A stretch of 64,000 bases of DNA, taken from assembly GCA_013239625.1 (NCBI GenBank), contig MU053810.1, positions 6,606,122-6,670,121 of the forward strand, given 5' to 3'. Below the pieces are notes generated by a model. That model had not been told where the DNA came from. It searched no databases and was given only the letters and a program-made list of their open reading frames with translations. The stretch comes from Lama guanicoe. Lineage: Eukaryota. Positions 1-64,000 of this stretch are shown piece by piece; position 1 is the stretch's first letter, and each line of letters starts with the position of its first letter. A program made the position numbers and the translations under genes.

Positions 1-279
1 ATACTTAGCCCAGATAGAAATCTCAGGATATAAATATAACAGGATATGATAAAGATGGTATAAATCAGTGAAGAGAGGAATAGTCAAAAAATGCTGTTGA
101 GACAATTAATAGGTCGGTAAGTTAGATAAGATACTCTCTTTAAATCTTATAGTTAAAAAGTCCAGATGCATGCAGCAGAAAACTATAAAATGAAATAATA
201 GGACTGAAACTCTGTTAGATATTAGTGTGTGAAAGAACTTTCTAAGCATAAAAGCGATTAGAGGAGTCACAAAGTCTTA

Positions 280-420
280 ATTATTATTTATTTATTTATT
301 TTATTAAAGTATAGTTGATTTACATATCAGGTGTACAGCAAAGTGATTAATATATATATATCTATATATCTCGATTATTTTTCAGATTCTTTTCCATTAG
401 AGGTTATTATGAGATGCTGA
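280..420 (-). mobile_element. L1 3'-end fragment (artiodactyl-type L1 tail)
   Basis: (TTTA)n followed by ttaaagtatagttgatttaca...caggtgtacagcaaagtgatt...ttcagattcttttccatta, the reverse complement of the typical laurasiatherian L1 3' terminus. Confidence 0.75.
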
Positions 421-552
421 TGGACAAAGTTTTTAAAACAAATGATTTAAAGTGTATAATTATCAATAGTCTTAAAACTAAAAGGCTAATGTCAAATAAG
501 AATAAATAGTTGTAACACCTATGACAGACTAAAGATTATCCTTATAGTTCAC

Positions 553-561
553 TGTGTGTGC

Positions 562-594
<33 letters not shown>

Positions 595-608
595 GTCATA
601 TATATAGT
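553..608. repeat. Compound (TG)n(TA)n microsatellite
   Basis: Directly visible dinucleotide runs. Confidence 0.95.
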
Positions 609-2929
609 TCATTGTATTTGTGTGTATATTTGGATATATGTATGTGTGTGAGTGCATAAAATTTTAAAGAAAATATACCATATATTAACAGTAGTAATAA
701 GTGTATGGTGTGATTGCAGGTAACTTTTAATGCTCATTTTAAAACTTTTCTATATTTTCAAATATTCTGTAACAACTAGGTATTGTTTTTATAAGCAGAC
801 AAGAAAGTAGGTCGCAATGAGAATAGTCTCCAAGATATTGCAGAAGTGTCCCAAGCAGAAGTGTGAACGATATTAAAATAAAAAAGCATGTAGTTTCCAG
901 CGTCTACGGTGCATGCTGTGGTTCTCACCAAAAGTGCTAAAAAGCATGCAGACCACAATGTGAACAGATCACATGCTCTATAAAAGAACTCTGCACACTT
1001 GCAGGGAAATCTCAATGGGCAGAGGTACGTGACTATAGCGCTCAGAGGAAGTCAGCCATTGTGGACAGAAACTCACTTCTGTAAATCCTGATGGGTTCTC
1101 AGCCTGCCTGATGAGCCAAGAGGGGGAAAACCCCATTTCCTCATATAAATCAGGGGAACAAAGCATAGAGCTAACTCCCAAAATAACAGTGATGGAGGCT
1201 TATGGATATGACAGTAACAACTAAAGCCAAGGGCGGCCTCTAATCTTCACAGATTAATGGACTTTCCTGAAGTAATAAAATTTCCCACTATCTGTATTTT
1301 ATTTTTATTTTCCAAAAAGAGAAACTAAGGGAAAAGTAATATTCACACTACATCAACACTGTCTTTGAAACTCTGAAGTCCATTGTTTCTCTTGTGTATC
1401 TAATGGTGCACGTGAAGGCTCTGAATTTCTTTTAACATTGTTAAGGAACACAGCCTTTTTGTAGAGAGCTGTGTCTGTCTAAAAATAGGCCTGTTTTCAA
1501 ATATGAACTAAAACTCCTACAGCTTGAATTAAACACATCCTTTCAAATCAGAATAGTTGGGAGTGGTGTGATTTGTTTATATGAGACCACAGAATACTGG
1601 CTTTGACTGCTTGTTACAAAATCTAAATAGGAAATTGGCTGAACTTTACATTTACAATGAGAAAATTTTTCTAAATTGTTCATAGACTTGTATTTTCTAT
1701 ATGCAAATGCAAAGTTTCTCAAAACATGAGTCTTGCCTCCTTCTTGGTAAATCCCACCACCCATCCTCCTTGACGATGTGACCCAGAAGTCTCGAACTAC
1801 TTCCGAGAAGACCTCTGTTCCCTGTGACTTTCACATGCTGTCTCCACTGTCTGGGGTGAATGGACTCTGTATGAAGATGGCCAGAGTTTGTATCTTGTTG
1901 GTCCTTTTGCTAACATCTGCCCCCAAATTCAAATTTAGTAAATACACCGGCATTGAATGAGTGTGACACACTTACATTATATCCAATCCACTCTTAGGAC
2001 TAGGAAGGAAAAGTTGGTGCCAGTTCTTGAATATTCAGCTTTCTGAATAATCTCCTAAGCCTCTTTTGTGGTTTTACTTGTGATGATTCTATTTCTCTGC
2101 TTCTTTTAATAGGGTTCTTTCCCATATTTTATTTGTGTTTGACATTATATGAAGTAGTGGCTTTTGCTTTTAATAATATCCAGTAAACAAACTGTAAAAA
2201 CCCGAAGCATGATTGACTTTAGGTAAAACAATAAACCCAAACCATGGCTTCTCAGCACCCACACACCTTGCAGACGTAGTAAGAAATTCTCAAGATTCTT
2301 CATGGGTATGGATTATTTCCTCCTCACATCTTCCTGGATGAACATCCTAACAAAAAACTATTCTAGGAAGATCATGTGGGAGAATAGCTTTTCTGGTGCT
2401 TCTCAAAAGGCCAGGCTGAATTTTTCCCCAGCTTTCCTTTCCTGCTCTTCATTTAGAATAAGAACATGTCTTTCTTTTGTAGCAAAACAAATAAACAGAA
2501 AACAACAGCAAACTGTTAGCAATGACATTGTGCAACAGACTCCAGGCTTTTTCTTTTTCCTTATGTTTTCTGAAGAGAAAATGATTACACTGTGGCTTGC
2601 CATTGATTAACTAAAATCATCCAACTCTAGACAGAAAGTGCAGCACAGAAACCATAGCAACCTCCATGAAAATGATTCCCATAATGACACGCTTTCAGAG
2701 TATCCAGGCTTCCAGGTGGTAATTGCTCACCATTTTTGTCTGCGTGGCTGGGTCATCCACCGTGAAATCGGTTGGGATTCACTTGTGAAGGCCATTCTGA
2801 TTATGAAAGGGGAGCTCATATTGGCTGCTTAGATGTGGCAACAGAAAAATTCATTTTTGATGTACTGAACTTGATGTATTGATGAAGGAGGAATCATCCA
2901 CACTCACATTACTATATTAGGAATCCATA

Positions 2930-3288
2930 TGTATCTTGTCTTTGTCTGCCTGGGCTACTATAACAACAAAAAAAAAAATCCCAGAATGGGTGACTCAAGT
3001 AATGGATATTTACTATTTATTTCTCACAGTTCTGGAAGCTGGGAGGTCCAAGACCAAGGAACTGAAAGATTTGGTGCCTGGTGAGGACTACTTGCTGTGT
3101 CCTCATGTGGCAGAAAGGGTGAGGGAGCTCTTTGAAGGTCTCTTTTTATAAAGGCACTAATCCCATTCATGAGGACTCCACCCTCATGACTTAACCACCT
3201 CTCAAAGTTGCCACCTCCAAATACCATCACACTGGGGGTTAAGTTTCAACATATGAATCTGGGAGTAAATAAACATTCAATGAACAAC
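2930..3288 (-). mobile_element. MLT1A-type (ERVL-MaLR) solo LTR
   Basis: atttctcacagttctggaagctgggaggtccaaga...aaggcactaatcccattcatgagg...ccacctccaaataccatcacactgggggttaagtttcaacatatgaat are MLT1 hallmark motifs in antisense. Confidence 0.85.
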
Positions 3289-5624
3289 ATATTTGCAACC
3301 ATTAATTGAGTTTTAATTTCACTTAATCAACTAGATGTTAGTCTCATTTCAGACTCTGAAGAGTTGCCTGCATTCTGTGGACCACAGATAGCTCTCTCAT
3401 TGGGGACTGTTCTTCAAGTAGAATAATCGAGAGCAGGAATATTGAAATTTGCCAGTGGTATTTCAACAATTTATTTTATGAAGACATCTATTTCACTGCC
3501 AACCATAAACTCAAAAGATGAAAGACTGCAACTCTAAAATGAAAACTTCAATAGCAGTGAAATCACCTTTCCCCACAAGGGAAAAGCTTAGAAATAATAA
3601 TCTTTCTTTACTTAAATCAGGGGATTTTTTTTTCACCATTTGGAATAATCTTTCTTACCACATTTGCAAAAAAACAAAATAAAACAAAACAAAACCCATA
3701 TTTAATACATACAGAGCCAAAAGAATACACAGTCTTTCAACATTGTCTCCCTGGTATTTAAGAATTTGTTGATGTATGATGCAGCCAACTATTAGAGGCA
3801 AACGTTGGAAATATCTTACAGATTGTTTTAAATGCAGGCTTTTGTTTACTGAGAAGAATCAAAAGGTATCTTATCCAAACTTTACTGTGCTACTTAACTT
3901 TGCATTTTAACATTGTTCTAAAGAAGACATTTATTCATTCTTTCTTTTTCTTTAATCCAGCAGATAACATCGAATGTCTCGCATGTGGTAAATACCTTGG
4001 TGGGCATGGGGACAACCAAAACAAAAATTACCTTTCTTCAGGAAGCCTACAGTCTAGAAACCTTCAAGTTACTGCCAGTAAAGAAATCAAGGAGTATCTA
4101 AAGGTTTTTAGGGTAATTGAAGAAGCAAGATGGCTTCCAGACACCTTACTTGTTTTCTCTGAAGCTCTTCCTTTTTTATAGGCTGCTTAAGTTTTATGCA
4201 CTAATCTTTTGTTAAAGCTACTCTTGAACCAAGAGATAGTAATAATCTCCTGTTTGATAATGAAAAGCGTGCCTCAGTCTAAGATTTCTGTAGGCTGTGG
4301 TTAGATTGGAAAGAGCAAGGCTTTGGACCACGATTAAACGAGGATACAGAGGCAAGAAGGTAACAGAGATTGTAAACGCATATCACAACATTTGGAAACT
4401 GAATTTTGAGTCATTTCCATATAATTTTTATTTATCTATGACTGTTTCCATGTCTCTAAGTCTTCTGCCTCAGCAAGACTTTACCTTCTGGGTGGACAAA
4501 CTACATCTTAAACCCCTTTTCTAAATCCATAGTACATAATGGAGCTTAATACATACTTATGACATGACTCCCATCATATAAACTATGATTTAAATGAATG
4601 GAACAATCAGAAACATATTGAGTCCAACCTATGACTTCAGAAGATTGTCACAACTTATTATTTTGAGAGTTTGTATCAGTTTCAAACTTGAAGTTGGGTG
4701 TTAGTCATCATTTACATCCACTTTGGGGTTATGTAAGGCTATTTCTTGAAACCAGATATAATGGTGAATACGTAAGTTTGCATTTCACATTCTCCTTTTA
4801 AAGAACTAATTTAGCTTATCTCTCAGAAACAGGTTTGATTAATTTAAAACATGCCCTTGGATATCGACTTTTCAGAATGAAAGCCTGCTGTGGCTTGTAA
4901 GCTGTGAGCCAATGAGGCAAAATCAAAAACAAGCCGTGGAGTCAGCAGAATCCCTGCCACTTTCCAAGGGCTTGACCTCTCATGCTGTCTAGTTAATGTC
5001 TAATTCTTTATCATCATTAATTACTGTTTTTAACATGATTGGTAAAATGTGCGGGATTGTGAAAAGGGGATATACTTTTAAGTTGTTATGTGAAAGGTTT
5101 TTCAGAAAACCTAATATATCACTAAGGCAAGAATTCATGTAGGAAGCTCATCTCTCCCTCTGAGGTGAGCAGTATATGTTGGGGATGGAGGAATGAAGTG
5201 TTTAGTTAATGCTCACTGGCTGGCAGATTATTACAGCTGAAGTCATAATAGAGATGGTTTTGCTTATATAAGTAAAGGTTATATTATCTGTACTATTGAA
5301 GACAAAAAGGCATGGAAAGTGAAAAAATTCCTCTCAACTTACACTGAAATGCAACTAGATAGAATTTTGAAAGAGATGATGAGTCAGAATTTTTTAAAAG
5401 GCCTTGTGTGTGCATCCATCATGATAGCGAAAAAAAATTTTTTTTTGTACCTACCCTGCCTGTAATGTACGAAGAACTGACTTGGTAGTTGCTCTTTCTT
5501 GGACCCTGTGGGTGTTACAGAAGTCTGAATAGCAATTCCACATTATTTAGTTCCCGTACCTACCACTTACGTTTACATGACTAGCTATTTCATTGACTGG
5601 ACGCTGCTCTCCAAAGGGCAAGCA

Positions 5625-5750
5625 CTGGAGTCTGAATCCATCCAAATCCATTTAAAGCATGGATGAGAGTCAAGCCAATCTGGTTTTTAATCCTGGCTCT
5701 GCCTCTTACTTGCTTTGTGTCACTGCACAAGTTGCCTACCTTCTGCAAAG
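5625..5750 (+). mobile_element. MIR fragment
   Basis: tctggtttttaatcctggctctgcctcttacttgctttgtgtcactgcacaagttgcctacc resembles the MIR 5' core. Confidence 0.5.
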
Positions 5751-6309
5751 ACAAGAATAAGCACCTAGGAAATGGTAGTCATTGCACGATTTTGTTAACA
5801 TGGTGGAATGGTTTTAGGATGGTGTGGGGGCACTGAGAAATGGAGTCATGGAGGTGGGGAAAGGAGAGCATTTAATCTGCTCTAGGTAAGAGGTATTATG
5901 GTTTCGTGTAATGGTTTTAACTACCAGTCTCTGGTTCTACTACGTCAGAGACACTTGGAGATTATTTTTAGTGTAGACTTCTAATCCTATGCCTTGACCC
6001 TCTCTGCAGAAATATTTTCTTTACTCACCAGCTCATAAATGAAATTGAACAAACCAACAAGAAAACAACAACAACAACAAAACCAAATTACCCCAGTAGT
6101 TTGGGGTTGACTTTGTGTCACTTCTCAGTAATAATTTTCACTATAATTGAACCACTTGGGATAAAACCAAACAAAAAGCTTGCTTACAGCACAGGCACAT
6201 AATCACTAAAGTCAGAGGATAAAAAAGATGTCTGGTAGCATCACCACTATTTGAGATTGCTCTATGAATATTAGCATTGGCTAGTAAAGAATGAGAATAG
6301 TGTATAAGC

Positions 6310-7090
6310 TGGAATTCAGACACCAAATTTTCATTATTTGCAGTTGATATGATTATCTAGAAAGCTCAAGAAAATAAAGGGGGAAATATGCTAGAATTAA
6401 GAAAAGAATTAAGAGAAGAGAATTCTATATTTAAAATATAAATATATAACATTGATTAAACGTCCCTATATGTGGACAACAGCCAATTAAAATATACAAG
6501 GGGGAAAGTCCTAATTCCTTATAATGAAAAAACAAACAAAAAAATCAATTTAACAATAAAGACAGAAAAGTCACTATAAGAAAATTTAAAACACACTGAG
6601 GTAATTCATAAAAATACTTCGAGCAGCTGGAAAGTACACCAGTTTCCTGGAATACAATAAAGATATTAAATATCATTAAAGTAATTTTAAGGCTAAAGAA
6701 AGTCTACTAGTACTCAGTAGGTATTTGCTATTATTTTATTTAAACTGCTTGCTCTGATACGTATAAGTGAAATTGGTTTGTAGTTTTCCTTTTTGAACCA
6801 TCGGGAAAGATAATGAGGGCAAATGACCAGAACAATTTAGAACAAATAAGGTGGTAGCAAAGAAAAAATTATACAAATTATTAAAAACCTGTTTTAAAAA
6901 TATAAACAATATGCTACTGGATCAAAAATAGACTTCCAAGTAAATGTAACAGGATGGAACATCTTGGAATAGATCCTGATATTTAGAATCTGGCAAAGCC
7001 CATTATTTCAAATAGGTCAGAAAATAAACTAGTAGTTAATAAATTATGCTGGAGCAAACAGTCATTTTATTTGGGAAAAACAGTTTGACC
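6310..7090 (+). mobile_element. Highly diverged old L1 ORF2 fragment (L1ME-like)
   Basis: A-rich sequence with L1 ORF2 motifs (tcattatttgcagttgatatgattatct; aacaatatgctactggatcaaaaatagac; ctggagcaaacagtcatt). Confidence 0.55.
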
Positions 7091-7139
7091 CCTGCCTCAG
7101 CCCTTGTATACCTGAAAAAAAAAAGACAAAAATACAAGC

Positions 7140-7350
7140 TGACTTGCTGTGTGTCGGGCCCAATTCTAAGCACTTTGTGTATAGTAACTAATTTAACCCA
7201 CACAACAACCCATGAGGTAGTTACTATAATTATCCCCATTCCTCCGATAAGAAGATGGAGACACAGAAAGGTTGAGTAACTTGCCCGAGATCCTACAGCT
7301 ATTAAACAGGCAGAGGAGCCTTCACACTCAGATAATCTGGCTCGAGTCAG
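7140..7350 (-). mobile_element. MIR SINE
   Basis: ttctaagcacttt...cacaacaacccatgaggtag...tatccccatt...gagacacagaaaggttgagtaacttgcccgagatc is the antisense MIR core. Confidence 0.85.
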
Positions 7351-8229
7351 AACTCAGCCTCTACACTGAACTCTCTGTCCTACTGTGCCATTCTTTTAGT
7401 TTACCACCAGAGTCTACTTAGTACCTTTGTATTTAACTTTGCCCATTGGTATTTATTCAGAGGTGAACATTGTTTTTAGTTTTCCTTTTTGCACTGCTTT
7501 TGTCCGATTTTGATATGACTGCTATTTTGGCTTCATGAAAAAGAACTTGGAAGCTTTCCATCACTCTGTTCTAGAGCACTTTCAATGTCAGAGAAGCATC
7601 TTTTAGTTGAATAAATGGAAAGTCTCACAGAGTCATTCCTTGTGTTAAGATCCTAAGAGGTGTTTCCACGAACATGATTCATACTCCCAAGGGGAAGGAC
7701 GGGGCACTGGGATGGTCACATGGCCTCCCGTTTCTGGTGGTTGTGCTGTTGAAACATGAAACTGAACGGACCCTCTGACAGGAGGGCAGAGGACTGAAAA
7801 TCAGAGAACTGTGTTCACTGTGCTGTCCCCTGAGTCTGGGTGCAGACTTATGATCAACCGCAACACTCCCTGGTGCACATCTCCTGCTGAAGTCGCTCCT
7901 CTGGAGTTTAGGGGAGGGGATCCTGCCAGGGCGCAGGCATGATCAGACCCATATTTAGAAGGAGGTGCGGCTGAGTCAACCACCCTTCATGACTCCCGCG
8001 TGCTGCTAATCAGAGGTCTATTATGAGGGACTGTGGCTGAGCCATCACTCTGGCAACTCTGAACTATGTGCAAAACGATGCCCATCCCAGAAAGGTTCTC
8101 CCTGAGAAATAATCAGTGGATTGTGCAAAAAAAGTTCTCCAGTCGACCAAAGCGTTGTCCCCCAAACTGGTTCCTTGGACATATTTCTCACTGATTGATG
8201 GCAAAAGGCAAAGAAGGGTACAACCAATC

Positions 8230-8400
8230 ATACCATTTTAACCCCAGAGAACTTATTCCTCATCCATCCATTTTACAGATGAGGAAACTGAGGTCCAGAA
8301 AGTTGAAATAACTTTCTTAAGGTTTGTCAGTTTTCAGTGACTAAATGAAGTTTCAAAACTAGATTTCCTGGCTTTGAGCCTTCCCTCTTCACTATTCTGT
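8230..8400 (-). mobile_element. MIR SINE fragment
   Basis: ccattttacagatgaggaaactgaggtccagaaagttgaaataactt MIR core. Confidence 0.75.
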
Positions 8401-8724
8401 CCTCTGTCTCTTACTCCACCAGTGAATGGAATTGAATATTCTAGACAAGAACCCTTGTGTTTGGCTGTACAATTCCCAGGGGTGGCATTCGCTAAGATAC
8501 AGAGGATGGGTACCACTGCCCTTGGTGGACCATGGCCCTTGACTTGGACCAGGTCAGTGACAGCCTTGGTGAAGTGGGGTGGTATCTGTCTTCTAATTTT
8601 TGCTCTTATGGGAATTCTTTTGCGAATACAGTTCCCTCCCTACAGTAACTCAAGATGAACTAAGTTGAAAGAGCTTCACTGGCTGCCAGAAAAAATCATC
8701 CTTTTCTTTAGAATATAATACATT

Positions 8725-8876
8725 CTTTTAAAAAAATTATTATTGAAGAATAGTGGATTTATAATATTATATTAGCTGCAGGCATACAGCATAGTAATTC
8801 AGTTATTTTTTTCTGATTATTTTCTATTATAGGTCATTACAAGACATTGAAGAGAATTCCCTGTGCTGTGCAGCAA
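8725..8876 (-). mobile_element. L1 3'-end fragment
   Basis: ttattgaagaatagtggatttataatattatattag...caggcatacagcatagtaattcag...ttccctgtgctgtgcagcaaat. Confidence 0.75.
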
Positions 8877-11364
8877 ATAGAACATAATTCATTCTTACCA
8901 GTGCTATCATGGGGCCTAACTCAGGCCTCCTGAGGGTGAATTATTTTGCAAAATCCTTGGTTCTTTGTGCAAAGAAATTTTTGGCTGTTTCATACTACAG
9001 GCCATCAGACCGTCGGGTATGTCTGCATCTCTGCAGTGACAGGCTCAAGCTGACAGCTCAAGCTGACAGCACCCTCAGTATAATAATGAAGCTGATTCTC
9101 TGCAAGGATAGTACCCAGTAAAAGAGGGTTCTTATGAGTCAGTGTGGAAAAAATAGAACAAGTGTCCAGGGAATCTGGCTTCTTATCTGACTCCAGGACA
9201 TACCAGCTGGGTGGTTGGGAAAGTTATTTCATCTCTCCAGATCTCATTTTCTCAACTCTAGATCAATAAAATCAGACCCACTATGCACTGATTCCTTCCT
9301 ACAGTAAATATATGACTTACACGGCACTTTTCCTGTGGCATCTCATTCTCCAGAGACATCCACGTCAGCCAGGGGTGTGAGCACCTAGACATCTAATTTC
9401 CTATCACTCCAAATGAACAACTTTCTCAATGGTTGTATCAGCTCTTGTCCTCTGAATTTGTGGAGGGTCAGCCCCCAGGATCCATGTGATCAGACCAGAT
9501 AAGTCACAGGCACAGCTTGGAAGGATGATGAGAACTCACCTGGAGGTCTGTTTATGCCTCCAGGTATAGGACACGGGGATGATGGCCACGTGCCGGGATC
9601 AGAGTGGCACTGTAAAACCTCTTCACCTGGAACGTGCCTCACTCTACCCTGTAGTGATACCAGGAGGGATGGGACCCTGAGCACGGATTGTCATCGAGAA
9701 TGCCCTGAGGTGGGTGGGGTGAGGTGGCATGTGAAACCTTGAGGACCAGTACCAAGGCCATCAGGGTCCCACCCTGGCACAAGCAGAGTAGTCACGGAAG
9801 GGACTGGGGGCTTCTGAAATGAGAAAGCTCCAAAACCCCACATTTCATAATCCCCCCAGAACTGGGAAGAATTTCAGATGCCCCTGACTGAACAGGCAGA
9901 GCTGGCCCCAATTACCTCCTCTCATAGAAAAAGCTTCCCTGCCATCTGCACATGTTAATTTACAAATTTCAGGTTCGCTGGGCAATCTGAATAGTGGTTT
10001 CCCTCCTCCCCTTCACACACCCGAGGCAACAGCTGAAGGCACTTACTGCTCAACCGTGTGCCAGAGTTTGAGAGATGCAAGTGGTGTGACTTCTGTTTCT
10101 GTATGATTTCTGCCCGCTCGGCTGCCCTGAGCTCATCAGGAACCAGAACCTTCCAGGGGTATTGCACAGATAATGTCAACTCATCCTCACTTTTCAGTTT
10201 CCATTTTCATTGATTCAAGACTAAGAGTTTTCTTCCTCTTCACCTCCATGCCTTGAGTGGCTACTCTCAACAAATTAGGTGAAGGATAAAAGATAAGATA
10301 CAGGCAAACACAGCTATATGAAAGGAGGGGGAAAAAAATCCACGGACTAAAAAGTAAATACGGCTTCACGTAATTTTCTTCTCTCATCAGCCATCCACAA
10401 AGAAGTAAGAGAAGGCAACACGAAAGTTTTATGATTTAACTGAAAGGTTACTCTGTAATGTGTCAAACCCGGGAGAGCAAACAGCATATGTGTACTCAAA
10501 AGCCATTTCCCTTTGACTGCAGTTTCCCCCTCTATTACTCGTATTGCTAAAGATGAATTTTTATGACAGCTTTTCTCTCCTAAACCACATACTGAAATTG
10601 GAAAACCCTGGTAAGATCCGATTAGAGTTTCCGACAATGTTGTATTCCCTTAGGATGAGCCCACATGTGAATGACGGAAAAAGGATAAAAAAAACGCAAC
10701 AAACCTTCCAACTCAGACTTTGTTTCTGTGTTCCTAGGGGGACAGAGTGTGTTGCTTTGAACCAAGGGTTTCTGTGGAGTAAATTCTTGAGTTGCATGTG
10801 AGCGAGAAGCAGGAGGTAAGGTCGTAGCTATTAATTCAAAGTGATGGGAAATGAGGGCTCATGCTGACAGTTAGCTATCTCCATGACATTTTCACTAGTG
10901 TTAAAATCAGGCTAAGTTATGAATCTCTTGATGGGAATTTTGCCCACTGAATAATGCTGAATTAAGAGCTGTAAAGGGTAAGAGCTGTACAGCAAAACTC
11001 AGTCATTAGTTCTGCTCTCCCTACTAAGAGTTAAAAGATTTCTGCTTGAGGAAAGTTTCTCTCTCCTTCATAGAGCAAGATCCAAGATATAAAACAGACT
11101 ATAATCAAGGCATTGGGATATCAAGGAATATCTTCAAATATTACAGAATGAATATTTTCCTTCTTCTTGGGTAGCTGGATTTAGCTTTCCTTACCTCCCC
11201 ACCGGCGGTGGACTACCGGGAACAGGATGAGAGTGGCTGTGGGCTGGGATCTGTCCTACGTCACTTTGGTAGTAGCAGGTACTGGGCTGGAAGGCACAAG
11301 TCTGGAGCCCTGAAGTATTACAGGGCTGGCCACGGGTCCTTTCCAGGGAACTGGGGAGGTGTTT

Positions 11365-11485
11365 CATTCATTTGAAAAATGATGTACTGAGGGGTTGCTA
11401 TGTATCAGGCACCTTTCCAGACAGCTGGGACACATCAGTGGACTAAGCATCACTGTCTTTGTGGAGCATACGTTCTAGTGGGAGG
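11365..11485 (+). mobile_element. L2 fragment (orientation uncertain)
   Basis: ttcattcattt...tactgag...ctatgtatcaggcac...gctgggacacatcagtg...gtggagcatacgttctagtggga is typical of the L2 3' end. Confidence 0.55.
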
Positions 11486-11529
11486 AGGGGTTTGGGCTCT
11501 CCGAAAATACACTTCTCTTTGATGATGAG

Positions 11530-11916
11530 AGCTAGGGACTAAATTGTATCCCCCACTAAATTCATATGTAGAAGCCCCAACCCCCATTGTGACGGTATTT
11601 GGAGATATACGGGGTCTTTAGGAGGTAATTAAGGTTGAATGAGGTCCTAAAGGTTGGCCCTAATCCAATCGGACTGATGATCCTGTAGGAAGAGGAAGAG
11701 AGAGAGGTCTTTCCACACCTGTGCACCAAGGAAAGGCCGTGTGAGGACCTCGTGAGAAGGTGGTCATCTACCCACCAGGAGGGGAGCTCTCACCAGAAAC
11801 TGAATTAGCTAGAACCATGGACTTCTAGTCTCCAGAACTGTAAGCAAATAAATTTCTGTTGTTTACCCGCCCCAGTCTGTGGTGTTTGGTGATGGCGGCC
11901 CTAGCAGACTAACCCA
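11530..11916 (+). mobile_element. MLT1A/B-type solo LTR
   Basis: ctaaattgtatcccccactaaattcatatgtagaagcc...gtatttggagat...ggacttctagtctccagaactgtaagcaaataaatttctgttgttta...ctagcagactaaccca. Confidence 0.88.
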
Positions 11917-12340
11917 GGGATCAAGCCTGCAGAGGGGTCGGCCCCTCGTCCCCTCCCCTCAGCAGCAGGCCCACTGCCCAGTCTTCAGGAGCGAGGCAGC
12001 CACTCATCTTAGCAAGCATTTCAATTAATTAGCCACATTAAAATAAAAACAAAACACCCATGTGCCAGGACAATGCCAAACACAAAAGAGGCGATAAAGA
12101 GCACGGGAGCTAATCAGTGGAAGTTCCCTGCAGCTCTTTGCCTCCCTGTCTATTAGGACAGGAAAGTAGCAGGGGGCCTGCCTGTTATCCCCCAAACATG
12201 GCGTCACAGTAAGTTAAAGCACCTTTGGTTATTCCAGGTGGGTTTGGCATTTTAAAAACCATCAGCAGCAGCATCATCATTATCATCATAGCTATATATT
12301 CATTATCTTGTTTTCATAAAAGTCCTAAAAATGAGATGTG

Positions 12341-12530
12341 AGGGGGGAGGGTGTAGCTCAGTGATAGAGCATGTGCTTAGTATGCACGAGGTCCTGGGTT
12401 CCATCCCTAGCACCTCCATTAAAATAAATCAGCAAAGCTAATTACCTCACCCACTCCCACCAAAAATAAATGAATAAGGCAGCAGACACACTATCTACAT
12501 TAGGCAGTGAAAAGATTCTAAGAAAAAAAA
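12341..12530 (+). mobile_element. Vic-1-type camelid tRNA-derived SINE, inserted in a MIR
   Basis: ggggggagggtgtagctcagtgatagagcatgtgcttagtatgcacgaggtcctgggttccatccctagcacctcc (A/B boxes); TSD aaaaatgagatg at 12327-12338 and 12527-12538. Confidence 0.9.
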
Positions 12531-13944
12531 ATGAGATGCTGTTTTCACCCCTTTTTACATACAAGGAAACCAAATTTTAGAAAATCTGAGAAGCCTGCTC
12601 ATTGGCACAGCTAGTGCCTGGCAGTATGTGACTCTGAGCCCCACAGTCAGCTTCCCCATCCTGTTCCACTTCACCCCACTACCAATAAAAGCTGGATCCC
12701 ACACCCATTACAGTTCCTGTAAATGCTTAACAAATAGAATAAATGCTGTGGCCATTTTTGCTCAGCATTTTTGTAAGGTAAAATAGTCTCAGAATTTACA
12801 CGTCTGTTATTCACTTTGAAAAGACTAGTCACTCCTGTTTTCCTCTCAGCCCTGAATGACCTGGATGCCACCAGAGACTGCCCTGTGACATCAAAGAAAA
12901 AATGAAATATTTTGCCAACAACACCAGGTAAATTTCATCTTCTCCATTCAGCCTACTCATTTTGCATTGATTTGATCAGTGCCCTCAAAACGCAGCAGCC
13001 AAAATCCTACAGTGTTCGGGTGGGGAACAGTCCATTCCGGAGAAGCCGGATTACCCAGATGGAGCAGAGAAATCTGTTACCGGCCTGCAAATATCAACAG
13101 CGCATAATTAGCAGCTGCTAAAATAATAGAAGTCAATTGAACAAAAATATGGTATGCTCAGCACTGATTTATTAAATACCTTATGTTTCCAAACATAGCT
13201 TTCCACGGGGGCTGAAAAGCCTTTGCAGGGCATTACAGCATGTAACCCTGGGTACCAGACACAGAGAATGGACAGGGGTGGGGTCTTTTTGGTTTGTTTT
13301 TGGGGTTTTTTGGGGACAAACTTCTAAAAGGAGCTATTACTATGTCCCACAAACAGGCCCAGACATGACTGTATTACATCTGCCTGATGAAAAAATACAT
13401 TTGTCAAAAGCAACCTTAAAGTGGGCTGCCACTCTCAAAGGCGTCAGTCGCCGTCTCCCTGGGAGACAGCAAAACCCTGCATTTATCTAAATTATCTCAG
13501 TAATATGACAGAGTGATTGCTCACTAATGGTCAGTAACAGTTTTCTTTGTCATTTTCCTAGCCATTACCTCCTCCGAATGAACTCCAGAATAAACGGCTC
13601 GCCGTCGTGACCAGAATGCTAATTTCCCCCTTGTATTTGTGGCTGGTTCTGTAAAACATCTGTGCTTGGTTCTGACATTTCTGACATTTCCATTTTGGGA
13701 AAAAGAATACCTGCCCTTGAAAGCCTGATGAACGCAGAGGTACTTCACCTGCAAAGAAAAACAATTCCATTTGCGTGTTCCCGGGGTTGTGAATTCTGTT
13801 GTTCATCTGATAAAGCATCTAGGGGCTGCTGGAGGTATTTGCAGGGGTGGGCTTCGCCTCCCACAGTTTTATACAGCTATGGCTCGGATTTCCAGATTTC
13901 AGGTCATCCTCCTTTGGAGAGACCTGGTGATGCAGTAAAACCTA

Positions 13945-14603
13945 TTTTTTTTTGCCAGTTTGTTTTATGGACGCCCAGATGCTCAGGCCTTGACCGCGTA
14001 CTTCGGCAGTGGGTACAGCCTTTCCTTTCGCTGCTGCTTCTTGGTCTTCAGCTTCTCTTCGAGCTTGCTGAGCCGGCGGCGCAGATACAGGGGTTTGTAC
14101 TTCTTGCCCTTATGGAACTTCCTGATTTAGCGACGCACAGCTGGGAAAGCTCCACCTTCGGGTCCTCCAGTTGTTACAGCAGCTCCTCCTTCTTCTTGCC
14201 CCAAAGGTCTCGAGCCTTCATCTTGGCCTGCGCGCAATAAGGGATCTGGATCCAACAGCCGGCGAGGCCACCTCCCCCTCCGCCGCTCACCAAGGCCTCC
14301 ACCGGTGTCACGAGCGCGCTGGAGGCCCAGCACTGAAGTGCCTGTGACGGGACAACCCAGGCCACGCAGGCGCATCCTCGCCCAGGCCTGCTGCCCGCGA
14401 GGCCGCCAGCCCCACTGAGCAGACGGGAAAACGAAAGCCCTGGCAGCACGCGAGCGCCTCTCCCAGCCCAGCCCGGCGAGGGGAGAAGGCGGGAGGGCGG
14501 CTGGGACGGCAGAGGGGACCTCAGGGCTCGCCCCTCGCTGCCCACCCCAGCCCCGGAGGCCCACAGCGCGCGGATGGTGCCCGATTCCCCGGCCCTCACC
14601 ATC
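13945..14603 (-). pseudogene. RPL35: Semi-processed retropseudogene of 60S ribosomal protein L35 (uL29), retaining intron 1
   Basis: Minus strand reads ATG|GTGAGG...372 nt...CAG|GCC AAG ATG AAG GCT CGA GAC ([33 protein letters not shown]...[12 protein letters not shown]...[22 protein letters not shown]). Premature TAA at 14174-14176, native TGA at 13983-13985, CATAAA signal, poly(A) at 13945-13953, TSD aaaaccta at 13937-13944 and 14604-14611. Confidence 0.95.
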
Positions 14604-15789
14604 AAAACCTAATGCTCTTGAGAGTAGATTCAGTGGATATTCTGCTGCAGCCCTGTCCTGTCTGAGTTGTAGGGGTGACTACTGTTTGTTGTGTAAGTTT
14701 TTCTATCCAATAAATCTAGATCAGACTTCAAAAAATTAAAAATCCAAGCCAAAGGGAGAATGGTAAGCAAGCAGAACTTTTTTCTTTCCGTAAATAGCAC
14801 GGAGGACTTTTTTTTTTTTTTCCAAAAAGATTTTTAAAGGTCAAAGAACTGACCGTACTAGGGAAAGTAGGTCATTGTGGTTCAAATGGCCACATCACTG
14901 GACAATTCAGTAACAGCATCCAAAGCAGCCTGGACTCAGAAGGGTGCAGCAGCCTCTACAGGCAGGACAAGCTGGGTCTGCTGTCCCCACTTCTGTGCAG
15001 AAGTGTCAGCTCATAAAAGTCGCAATGAAGTGAAGGAAGACACTGTGGAAATAAATATCTGGGGATTTTACCACCCATGCATTTAGATGCTAAGAAAGTG
15101 ATTCAGCAGAATCCTTTGCAGCCCAGCCCCATGGCTTCCCTGGTTGTTTTGACCACCTGTTTATTCACTTAAAAAGCAACCTTGTAACCAATATTTTCTG
15201 GGACAGTCTTGACTTGGAAAGATTCGTCCCATATCTTGGACATATGCTAGAGAAACTATGGTTACTACATGTGCACTAGCCCAGTATGTGTTCAAACCCA
15301 GACTCACTCCCTGTCCTACCTGGTCCAGGTGGCCAGTCACCCTCACTCCCCCGAGGACACCGATTTCCAACCACCCATTAAAACTGGCAGGCTCCATGCC
15401 CCATGGGCATCCCAAGGATATTTTATCCAGAATGACAAACTCAGCTTGTGTTATGGCCTATTAAGTCTCACAAATCAGCAAACTACTGTTCTTAACTATA
15501 TGCACCTTTAGGTTAATCTGAGCACACTGTCTTATCTTCTCAGAACAATACGAATCCAACTCTAAAATCATTAATGGATAATGTAGACCTTTAATGAAGT
15601 CACAGGAAGGGGCTCACACTGTGATTTACACAGCAATACTTCCTACACTGACCTCTCTTAATTACCTCTCTTCTTTCCCCAAGTTTCCCCATAATGGCAG
15701 CTGCTGCCACATCTCCCCGACTCCCTCTCCGTTCTTACCATCCTGCAGCTGCCCTCCAGTCAGATTAGCTCTCAGTCTCCTGCCCTGCT

Positions 15790-16320
15790 CCTACCTCCCA
15801 CCCCCTCAATTGCCTTTTCGCATTCCAATGTTAACTCCTTAAAACTCTTCAGTGGCCACTTACTGCCCTCGGTAGAGACCAAACTCCATTGTATGGCCTG
15901 CTAGGCGGTGCAAGCACCAGCCCCGGCTCCTTAGCCCCTCTTTTGCCTTCTTGAACTCTTTGCCCCCGCCATTCTGTAGGGTGGTAGGAACTGCCCCTGG
16001 TCAGCCACACTCTCTTCCATTTGGGCAATGGCTCGCACTGTCCTTTTCATCTGAAAAGCCCTCCCCTTCTTCCCTGTGGTTAATTCCTACTGGTCCCTCA
16101 GGGTGCAACCTAAACATCTGCTCCTGGAAGCCTTCCTTATAAGCACCAAGACCGCATTAGATGGTCTTATGGTAGTTTATCCATATCACAACTGTCCTCT
16201 AAGTGGGTGTGTGAAGAGCAACTTGAATATACAGCTTGAGGACAGAGTTGTATCACTGCATGCATGCACACAGGACCTAAATTATAGCATGCACTTGGTG
16301 ATGCTGAATTACTGCAAGAG
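15790..16320. mobile_element. Diverged L2 fragment
   Basis: ctccttaaaactcttcagtggccacttactgccctc...ccaaactcc...ctcctggaagccttccttataagcacc...agcatgcacttggtgatgctgaat are L2-like motifs. Confidence 0.55.
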
Positions 16321-19300
16321 TGAAAGTTCCAAAGGGCGCCCCTATGTCCCTGCCTAGCATCTGTGTCCTTGGTGGAGAACGGAGCCCGTCAGCCTTGGTA
16401 GCAGCAGTTACCACAGAATCCACCCTCTCCTTCCCTTCCAGTCCAAACCCAGCCAATTCTACTTTACTCCCTGGAACGCATCCTCATCTCGGCAGACCTG
16501 ACACCACTGCAAATCAGGCCTCTACATCCCCGGTGTCAGCTAGTCCAACAAGCTCCTAACTGGTCTCTCCATTTCCAATTTCTTCAGTTCCTGACATTTT
16601 CAGCCCTGCTTTCAGTTTTCCAAAAAGTTAAAACATCAATTACCTTGTCATTCTCCTAATTTGAAATACGCAATAATACCCTCACCCCAGACTCTCCCAA
16701 TGACCTACCGTCGTATTTGAGTTAAGCCAACTCAGTCTCTGCCATTCAGTCTCTAAACGTCACTCCAAAACCCTTATGTCCCCATCACATTTGTGGCGTG
16801 GATGTCACTTGTTTTGCTTCTGTTGTTGCTTTTGTGAAAACTGCCCTTCTCTCTGCCTCCACTTTTATGCATCTTTTAAAAACAACCGTAAATCCCACCT
16901 TCCTTGTTTAAATTCCATCCCCTCTTAAGTAAGTCAACCTTACTTAACACTTTCTCCATTTGATTTTTTTCTCTTCTCCACGCTTTCCTAGCTCAATTTC
17001 CATAACTGTTTAGAGCACTTAACACACTGGGTTGGAGTTGTTCCTATCCATGCAAAACCAACTGAGGTCTTTATCATATCAATACACTAGTTCCAAGCAA
17101 CATACCTGAAAGTCATTTTTAGGTTAAATGGTTTTGAAGATTATTCACCCTTGTGAAAGATAAATTGGAGACGCCGACCATCACATACGTGCAAAAACAA
17201 ACTCTGAAAAAACCCACAGAACATTTATACGAATTGCACAGGCCAGCTTTCAATTTTGCCTTATTATAAATATGGACTTTGTTTACTTCTTCACATGCCT
17301 CTCGGACTGGGTAGTAAGTTATTTGAAGCTGGACTGTGTGTAACTCATCTGGTGTCTTGGGCGGCACCTGAAGGAAATGACTAATGCTATTAACATTCTC
17401 GGCCTTCATAGGGATTAGGGACCACTAGCAGGGGACGCTAGCCTGACCATCACATACAGTTCCAACGTTTAAGAACAAGAAGCTCTACCTTTATCTGGAA
17501 CACCCAGTGCCACAAATAGGTGAGTCCTTGATGCTTCATGAAAGACAGGAGGATGAAGTGAACTACTGTTAACACCTGGCCAAATACCTGCAGAGTCTAA
17601 GCTTGTAAGAGAATATTCATAATTGATAGCCACTTTTGGCTATAAATTTTACTCTAAGCCTCTAAATATCTTGAAATAATATCAGCTAAAGATGTTTTCC
17701 TTCTTACCCTAAGGTATATCCAGAGGGGAGTGACTGTCGTGAAGGCACGCAACCAAGCTCTAGAGGAATGTTTATTTAGCTAGAAGAAAGTAAATCCCAG
17801 TGCCATGAAATCTGAAGAAATATCATGCAGAAGAAAGAGAGAGAAAAAATGTTCCCCTTTGTTATTTAAGAAGGTGAAAGTAGAATCAATATGTGAACAA
17901 CATTACACAGTAGCAGAGAAATCCATGTGAGACAGAGTGTGTGTGTGTGTGTGCAAGCAAGCGAGAGATTTGGGGTGGGAGATGGGGAAAAAGAGACAAA
18001 GAAAGAAATTGAGGAGATAGGAAAATAGAAAGAGATGAGAAAAATAGTCCTAATTTTCAGACTTTCTGCACAGGAATTTATAAAAGTGATTCCTCCAGTT
18101 AGTAAGAGATCACACTGGATGACATTTAACGTCCTTCCCAATGCCCAGTTCCACGATTCCATGTCTGGATGCTCATTCTATTCAGAAGGGAATGAAATGA
18201 TTGGCAGAAATAATGACTCAGCTCCAAATGTAATCTTAACAGCTATTTTTTGTCATAGCTGTTCAACCTCCAGCTTCTCAAAAAAATACCAAAAACAAAA
18301 CACATACACAAAAAAAAAACCCAATGGAAGCACCCAGACAATAAGTCTCCTTGAGTGTCCTTCCATCAAACAGCAGCAATGTTCTGTGCTGCACCACAGA
18401 CCTGAGTCTGAGATTTTTCTTCAGCAGTCACTGCAGAATACGTCGGCTGACTGCTCTACACACTTAACTTAAACTCATTTAAACACACGTGTCACAATCT
18501 GGGTCCTGCATACAGGCCGGATTCGCATCATCTTCTGTGTTGTCTGCCTATATTTTCAGATCCCGTTGCACCGCTGTCTGCATCTGGTATTAGGCAAACA
18601 GCTTGATTTAAGTATCTGTTTATGGTGCAGAGAAACATTCTCTAGAATGTGAATTGAGGGTGACTTCACCAGCCTGGAGAAGGAGAGTTTCAGTGCAGTA
18701 CAAGTGATAGATTACTCCTGGAAAATAAATCATGGCGTGGAGATTAGTAACCTAATCGGTTTGGCATGTGCTGGGAGTTTCCTTGTGGGATAATCCTACA
18801 ACCCCAGGAGCATCCACAGAAAATGACAACGCATTTCCACACGGAGGCACTGGGCATGTCATGGGACTGTATCTGAATATCGTATGGTAGATCCATAGTC
18901 CTCCCACAACCTTCTTGTTCCTAGCCCATTGGCTTCTATGAAACATTGACATTATTTTCCTCTTTGTTAAAAAGTGTGGAGGTCAGAAACCATTAGCTCA
19001 TAAAATAAACCCCATGAATCTAGACATCCAAATCTATCTATCTATTTACTGTTATTTAGAGCAGAAGAACAGGCAGTTTTTAAGAAGACTGTAATTCTGA
19101 TATTATAGAATGGTCTATGGTTGACGTGGGACGTAGGAATCCACAACACGTTAGCACTCCCGGATTTATCAGAGCCAACAGGCCTGCCTGCCATTCCCCA
19201 GTGAGCCAAGGCTTAATCTTTCTAAAATAGGCCTGAGTCACTACTTTCATCTTCCATCAGCCACAGTGGATTGGCTCCCAAGGTCATTTTTCTGTAGCAG

Positions 19301-19769
19301 TAAATGTACTAATGGGTGAGGCAAGACTCCTCCTGAGCTGAGGGCCCATTGGACCGCCAGGTGCATGTAACAGACACGGACTGTGCATGAGGACAGTTAG
19401 GGAACAAGCGCTGGATGCTTTTATCACACAGCCAGGGCTGTTTGATCCATGTAACTCATGTCAGCATGTAACAGTGATACTTTCCTTATGGACGCTTCCT
19501 TTGGATTACTGTTCAACTTTGAACGAAGTTGAGTTCTTCCTGAACAAGGTCCTTCCTGGAGAAGGGTCAAGGCCATTTTCTAGGCAGAGATTCTCTCTGA
19601 TTTACAGTGCAGTTGTTTGTTTGTTTTTTTTTTTATAATATAGAGTTGTGCATACAAGTGGGTGTTTCAGCCTTCCCTTCTCCCAAGTTAACCAAAATCA
19701 GCCCTTCTTTCTCTCAGGTTAACCAGAGTGGCTGTCCAGAGTCTCTTCTCCCAGTTGCTTCATTAAATA

Positions 19770-20025
19770 TAATCACAGCAGACACTTACACAGCACGTAC
19801 TTTGTGCTAGGCATTGTTCTAGGCATTCCACACACATGCCTTCATTTAATATTCATGAGTCCCTATGGAGCAGGTACTATGTTAATCCTCATTTTACAGA
19901 TAATGAAATAGAGAGACTGAGATTTGGTGATTTGCCCCCAAAAGCAGACAGCTGGTGAGTGGCAGAGCCAGGCATCAAACTAGACAAGCAGGCTTTAGAA
20001 TCTACTTCTTTGTGACTGTACCACA
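19770..20025 (-). mobile_element. MIR SINE
   Basis: tactttgtgctaggcattgttctaggca...tcatttaat...ccctatggagcaggtactatg...cctcattttacagataatgaaat...gctggtgagtggcagagccagg. Confidence 0.85.
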
Positions 20026-20047
20026 TTCTCCACCACCGATTTATTGG

Positions 20048-20588
20048 CGACAAAGATTCTCTCCTTGATCAAACCCTCACCAGGCTCCTCTGAGCTCTCT
20101 CCTCAACGAGGCCTCAGCTTTGGCCAATGAAAACGAACAACATCAACCTCTGATGCAGTTGCCAACAGCTGCAGGCTGCCCCCTAGGATGACCTAGTGCC
20201 CTGAAAGTGCCCACCTGAGAAAACTCAAGGCTTCCCAATGAATTGACTGTTCCAGAAACTCCTGAGGACAAGACCCCGTCTCCCAGTCTCTGTGGGAGGG
20301 TTTCGACCCTACCTTCAATGGCACCAGGGAGCAAACCCAGAAGGCTTTTGTTTGGACCAGCCCCGCTCCCTTCTGCTTTCTGTGATTTTTCACTTCTCTG
20401 ACTCTCCTGAGCCCCTGCTCCCCCAGCCGCCTACTCCCTCATTCTCCCCAAGTGATGTCCAGTCCCCTCTGTACAAGTCAAGGTTGAGTTCAGTTCATGG
20501 TAGGGTCTTGCCCTTTTTACATTTATTATTGCTTATCAAAATCTGTCCTATGACTTTAACTAGTGTCCAGCTTTCTGGATCTTTGACA
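20048..20588 (+). mobile_element. ERV1 solo LTR (MER31-like)
   Basis: Starts (t/c)gacaaagattctctccttgatcaaac...caggctcctctgagc, ends ...aaaatctgtcctatgactttaactagtgtccag...tctttgaca; resembles the MER31 consensus. Confidence 0.7.
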
Positions 20589-21461
20589 GTGGTCTGTATG
20601 AGTCTTCATTCAATTTCAATTCCCTTGCTTCTCCTTGGGGGCCAAACCCAATCCAGTTAAGCCCCCAGCACCTGCACCCTATCCACGTTGTTTTAAACAC
20701 TAGGCTGGGGTCTTATGCGCCAGATGGGCGGTATGTCTGAGCTCTTGCTTCCCTGGCCTGAGACACACAGACGAGGGTGTTTTCTTTCTGTTTCCCTAGA
20801 CTGAAATTTGGCTTCATCTCATAAACGCCATCTTTCTTTATACTTTATGGTTTGGGGTCCTAACTGTCTCCTAGATGAAATTTACATTTTATGTTCAATG
20901 TCTGTGATTTTTAGAATGATTTAGAAGAGGGAAGAGAGGCAACACCATTTTTAGTCTGCCATTTTTAAAGTGAAAATAAGAATTAATTTTAAAGATAAGT
21001 TCACTAATGATATAGATCAAATCTGAAAACTCAGTAGCCTTGGGTTTATTGAAATCACGATGTTGGCCAGTAATACCAAATCTTATATGCATCAAACAGG
21101 ACTTAATCATCTTCCTCAGTGACCACGTGCAGATCAAGTGGTGCAATGTATAAGAGCCTGAATATTTAAAATGTGTTCCATGGACAATATCATTAATGTT
21201 TGCAACGGGAGAATCTTTTTCAGCTGGAACTGCTTGCAGGCCATCACTCTTCCCACAGTGAAGGGTATAAAATGACCTATCACAGAAAATGAACTGAACT
21301 GGAGAAAAAGCAGCTTTCAGCTCCACACAACTCTCCTCAGAATCAACTCTTAAAGGAAGGAAGACAAAAGTTTTCAAAACATCCTGGGGTTAAAGAAAGC
21401 AACTTTACTAATTAATTCTCTGGGATTTGTCCCGGGGTAAGACCTGTGATCCCAATTAAAT

Positions 21462-21672
21462 ATACTGTATTATAAAGACTGCATGGTATAAACAACAAGG
21501 TGCCACTGTACAGCACAGGGAACTATATTCAATATCTTGTAATAGCCTATAATGGAAAAGAATCTGAAAAGGAATACACACACACACACACACATATAAA
21601 ACACTGAATCACTATGCTGTGCTCGAGAAAATAACACAACATTGCAAACCAACTATACTTCAATTAAAAAAC
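21462..21672 (+). mobile_element. L1 3'-end fragment with internal (CA)n
   Basis: ataaacaacaagg...ctgtacagcacagggaactatattcaatatcttgtaatagcctataatggaaaagaatctgaaaa...actgaatcactatgctgt...aactatacttcaattaaaaa. Confidence 0.9.
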
Positions 21673-24600
21673 AAGGCTGTATGGGGCACATAGATAAGTA
21701 TTGAGACTAAGAAAAACCAAATAGAATCAAAATTTTGGCTCTCTAAGCACCAGAAACATAGGGGGAAAAACTTACTAATTTAGTGACACGAAAGCAAGCT
21801 GCTGCTCTGAGTGTGCCAGATTTCACATGTGAAATTTTTCTGCTTATAAACTTACCAGTTCATTTTTTACCCGTTCACTCATGTATTCATCAGATAGGGT
21901 TTTTTGTGCTAAGCCTAGTAGGTTATTATCAATGAATAGAGCAGAGGAAAATTTTCACTCAAATCAACTTCTCCTAACAGAATATGGACGTCTAGACTTA
22001 AAATCAACCTTAATTCTCCAAACTAGTCTCTGAGGAATAACACAATATGCCTATGTTTTAGTTAAACATTTTATAAAATCAGTAATCAATTTGTTTTTTA
22101 GATGTAACATTAAGAGGAGGGATGGTGTCCTGTGTCCTTTTCCCCCAACTGTCACCTAGTATCATCGTGTACATAGTAGACCCTAATGAATATTTGTAAA
22201 AGAAAAAAGGATGTGTGTATGTATATACACATATCTTATATGGAATATCTCATAGGAAAACAATAGTTTATCTCACTGCATATCAATTATATTCATTTGA
22301 AGGAGGAATTTCTATGTAGGAGATATTGCTATGATAAATCATAGTTGTATTAGCAAAAAAGCAAATAGTTTATCTAGAAGGCTGGGGAGGTAATTCATCT
22401 ATATAGGTGTCAGGGTGACAAAAATCCATTTTTTTGCAAATTGGTTATTTGTCGTTTTCAAGGAAACCAAATATTTTCTTATTTTCCCAGAGACTGGACA
22501 CTAAACTTCCTTCCATAAATGCTTTGGATCTATGAAAGTACTCATTAGTTCAAAGGGCCAGAATTCTTTGAAAATTAGTTCAAAGAGTCTTGCCTTTGGG
22601 CAAGGTGACAGAACACAGTTACTTGCTCCAATGCCCTTCGTATCACGTGTCGGCTAGCAACAGCACTGCGTGAGCCTCGTCTTGCTTTAGCTGGGGGAGT
22701 TGTTGTAGCTTGTTACGGTGACCTGTAATTTCTAACGATAGCTTCTGGTCTCTGGGTTCAAATTTTTCATAATCAGAGATAATCAGTTGGTCACTGGCCA
22801 TCCAAACAAATGACTCAGCTTTTTTGAGGTCAGTCACCCACCCATGGCCTGACTGGTTAAAACATATTATAAAATATGGACCCTTTGCCTGGGCTGGGGC
22901 TTTGGCTGGGGTGTGGGGACAGACAAGTTGGCATGAGGTGGTGTCTTTCAGCTTTGCTGACCACACCAGCAATGACTGGAACTCTTAGAAGTCAAACTCC
23001 CTTTCCTCCAAGTCCATGTGTCTCAGAAAGTAAAACCTGAGTATTGAATCCATACTGGAAATGAGGCCCCTCCTGCTCCTGCAATTTGCCATTTCAACAG
23101 TCAACAGTTACTGCTTCACAGAGGAGGGAGGGACTGGGTTGCATAACGTGGCATCCCTCTGGACCAAACGATTTTGTTTGACTAAAACAGACCTGCAGGT
23201 ATTCTCCGGGAAGGGCTCAGAAATCAGTGCAGCCAAAAGGCAGGAGGTAATGCCTCTTTAAGAAGACCAACCTGATGGAGAGGGTGTAGAGCCTGGCCCA
23301 GTCAGGTCATTCAATGCCACAAAGTTGGTCCTCCCCTAACAGTGCACCACGGACAGTCTCCTTTCACTGAGGAAAAACCCTGTTGTCTCAGGACCTGGCC
23401 TTGCTCTCTGGAAGCACCGAGAAGCAGCAGAAACCATGAGGGGGGTCAGGATCCACTGCCACCCACTCCCTAGCAGAGACCCAAGGAAGAAAGGAACCAG
23501 GCTGGTCTTTAAAAAAAAAAAAAAATGAAAAGAGGCGGTTCTTGTCCTGCCAACCACACGTGAATTCATGTGATTCAGATTTACAGGATTTTAGGATTTA
23601 ATCCACAGATTGGAGAATAAAGCTCGTTCACATTGGCTCACTGACATTGAGCGTAAGAACTGGGAAGAAGAATTCGTGCTCTGCTGTGGGTCACCTGCGG
23701 CCACCTCCAGAGGCTGGAATGGCAGGCACCTTGGGAACTCCACTGGCCATGAAAGTGGCACAGAGTCCTAGGCCAATTGTAAGCACGAGGACCACATTTT
23801 AAATGTTCCGATTTGGAGCTCTGAGTAGGCGCTTACTGAATACTCGCAAATGTGACTGGTGTAGCCACTGGCGATGAGACAGCACTCCCTTCCCAGCCAG
23901 GCAGCGGCTGTCTGTTTTTCACGGACTGGTTGTCAGGATCTGTTCTGTGATAGACACAGCCTCACAATATCTGGCGCTAAGACTTGACTTGAAACCAAAT
24001 GGAAAAGAACCGAACAGGTGGGAAACATCCAGGTGTTTCTGGAGTTACACTGGTATTGCCTTTGTGCTCATTAGAGAGAAGGAAATTTGAGATTAAACAG
24101 TAAGTTGTTCACAAAAAGGTCAGACACTGCGAACAGAAACAGGAGGAGCAGCTTGCTAAAATTAATCCAACCCAAGGAATATAAATAGACTTTACAAATC
24201 ACACACAGGAGCTCTACAGAGCATGCGGGAATATAGTAGTGTAACTTTTATGGGTAGTTTAAATTGTTTAATTAGTATAAATCTTCCTTTAAGATGAAAT
24301 GCATCCAAGGATAAACAGATGGCTGTTAAGTAAGCATGTTCAATAAACTGGCTTACTACTCTTTAATGTTAGCCATGAAGCAGAATGCCTGCTTGATTAA
24401 TTAACCCAGTTGTTTTTATCCATTATGTAATAAATGACAGTGATTCTGAAAACATCCAGTTCATGCACTGCAGCTGGCCTTTCATGGCATTGATGTTCAC
24501 TGTTAATCTACAGTCTCTTACAGGCAAATGTAATCATCCTTTATTATGCAGACATTAAGTGTACAGACCCACCGGATCAGAAATGGCTTCCTTCAAAATG

Positions 24601-25188
24601 CAATGTTAGGAATGCACACACATAAGCTCGAGTTGAAAATTAAAAACAACAATTCTTTCATGAGACAAAGCATCTACATGAGCAACTAACTGAAATAAAA
24701 CTGCAAAAACATAAGCCCTGACGTCTCTGGCTCCTCCTTCATCAGGTCAGTCACCTGATCTCCAGTTCATGCCTCCCTCTCCTGCCTAAGAGGCACCAGT
24801 GAAGGCAGCAGGTCTTGGGAGCGTAAGAAAGAAGGACGCACACTGGGAGAGCAGAGGAAGTGGGTGACCTGAACAGAGAATGAGATGCCCAAGATAGGAA
24901 AGGAAGAGACTTCTCATCGCAATGATCGTCAAGATGGACCACGGAGCTTGGAAATAATGCCATACAGCACAGCAAAAAATATATGGGTTACAGAGTAGGA
25001 AGATATTTTCTGATGAAGTTAGTTTTCCAGAATATAAATTACTTCTTTAAGGAAAATTAGGGAAGACGAGACCCAGAGTTAGAGGGTATTCCGATCTTAT
25101 AAGGAAGGGCACAGACCAATGGCCAAAGATATTCTTCCTCATTTTGATTGTAGCATGGTCTAAATAAGTAATAAAAAATTAAGACATA

Positions 25189-25295
25189 TGGGGAAGGGTA
25201 TAGCTCAGAGTTACAGTGCATGCCTAGCATGCGCAAGGTCCTGGGTTCAATTCCCAGAACCTCCACTGAACGAATAAAACCTAACTACACCCCCC
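25189..25295 (+). mobile_element. Vic-1-type SINE
   Basis: ggggaagggtatagctcagag...gcatgcctagcatgcgcaaggtcctgggttcaattcccag; near-TSD aaattaagacata (25176-25188) and aaattaaggcata (25296-25308). Confidence 0.9.
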
Positions 25296-26779
25296 AAATT
25301 AAGGCATAAAAGTGAATGAAATAAAACATCTTGATAAACATAATAAATAATTAAAAAGAAAGAAAGTAGAACATGATTTAGTAGAAATGGCAACACTAAT
25401 TTCATATAAGTGGGGATTACGTTTAGGGGGATTAACAGTGTTTAGGTAGGTGATTCTCTTCAGGGGTAACAGAGAAATGACCCAGGAGCACCTTCACCCG
25501 AGCTCACAGAATATAGTTCTCTACATTATGTGAGCAAGAACAGCCAGTACTTTGGCAACTTGTGTTGTATTGGTTGATAAACTTGCTTTTGGGGTCCTTG
25601 AAACATTATCAAATGCCAGTGCCATTTAGAGATGTAAATAAATAAAAAAACGCTGGATGGATGAATGTTTATCTAGGAATGATAATGCTCCATCATGTCC
25701 GAGAAACTGAAGCCTGTGGCACCAGCAAACTAGCATCCTCTCTTCTGTATGATCTACTCGGTGCAGAATCAGGAAATGGGCTTTAAAATAATCCATTTGA
25801 ATTACAAAATGCAAAAAAAAAAAGTTCACTCATCTTATACTTGTTTATTCTAATTCATCAGACCTTGAATTCACGAAGCTGTCCATAGACAGCACCACAA
25901 AGCATTTCCCCCTTACATCAGCTATGCCAACTACAGAAAGGAGAGAGAAATAAACCACAAGCATATCATCAAATAATCAAAGAGCAAGTTGTCCTGCTTT
26001 CCCAATTTCATTAAATCTAGAGATCTCTAAGGCTGATGATGCTGAACGGACACAAACTATAGACTCATAGAACTAGAAAGACTTTACAAACTGTCTTACA
26101 AAATGATCACCTTTCACAGATGAAGACACAGATTCCCCCCAAAGGTGAAGGGCCTTGTACAACATCACACAATAATTTAACAGCAACCAACGCAAGATTT
26201 CTAGTCTTCTGACTGCCAGGTCACCCTATTACCACTACAAAACATCGTTTTTCAGTGAGAAATGTCTAATTTAATGTTTCCTTTATGTATCTGGTCACAG
26301 AATGTCCCCACTGACCATAGCAAAGGAAGCTGGTGGCAGTTAAAATAAATAGCACATTCTCTAAAGATGTTATCTTTCTGTGCAATGCATTTTTATCTAA
26401 TCTGACAGGTCATTTTTCACCTTGTGCATAAAACATATCTTAGGATTAATTCTTAAAAAAACCTTGAAAGTCATCATTTTCCAGCATGACCTGTGCCACC
26501 AAAATCCTGATATGTATATTTTAAGTAATATTTTACAGAAGGGTAGTGACTTTTTCCAGCTAAAACCACAGGCTTTTCACAGATAACAATGTTGGTTAAA
26601 TGGGATTTTTATAGTCTGGCATAAGAGACTCCGACACATTTAGGTTGTAAAAGCTAAAACACAGCCAGGTAGTAAATCAAACCACATCTCAAAAAAATCT
26701 AGATACATTTTTTAAGACAGAAGTAAAAATAAAATATATATAAGAATAGCTAATGTTTATTAAGCTTACATCCTGCACA

Positions 26780-27960
26780 AAATGAATCATAGACCTAAAT
26801 GTAAAATGCAAGATATACAATTCATAAAAGATAACATAGGAGAAAACCTAGATGACCTTGGGTATGACAATGACCTTTTAGATATAACACCAAAGGTACA
26901 ACCTATGAAAGAAATAATTGACAAGCTGGGCTTTATTAACATTAAAAACTTCTGTTACAAAAGGTAATGTCAAGAGAATGAGAAGACAAGCCATAGACTG
27001 AGAAAAAATATTTACAAAGGATACATTTGATAAAGTACTGTTATTCAAAATATACAAAGAACCTATAAAGCTCAACAATAAGAAAACAAACAACCCAATT
27101 TAAAAAATTTTTAGAATGGCCAAAATCCAAAACACTGACAACACCAAATGCTGGTGAGGATGTGGAGCAACAGGAACTCTGATTCATTGCTGGTGGGAAT
27201 GCAAAATGGTATAGATACTCTGGAAGACAGTTTTGTGTTTTCTTACAAAAGTAAACATTCTCTTATAGAATACAGACATAGTGGTTTTTGGTGTTTACCC
27301 ACAGGAGTTGAAAACTTATGTCTATACAAAACCCTGCAAACGGATGTTTATAGCAATCTTACTCTTAATTGCCAAAACTTGGAAGCAATCAAGATGTCCT
27401 TCAGTAGGGGAATGGATAAAAAAACTATAGACAATAGAATATGATTCAGTGCTAAAAAGAAATGAGCTATCAAGCCATGAAAAGACATGGAGGAATCCTA
27501 AGTACATTTCACTAAATGAAAAAAGCCAATCTGAAAAAGCTACATACTTCATGATTCCAACACTATGACATTCTGGAAAAGGCAAAACTATGAAAACAGT
27601 AAAAAGATCAGTGATTTCAGGGGTGATATGGGGGTGATGGATGAATAGGTGGAGAACAGAGGGTTTTAGGGCAATGAAAATACTCTGTATGACACCATAA
27701 TGATGGATACATGTCATTATACATTCATCCAAAGTCAAAGGAAAATACACCACCAACAGTCAACCTTATGTAAACTGGAGACTTTGAATAATTATGATAA
27801 GTCAGTGTAGGTTCATCAATTATAACAAATGTAGTGACTCTGGTGGTGAATGTTGATAATGGGGATTATGCATGTGGCGGGGGCAGATGGTAAACAGGAA
27901 ATCTGTATCTTCTCTTAATTTCTCTGTGAACCTAAAATTTCTCTTAAAAATTGTCTTTTT
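26780..27960 (+). mobile_element. L1MC-type 3' fragment (ORF2 end plus 3'UTR)
   Basis: atcatagacctaaatgtaaaa...gataacataggagaaaaccta...tgctggtgaggatgtggagcaacaggaactc...ggatacatgtcattatacatt...gtgtaggttcatcaattataacaaatgta; ORF 26782-26967 is ORF2-like. Confidence 0.9.
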
Positions 27961-28743
27961 AAAAAAACAGGATAATGATGATACTTTGCAGTATTTTGAG
28001 GATTAGATGTAGTAAATGTAGGTCAAGTGATGAAATGCATTCAATAAGTGCTCAATAAGTGGTGGCCATTATTTTACCATTATTTTTTATTTGTGCAACT
28101 GTTTTTATTTCAACTGGTACAATTTAAGTTCCTTGAGGAAAAGCACTATATTTTATTTCCAGGATGTGCTGGAAGTTGACATGTGATAAACGATAAAAGT
28201 TTGCTGTAATAATTCATTCTTAATCAAACTAAATTGCCCCTAAATGTCTATTTGCAGAAAAAAACTGGTTATTTCAACTCAGATGCAGAATGTACACTGC
28301 TTTGCTTGTTTTAAAACTAAGATAAAGCATAACATATAAAGACTGTATTTAATTCTCTAATTAAGTAAAGGTAGCCCTAATCTCTTCTGCATCATAATTA
28401 CTGAGACGGTTGATGCTTCCTTACTGTGACCCTGATAATAATGATCTGTTATTTCATTGGAGAAATTTCCAGAGGAAGAGGTTGTGCTGGGTAACGTAGC
28501 GTGTAATTCTCTTATGGCCTCCTTTTTTCCCATGACCCTTATTGCCTTATTCCAGATATTTTGTCTAAGCCATTTCTAAATATTGTAGGGAACGGATTTA
28601 TAGAGTCGTACAATTTAAGAGCTGCATGGGATCTGAGCAATTAGGCTTCATTTTGCAGGTAACTGAGAGAAAAAACGACAAAGGACTCAGGGTCACACAG
28701 TGAGGAACCGTTTCTGCAATGGAATCAAAACTAATTTTTTGGC

Positions 28744-29130
28744 TGTTAAAACCAAGACAACAGGCTCCAAATGAAGTCACTGGTGCTAAGCCCCACGTCA
28801 CCAAACTGAGAGTTAATACCTAACTTAGTTTCAGTCTCTCTCAGAAATGGCATCTTAAACCTAGAATGCCTTGGTAAGAGAATATGTCTGAAAGATCCCT
28901 ACTGTCCCCTGAAAGGAAAGATGACCTGGACACAAACAAAGTGCTCTTTGCTGTATAATTCCTTGTCCCCTGGTCCCCCACCCTTTCTGCCTATAAAAGT
29001 CTTCCATTTTGTCCAGCACCTTGGACTGCCTTTTTACCCACTAGCTAGATGGGATGCTGCCAAATTCATGAATGAAACCTTTGGATAAAGCCAATAAGAT
29101 CTTTAAAATTTTCTCAGTTGAATTTTAACA
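28744..29130 (+). mobile_element. ERV1-like solo LTR
   Basis: TG...CA ends (tgttaaaacc...ttttaaca), aaatgaagtcactggtgctaagccccacgtcaccaaactgaga, TATA-like cctataaaag and terminal gccaataagatctttaaaatt. Confidence 0.6.
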
Positions 29131-29593
29131 TCATTTGTTAAAAAACACACACACAGCTCTTTAGGGAAAAAAAGAAATATGAGTTACAAAAATAGTCCCA
29201 TAAAACCATCACAGGGAAAAAAATCACCCAAAACCTCTCTCTGCTGATTTGGAAATCGCAGTGGCAGCAAAATATGAAACAATGAAAAATAAGGACAATG
29301 AATCAGCCCACAGATTAAATGTAAATTTCCACTAATATAAAAATACAAGAAAAAAGGATTTTTTGCTCCCCCCCACCCCCAGCCTCAGAAGGCATGTGAA
29401 TGTCCCTATGTGAAGCAGTGGGCATTCTGCTGTCTTTTAAACGGCCTTTCTTCTTCCTACACATTTCCGTTCTAATCCTGCATCTTTCTTCTATTTGAAA
29501 ACCAAAGCTAACTCAGGACAAGCCACACACTTGGATGTGCTGACGTCGATCAGGATCCCTCGCAGAGCCCGGCATCCTCTTTGCCTTACTTAC

Positions 29594-29796
29594 CCTTTTC
29601 TTTCTTAATCCTTTCCAATCTGAGTCCACTGATTTTTTTTTTTTCTAAGCAATTAATTTCTTGGCCAGGGCGCGGGATCCACAGGTTGGATGACTGGCAG
29701 CGAGCGGATCGGCTCCATCTGTCGGTGGCTGATAACGCCCTCCCTGGGGCCCCGGGTGCTGTCTCCACGCACAGAAAAGCCGGCAGCCTCATCCAT
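29594..29796 (-). other. Candidate exon (non-coding, 5'UTR or first exon) of an unidentified minus-strand transcript
   Basis: Strong donor AGG|GTAAGT (29593-29588), T-tract ...TTTTTTTTGCCGGCCTGCCTGCAG acceptor before 29796, local CpG enrichment in non-repetitive DNA. Confidence 0.4.
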
Positions 29797-31763
29797 CTGC
29801 AGGCAGGCCGGCAAAAAAAACAAATCACGTTGTTATTTGACAGGAACAAAGGGGTACAGGCAGCACATTTAGAGGCACAGCAGGGAAGCTTTGGGAGGGG
29901 TGCAGTGGTCCCACCCACAGTGAGTGACGGTTCCTCCAAAGCCCATGGTATTTTTTCCCTCTTTGGGAAAAAGAAAGAAAGAAAAAAAAGAAATGACTGG
30001 ATGGGGAAACGGGAATTTTGTGACAGTTCTAGGGAGAGGACTGGTAATTCCTGACTGTCCTTGGCTTCACACTTTAGAAAAGAAAGACTAGGGAAGGGGG
30101 CAGTTATAATAATTATAATTTAGTTGCAATGTAAATAAATAAACACAGAAATGGCAGGGCTGATGTCAGAGCCTCTGGAAAGATGTGGTTGAACTCGTGG
30201 GTTTTTCTTGGAAAGTAAATAACAGCATTTGTTGTTCTATTAAGGGCACCAAAATGCCGATGACACTTCAACAGAAGGGGGAGCTAGACATGCGTTTGGG
30301 GTAGGTGGGGTGGAGATAAAGTGAAAATCACTTTAACTATAAAACAGACATTCCACAGGCTATGGACAGTCAGGACAAAGATTTTCAAATCAGAAAGATT
30401 TTTTTAATGTTTTATTAAATTACTTATAATTAGCAAATATTTCAGATTTAAGTAAATGGTTGAAGCATAATATTTGGAGGGAGTATCTGAAACCTTAAAA
30501 AGCAAAAGTTTTGTGACTTTCTTGTCTCATTATTTTGTTCCCTCAGACACCATTCATTTAGGGACAAGTTAGCCTCATCCGAACGTACCATCCCACCCTT
30601 GCCAAAAGCAGTATCTTCTACTTTGATACGTGAAGTTGATGCTTTAGAAAGAAGCAGACTCCAATGTATTAAGTTAGATTCCCCCCCTTTCCTCCTTATA
30701 TATCTTTTTTCTTTCTGTCCCCACCTCCTCTCCCCTCTCTCTAGAATTCAGCAAATATAAGTCCTCTTCTAGAGACAAGCACATCCCAGACCTTTTTGAA
30801 TCCAAGCTTCTGGTAACAGCCTGTCCTCAAGGATGCCCCAGACCCTCTAGCATTGCTGGGACCCATTGACATGTATCCAAATTCCTCCCTTGATATTTTT
30901 ATCTACTTCAGAAGACCATCTATATGGAGATTAGAGAATCCCTAATGGGCAAGGAATTTAAATGCATATTTGCTAATAATCATATAAAATGACTTCTTTA
31001 CCTCTTTCACAGCTGATGGATAGAAGATGACTATATTTCAATAAGCTCTTCCTTTCTACTTATGCTTAGGACTAACACCATCTACTGGAAAGAATCTGAG
31101 GTGAAACAATCAGAACGGGCAATTAAATTTGTCTAAACAGCACCAACATTTCTGGACTTTAAGTGTAAAAACAGACTGAAGATGCAATCAGTCACATTCA
31201 TACTATGGCGTAGGGTGGTGAGGGACAGGTATTTTGGGTGATACAGCAATAAATAACTAATTGACATATACAATGGAATATTTGCATAGTAGACATACAT
31301 TTTCACAGTCACAGTAATTGACAAGACTCGGGTGTCTGTAAATACTGCTTTTTTTTTTAAATCTGTGATTCAATTTGATTTTTTCCTTCTCAGTGTCCAA
31401 TTCTGTTCTTGACAGAAAATATAATCTGGTCACTGCCAAGTTGTTCTTCTACCCAATTTCTCTGTCAGTCCATCTCTACACCTTATTTTGTTTTTAATTT
31501 TTGCATTCCAATCCAAGGTCTGATTTCCACAATTCTCAAACACAGTTAGGCGAGAGTTCTGCCCTTTCCCCACCTTTTCCTGGAGGGTGGAGAAAGGGAG
31601 GCATTAGGGTTCAGGGGAAATGAATGTATCAGTGCATAAGGGTAGCCCATAGGCACAAGTCTTTCACTGTAGATGGTATTTGCTTTGGCTGAGACTCTGC
31701 CCCCACCTGCAGCGCTGTAGGAAAGATCAGGCCTGATGTGGTCCCCAAGTAGATGACACTGTA

Positions 31764-31765
<2 letters not shown>

Positions 31766-31808
<43 letters not shown>

Positions 31809-31820
31809 ACAAACAAACAA
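31766..31820. repeat. (CAA)n followed by (CAAA)n microsatellite
   Basis: Directly visible; explains the poly-V and poly-L ORFs. Confidence 0.95.
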
Positions 31821-33154
31821 CTTCCCCAAAGCAGGTAGGAGCATGGGAGGAGTCAGGAAAGGAAATAAATGAAGTTTGTTTTTTCTGGTCACGAATAAAC
31901 AGGTTAAGTCCAAGCTTGATGTCTGAGAACTTCTGGGGCCTGTGGCTTCCCAGCTGATTCAGGCTGGACTGATGGTGGCAGTAAAGTTGTCACTAAAGGA
32001 TTTCTGCTAAGAAAAGGCGGCAGCTGCTTCTCCTGGGCAGAAATTAGGCTGTGGGCCTGTGGAGAAGCTAGGCTCCTAGCTTACTGCACTTCTCCACTTA
32101 GCGTTCATGGAGTCCTTACTGATACAAAAAAATGTATGCTGTTGCCTCAGATTCTGGGTCTTCAGATTCTGGGGGAAGTTATTTTTCTGTGAGCTTTCTT
32201 TGTACCTTTTTTCCAAATCTTAAAAAAAAAAAATTCTGAAATGCCTGTTTACCTTGCTTTTTCCAAACAATCAGCACATTAGTTTTGACCTTGTAATACC
32301 CAGGCAAACGTTCTGAGAATGAATAGAACATCTAAGCCAGACAGAGCTGCGAGAGACGGGCAGAATCAGCACGGGCGTAGAGCATCTTAGCGAGTTCCTT
32401 GACCAACCAAACCTCTGCTATTAACTTGGCCACAGCCCTTACCTTTCTTCTCTTTAGCACGGCAGGGCCGAGATCTGGCTAATAGAGCATTTTATCTCAG
32501 TGTTTCACTGAGCTGATTTAATTGATTCTAATTACAAAGATCATATTCCGTCATAGCAGTCACTGTGCCTTTTCACATCATAAATGGATGCAGAATTTGT
32601 CTTCCTTTGTGACGCGGCTTGCACATTTGCTCCATTTTGCTGGGTGAGTAAACAGTTAAATGTCTTGCAGTTTGCTTTGCCACCCAGGGTTAGAAAGAAA
32701 ACAGGTCATTTATCCTCAAAAGCTCCCAGGAGACTTGAAGGAGGGTGTGCTGCTTTTAAACAGATTTCTGTAGGAAAGCGCACAGTCATTTTAAAGCTTG
32801 TGACGTATTTTTAAGATTATTCATTTCCTATCTGTCAGTCCCTACCTTCTGACTTTATCTTTTTCTGGTTTCCAACAGCGAAGTCCAGGTTGACTCAACA
32901 CTGCCCCCGAGTGTCATTTCAGAACATAGGCCCAGAGAAAAAATGGGAAGACAAAGAGCCGCTCAGCAGAAAAACAGAACACATTATCAAAATTTATCTA
33001 TTTCTTGAATTGTTCCTCCTGTTGCTATTTAAAGAGAATATCTCATGTAATAAAATAAACTGGACAAATACCATTGTAGAGGCTTCTTTCTGCAAAGTCC
33101 TGTGCTATGGGTAGTGGCTACAAAGAAAAGACCATACAAGCCTTTCAAGGCTTT

Positions 33155-33843
33155 TTTTTTTTTAATAAATTTTTATTTATTTATGTATTTATTTTACAAT
33201 ATCATATTTTTTAATTGAAGTATAGTTGATGTACAATATTGTATATTACAGACATACAATACAGCAATTCACAGTTTTTAAAGGTTATACTCCATTTATA
33301 GTTATTACAAAATATTGGTATATTCCCCATGCTGTGCAAAACATCCCTGTAGATTATTTTATACCCGATAGTTTGTACCTCTTAATCCTCCACCTCCATC
33401 TTGCCTCTCTCCCTCCCCTCTCCCCACTGGTAGCCACTAGCTCCTTCTCTACACCTGTGAGTCTGTTTCTTTTCTGTTATATCCACTAGTTTGTTGCATA
33501 TTTTTAGACTCCACATGTAAGTGATCTCTTACAGTATCTGTCTCTTTCTGCATGACTTATTTCACTTAGCATTATGCCTTCCAAGTCCATCCATGCTGTA
33601 CATCAGAAACTAATAAAACATTTTGAATCAACCGTACTTCAATTAAAAAGCGAACAGCAACAAACCAACCCATTTAAAATATGGGCAGAAAAACTGAATA
33701 GACATTTTTTCCAAAAGAGGAAATGCAGATGGCCAACAGGAACAGGAAAAGGTGCTCAACATCACTAATAACAGGGAAATGCAAATGAAAACCACAGTGA
33801 GATACCATCTCACATCTATCAGAATGGCCATCATCAATAAGAA
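33155..33843 (-). mobile_element. L1 insertion with 5' inversion (twin-priming type)
   Basis: Poly-T and antisense L1 3'UTR at 33155-33597, then sense L1 pieces at 33594-33843; TSD caaggcttt at 33146-33154 and 33844-33852. Confidence 0.8.
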
Positions 33844-35000
33844 CAAGGCTTTAAAAAAAAATGAGAGAAACAAGAATGGATTAAAGGTTAAGTGAAAATG
33901 ACTAGCAGATGTCACCAGAATGTACTGATGAACTGTTTAAATAATGACAAAACAATCTAATCAGTGTAGCTGATTTTTTAATGCAATATACTATAAACTG
34001 TACCACCCCCAATGATGTGCTAATATTTCCCTGAGCACTTCCCTCTGACACCTGAAAAGAGCATCTCCTTATCCCGGCCTCCTCTTTTTCCCTTCTCCAG
34101 ATTCAGGTTCAAGAATGACGGAGGTGGGTTCTTGTGATTTGAGTCATTCTGTCATCTATAATCACAAAATGCCAGCTCAGAAAGTGGCAGGAATGTGGAA
34201 AAATTGACCTGCTTGGGCTCTGTCAATTAGTAAAGAGAAAAATCCACACAAGAGCAGGAGAAACAATGATATGTAAAGGAGTTCCCTTTGGAGAGACATA
34301 TTTGGATTGAAAGGTGTGCCCTGAGTAACATATAAATTGATTGCTTGGAATCCAAACAATTTTCTGCCCCAAAGTATTGTTATTTATGGTCCCAGGTGAG
34401 GAAACAAACATTTATTTCATCCATAACAATATTGGTTGAGTTGATGTCAAAGCACAAAGATAAAAAAAGAGGGGGGAGGGGGAGGGGGAGGGAGAAGTTC
34501 GTATTGCCTTGAGTACAAGACCAGCCTTAAAAAAAAAAAAACTGGCACTTGGCATTGGTTTTCCCTACCTCCTTCTTGAACCTTTCTCCATGCTGTCCTG
34601 AGCACCTCCCTGTTGCTCTTACCCTTTCTTCCAAAGGGACTCAGACTCCAAAATTATTTCCTACACTCCTCCTAATCAAAATAATCATTCCCTGGGCACA
34701 TTTGGTCTCCATTAGGCATTAGGAGCTGTGGAAATTAATTCAACTAGTTAACTTTACAGTGATAGCTCTTCAACATCCCAGAAATAGCCCCGTTTTTTTC
34801 CCCCTAAATGCATTTCTAAATGGGTGGAACATTCGAAACATCAGAGTTTCTCAAAGCAAAATGAGAAAGGAAGATTTGTAGATCTGTCTTGCCTGTGCTA
34901 CTTCTGCCTGTTTTGGTCGCATTCTTGGTCCTTTACTTCTGAAACATGTATAAATGCAGGTCATCTTCATGACTAGGCAGCAGTAGTAGGTGGTGAAGTG

Positions 35001-35165
35001 GTGGCCCTGAAGACACAAATTGGCCTTGGTCACTGGCCTTGAAAACACACACTAGACTTGGGTCATTGGCAGAGATGGCAACACCGGGCCTGTGTCACTG
35101 GACCTGAAGACACACACTTGGCATTGGTCACTGGCCCTGAAGACACACACTTGGCCTGTGTCACC
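35001..35165. repeat. Minisatellite, ~33-bp unit, ~5 degenerate copies
   Basis: Unit approximately tggccctgaagacacacacttggccttggtcac. Confidence 0.85.
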
Positions 35166-37289
35166 TGGGGAGGGGGTGCCATGGCAGCATCTTCTCTGAA
35201 GGAATGAGTTGCTTCTGAGTTAGATGCTGCTTCAATCCCCTAGACTCCAAAAGCCTCACTGGAGTGATACAACTTTTCAACCTGAAATGCTAAATGTTTA
35301 GATTTCTCTTCAAATCCTTTCTATAGCTTCATTGGATGACTACCATCAGAATGAGTGAAGGGAACACACGGAATAGCCAGCTTCCTTAGTGATTCATTGG
35401 GACCAGTCAGTATTTAATCACAGCTCTCAGCTCAGACTATATAATTTAAACTTCACTAATCGTCTTTGTGATTTGTCAGCCACATCTACAGGCTGTCTTT
35501 GAACTAAGAACCTCGCTTATCTTTGGAATTAAGCAGGCAGCCTTAGCCTCAGGCCTTCAATTCAGTGTGAGTCATTTAATGGCTAAATCAAACCGTGTGT
35601 CAGGGAGCAAACTGGCTTCCCTGGACCTCAGTCTCTGATAATAATGATAATCCAGACAAGTCTGCTCTAACTTCTTTGGGTTATTTCCCTAGTACCTTGA
35701 CATGTTAATTTCCATAAACATATTTGAGGTCTAATGTACACAAATCACTTTTGGTAGTGGTGTAGAAGAATATGTTTTGACAGTTAATACACTTTTTGGA
35801 AAGAAATATGTAATCAAAAGGTAATAGTTGGCCTTATTTGATGGCCTTCCTCAAATCACATATTTTGGGTGATTCTGCTAATGACTCTTTACTAGAAGAA
35901 CACATCATACTCATTCACGGTCTTCAGCAGAGTTAGAATGGTGACTTTATATGAAAATTACAATTTCCCTAACTACATTTTCATCTTGAAGGTCTGCCTT
36001 CAACTCTTTGACTGTGAACAGGGTTACTCAGCTAAAAAGAAGTTGTATTTGCTTAAATATTAATAGGAAGGCAAGTCATCAAATTCTGATGGATTTCTTA
36101 GGGAAATATAAATAACATTTACATACTCAGACGGCTCAAATCAAGTTTAGATGGAAAGAATGTACTTGTAGTTCTGAAAGAAGGTTTTAGCACCATAATT
36201 TATCTTTTTGGAAAAACCTAATGCTAATGTTCATAAAATATAAGTCCAATTTGATCTGAAGCAGCAGGAATGATTTGAAATTAAGTCACTTCTCATAATT
36301 CAATATCATGTTCATCCATATAAATGAGAATTTTTGAATTTTCATTACTTCTTTGTCAATCTGACTTAACATCATCTCAATTCTGTGTCAGGGTTAACTG
36401 AAAAGCTGAAAAACTCTAGGCTGAATGCTATTCTATAAAATACTAAAATATCAATTCATTGTGCATGTGTGGTGGGAGAGGAAGAAAATTAGACATTTGT
36501 GCCTCGTATGATACTTTGCATAATGGATAAACTTTGGATAATTATTTATCATGATGATGAAAATAATTAAATCAACCATCACACCATTTTCAGCCATGTG
36601 GAAGTTATTGAACTTTCAATAGAAGACTTTAGGTTGTCCTTAAGGAGAAATGTCAGGAAGAAAGGATCACCTGGGATTTGACTTGGAAATTAAACACTGG
36701 CAAATAACTCATGTGACATTTGTGGAATTCACAGGACGCTCAAACTAAACAAACCAGTGACTTTGTGTAGACATAGTTTGCTCAACAAGTCTCACTTTTG
36801 AAAATTTTCCTCTTGCTTTTGATGTTCTCCTAGTGGAACAATGAAATGCCTACTGTGTGTACTTACAAGCTATACTGAATAGCAAAGTTTTCACTCTAGA
36901 AATTTATGGAAATCACTGTAGAGGCAAGTAGACAGAACACTGCTTATGATCTTATTTTTGCAGATTTGGTCTTCCTGAAAATGAGGTTCATGATCCATCA
37001 CCAATTGTCCAAGTATTTTTCTAGAGTGAAACTTTTGGGATGATTCCCTCTTATCATTCTGAAACCTGCAATTTTTATATGTTACATTCATTTTCACCTT
37101 GTGATAACAATTGCATCTCAATTGCTGTGAAGAGTTAGCAACGTATTATAAATCTGCCTTTTGTGAATTCTGCAAAGCCAGGAAATCATCAGTGGCGTTT
37201 CCCCACAATTTCATGTTTCAGTCAAATCAATTGTGTGGAAAATCAACCAGTCTGGCAACATTGCTAAAGGGTATAGTCCAAACTCCATA

Positions 37290-38160
37290 TGCTTTAAAAA
37301 ATAAATAAATAAACTTATTATTTTAGAATCATTTTAGATTTATAAAAAAAACTTTGGAGATGGTACAGAGTTCCCATGTGCCCCACACTCAGTCTCCCTT
37401 ATTATTAACATCTTGTATTACCACAGTATGTTTGTCAGAGTTAATGAACCAATACTGAAACATTATTATTATTATGTAAATTCCATATTCAGATTTCCAT
37501 AGTGCCTACCTAATGTCCTTCTCTGTTATACGATCCTGTCCAGGATCGCACGTTATATTTAGTTCTCTTGTTTCCCTAGACTCTTCTGAACTGGGACAGT
37601 CTTTTTTAGACTTTCCTCATTTTTGATGACTTTGACAGTTTTGAGGACTACTTCATGGCTGGTGTTTGTAGACTGTCCTTCAGTCTGAGTTTTTCTGCTG
37701 TTACTCTTGTCATGAAATGTGTTACGGGTTTTCGGGAGGAAGGCATCAGCGATACGGGGCCATTCTATCAACATGACTTCACCATGATCAGGTGCCTAAT
37801 GTAGAATTTGTCAGGTTTCTCCACGAAAAAGATGCTCTTTTCCCCTTTGACCATTTATAAGGAAGTCACTGTGTGCAGCCCACACATAGAGGATAGAAAG
37901 CTATCCTCCACCTCCCTGAGAATGGAGTTTCTACATAAATTCATTGTACTTCTGCATGGGAAATTTGTGCATTCTCCTCCATTTATTTATTTATCCAGTC
38001 GTTTATTTATATCAGTACAGATATTTACTTTCTACTTTGGGTTCTAACTCAATACTATGCTATGTATTTGTTCAGATTCTCCAGGCTTTGTCCACTGGGG
38101 GGCTCCTTCAGTTGACTCCTGTATGCCTTCAACACGACCCCATCAACGTGTTTTATTTTT
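37290..38160 (-). mobile_element. L1MC4-like 3' fragment
   Basis: ttattattttagaatcattttagatttata...acagagttcccatgtgccccacactcag...ccttctctgt...tccaggatcgcacgttatatttagtt...ttttgatgactttgacagttttgagg. Confidence 0.8.
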
Positions 38161-38189
38161 TCTTTTCTTGTATTAGTGTTGTGTTTACT

Positions 38190-38960
38190 TTCTCACATTT
38201 ACGGATTTTCCAAAGTCCCTTCTGTCATTGATTTCTATTTATATTCCATTTTGTTCTGAGATATACTTTGCATAATTTCATTTCATTTAAAGGTGCAGAG
38301 GTTTGTTTTATGGTCTAACATATGGTCTTTCCTGGAGAATGTTCCACACACACTTTAGGAAGAATTTGTATTCTGCTGTCCTGTCCAGTGGTCTATAGAT
38401 GCCTTTTGGTCTAGTTGATTTGTAGTGTCATCCGGTTTTCTGTTTCCTTGCTGATCTTCTGTCCATTATTGAAAAGTCCTCAACTCTTCTTCTTCTTCTT
38501 ATTTTACACACAAAATATATATGTTAATTGAGATAAAGTTTTTGCACAATATTAAATAAGTTACAGGTGTACGACACAGTGATTCACAATGGTTAATTGT
38601 TTGTGGATTGTGCTTTTGGTCATGTTTTTAAAAATTCATTACCAAACCCAAGTCACCTAGCTTCTTCTCCTATGTTCTCTTCTAGAAGTTTCATAGTTTT
38701 CTATTTTACATATAGAGCTGTGATCCACTTTTTGTTCATTTTTTTGTAAGTTCTGTGTCTAGGTTTTTTTTTTTTTTTTTTTTTATTTTTTTTGCACACA
38801 GGTGTCCATTGCAAAAAAAAAATCATTCTTTGTGGAAAAGACTATTATTTTTCCTTAAATTACATATGAAAGTGTAATTCTTCTAGGATCATATTTTGAA
38901 AATACTGTCTCTTTTTGCATTGAATTGCCTTTGCATCATTGTCAAAACTCAGTTGACTGT
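38190..38960 (-). mobile_element. Antisense L1 ORF2 fragments (several, old)
   Basis: tttgttttatggtctaacatatggtctttcctggagaatgttccac; cttcttctcctatgttctcttctagaagtttcatagtttt; ttgaattgcctttgcatcattgtcaaaa. Confidence 0.7.
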
Positions 38961-38964
38961 TTTT

Positions 38965-40202
38965 TCATAATTGCTACTTGGAAAACTGAATATGCACATG
39001 CAAAAGAATGAAATTGGATCTTTATCTTTATCATATACAAAAATGAATTCAAAAGGGATCAAAGACCTAAATGTAGGCATTGAAACTATAAAACTCAGAA
39101 AAAAAAATGAGAGAAAATCTTCATGACATTAAATTCAGCAGTGAGTTCTTAAATATGACATCAAAAGCATAGGCAACAATGGAAAAGAAGATAAATTGGA
39201 TGTCATCAAAATTAAAAATTTTGTGCATCAACGGACACTACTAAGAGAGTGAAAAGACAACCGGTAGAATGGGAGAGGATATTTGCAAATCATATATTTG
39301 ATAAGGATTAATATTCACTGTGTATGAAGAAGTCCTACAAGTCAACAATGACAAAAACCAAACAGCCAATTCAAAACAGGCAAAGGACTTGAATAGACAT
39401 TCCTTCAAAAAAGATACACAACTGTCCAATATGCATAGAAAAAAATGCTCAATATCACTAATCATTAGGAAAATGCAAGTGCAAATCAAAACCACTATGA
39501 TATGTCGCTGCACTATTAGTACGCATATTATATATAATCACAGGAGAAACTGGGGCCCTTGTGTATTATTGCTGGTGGGAGTGTGAAGTGGTGTCGCCAC
39601 CATGGAAAACAATTAGTTCCTCAAAAAGTCAAATGCATAATTAATGTACAATCGAGCAATTTTACTCCTAGGTAAATAACCAAAAGAATTAAAGCTGGAC
39701 TCAAACAGATACTGTAAACTAGTGTTCATAGCAGCACACTTTACAATAGCCCAAAGGCGGAAATGCCCCAAATATCCATCAACTGATGAATGGATAAACA
39801 AGATGTGGTATATCCATACAATGGAATAGTATTTGATCTCAAAAGGGAATGAAATTCTGGTACAGGCTACAACAACGGATGAGCCTTGAAAACATTGTTT
39901 CAAGTGAAATAAGCCAGACACAAAATGACATATATTGTATAAGTCCACTTGTGTGAAGTACCTAGAAAAGGCAAATTCACAGAGACAGAACATAGCATAG
40001 AAGGTACCAAGGCCTGGGAAGAGGGGAATTATTGTTTAATGGGTACAGCCTTTCTGCTTGGGATGCTGAAAAAATTCTGGAAATGGACAGTGGTGATTTT
40101 TGGAACAACAAAGTGAATGTAGTTAACGTCACTGAAATTGATGCTTAAACACAATTAAAATGGTAAAATTTCTACTCTGTATATTTTGCCACAATAAAAA
40201 AT
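38965..40202 (+). mobile_element. L1MB-type 3' fragment nested in an antisense L1
   Basis: aaaactgaatatgcacatgcaaaagaatgaaattgga...ccaaatatccatcaactgatgaatggataaacaagatgtgg...tgtttaatgggtacag...gtatattttgccacaataaaaa; the antisense L1 resumes at ~40205. Confidence 0.88.
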
Positions 40203-40324
40203 AATCTGTGGACTATGTGTGGGCTTATTTTTGGAATCTCTATTCTGTTCCACTGATCTTTCTGTCTATTCTTTCATAAATATCTCACTGTCTTGATCAC
40301 TGGAGCTTAAAAGTAAGGCTTGCA

Positions 40325-40517
40325 GGGGGGGAGGGTATAGCTCAGTGGTAGAGCACAAGCTTAGCTTGCACAAGGTCCTGGGTTCAATCCCCAGTGCCTC
40401 CATAAAAATAAGTAAATAAACATACAGGAACCATACCACAATAAAGGTGTGAAAATAAATAAGCAAAAACCTATTTACCTCCCCCCATGAAAGAGAGTAA
40501 AATTAAAAAAAAAAAAA
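40325..40517 (+). mobile_element. Vic-1-type SINE
   Basis: gggggggagggtatagctcagtggtagagcacaagcttagcttgcacaaggtcctgggttcaatccccagtgcctcc, A-rich tail, flanked by cttgca repeats. Confidence 0.92.
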
Positions 40518-41293
40518 AGTCTTGCAATCAGGATACATGAATGCTGCAATGCTGCTCTTTTTCAATATTGTGCCCCAAGTTCTTTTCAGTCACTAATTTC
40601 ATTTTGCTTTGATAGGATGATAGGAACAGGGCATTCTCTTCCCTGCAGGCCACCAACTACCCAGAGAATGAAAAGCACATACTCTGTGATTCTGTTTGCA
40701 AGAAGCTCTACAGTACCAACGTAGAAAAAGATCAGAGCAGCAATGGGGCGGTGGGGCGAGGACTGACTGGAGGTTGTGGGGTGTAAGTGAACAGTCCATA
40801 ATGGAAAGCTTCCTCACCCCAAATTCTACAATCGGACTGAGACAGGGAAGTCACACGGGAAACAGAAGGAGTACGAGACAAGCAGCATGAGAACTAGGAG
40901 AACGTGGCTTCATAAAAGTCAAAACAGGAAACTGTTTTGAAAGGAAGGTGGCCCATCATATCAAAAGCTTCAGACATGTTTTGTGAGGTCAGGACTGAGT
41001 GCTGGCCACGAGGTTTAACAATAGGAAGGTTGCTGCAAACTTGTGAAACCAGTTAAAGGCCCCCGGGGTCCAGGAACAAAGCAGGGTGTTTTATGCAAAT
41101 GTAAACCTGTGATTTCTGAAAATCTGACCAGAAAGCCCGAAGCAACAAAAGCAATTATCAGAAATAATACAGCATGACTGCCTAGAATATTAGTTTTGAT
41201 TTCTGAACATGGTTCTATATGTTGAAAACAACCCACGCTCGTCCCCTTTTCTATGCGGTGGCAAGAGAATAAAGAAACAAAGTAGGAAGTGCT

Positions 41294-41450
41294 GGAAGGA
41301 AGGAAGGAAGGAAGGAAGGAAGAAAAAGAAAGAAAGAGAGAGAGAAAAGAAAGATATAGAAGAAGAGGGAGAGAGACAGGGAGAAAGAGAGATGGACAGA
41401 AAGACAGACAGAGAGACAGAATAAAGTAGGAGAGAAGGAAGGAAGGAAGG
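41294..41450. repeat. (GGAA)n / GA-rich low-complexity tract
   Basis: Directly visible; explains the overlapping low-complexity ORFs at 41015-41530. Confidence 0.95.
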
Positions 41451-43002
41451 ATGCACCTTTCACTGAACTCAAGGCTGGTAAGTACTACGTTTTTCCAGCC
41501 GGATCCACTAGAATATTCCTGTTGTAACAAATGTCCCCTTTGTTTAAAATAATAAATGTTCTGTTCAAGTATTTAGGGAAACAGGATTATTACTTTTACT
41601 CTTCCTAAACCTGTACGAGGAAAACTCAACACATGTATGTTGTGAGGGAAAGACCAGGTCAAATACTAAAAGGTGCAAAGCTAGTGTTCTGAGCAGAGAG
41701 CCCCCTTGTGGCCAAGAATAGCTGCACTTCTATATTAAAAGCAATCACCTGGAATGAAGAGTAAAAACTGGCCAGACCAGAAGCAGAGAACAGGAGCGCC
41801 TTGGCAATTTCCATTTCATTTCCCCCTTGGCCCATTTCCTGGGATGTATTTTGACAACTGTAGGAGAGCAATTTATCATTCAAAATGCAAAAATATTTTT
41901 TTCAAAAGTGCCAAACTTAGAAATTATTATTAAAGGCAATTCAATGACATTCTCTTCTGTCTCAGGTCATGTATATAACAGTAAAGGCAGTAACAAATAA
42001 TTTTTAAAAAATATATTGACTCTCACAGATGATGGAACTGGGAAGGAATCATCAGTCACTCAGAGATTTCCACAAATTTCTGCAAGACGGCAAACAAATG
42101 AAGATAGGGCAACTCCCCCTTCCATGGCACATGCCCACACAAAGCCCATTGCTTTTTGTTGTTGTTGTTTTCATATGTTTTCTTTTATTCCCATTTCCCA
42201 CTCCCTGTCTTCTTTCCCCACATGAGCATAAGAGCATCACTCTCAAAACAATCAGATAACCAATCACATCTGAGGGAATCATTCAACCCTGTGGCCAAGA
42301 CTGTTCCTTGCATCTTAATACTATATATATGTTCTTGCAAAATATGTTTTGTTGTTTTGAGTGCATGTGTTTTGTTCTTTTTTCTTCATTGTAAATTGAA
42401 GTAAATTTTACGTATAGTAAATGCAGATTGTAAATGTAATTTTTACACATTTCTTGTAAGCAGCATTTATGTTTGTTGCTTAAATTATTTTAGCAGCTCT
42501 CTATTCCCTGCATAAAGCATAATTACTAAAACCATTCACTATATTTGAGTCAAAATAGCTCATTAAAAAAAAAAAATCCTTAATAAAATTGGCCACAAGA
42601 TGTCCCCACTGCTTTTGAAGATACGTTCTACATGTGCCTTGACTGACTTTTTTCATTTCAATTGATTTATTTTGAGGATGTTAGCCAGGCACTGTTTAAT
42701 GAGATTTTTGTTCTAAATCTGGTTTCAAAATGTTATGCCCTTAAGCAATCAGGTACCAAATGTTCAGAATGGTAGACATTTTCAAAGCAAGGTTAAAGGA
42801 ATATTTCCAAATGGAAATCATGCATTTATCTTTAAAAGGTCTATATTAAATGATGATTTTTCTTAAATTGTGGGAGCCTTTTGTGGCCACTTTGAATTAG
42901 TAAGTTATCAGAAAATGTTACTACTTTAATATGGAATTTACAGCAGTAATTACTCTCTGCAAAAGCTAATTAGAAGTGAAGAATTAAAACATGTTCTAAT
43001 TC

Positions 43003-43214
43003 TATAATGAAAAAGAATATGAAAAGGAATATATTTATGTGTGTAACTGAATCACGATGCTGTACACCAGAAATTAACACAATATTGTAAACCGACTATA
43101 CGTCAACTGAGAGAGAGAAAAAAAGAAAGAAAGATAGAAAGAGAGAAAAAGAAAAAGAAAAAGAAAGAAAAGAAAAGAAAGAAAGAAAAAGAAAGAAAGA
43201 AAGAAAGAAAGAAA
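43003..43214 (+). mobile_element. L1 3' tail with (GA)/(GAAA)n microsatellite tail
   Basis: ctataatgaaaaagaatatgaaaagg...taactgaatcacgatgctgtacaccagaaattaacacaatattgtaaaccgactatac followed by GAAA repeats. Confidence 0.9.
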
Positions 43215-43786
43215 GTCCTATTAATGTCTCCTTGCAAGATACGAAAGCGATACAAATGTTGCATTTGTTTTATTTATAAACACCTGCTCCATGGAATGCT
43301 GAGTGAGTCGAGACTGGAATTAGGGATACTCCGCTTAGTTTTACCAATCAAGTCTAAATTGTGGCTGCTCCAGGCTACCTGGGAGAATCCATTCTCTTCC
43401 TTACCGGTGTCTTACAAACACCTGAATCATGACAGGTGGCCTAAAAGAAATACTTTGTTGCTTCGAGGATTCTTTAAGTGGAGTGTTCTGAATATAACTT
43501 CGAAACCTACTGCATATAGGAGTTGGAAGAGAAAAACAAAACACTAGACTGACCGGGAAAGTTCTAAAGGCAAATAGATTTTATGCACCCCTCAGGATCC
43601 AGTTTATAATCAAGACTCATTTGTTGTTGTTGTTGACCTAAAAGTTTTCTTTTCACTGCTTTTGAGTTAATTACCGATTAAAAGTGTCATTACAGAAACA
43701 TAGTTACATGTTAAGCCTGAGTCTCACTTTTGCAATGGAAGAGATTGCAGAGAAAAATGTCTGTCTTTTAATCCATTCATGGGCGG

Positions 43787-44220
43787 TGTTATGTGTTAAA
43801 TTGTTCCCCCTAAAATTCGTATGTTGAAGACCTAACCCCCGGTACCCCAGACAGCGACCTTATTTGGAAATAGGCTGGTTACAGATGTAATTAGTTAAGA
43901 TGAGGTTGTGTTGGAGTAAGGTGGGTTCTTACTCCAGTGTGACTGGTGTTCTTATAAAAAGGGGGACACGTGGACACAGATTGGCACACACGGAGATTGC
44001 CAGGTGGAGACTGGAGGGATCCTGCCACCAGCCAAGGAACTATCAGAAGTTGGAGAAAGACCTGGAAAAGATTCTTTCCTGGTGTCCTGAGAAGGAACCA
44101 GTCCTGCTGACACCTTTATCTCAGGCTTCTGAACTCCAGAACTGTGAAATAATCTGTTTCTGCTCTTTAAATTGCCCAGTTGATATTACTCTGTTATGGC
44201 CACCCTGGCAAACTAATACA
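43787..44220 (+). mobile_element. MLT1B/C-type solo LTR
   Basis: tgttatgtgttaaattgttccccctaaaattcgtatgttgaag...accttatttggaaatagg...gaactccagaactgtga...ggcaaactaataca. Confidence 0.9.
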
Positions 44221-44916
44221 GACAGTAATTGCCTTGAGGAAGTGATTAATGTTAATAAAAATATACACAGAACACCAATGGATTATTTTGCTAATTGTTC
44301 TTCTTTTTATTGATATTAATCTTCATTTAGTATTTAGCTATTATGTAGTCATGATTTGAATTTATTATTTCCTTGGGAAACATAGATTAGATAATTTTCT
44401 CAAGAGTCATGAGGAGATGTGAGTCCAGCTCCACTAAATAATAAAATTTTAGACACATACAGATGAAGAAATTCAGGTAGAGAGGTTTACAGAATAAGCT
44501 AAAAAATGGCAAAGTTTTCTGTCCCCAAAGAGGTAAAGTGGGGGAACTTGCGTATCTCTTCCATTTTGACTCATTGTGTCGTAAGAAAAGTTTCAAGATA
44601 GAGTTTCCCAGTCAAATAGGGAAACAGATGTATTCTGGGCACTCTTGAAATGTGGGTGTAGGGTAAATGCTGCGACAAGCTGACTATAGATCAAAGAAGA
44701 CCTGAAAACCCTGAAAGCAAACTTTTCATAGTGAGTCATCCAGCGGCATCTGGGAGCTCCTTACTGCCTTGTCTCCCTACAGCTGCTGTCTTTCTCTCCA
44801 GTTAAGGGCAAATTAAACTCTCTTGCCCAAGTTACAGTTCATCTCTTGAGGCTTCCCTTCCATCCTCCTCCACCTCCATTGCTTCCTCTGCTTTACTTTG
44901 TTAACTCCTACCTTTC

Positions 44917-45307
44917 TGTTATGAGCTGAATTGTGGCTCTCCAAAATTTCCAAGTGGAAGTCCCAACCCCCAGTACCTCAGAATGTGACTGGATTTGGAG
45001 ACAAGGTCTTCAAAGGAGTTAATTAAATGAGGACATTGGGTGTCCCTGATGGTCATGCAGTCCACTAAGGACGCCCCAACATGGCTGGTGTCCTTGTAAC
45101 AAGAGGAGATTCGGATACAGATATACTCAGGAGAAGACCACGTGGAGCCACAGGGAGAAGATGGCATCTACGAGCCAAGGAGAGAGACCTCAGAAGATGC
45201 CTTGATCTCAGACGTCCAGCCTCCAGAACCAGGAGGAAATGCACTTCTGTTGTGTCAGCCACCCAACCTATGGCCCTGGGTTATGGCGGCCCAGGCAAGC
45301 TAACACA
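44917..45307 (+). mobile_element. MLT1B-type solo LTR
   Basis: tgttatgagctgaattgtgg...cccagtacctcagaatgtgactggatttggagacaaggtc...cagcctccagaac...ggcaagctaacaca. Confidence 0.9.
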
Positions 45308-45973
45308 GCTTCTTTGAAGACCCAGTCAAGTTATAACGACCACGTCATCCCCTACTCACTTCGGACGCGGCATATACTAAACTGGTTTTATTCTTCCCTT
45401 GATAGACGTTCTCCCCAATTCCAAGCTTAAGGCCTACTAAGTGCCCCATTGTTAGTAGAGGTAACTCATGAGAGAAATATAAGATTACACGTAGGCACAG
45501 CTCAGTCTGTTATTGGACACTGTCTCCAGCTAACATATTTTATGCAGACGTAATTGATGTCAGTTTAATCTGTTTTTCTTTTGCCTATTCTGGAGTCTGG
45601 AGCTGAGCCTAGAGCCCCAAGCTCTGACTATTATTAGCTGAATTCCTTCCAATCTGTGTTAATTATAGCACCTCTTAATCATAGGGAGTTTGATAAACCA
45701 ATCCATCATCTTTGATGACAGGTGATGGACGTTATAAAAGCATGCTATTTATCCTCCCACATTCTGCATTTCTATGGCAGCAGGAGCTTTCTGGAAGCCA
45801 AGCCTTAATGCAGAGGGATTGATCTAATTTTAAGAGCTTTAGTTGATGTGGCGGAGTCAGGGGTGTATGGTTTTATCCCATAAGGCCTTTCAGTGTCCCT
45901 AATCATGGAGGTGTCTGTAAGGGACCAGATGTGCCATCCTGACTTCCAAAACTCTGGCAGTGGCCTTAGTTGT

Positions 45974-46404
45974 TGTGGGAGGCACAGTAATGGCATTGCG
46001 AGGATCTTAATCCTGGAACCTATGAATATATCCCCAAACATGGCAAAAGGGATGTGGCAGGGTTGGTTAAGGATCTTGAGGTGGAGAGATTATTCTGGAT
46101 GATCCAGGTGGGCCCAATGTAACCACAAGAGTCCTTATAAGTGCAAGAGGGAGGCAGCAGGGTCATGTGACTGATGACATCAGAATGATGAGGTCAGGAG
46201 CCAAAGAGAGCAGGTGGCCCTGGGGAGCTGGAAATGCCAGGACAGATTCTCCCTCCAGCCCCCAGGAGGAGCTCAGTCCTGCCTACTCCTTGAGTTCATC
46301 TCCATGAGATCTATTTTGGACTCTGACCTAGAGAATTGCATGATCATAAATTTGTGTTCTTTTAAAGCTCTTAGAGTTGTGATAATCTGTTACAGAAGCA
46401 TACA
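45974..46404 (+). mobile_element. MLT1D-type solo LTR
   Basis: tgtgggaggcacagtaatgg...aatcctggaacctatgaata...ggttaaggatcttgaggtggagagattattctggat...ggtgggcccaatgtaaccacaagagtcctta. Confidence 0.88.
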
Positions 46405-47205
46405 GCTGTCCAGTAACCTGGTTACTGAGCCTGGTGCCTGAAATTGCAGGGTTTCTACAAGCTGAGCTGGGACAGCACCCGGGACTCCCAGAAGTCCCTT
46501 CCCACCAGCCCAATCCCCACCCCCCACACTCTGTGGGAAGGCCCTGGGGCCCTGGGAAGACCTTGCACTTTCTGTCTGTGAATGCTTCTAAAAAGCACTT
46601 GAGTAATCTGATCTAATCATCTGATATCTCCAGTCACCTAATTTAATCAGGTCAAGACAAACTGGCTTGTTCTCCTTGATCTGATTATTCAGCACAGTTG
46701 ATTGATTAATTTAGTAAATTAATTCACACAGACACATTAATGTCTGTCAATGCCCAAATGAATTACTTTATTTAGAATTTTTTTCAGGTTTTTTTTTTCC
46801 CCAAAAAACTTTAGGATAAAAGGTTAGGCACCAGACCCATAGCGGACTTTGTAGTTGTCTGATTCTTGGTTGTCTGGGAGGATGAGGGTCTGAGGAGAGC
46901 CATTTTTAACTCACACCAGCCTCTGCTGGAAACAGCATCAAAATGGGGGGGGGAGGTTAAGGGGAGACCAGGCCCCCAACTCATTATAAAGTCAGAATAG
47001 AAGAGCCAGTTTGTGAGACCAAGGGTGGTGAGCCCTAAGATCCTGTATTTCCTCTACTTCAGTGAAGTTTTAAAACTTCTGCTTGGAGTCCATTCTTGGT
47101 CAGAGATGCATCTGAACTAAATGTATATGGTAGATGTACCGGAGATATCAACTGAGCCCTCTATCCTGGCCCACCCCACATAGGAGCAGAAGTGCATGCC
47201 TACTT

Positions 47206-47253
47206 GTGTGTATGTGTGTGTGCATGTGCGTGTTCATGTGTGTGTGTGTGTGT
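47206..47253. repeat. Imperfect (TG)n microsatellite
   Basis: Directly visible. Confidence 0.9.
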
Positions 47254-47799
47254 GATGAAGAGGAGAGGAAGGCTAGCTTTAACTACCAGTGGTATCTGAT
47301 ACCAGCAGGACAGGCAGTGGGTTTTGGGATGTGTGCCTATCAGTGCCTGTGGGGCCTGGCAGGTCTGAGCTAGGAGGGAACAACTGTGAGCCCATCACTG
47401 CCTGCCTTGGGAGCATATTCAGCCCTTGGCCTCCAGTCTGTGACTTCTGAGCATGTGTTTAGAGATGACGCATGCAAATCTCATAACGCGGTGCCAGGCA
47501 CAGAGGAGGCCTTCAGTAGATCTCTGCCTGATAGTCACATATCCTCCTGGCCATCTAGTTTCTCCAGACGTAGGCAGTGATGCTTAGATCTTCTAAATGA
47601 GGCTTTAGAATTCAAGAATTTCAGAGATACGTGGATCACAACACCTTTGCAAGCCACGTAGTTTTTCCTGCAGTTTTCGTAATAGATATACAATGCTCTA
47701 AAAGTGCTAGTTTTCAAAAATTACATTTTGGGGGAAATTAGTACTGAAGACAAATTATAGATAAAAATTTAGAAAAAAATTAGTTCTATAGAAATGCAA

Positions 47800-47965
47800 A
47801 TAATGATAATAGTTTATTAAGCATTTCTATGAGCTGGGTATGTTCAAAGTGCTTTACAGGTATCAAGCCATTTTACAGCTAAGGAAACTGAGGTTCAGAC
47901 AGGTCAGGTAACCTGCCCAAGCTGATCTACCTGTACGTGGTGAAGCTTGGGATAAAGTTCTAAAA
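47800..47965 (-). mobile_element. MIR SINE
   Basis: tttattaagcatttctatgagctgg...ccattttacagctaaggaaactgaggttcagacaggtcaggtaacctgcccaag. Confidence 0.8.
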
Positions 47966-47972
47966 GCATATA

Positions 47973-48156
47973 CAACTGACCCTTGAACAACACAGGTTTT
48001 GAACTGCGCAGGTCCACTTCTATGTGAATTTTTTTCACTAAAGACATACTACAGTACCACACGTGAATACAGAGGAATGGCTGCAAAGTTGTATGTGATT
48101 TTTGACAGCTTGGACGGTCAGCACCGCTAAACCCCAAATTGTTCAAGGATCAACTG
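47973..48156. mobile_element. Tigger2-family MITE (MER8/Tigger2a-like)
   Basis: TIRs caactgacccttgaacaa ... ttgttcaaggatcaactg with TA on both sides (47971-47972, 48157-48158). Confidence 0.9.
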
Positions 48157-48205
48157 TATCATAATCACAGTCGCAACCATGGAAGCAAGAGAGCAAACAA
48201 ATGGC

Positions 48206-48685
48206 TGTATTTGATATCAGTTGCTGTGTAACAACACCGTCATCCCCCAGACTCAGCTGCCAGAAACAACAGACATCGTCTCACAGTCTCTGTGGGGCAA
48301 GGGTCTGGATGGCCTTGCTGGGCCCTCTCCCTGGGCTCTCTCACAAGGTTGCAGTGAGGCCGTCAGTCTGTCTGCAGTCACCCCAAGCCTCCGTCTTGTC
48401 CATCCACTTCCAGGACCTCAGCCCCTCGCCATGTGGCATCGCCGTACATTGCCTGTGTGTCCTGATAATGTGGGAGGTAATGGCTGCCCCACCCATCCCA
48501 AGAGAGCACCCAAGGGAGAACCCACAGTCTTTTTATGTTCATTTCAGAAGTGACGGACCTTCGTTTCTACTGTATTCCCGTCATTAGAAACAAACCAGTA
48601 AGTCTGGCCACAGTGAAGGGAAGGCGTGACCGGAGGACCAGGAGATCGGGTTCGCCAGGAACATCTTTGAGGTTGCCTGCCCCAA
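48206..48685 (-). mobile_element. Older MLT1-type solo LTR
   Basis: tatcagttgctgtgtaacaac...cccagactcag...aaacaacagacat...tctcacagtctctgtggggcaag...cagaagtgac...ggaacatctttgaggttgcctgcc. Confidence 0.7.
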
Positions 48686-49200
48686 GAGCCTCTGGAGATT
48701 GGACAGATCGCCATGAGCAGAACAGGTGAACTTGAATCTAAATGGCCAGGGACGTTGTCCCCAGATTTCCCATCACGTTCCCACTACATGGGAACACAGT
48801 TGTTTATTCTTTTGTTTTCCTCTTTTAAGGAAGTCAGATCATTTTAAGTTTATATATTTCTTAAAATATGGAAAAATAATTCTGTATTTTTGCCTTTTCT
48901 GAAATATTGCCACAATTTGGGGGATTTGTCTGCCTAATTTTCATGTTGAGCCCTGTCTCGTTGGAGGATGAGGAAATAGCACAGGATGAGAGCTTTGCCT
49001 CCGTGTCCTCACACACCTTCCTGGTACCAACTATCTTTTCCTCCTCAGTAATCCCTCTCGTCCCTGCCATTTCATTGTGTAGCGTTAAAACTAGGTCAAC
49101 CTGCTCTTTTCGTTATATTTTCCCCAAATATAGCACTGTCAATTCCAGAATGGTTTTTCCTGGCCTGGTCAGTCAATGAGAAAGCCCGAGGAGCCTTGGG

Positions 49201-49216
49201 GGTTGCCATGGCAACC
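49201..49216. promoter_or_regulatory. Perfect palindromic RFX X-box motif
   Basis: GGTTGCCATGGCAACC contains the canonical GTTGCCATGGCAAC. Confidence 0.65.
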
Positions 49217-50889
49217 GCCAGAGAAGAAGGGAGATGAGGACACACAGGTTAAATTGGCTGTCTCCTGTCACCCGGGCTGCCTGGGGTGGTGAGAGGGGGA
49301 GGGCCTGTTTCTGGAGCCGGGAGCCAGACTGGGATGCTCAATGCATACAGAGCAGCAGGGAAGGACCAGCAAGGCAGCCGCAGATGGAAGCAGGTCAGAG
49401 GAGGACAAGGCAGAGCTTGGCCCTTCCTGGGGCTGAGACTCAGGGGTAAGCTTCCGTGCTTGTCAGAAGCCCCCAGTTTGCACTTGCTGTTAATTTAACT
49501 TCTCCTGGAAACAACTTCTCCTGAACAATGAGGAAGAAGCGTGGGCTAGAAAGAGATGCAGGGGCTGAGGAAACCAGGAACGTGGACCCTGGCCCCACAC
49601 AGGTCGGATCACACGTGTGTTTCCACGTCCCACAAAATAGACGGTATTTTATAGCCGTCTGCTTCTCCACATGTCCTCCTTTCTTTCTCTCTCTTCTCTT
49701 TATTTTTAACTCAACCTAAATATTTTTTTTCCCTCACAAGATGTTCATTGCCATCTGCTGACCAGGCTCAGTCACTGCAAATAAAACTGCAAACCTGTTA
49801 GCCGGGCAAGAGGGTCACTGTGCCCTAATGCTTCTGAATTAATTAAACTAAGGCTGACGTCCTTGTTTCAATACTATCATGGTGGTTTTATGACCAGGAA
49901 GCAAGAATATTCCAGGATGTCTTGTAGGAGACTGGGAAAATAGGAAAGAAGAACACAGATGTCAAATCACTGAGTTCATGGCAAAAGGACATCACTATTC
50001 TGCCTCTTCAGATATGTAGACAAAGGGCAAGTATCACAAACCCCAATATTTCTTTATAAAAAGTTAGTTGAGACTATCACCATTTAATACCTGAAGGAGG
50101 AAATGTTATATGTAGACATGATCTGAAATAAAGGGAAAATGAATAAACACGAGTGTCATTAGGACTGATCCTAGTGGGGGCCACGCTGGAGGGTCAGTGA
50201 CTGAGGACAGAGGCTCGGATGAAGCCAGGTGGCCCGCCTGGGTACAGGTGGGGGTTCACGTGTGCCCAATATTTAAAATGATAAACCCAGCTATCAACTT
50301 GTATAAAATTCATGCTATCCTCTCCCCTTGACAAGTATGGCTCCATAATGACGTGGATGTCAGGTGGGAATTCAGCCCTCAGATCCCTTAATGTGAAGTG
50401 GCAGGTGGCAGCCTGCAAAGACACCGAACCTCTGTGTCCCAGCTTTGGCCTCAGCCCCCTCTCTCCTAAGCCCTGGCTCCCTCCTGTGGGGCGAGGTGGC
50501 TGCAATGTGTGTCTATCCCAGCTGCACAACCATGTCTCTCTAAGTCCTGTCTCTCAGGCTTCGGGGTACACACTGGAAGCCCGCTTGGTCCTCTAGAGGA
50601 TGGACAGTCCTGACGAGACCAGAGGCAAGAGGCAGGGAGTCATGGCTGGGAGCTGGGATTGGGGGTCTCCACCACAGCTCCCTGTACACCCCCATAAAGA
50701 TCCTTTTCCTGACCCTCCTTGAATTACACAGTTATTGAAAATTATTCATGCCCAAGCTCCTTTCCAGTCTCCCAATATGACTTCATCCAACGTCTCTACC
50801 TGGCTTTCCAGATCTGTGTCATTTGCCCTTTGTTCACCTTTCTGAAGAGGCATTAGGGTGGATGTCATTTAAGATGAACACAATTTGGT

Positions 50890-51320
50890 CATTTTGAAAT
50901 GTGCAGAAACATCAAAATCGCTATGTTGTATACCAGGAGCTAACAGAGTGTTGCAGGTCAATTTTACTTCAACAAACAAATATGCAAACAAAACTCATAG
51001 AAAAAGAGATCAGATTTGTGGTTCCCAGAGGCAGGGGTCAGGGAAATGGGTAATTGAATGAAAGGTACAAACTTCCAGTTATAAGATAAATAAGCCCCAG
51101 GGATGTAATGCAGAACACGGTTACTGTAAGGAACACTGCTGTTATGTATGAAAGTTGCTAAGAGAGGAAATCCTAAGAGTTCTCTTCAGAAGGAAAAAAG
51201 CATTTTGTCTTTACCTTTGATTTTGGACCTATATGAGGGGATGGATGTTCACTAAACTTATTGTGGTCATCATTTTAGGATATAATATATGTAAGTCAAA
51301 TCATTACGCTGCACACACTA
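50890..51320 (+). mobile_element. L1MA-type 3'UTR fragment
   Basis: aaaactcatagaaaaagagatcagatttgtggttcccagaggcagg...aggtacaaacttccagttataagataaataag...gaaagttgctaagagag...aaacttattgtggt. Confidence 0.85.
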
Positions 51321-51669
51321 TTACACTGAGTCAAGAGCGACAAAAGTAATGGCAACTGCTCTTCCTTCTGAGAAGAATTTAATCTCTTTAGGTCTCTCCT
51401 ATTTAAGTTCATCTGGGGTTTTATCTAACAGGCATGTGAAACTTTGGAGGTCATTACACAAACCTAGCAAGACACAATCCAGGTTCTCTAGGTGACCCCA
51501 GTGATGGCAGAATAATTCTTACAAGAGCCTGGGGACGTAGGACTAACTGGGTCACCAATGTCACCCATGACTCTGGGTAATGAATAATTTTTTTTTCCTA
51601 TTTATTCATTACAAAATATTTATTGAGACTTTATCAGGCTATTAGGGTAACAATAAATATTATCATCAT

Positions 51670-51830
51670 AGTTGCTAACTTTTGAGGCTATTTATTGTGC
51701 ATCTAGCTATGTTCAAGGACCACATACATTATTAACTCATTTAATCATCATGGCAACCCACGAGGCGGGTACTTCTATTATTTTTTCACAACCCATAGAT
51801 GGAGGAAACAAAAGCACAGAAAGGTACTCA
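51670..51830 (-). mobile_element. MIR SINE fragment
   Basis: cattattaactcatttaatcatcatggcaacccacgaggcgggtac...atagatggaggaaacaaaagcacagaaagg. Confidence 0.75.
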
Positions 51831-53719
51831 CAGATGCTGAGGCAATAAATAAAATTAAGTCAAGGCACTTACATCCGAGAGAGTAACAAGTTCTACAGAA
51901 GAGCATTTTAAGCTCTTACAGGTCCAAGGATAAAAAGGTCTGTAGCTGGGGATTAGGGTAAGGATGAGCATTTGCCGTAGATAATTAAATATCTTAAAGG
52001 TAGACTCAGAGATGGCATGCGGAGGAGAATGGGTGGAGGAGGAGGAGGAAGTCATTCCAAGCAGAAAAGGCTCCAACATTTTAGTCATGCGGAAACTGGC
52101 ATCTGGGTCCCTGTGGAAGTGCCATGGCTAGTGTCAGAGATCAGGGTTTCTAGGGATGTCACATTTTGCTAGACTTGCTGCTTCAACTTGAACTCTGAAT
52201 TGGTCTCTTCACTGGTCAGCTCAACTGGCTGACTGCAGTTCCCAAATTGCCAGGGCACCGACTGCAAAGTGTGGGAATGAGATGGTAGCAAATTTTTATT
52301 TTTTTTTTAGCTTACGGCAAATTCTGGAAACCATGCACTAGTTTGGGCCCCACCCTAACTTACAAACCTTGACTATGGAGCACTGTCACTTTCCGATCCT
52401 GGGTATCACCAGGGAAAGCTCTAACATCTTCTCTGGTCCCTTTCCTTGGTCCCAAAGCCATAGTAATAAGGTGCATGGGTAGGGAAGCCCCTCCCACATT
52501 TGTGCAATGTTTGTTCACAGGCACCTGCCCTCCTGCTGCCTAACCCAGGAGCGGGGTCCCTGCGTCTGCTCCAGGCTCCTAGCACAGGACTTGGAGCTGA
52601 TGCTGTGGGCAAGGCCTCCGAGTTCTCTTTCACTAGGAAACCTCACTGCAGCTCAGCAGTGCTGCATCTGGAAACGCAGTCCTTTTCTGGCACTGTTTCC
52701 ATCCGCCCTGCTCAAGACTAAGAACTTTCTCTTGCTTAGGGCACTGGTTCTTTTCTCTTTTCATTTCATCTTTGATCTGAAGCAAAGCACCTCGGATCTT
52801 ATGATAAGCATCTCAAGTTGCTGCTCTGTCCTCTGTGTCCAGGAAGCTGGATAAAAATTCACCGAGGGCTGATTTAAATAATCTTCCACATTAGACTCGC
52901 ATGGAAGAGTATTAGAAATATCTGGGTTGAGAAAGATTTTTGTCCTTTTAACATAAAGAACAGCTTATTCACTTTAAAATTGTCAGGAAAAAAAATTTCC
53001 CTTGTACTAGAATAGTAACAGAATTCGATACCAAAAAAGGGGTAGGGAGAGAGGCAGAGATGGAGTGGGGGTTGGTTTATGGGGTGGAAAATCTGTGCAT
53101 TAGGAAAGGAAAAAAAAATGGGTAAAATGTTATATAGAGAGCTGTGCTCCTGAGGCTGAGGGCAGAAGAACTTGACAAGTCTGAGTCAGTTTGTGTAGGG
53201 TTTCAAGAGCTTGGTCAAACAGGCAAAGGGGTCTTTGTGCGGTGTTTTCTACTGGTTAACCCTTTTCGTGCATGGCCATTCTCCTGGGGACAATTTCCCC
53301 TCGCAGTATATCCATGTCAAAGATGAACTAGAGTCTGTAGCTGTGTTTTTAGAGAAAGATTGGATACAGTAAACATTTAAGCTGCTTTATTTAAATGATC
53401 CTCACCCCCTCATCCCATAATTTCAGTCCCCCATTAGGGGAGCAAAGTTGACATATCATGGTGTATGTAGTTCTCAACCCTCTTGTTTCCCTCTATGCAG
53501 TGTGGGTTGGGTATACTGGGAGTGATTATAAGGTTTTTCTCTGAGAACAGAATAAGAGTGTGTGGACATGCAAAAATCAAGTTCAACCATTTATAGAAGG
53601 AGTCACCCTTTCACAGGTAAATGTAGGTTATGAACACCCAAGTTCAGAGAGCGGTATAGAGCTAAGGAAGGGACTGGCCTCTGGGGGCGCGCGAACACGA
53701 CGGCTGGTGAAGAGTAAGC

Positions 53720-54210
53720 CTGCGATGTAATCCAGGACAGCCCTGGGGAGGATGCGCGGATCTTCCAGCGATGCAGCCCCCTGGATCCCTTTCCGCTTCT
53801 GCACACTTGGTCTTCTGGGTGCTCTCGCTTCCAACAGCCGGCACCTGCATCTTGTCACCTAAGTGCTGACCCCAAGCCAGAACCGACCGTGGATTTAGGT
53901 TGCCAAAGTCTGACTGGTCTGCACACATGGGAGGCTCTCACCCAATGACTCTGGCTGCAGAAGTGTAAGTACTCCAGGAACCTCAGCCCTGTTTGGGACA
54001 GTTTGACGTGGGGACTGGCCCATCTCTAGAGCTCTCCTGTAGGATGGCACCGAACTTGCTTGATAACTCACCCTTGCTTCCCTGCTGCTCATTCCTGACC
54101 CATTTCCCCACTCACCTACCAGTCTTTCCTGGAAACACATCCTAAAAAATCATTTTTGCATAAATTCTTGTCTCAGAGCCTCTCACTTCTGGGGAGATCA
54201 ACCTCCTAGG
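53720..54210 (+). mobile_element. ERVL solo LTR (LTR33/LTR16-like)
   Basis: 3' end tttcctggaaacacatcctaaaaaatcatttttgcataaattcttgtctcagagcc...cttctggggagatcaacct resembles the LTR33 U5; 5' boundary uncertain. Confidence 0.6.
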
Positions 54211-57200
54211 GTTTTAGCAGGGCGGGGATCCAGGCTATCACAGCTCCATAATCTTAGCCATTCAGACCATTCCATCTCCTCCTCTCTCTCCACCCCTCCA
54301 CCCCACGCTTTGATTCCATGACACCAAAGTACCTTCCAGTTATAATTCATCTTCCCATGTGGCTTTTCTCTAAGCAGAGAAGATGTTTTTCATCTAGCAA
54401 GAACATTTCAAATTCATTTTTGTAGTTTTGTTTCTCACCATCCATTTGGAGTTCTGGTGTCATTAATGCAACTCTGTCCCCCAGACGCAGACCTTCCCTG
54501 GGAAACTGACAACATTGTATTTCAAAACCTGCAACTCAGCCATCTTGGAATCACATCCGGTGACACCTTGAGAAGCCTTGTTTTGGAAGCCACTGGCACC
54601 TTCTCTAACCAGCTACTCTTTAACCAGCTTCAATGCTTTGGTCTCCCTACCCAGCAGAACTGAGAACACGGATTGTAAATGAATGATTCGTTCATCTCCT
54701 TGAGAGTGATCCCTTGTTTTATTCCTCTGAGGGGCAGGCAAATTTTTTGGTTAAAATCTTTAGAGAAAGATCCAGATTTGGGGTCAAATCCCATGATGTG
54801 TGCAGTTTGTAAAATCTCTTACATTCTGTGGGGTTTATCATCTGGATATTAAGGGGGGAAATAAAACTTTATTCTTGTGGATGCATCAAAGGTGTGGAGT
54901 AAAAATACAAACCTAGGTCACTTAGCTCATTTTTATCTTGATCTCTGCCGCAACAGGCAGAATCACAATCTACTCTTTTGCTTCCATGATTTCATATTTA
55001 TTTGTATGTAGGAAGATTTTTTTTCCCAAAAAGCAAAAAGCTTGAACTTTGATTAATGAGTTTAGGGTCTTTAGAATGATTGATTATATTAATAAGTGTT
55101 TGCAGGTAGAGTCACACACTGTGAGCACAAAAGAATCACATTCATATATTTTTCCAAATAAACTTTGTTTCATTAGACTCTTCTCTGAGTGGAGAGCAAC
55201 ACAATTCTCATTTAGTTTTTCTATTTCTGAGCAGAAGTTCCAAATTCATGTGCGCATTTAATCCCCTCAGCTACCTGTGATGCATCTGGTACCGGGCCCG
55301 GGTGCGGCCCTTCCCACTGGGTTATAAACAGTAAAAAGTGGGTCGAGAGAGAAGCACAGAGGGAAGAAGCTCCCCTGATGAGAGATATCTTAACATTTTT
55401 GATGCAGGTTTGAAGTGTGGCCTTGGGGACCTCTGTTTCCGAGTCTCAGTTCATTGCAGGCAGCCCCCTCTGCGGCAGTTCTGAGAGTCACCACTAAGAG
55501 GTGCTGCTGCATCAACTTCTAGTGCAGAGAAACCAAAGTGAAAGTTGGGGGGGGGTGCGAAATAAATGACGATGAGATCATTTCCTCCGTGTGTCTTTCC
55601 ACTTCGGGGAAGGTTTTTCAATTAAAACGCCAGACACAGACAATCATCATTCACAGCCTGCCTCCTTCAAGAGCTCGGTTGGAGGCCAGGGCCACCAGGA
55701 GCAAGGCTCTTTCTGGAGCTGCCTGTGCTGTGGAAAGAGAAGCCAGAAATAGACGGGGGGAAAAATAAGAGAATGGGGACTTAGCAGATGTTCAGAGCCG
55801 TTTTTCTTTATAAATATATCTGTCCACTTCCCACTCTCTTCCGTGTCACTGCAGGCCATTAGCACTCTATTTTCATCCCGGCGAAGGCTCGGGCCGGGCC
55901 CACCCTGCTGCCCCTCCCCGCAGATGATCTGTGAGGGTGACACTCCTGGGCTGAGGGTCTGACATCATGAGTTAATTTTATCCAAGTAAATTGCAATATC
56001 CTAACAGCATGTATCTTGTGCCAAAGAATGGCCCTGAAGCTGACAAAGAGGAGAAATTATCTCAAAGGTAAACTCCCAGATCTCAAAATGCTTCTCCAGG
56101 TATGCTATTTAAAGCCATTGCTGAACGAGTGACAAAAATATACACATCTTGAGTGTGGCCTAGAAAACAATGTAATAGCTTCTCCAGTTTCATAATCACC
56201 CAAAGAAGGCCTGTCAAACATCTAGAGGAGGCAGGTGGCCTCCTGGTTGTGACTACAATTGAGGTCCAGGAAAGGGGTTCCTGCCACCCTGGATGTATCC
56301 AAAGGTACCCTCTCTGCCCTCTTACTCTAATTAAAATTCTCTCCTGTGAACCCCTTTTAGTCATAATTTTTAGTCATAATTTGGGTTAAATTATGATCTG
56401 GGGTTGGAAGTTGAATAATGCCTGAAGCTGTAGAGGATTCTAAGTGTGACCCTTCAGTGGGGAAGGGTCAGTTTGGATTCAGGGAAAGGAAACAGAGCTC
56501 AAGGGCACCCCAAAACAGAGCATCCTGCCGAAGGGCACTCGGCCCTCTGGGCACATGGAGATGGTTGGCGCAGGAGAGAGATGCCTGGAGTCTTGACTGG
56601 GCACTGAAAACACCCCTTGGGCAGCAGAACTGAGTGTGATGTTGGACCATGTCAGATAGCTTTTTTTTTTTTTTTTTTATTGGCTCTGGAGCCAGGCAAC
56701 CCTGATTACCAACGGGGTCTGCTGACGCTGGTGAGCAGCTCTGCTCCGATCCAGGGCTGCCAGCTCCTGAACTCTTAGAATATTGTGCCTGTGTTGATCA
56801 CCCCTCCCAGGCACCCTTGAATTACTGCACCTCCTCTGAACTCAGTGGGTTTTGGTGTCAATCACCCAAAACCGTTCTTCTTCTTTAGCACATCCTGCAG
56901 ATAGCATCTCCCTGGAAGACACCCTCGTCAGTCAGCGTGGCCACAGTGCTGCCTGTTGTACAGTTCAACAAGGCACTAGTTTGGCACATTTCCTGTCTTA
57001 CTGACTCACTCTTATTCTGTCTTTCTTGTTTCCAATAATCCGATGACCCTGTGGTGTTGAGAGGGGCCATTTCAGAATGGCTGGTCTATCAAATCAGGAA
57101 CGCAAGAGAATCTACAGGAAAGAGGCTTTCTTGGTAGCATTCATCAATCAGCCTCTCTACTGCAGATCAATAAAAAACGGCCACATAAAGTCTAATTGGA

Positions 57201-57817
57201 TTGGGCTCCATTTGGAGTCTCTAGAATATGGAAACATGATGTTGTCATTTGCACAGTTGGGCTGATATAAGTGATTGTGGATAAGGAACATGCCCCCCAG
57301 AAGCTAGTTCCTGCTGTCCCTCCTGGGCCAAATACTGGCTATGTAGGAAGCACCCCATGTAGAGTGACAAGAGCTGCTGTGGATGGGAGAGACTGCCAGC
57401 TGGCTGACACGTGGGCAGGACTGAGAGCTGCATCTTCCAAAAGGGAAGGAAAATAAAGAAGGATCCACCTTCTAGTTCTCAACTCCATCTCCTATTCACC
57501 AGAAAGCCAGGTGGTGGGTGCAGATACCCCACGTTGTAGGTCCTGTGGAAGGGCACCTCTGAGCAACCCCAGGCAGGACAAAACCACAAACCCAGAGGGC
57601 TCCGTAGGTCTGCTCTGACAGATTCAAGGGCACTTTTACCCTTCCAGGTTCAAATGTTAGAGAGTTTCTGTGCACTCAGAGAGAAAAATTTAAGTTTATC
57701 AGAAAATAGTACAAAATAGACCCTAAGTACCAAAATCCAATCACATTCATACTGCTTTTTTTCATGCTTATCTTCTTTCCATGAACTAGCAAATATCAGC
57801 AACCATGATCGTCTTGC

Positions 57818-60306
57818 GGGGGAGGTGCCAAGATGGCAGAGTAGAAGGATGCACAGCTCTCCCCCTCCCATGAACATGCCGAGAATTATATCTTCAGGCC
57901 CACCAATTTGCACAGAACTAGAACTGACTGTTGGGGGTCTGTTCTGTACGGAACAGAATAGCCTGGGTCCCCCATAAAAAGGCAACACTGCTGGTGCACA
58001 TTGTGGGGTGCACGTGGTAGGGAGGGGAGCAATGCAGCTGGGCCATAGCCACTGTCTCCTCTAACCCAGAGGGCTTTCCTGGAACCATTGTTGGCGCATT
58101 CTCATAAGAAGAGAAGTGGGGCTCAGCCACAGCCATCACAATCACTAGTGCACGGTTTCCAGGGTGGAGACAGGGCTGAAACCTGAATCCACCCAGGGGC
58201 CCTGTGGCTTCATAGGTGGGACCGAGAATTGACTTTTACTACATGGGTGCCTTTGTGGACTTGTGCCTCTAAGAAGAACAAGCAACAAGCTGAGTTCTGG
58301 CTCATGGCAGGGGATGGATCAGCATTTACAACGGGCCCGTGTACCATATGTGCACATGGGGCTGGGGTCCATGCTGACCCTGCAGTGCACCGGCGATCTG
58401 AGTGTGTGACCGCACACTCACTACCATGGGTTCTGGTGCCTGGTGTCAAATCTGCCCTGCTGGCTCTGTAGATGCAGAGCCTGGGAGACACCAGAGCAGG
58501 TTGCTGATATTCTTGGGGCTAAGGCAGGGACAAGGACAGTGTCAGCAAAGAGTACTTTGTAAGCCCACATAACGAGTGACAGGCAACACCACAGAGGGCA
58601 CTTCCCGGTGAACATCTCCTGTGGAGGGACACTCAGTGGCTCCTCTTCCCAGCTGAAGCACCCCAACACTGTGACCACACACTGTAGCTCAGAAGTGGGT
58701 CTGGAAGCCTCTATTCCAACAGCAGGGGAGCCGACTTGGACCCTGTCAAGGATGTGACAACCACAGAGCAAAAAAGGAGGCCAAACTCAACAACCACCAG
58801 GGCAGGCTCTGATCATAACACCAACCACACCCCTAGTCAAAGGTATAGCAGCCAACACATGGAAGAAAGAGGTGGCAACCATCCACACTGAGAAAAGCTC
58901 TCATGACAACATTGTGAGATGTGCACAGTCCACACAGGAACACTCCCACTTCAAAAAAAATAAAAACAAAACAAGCCCTTCAAGACCACTATAGTTAACT
59001 GTGACTCCTAAATTCATAGAGTCAGGGAAAAATAAGTAAAATGAAGAAGCAGAGGAACCTCTCCCAGTTAGAACAAGAGAAGTCCCCTGAAAAAACAAAC
59101 AATGAAATAGACCTCAACACCCTACCAGATCGTGATTTCAAAAAGGGGGCGATAAAAACACTGAAGGAAATAAGAGAGACTATGGATAGAAATGAAGGAT
59201 ACAATAAAAAAATAGAAACTGTAAAGTGGAGCCAATTAAAAATAGGAAACTCAATGGCGGGGATAAGAGCTGAGCTAAAGGCAGTCAAAAGCAGACTAGA
59301 TGATGCAGAGGAACAAATAATTGACTTAGAAGACAGGATAACAGAAGGCACCCAATCAGAAGATACTTAGAAGACAGAAGTCACCCAATCAGAACCACAA
59401 ACAGAAAAGCAAGTAAAAACCAATGAAAGCAATATAAGGGACCTATGGGATAATATAAAGCATGCCAATCTATGCATAACAGGGGTCCTGGAAGGAGAAG
59501 AAAGAGAAAAGGGGATTGAAAAGGTATTTGAAGAAATCATGACTGAAAACTTCCCAAACCCAAAGAAGGAAACAGATATCCAAGTACAGGAAAGCACAGA
59601 GGGTCCCAAACAGGAAGAACCCAAACAGACCTACACCAAAACATCATCATTAAGATGGTCAAAGTTGAAGATAAAGAAATGATTCTAAAGGCAGAAAGAG
59701 AAAAACAAAGAGTTAGTTACAAGGGAGTCCCCATAAGGCTCTCAGCTGATTTCTCTACACAACACTGCTGGCCAGAAGGGAGTGGCAAGATATATCCAAA
59801 GTCTTGAATGAGATGCAACCTAGGAGACTCTATCTGGCAAGACTATCCTTTAGAGTAGAAGGAGAGAGAAAGAATTTCACAATCAAGCAAAAACTGAAAG
59901 AATTCAGCAATACCAAACCTATCCTAAAAGAAATATTGAAAGGTCTACTCTAAATGGAAAAGAAGCAGGAAGCTATAGAAATGAGAAAACCATCATTGGA
60001 AATGTGATGACTACAATAAGTTGCAAGAGAATAAACATGAAGATGTAAAAAGGACATCAAATCATAAAAGGTGGGAGAGGGGAACAAGAAAATGTAGAGT
60101 TTTTTCCCTTTTTTTCATTCTTTTTAGGATGCTTTGAACCTATAAGACTACTAGTATAAAGCAAACAGATTTAGTAATGGGTTAACATACTTGAAAAACA
60201 AGGTAAGCATAAATCAAAACCATACAATAGAGTCACAAAAAAAAAATAGGGAGAAGAAAAAGAAAAAGAAAAAACCCCCAAGTTAATACAAAAGAAAATT
60301 ATCAAA
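57818..60306 (+). mobile_element. L1 element with 5'UTR, ORF1 and inter-ORF spacer only (no ORF2)
   Basis: Starts gggggaggtgccaagatggcagagtag (L1 5' end with YY1-type caagatggc); ORF1 homology at 59041-59953; flanked by caaccatgatcgtcttgc (57800-57817) and caacgatgatcatcctgc (60307-60324). Confidence 0.88.
59041..59953 (+). pseudogene. Disrupted L1 ORF1p (coiled-coil, RRM, CTD)
   Basis: MKKQRNLSQLEQEKSPEK...AVKSRLDDAEEQIIDLEDR, then RDLWDNIKHANLCITGVLEGEEREKG and VSYKGVPIRLSADFS motifs; stop at 59368-59370 and later frameshifts. Confidence 0.9.
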
Positions 60307-61732
60307 CAACGATGATCATCCTGCTAAACTAATCTGAAAACACTCCTGGGACTCAGCCCCAAGTTGGTTAGTTCCAGAAAGCCTTCCTTTAAACTATAAT
60401 GTGTGGTCACACCTCTTGGTGTGTTCACCACTGTTAAAATATTCTGAGCCTTTGATGGATACAGCACCAGCCTCTCACTCAAGCACCTCCGCGGATTTAT
60501 GAGGCGTGAATGCCAGATGATGGGGATGCTGTTTATAAACTCTTTCTCACTAATACCAACAGTGGGACCAGCTCTATTTTAAACAATAACCTCATTTTGG
60601 GAATGAGGATATAAGCCCCCACAGAGATGATGTTGAAGAAAAAGTACAATTGTTTAATTACACTGTGTGCTCTGTGCTTTGGTATGTCGATTTCATTTCT
60701 CTAATTTAACAAATTTCCGGACTATGGTAGGCATAGATCACTTTTGGAAAGTGGATATGTTCCATTGGAAAGATGTCAAAAGTTAGCATTCAGCCTCTCT
60801 TTACAGAGGTTTCTCAATTAACTGAGTTCATCCCGTGAGATTTTCAGCCCAGGGTTTTAGAAATATGACATTTATAAGGGCAATAAATGCAGAAAAAACA
60901 TTCAAGAATTTAGAGGCTGGCTGTGGAGCCAGGCAACACTGGGCTGGAGCGGGGCCACTCACCAGCATTGGCAGGTCCCATCTGAATTCAGGATTCCTTG
61001 GCCCCGGAGCCAATTTTTGACCATTTCTGGTTTCCAAAAATGGCAATTTCACTCAATTGAACTCAATTTTAAGCTCTGCTGCCCGAGGCTTGTGCCTGTA
61101 ATTATAACCACAAACCAATATTTAATTTTCATGAGCGGGTTACTGTAGTTACTGTAATACTATAGGATACAAGATACGTAACCATTTCTAAGTTCAGGAG
61201 TACAGCACATGTGTTTGAGTTCTAAGTAAATGTCATAAAATACAAATACCAAAGCTTGGATCTCAAGTAGCACATGTGCCCCTGGGGGAGGGTGGGGTCC
61301 CAGCATTGTGAGTACAGGATACTGTCTCTACCGTAAAAAGCCTGAGAAGTTACTCTCTCTGACTCCTCCACCAACACAGTGTTAGACTGAGGGTGTTGTC
61401 GATTTGACAATGAGCTTCTACTAGGTACAAAGCAACAGGTTGACTCTCTGATATAATTAGAGAGAGTTACCTACAGCACAGTAAATGTCTTTTAAAACCA
61501 TTTGGCCTGCAAAAATTCTATTTGACCTGCAGTGAGGCATCACTCACACCCAATACTTATCTGTTGTCTATTTAACTCTTCTGTACCTGACACAGTTTCT
61601 TCTGCTGTGTTATCTCCCAAAGCTAAAAAGAAACTAACTTCTGCCCCCCCAAATATATTCAGATCTTTTATTAAGCAGCGTTATTTAAAAAGCATCATAA
61701 AGATAAACCAGAGGTTGTCACTGGACTCAGGT

Positions 61733-64000
61733 AAAAAAATACCACAACCATGAACATTGTTACAGTTAGAGGCCCTCTTGGTTCTCCACAATGACACCGA
61801 GCATGCTCACAAGAGGTTCCCATTGTTTAGTCTTAAACAACCATCTTTAAAAGAAGAAAAAAAAAAACAAACCTCAGCACACTACCATTAACTTGTTTTA
61901 ATGTTTCTTCACAAATGGTGAAAAATACTAAAGTACAGACAAGGAATAATCATAATGTTGTGGCCAACATTATAAATATGGAATTATAAATTTAAAAATT
62001 TTCTGGTTTAAAAAATAAATCTGGTATTAATGCAGCTCTGTGGGGTCTGCATCTAGTAGGGCCGGTCTCTGCGCTCCTGGCAGTGCTCGCCTTTATCCAT
62101 TTTTCCAGGTCCTCCACGCCCGCCTCTTCTTCCTCCCATTTGTTCCATTAAAGGTCCAGTGGGTCCCCCAGGGCCACCTCGTCTTCCTCCACCGAAGCCA
62201 CCATGGAAGCCACCTGTCTCCACCACGGCCACCTCTGAACATTCCACCAGGACCACCACGGTCCATGAGGCCACCTCTTCTTCCCCGCATGCCACTAGGG
62301 CCACCTCTGCCACGGTCACCACCCGGAGGTGGGAAGGGTGGTGGAAGGACACCTTAAGGCTTTGCCTCACACTGGTTGCACTCTGTTCTCCAGGCAAAGT
62401 TCTGGTTTCCACATCCCTTACTGGGGCACTGCCAGGCTCCAGCTCGGTGCCGGATGTTTCCTCCTCCAGATGGATTCCCTCGAGAACCATGGGGCCCTCT
62501 TGGTGGGAAGCCTCCTCTGTCTCCTCCACGGCCTCCATGTGACCTGTGGGTCCCTCAGGACCACCTGGGCCCCCTGGACCTCCCCGGAGTGGCGGCGGCA
62601 TCATCCCTCTGCCCTCCCAGGGTGGCGTTCCACCTCGCGTGCTGTTCCTTGGAGGCTTCTTTTTGCTCCCTTGAAAATCTTTCCCGTCAAACCACTCCAC
62701 GGCAGCCTTGGCGGTAGGAGGGTCTTCACAGGACACTGTAGCATCACCTTTGGACTTTCCTGTTTCCTTGTCCAAGTAGATGTGGATCATGGGTTGTCCC
62801 CTCCTCTTGTTCATCTTCACAACTCCACACTGCTTAAAGAAGTCTGCCAAGTCATCTAGAGTCACATTGTCATTTAATCCGTGCACATAAATTACACTGT
62901 GGTCATAGTCTTCGTCTGGATCTACAGGTGGGTCTAAATCAAGATCTTGTCCTTCATGCATGGGTCCACCAGGCTTATTGAAGCCACCTTGCTCTCCAGT
63001 GCTGCCCATTCCACTGTGTCCTCCTCCCTGCCCACCTCTGCTCATGCCTCCACAATCAAATGCCCCTCTTCCCCTGCCCCAGTTATCAGGGCCACTCATG
63101 CTCCGGTTCTCTCCTGGTCTGGAAAGTCCTCCAGACTCCTGCCTGTAAGCACTCATGCTACTGGGGTGGTCCTGTCGGAATGAACTTTGCTGCCCATAGC
63201 TGCTGCTCTGTTGACTATATTGACTTGGTGCCTGGCTGTAGGATCCAGTCTGGGGTGGGGGGAACTAGTGGGCAGCTGCTGCCCATAGCTGCTTTGTTGA
63301 CCATAGCTACTCTGCTGTCCATAGCTGCTCAGCTGCCCATAGATGTTCTGCTGGGAGCAACTGCTCTGATCATAACTAGTCGAATGTGTAGAGGAATAGC
63401 TGGTAGGAGGATAGGATGGCAGTGGGCTGACTGGCTGCATGGGGTAGCTCCCAGGCACGTGGGGGTAGCTGTAGTTATTCTGCCCATATCCCAGGCTGGA
63501 CTGGTTGTAACCCCCTGTGCTAGATTGAGGTTGATCAGTCTCAGCAGGTTTGTTACCATCCTGTGGTCTTGTAGGTGCGGTGGCTGCTGGCTGCTGCCCT
63601 TAGGCTGTGTAAGCAGGCGGAGTGCCATGCGCAGACTGAGCTGCATAGGAGGCCTGGGTGGTAGTGACCGTAGCAGTGGTGGTATCATAAGCACCAGTGC
63701 CGTGCCCCTGGACAGGCTGACTTGGGGGCAGTTGGAGTAGGAGGCAGTCCATAAGAAGTTGCATAGGCGGACTGCCCACGGGTCGCGGTGGCCTGAGCCT
63801 GGCTATAGCTAACATCAGTGGGCTGTCCGTAGGTTCCATAACTTTGCTGCCCATATGCCTGGGTGGTCTGTGCATATCCTTGAGTGGGCTGGGCGGTGTA
63901 AGCACCGTAGCCCTGCTGGGCTGCAGCCTGGCTGTAGGTACTATAATCCGTGGATGCCATTTTCTCTCCTTCCTTCTCATTCTCTCAACATCTGTCTCCC
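61733..64000 (-). pseudogene. EWSR1: Processed pseudogene of EWS RNA-binding protein 1 (CDS remnant 63960-62053, plus UTRs; runs off the window end)
   Basis: Intronless MASTDYSTYSQAAAQQGY... SYGQ domain, RRM IYVHGLNDNVTLDDLADFFKQCGVVKMNK...KGDATVS...AKAAVEWFDGKDFQG, RGG boxes, C-terminal RRDRPY*; multiple frameshifts and small deletions; 3'UTR homology follows. Confidence 0.97.

What the first reader, a model, noticed from the sequence alone, without database searches (positions are those of the whole stretch)
13945..14603. Semi-processed RPL35 retrocopy retaining intron 1
Seen: on the minus strand the ATG (14602-14600) is immediately followed by GTGAGG, 372 nt of GC-rich sequence, then GCGCAG|GCCAAG, where RPL35 codon 2 starts (14227). 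The downstream CDS is uninterrupted, followed by a short UTR and poly(A), and the 8-bp repeat aaaaccta brackets the entire unit including the intron. Known (from memory): mammalian RPL35 exon 1 ends at the ATG, and the last intron lies near K74|G75, which is joined here. Inference: reverse transcription of a polyadenylated but partially spliced mRNA, a rare retrocopy class that records splicing order or intron retention.
Basis: partly seen in the sequence, partly recalled or inferred. Interest (0 to 1): 0.75.

Follow-up and report, generated by a model that had tools for sequence, protein, structure and literature searches.

The report
Dead RPL35 retrocopy keeping intron 1
This is a broken, poly(A)-tailed copy of the ribosomal protein gene RPL35 that still carries a GC-rich segment matching the gene's first intron, likely because it was reverse-transcribed from an incompletely spliced RNA; that is a known, uncommon kind of pseudogene, and its one extra oddity is that the intron's CpG sites have barely decayed.

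Summary
The headline holds; one detail is wrong. ATG, GT donor, 372 nt, AG acceptor, RPL35 codon 2, poly(A) and an 8-bp flanking repeat are at the stated places. RNA-type libraries from two studies each hold a contig joining exon 2 to the 372-nt segment at 91.5% identity, with parent-type exon alleles, and a fully spliced copy joins ATG directly to codon 2. But the CDS is not uninterrupted: it has a stop at codon 19, a 100-nt frameshifting gap (codons 36-69) and a 24-nt deletion. The gap removes the exon 2/3 junction, so the fate of intron 2 is unknowable, and a reverse-transcriptase jump between two RPL35 RNAs is not excluded. The insertion is shared by five organism labels and a relative about 3% diverged. 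This is a semi-processed pseudogene, a described class. New here: the retained intron is the only strong CpG island in the 64 kb, and 0 (at most 1) of 14-15 testable CpGs decayed despite 7% non-CpG transitions. That suggests a transplanted, germline-unmethylated island, with methylation and promoter activity untested.

The parts
14604..14611 (.). Target-site duplication, copy at the 5' end of the retrocopy (aaaaccta on +)
   Evidence: the junction is crossed by an orthologous contig of a relative (record 14, 14545-14742)
14600..14603 (-). Remnant of exon 1: one base plus the ATG; 5'UTR lost (5' truncation)
   Evidence: the parent-type contig (record 13) has 22 further letters past 14602 that do not lie on the window flank
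14228..14599 (-). Retained RPL35 intron 1 (GT...AG, 372 nt, 73% GC, 35 CpG, o/e 0.72)
   Evidence: 14213-14394 and 14504-14602 align to a parent-type contig with 24 substitutions in 281 nt (X17); 27 in 316 nt in X19
14395..14503 (-). Middle of the intron: 109 nt where both parent-type contigs have 135 unaligned letters (net 26 nt shorter here; parent-type intron about 398 nt)
   Evidence: table 5
14126..14227 (-). Exon 2 remnant, codons 2-35, with a premature TAA at codon 19 (14176-14174)
14125..14126 (-). 100-nt gap (codon 36 to first base of codon 69), frameshifting; removes the exon 2/3 junction; no microhomology apparent
   Evidence: loose end of X17 at 14125 shows mRNA continuing differently
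13983..14125 (-). Codons 69-123 and stop, contiguous across K74|G75 (14109|14108), with an in-frame 24-nt deletion at a 4-nt microhomology (14083-14080)
   Evidence: alignment; loose ends of X17 at 14080 and 14083
13954..13982 (-). 3'UTR with a decayed polyadenylation-signal-like motif near 13968-13963
   Evidence: other processed copies in X1, X2 and X19 also stop matching at 13952-13953 (table 7)
13945..13953 (-). Poly(A) tail remnant, A9
13937..13944 (.). Target-site duplication, copy at the 3' end

Best explanation
This is a dead retrocopy of RPL35 that carries a segment matching intron 1 of the gene, likely made when L1 reverse transcriptase copied one polyadenylated RPL35 RNA whose last intron was likely already spliced out but whose first intron was not. 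Shown: anatomy, intron identity, broken CDS, presence in several related species. Inferred steps: target-primed reverse transcription began at the poly(A) tail, ran through exons 4-2 and intron 1, and stopped 1 nt past the ATG, losing the 5'UTR; an 8-bp target-site duplication formed; later the copy gained a stop, a 100-nt and a 24-nt deletion, and a net 26-nt difference in the intron. It makes no RPL35 protein. Because intron 1 is likely part of the parent's promoter CpG island, the copy would have planted an orphan CpG island; its near-absent CpG decay suggests that it stayed unmethylated in the germline of the window's lineage (inferred, not measured).
For:: X17 record 13 (438 nt) and X19 record 19 (451 nt), from two studies, each join exon 2 to the segment at 91.5% identity and share exon alleles (14201, 14203, 14219) with the abundant X17 mRNA contigs. 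They are distinct from the orthologous retrocopy contigs in the same runs (records 14 and 20). Record 19 has depth 360 against 2.6-4.5 for the four locus-type contigs of that run. A processed copy in X1, X2 and X19 joins ATG directly to codon 2 (loose end at 14200), so the segment is exactly what splicing removes. Poly(A) lies where other processed copies end; the TSD abuts both ends; 16 of 24 listed runs (5 organism labels, 7 studies) hold 0.88-0.94 of the words of a stretch that is 37% insertion. CpG: 14 shared CpGs and 0 decayed in the 176 nt where differences are fully listed, against 10 transitions in 142 non-CpG sites; P 0.007-0.0001, or 0.035-0.0004 counting one ambiguous site, under an assumed 5-10x CpG rate. 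First introns tend to be spliced after their internal neighbour (PMC5766209, passage).
Against: Only one spliced junction survives, and its intron position is recalled, not shown: no genomic parent contig appeared in the DNA runs X1 and X2 (filtered, 14 and 11 of 30 bins covered). The 100-nt gap has no microhomology and could be a template jump. The TSD is atypical: on the sense strand it does not start A-rich, and the TTTT/A-like endonuclease motif (recalled) sits at its far end. No empty site was seen. The relative's orthologue differs from the window by 16/271 against 13/470 in X19 flanks (Fisher p 0.047), and most of those changes were below the listing threshold, so CpG decay in that lineage is not excluded. 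Contig depth is one figure per contig and cannot measure intron retention; DNA can be present in RNA runs.
Confidence: 0.77

Rival explanations
1. Template jump within RPL35: reverse transcription started on a fully spliced mRNA and jumped at the 100-nt gap to an unspliced or nascent RPL35 RNA. The copy would then be a same-gene chimera and would not record the splicing state of one molecule.
For: The 100-nt gap at 14126|14125 shows no microhomology, unlike the 24-nt deletion (loose ends), and it separates the unspliced 5' half from the spliced 3' half. L1 template switching (U6 chimeras) is established knowledge (recalled); an earlier unchecked note reports one in this genome.
Against: The copy has other deletions (24 nt; net 26 nt in the intron), so later deletion is a common fate here. 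A jump that skips 100 nt of the same gene needs an extra rare event.
Confidence: 0.14
2. DNA-level duplication of part of the parent gene, with later loss of the downstream introns.
For: It would explain a retained intron and CpG island without any unusual RNA.
Against: Poly(A) at the mRNA 3' end, an 8-bp repeat at both junctions, homology ending at the ATG (record 13), and contiguity across K74|G75.
Confidence: 0.03
3. Chimera with an unrelated GC-rich RNA or a later insertion between the ATG and codon 2.
For: 109 nt in the middle do not align to the parent-type contigs at 80%.
Against: About 263 of 372 nt (14228-14394 and 14504-14599) fall in pieces that align at about 91% to a contig contiguous with RPL35 exon 2 in X17, with a matching contig in X19; GT-AG ends sit exactly at the ATG|codon 2 junction.
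Confidence: 0.02
4. A fully processed copy regained intron 1 by gene conversion with the parent gene.
For: None found.
Against: Only 4 nt lie between the TSD and the donor, too little homology on the 5' side. The exon 2 remnant is diverged to a similar degree as the intron, so the intron does not look younger.
Confidence: 0.01
5. The copy encodes a new 141-aa protein, because the retained intron is 124 codons long and stop-free in frame with the ATG.
For: The ORF runs 14602-14177.
Against: 24% of 5000 dinucleotide shuffles are also stop-free. The parent-type intron is about 398 nt, not a multiple of 3, with two more 1-nt indels. No homologue of the intron-derived part was found (lengths 77-279 aa only).
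Confidence: 0.02

Closest known systems
Semi-processed (partially processed) pseudogenes or retrocopies (definition of Zhang et al. as quoted in PMC2850357; review PMC4151081; schematic in PMC3449122; passages read)
   Same: Poly(A), flanking direct repeats, at least one junction spliced (recalled position) and one parental intron kept.
   Different: Only the specific locus; heavily deleted; lacks 5'UTR and upstream promoter.
Rodent preproinsulin I (Ins1), a semi-processed retrogene keeping the first intron (PMC4151081, PMC3449122, passages)
   Same: First intron retained, a downstream intron lost.
   Different: Ins1 kept upstream regulatory sequence and is functional; this copy starts at the ATG and its CDS is broken.
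Ovine RPSAP8 and RPSAP9, semi-processed ribosomal-protein pseudogenes (PMC2850357, passages)
   Same: Ribosomal protein parent, artiodactyl host, retained intron sequence.
   Different: They keep part of intron 4 with snoRNA SNORA62. Here a whole first intron is kept, and Rfam finds no snoRNA (2 matches in the window, both tRNA-like, elsewhere).
PPP1R26P1 in RB1, a retrocopy-borne CpG island that became a differentially methylated promoter (PMC3839921, abstract and passages); parental promoter inheritance in about 3% of expressed retrocopies (PMC4772013, passage)
   Same: A truncated retrocopy whose CpG-rich sequence resists the expected decay.
   Different: That island is exon-derived, with measured methylation and transcription. 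Here it is intron-derived, no host gene was identified, and neither methylation nor a TSS was measured.

Membership tests
L1-mediated processed pseudogene | Sequence matches the transcribed part of the parent and ends at its boundaries | tested here: met
   homology from the ATG to 13954, none in the flanks
L1-mediated processed pseudogene | 3' poly(A) tail at the mRNA end | tested here: met
   A9 at 13953-13945; other processed copies stop matching at the same place
L1-mediated processed pseudogene | Target-site duplication of 5-20 nt | tested here: met
   8 of 8 nt at both junctions
L1-mediated processed pseudogene | L1 endonuclease consensus at the first nick (recalled 5'-TTTT/AA-3') | tested here: inconclusive
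   Not met for the 8-bp repeat as it stands; a longer repeat partly absorbed into the tail would give a near-consensus nick (gapless comparison)
L1-mediated processed pseudogene | Empty site with one repeat copy in an outgroup | not testable with these tools
   No outgroup run was offered; no joint skipping the unit in the 4 runs laid; no whole genome held
Semi-processed pseudogene | Retained segment is a real intron of the parent | tested here: met
   records 13 and 19; ATG joined to codon 2 in a processed copy
Semi-processed pseudogene | At least one other parental intron precisely removed | tested here: inconclusive
   Contiguous across K74|G75 and matched by X17 mRNA contigs, but the intron position is recalled; parent genomic DNA was not obtained
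Semi-processed pseudogene | Made from a single partly spliced RNA | tested here: inconclusive
   The 100-nt gap could be a template jump; the orthologue was not covered there
Functional retrogene | Intact parental ORF | tested here: not met
   stop at codon 19, frameshift, 124 nt missing
Orphan CpG-island promoter | CpG-island composition | tested here: met
   GC 0.73, o/e 0.72, 35 CpG; at most 16 CpG in any of 673 other 372-nt windows
Orphan CpG-island promoter | Unmethylated DNA, H3K4me3 or transcription start | not testable with these tools
   Only indirect: CpG retention and one X17 contig (record 14)

The most novel reading that the evidence does not exclude
Intron retention let this retrocopy carry the downstream half of the RPL35 promoter CpG island to a new site. 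There it has stayed unmethylated in the germline since before the split from a relative 3% diverged and now works as an orphan promoter, possibly firing antisense out of the 5' junction or being parent-of-origin methylated like PPP1R26P1 in RB1. Semi-processed first-intron retrocopies of housekeeping genes would then be a general, overlooked source of new CpG-island promoters.
Probability: 0.15. Interest if true: 0.62.

Novelty: new member of a known kind. Interest (0 to 1): 0.36.

Why it matters
As a pseudogene it matters little: the class has been known since rodent Ins1. It is a fossil of a polyadenylated, intron-1-containing RPL35 RNA reaching the germline L1 machinery, consistent with late removal of first introns. 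It can mislead annotation (it looks like a spliced two-exon gene, or a 141-aa ORF) and mapping of RPL35 intron reads. If the CpG retention reflects a live unmethylated island, it is a clean natural test of whether a first intron alone can export CpG-island chromatin and promoter activity to a new locus.

Tried and rejected
Whole-genome search: no genome held. Parent gene as host DNA in microbial collections: 21 of 21 metagenome matches were chance, limited to the motif; 0 in genome contigs and 0 in viral contigs. Protein evidence for a read-through isoform: 1 hit among 784 candidates, to the RPL35 part only; 0 of 2136 for the intron-derived part; 0 in PDB for the 141-aa ORF. The N-terminal extension of PDB chain 8a3d_b aligns only loosely in low-complexity sequence; not counted. 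Cryptic splicing as the cause of the 100-nt gap: rejected, because the mRNA letters before the 3' breakpoint do not end in AG (loose end at 14125). Expression of the retrocopy: X19 tiles both flanks at depth 2.6-4.5, like background; X17 shares of 0.15 and uncovered bins are no evidence. Host gene: a rough splice scan and Pfam on 8 chosen frames (of 81 ORFs listed) found none, only an RRM in the EWSR1-like copy; this was not exhaustive. snoRNA in the intron: none at gathering threshold. Gene structure from papers: PMC155282 not held; searches gave nothing usable by their listings. The repeat finder did not show the 8-bp repeat among its 20 largest of 28 families; it was located by direct search.

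Full report
Observation. On the minus strand the unit reads: 8-bp repeat (14611-14604), one base, ATG (14602-14600), GT donor at 14599, 372 nt at 73% GC, AG acceptor at 14229-14228, RPL35 codon 2 at 14227, stop at 13985-13983, a 29-nt UTR, A9 (13953-13945) and the same 8-bp repeat (13944-13937). The repeat abuts both ends; chance is 2.6e-5 per register, about 1% over +-10 nt on both sides. The identity as RPL35/uL29 is shown by PDB matches: residues 2-35 at E about 3e-8 to 1e-7 and residues 70-123 at E about 1e-12.

Codon 19 is TAA. After codon 35 the sequence jumps to codon 69 in another frame, and eight more codons are missing later; 124 nt are absent in all, 100 + 24. mRNA-derived loose ends in run X17 show the parent continuing at both places. 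The 24-nt deletion has a 4-nt microhomology; the 100-nt gap has none apparent and no AG before its 3' breakpoint. The 100-nt gap covers the place of the exon 2/3 junction (position recalled), so the state of intron 2 cannot be read. Only one junction, K74|G75 at 14109|14108, is seen joined, and that the parent has an intron there is recalled, not shown by any search.

Is the 372-nt segment intron 1? No whole genome was held, so I laid public contigs on 13650-14900: 4 of the 24 runs listed. Two RNA-type runs from different studies each hold a contig that joins exon 2 to the segment. X17 record 13 aligns 14213-14394 (13 substitutions, 2 gaps) and 14504-14602 (11), then has 22 more letters that do not lie on the window's flank (likely 5'UTR; the letters were not printed). 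X19 record 19 aligns 14161-14394 (17, 2 gaps) and 14504-14585 (10). Both are 8.5% diverged, share the same two 1-nt indels, and have 135 letters where the window has 109, so the parent-type intron is about 398 nt. Both carry the allele of the abundant X17 mRNA contigs at 14219, and record 19 also at 14201 and 14203. They are not the orthologous retrocopy, which appears separately: X17 record 14 crosses the 5' junction (14545-14742, 7 substitutions) and X19 record 20 spans 14166-14436 without those indels. In X19 the parent-type contig has depth 360 against 2.6-4.5 for the four locus-type contigs; the tool warns that contig depth is a poor measure, and this contig includes 67 nt of exon. In X17 the intron contig (14.7) is thousands of times below the summed exon depth, so intron-bearing RNA is a small minority there. 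A loose end at 14200 in X1, X2 and X19 belongs to a fully processed copy in which ATG joins codon 2 directly, so the segment is exactly what splicing removes. The DNA runs X1 and X2 covered only 14 and 11 of 30 bins and showed no parent contig; the tool filters human-like records, so that is no evidence.

Distribution and age. 16 of 24 listed runs, 5 organism labels and 7 studies, hold 0.88-0.94 of the sampled words of 13400-15200, of which the insertion is 37%, so these close species share it. The organism of X17 and X19 differs by 20 of 668 nt (3.0%) in flank and junction contigs and also has the insertion, so it predates that split. Divergence from the parent-type intron (8.5%) is nearly three times the flank figure. 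That the genome is a camelid is not shown by my calls: names are coded, the tRNA-like element at 12347-12418 resembles a camelid SINE (recalled), and earlier unchecked notes say camelid. No empty site was seen or could be sought in an outgroup.

Mechanism. Most likely (0.77), L1 target-primed reverse transcription copied one polyadenylated RNA with the last intron spliced and intron 1 retained, truncating 1 nt past the ATG; the stop and deletions came later. First introns tend to be removed after their internal neighbour (PMC5766209, passages), which fits. The main rival (0.14) is a template jump at the 100-nt gap from a spliced to an unspliced RPL35 RNA; then the copy would say nothing about one molecule's splicing order. 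DNA duplication, a foreign chimera and gene conversion are each unlikely (see rivals). The TSD is atypical for L1: it is not A-rich at its sense-strand start, while a TTTT/A-like motif (consensus recalled) lies at its far end; a longer repeat partly absorbed by the tail would fit. The intron is 124 codons and stop-free, giving a 141-aa ORF, but 24% of shuffles are stop-free, the parent-type length is not a multiple of 3, and no homologue was found. I treat it as chance.

An added feature. The intron has 35 CpGs (o/e 0.72). The window average is 0.26, no other of 673 windows of 372 nt has more than 16 CpGs, and the EWSR1-like processed copy at 62053-63984 has o/e 0.29, though its age and starting CpG content are unknown. 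In the 176 nt of intron where one search lists all differences (its tallies leave no A>G or T>C unlisted for X17 or X19), 14 CpGs are shared with the parent-type contig and none has decayed in the window copy; one double change at 14539-14540 is ambiguous. Non-CpG sites show 10 transitions in 142. Assuming half the divergence on this branch and a 5-10x CpG rate (assumptions, recalled), P is 0.007-0.0001, or 0.035-0.0004 with the ambiguous site. Against this: the relative's orthologue is 16/271 diverged against 13/470 in X19 flanks (p 0.047), and most of its private changes fell under the 10% listing threshold, so decay in that lineage is possible; at least one CpG change is listed in the exon (14203). 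CpG- and GC-rich inserts can set up island chromatin by sequence alone (PMC4204011, abstract), so retention need not mean selection or function. X17 record 14 ends at an A-rich plus-strand tract (14730-14742) and is the only flank cover in that run, whose loose ends carry a cDNA adaptor (recalled). That could be internal priming on an antisense RNA leaving the island, or DNA; it is a weak hint only.

Comparison with what is known. Semi-processed pseudogenes are a described class: Ins1 and the TMF1 insertion in CYBB (PMC4151081, passages), ovine RPSAP8/9, called 'very rarely reported' (PMC2850357, passages), and a textbook schematic with intron 1 kept (PMC3449122, passages). Casola and Betran list partially processed retrogenes (PMC5470649, passages), and a long-read survey tolerated up to two retained introns (bioRxiv 2020.06.07.139212, passages). 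About 3% of expressed retrocopies inherit a parental promoter (PMC4772013, passages). PPP1R26P1 shows a retrocopy island becoming an imprinted promoter (PMC3839921, abstract and passages). PMC1459141 (passages) gave no RPL35 exon structure. No supplements were read. Four RPL35-specific searches (listings only) showed no report of this locus; the library lacks most subscription papers. Earlier scan notes had nothing on this sequence, but 3 of the 8 notes shown (of 101 that fit) describe other partly spliced retrocopies in the same genome (unchecked), so the class may not be very rare here.

Verdict. A real semi-processed RPL35 retropseudogene, a new member of a known kind, decayed and non-coding. 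Interest 0.36, raised a little by the CpG retention; the promoter or imprint reading has probability about 0.15.

Noticed in passing
window 14228-14599: The retained intron is the only strong CpG island in the 64 kb and shows 0 (at most 1) CpG decay in 14-15 testable sites despite 7% non-CpG transitions.
   Followed up: partly
window 14545-14742: In cDNA-type run X17 the only flank cover is one contig running from inside the island across the 5' junction and ending at an A-rich plus-strand tract; possibly an antisense RNA, possibly DNA.
   Followed up: partly
window 13937-13944 and 14604-14619: The target-site duplication has the endonuclease-like TTTT/A motif (recalled) at the far end; it may be the remnant of a 10- or 16-bp duplication partly absorbed into the poly(A) tail.
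   Followed up: partly
window 13748-13711 (-): A very strong splice-acceptor-like site (99.9th percentile, rough table) about 200 nt past the poly(A), followed after 38 nt by a weak donor; it could accept splicing from the retrocopy's donor or be a host micro-exon.
   Followed up: no
window 62053-63984 (-): Processed, frameshifted EWSR1-like retrocopy (name recalled from the translation; RRM_1 hit E 2e-8), CpG o/e 0.29.
   Followed up: partly
window 12347-12418 and 40331-40402 (+): tRNA-like matches; the first has an A-rich tail and looks like a tRNA-derived camelid SINE rather than a tRNA gene (recalled).
   Followed up: no
records 1, 18, 22 (X1, X19, X2): Another, older RPL35 processed copy shared by the window's species group and the relative has 198 letters where a canonical CDS would have 189.
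   Followed up: no
window 35002-35164: Tandem array of about 33-nt units, 5 copies, 71% matches.
   Followed up: no
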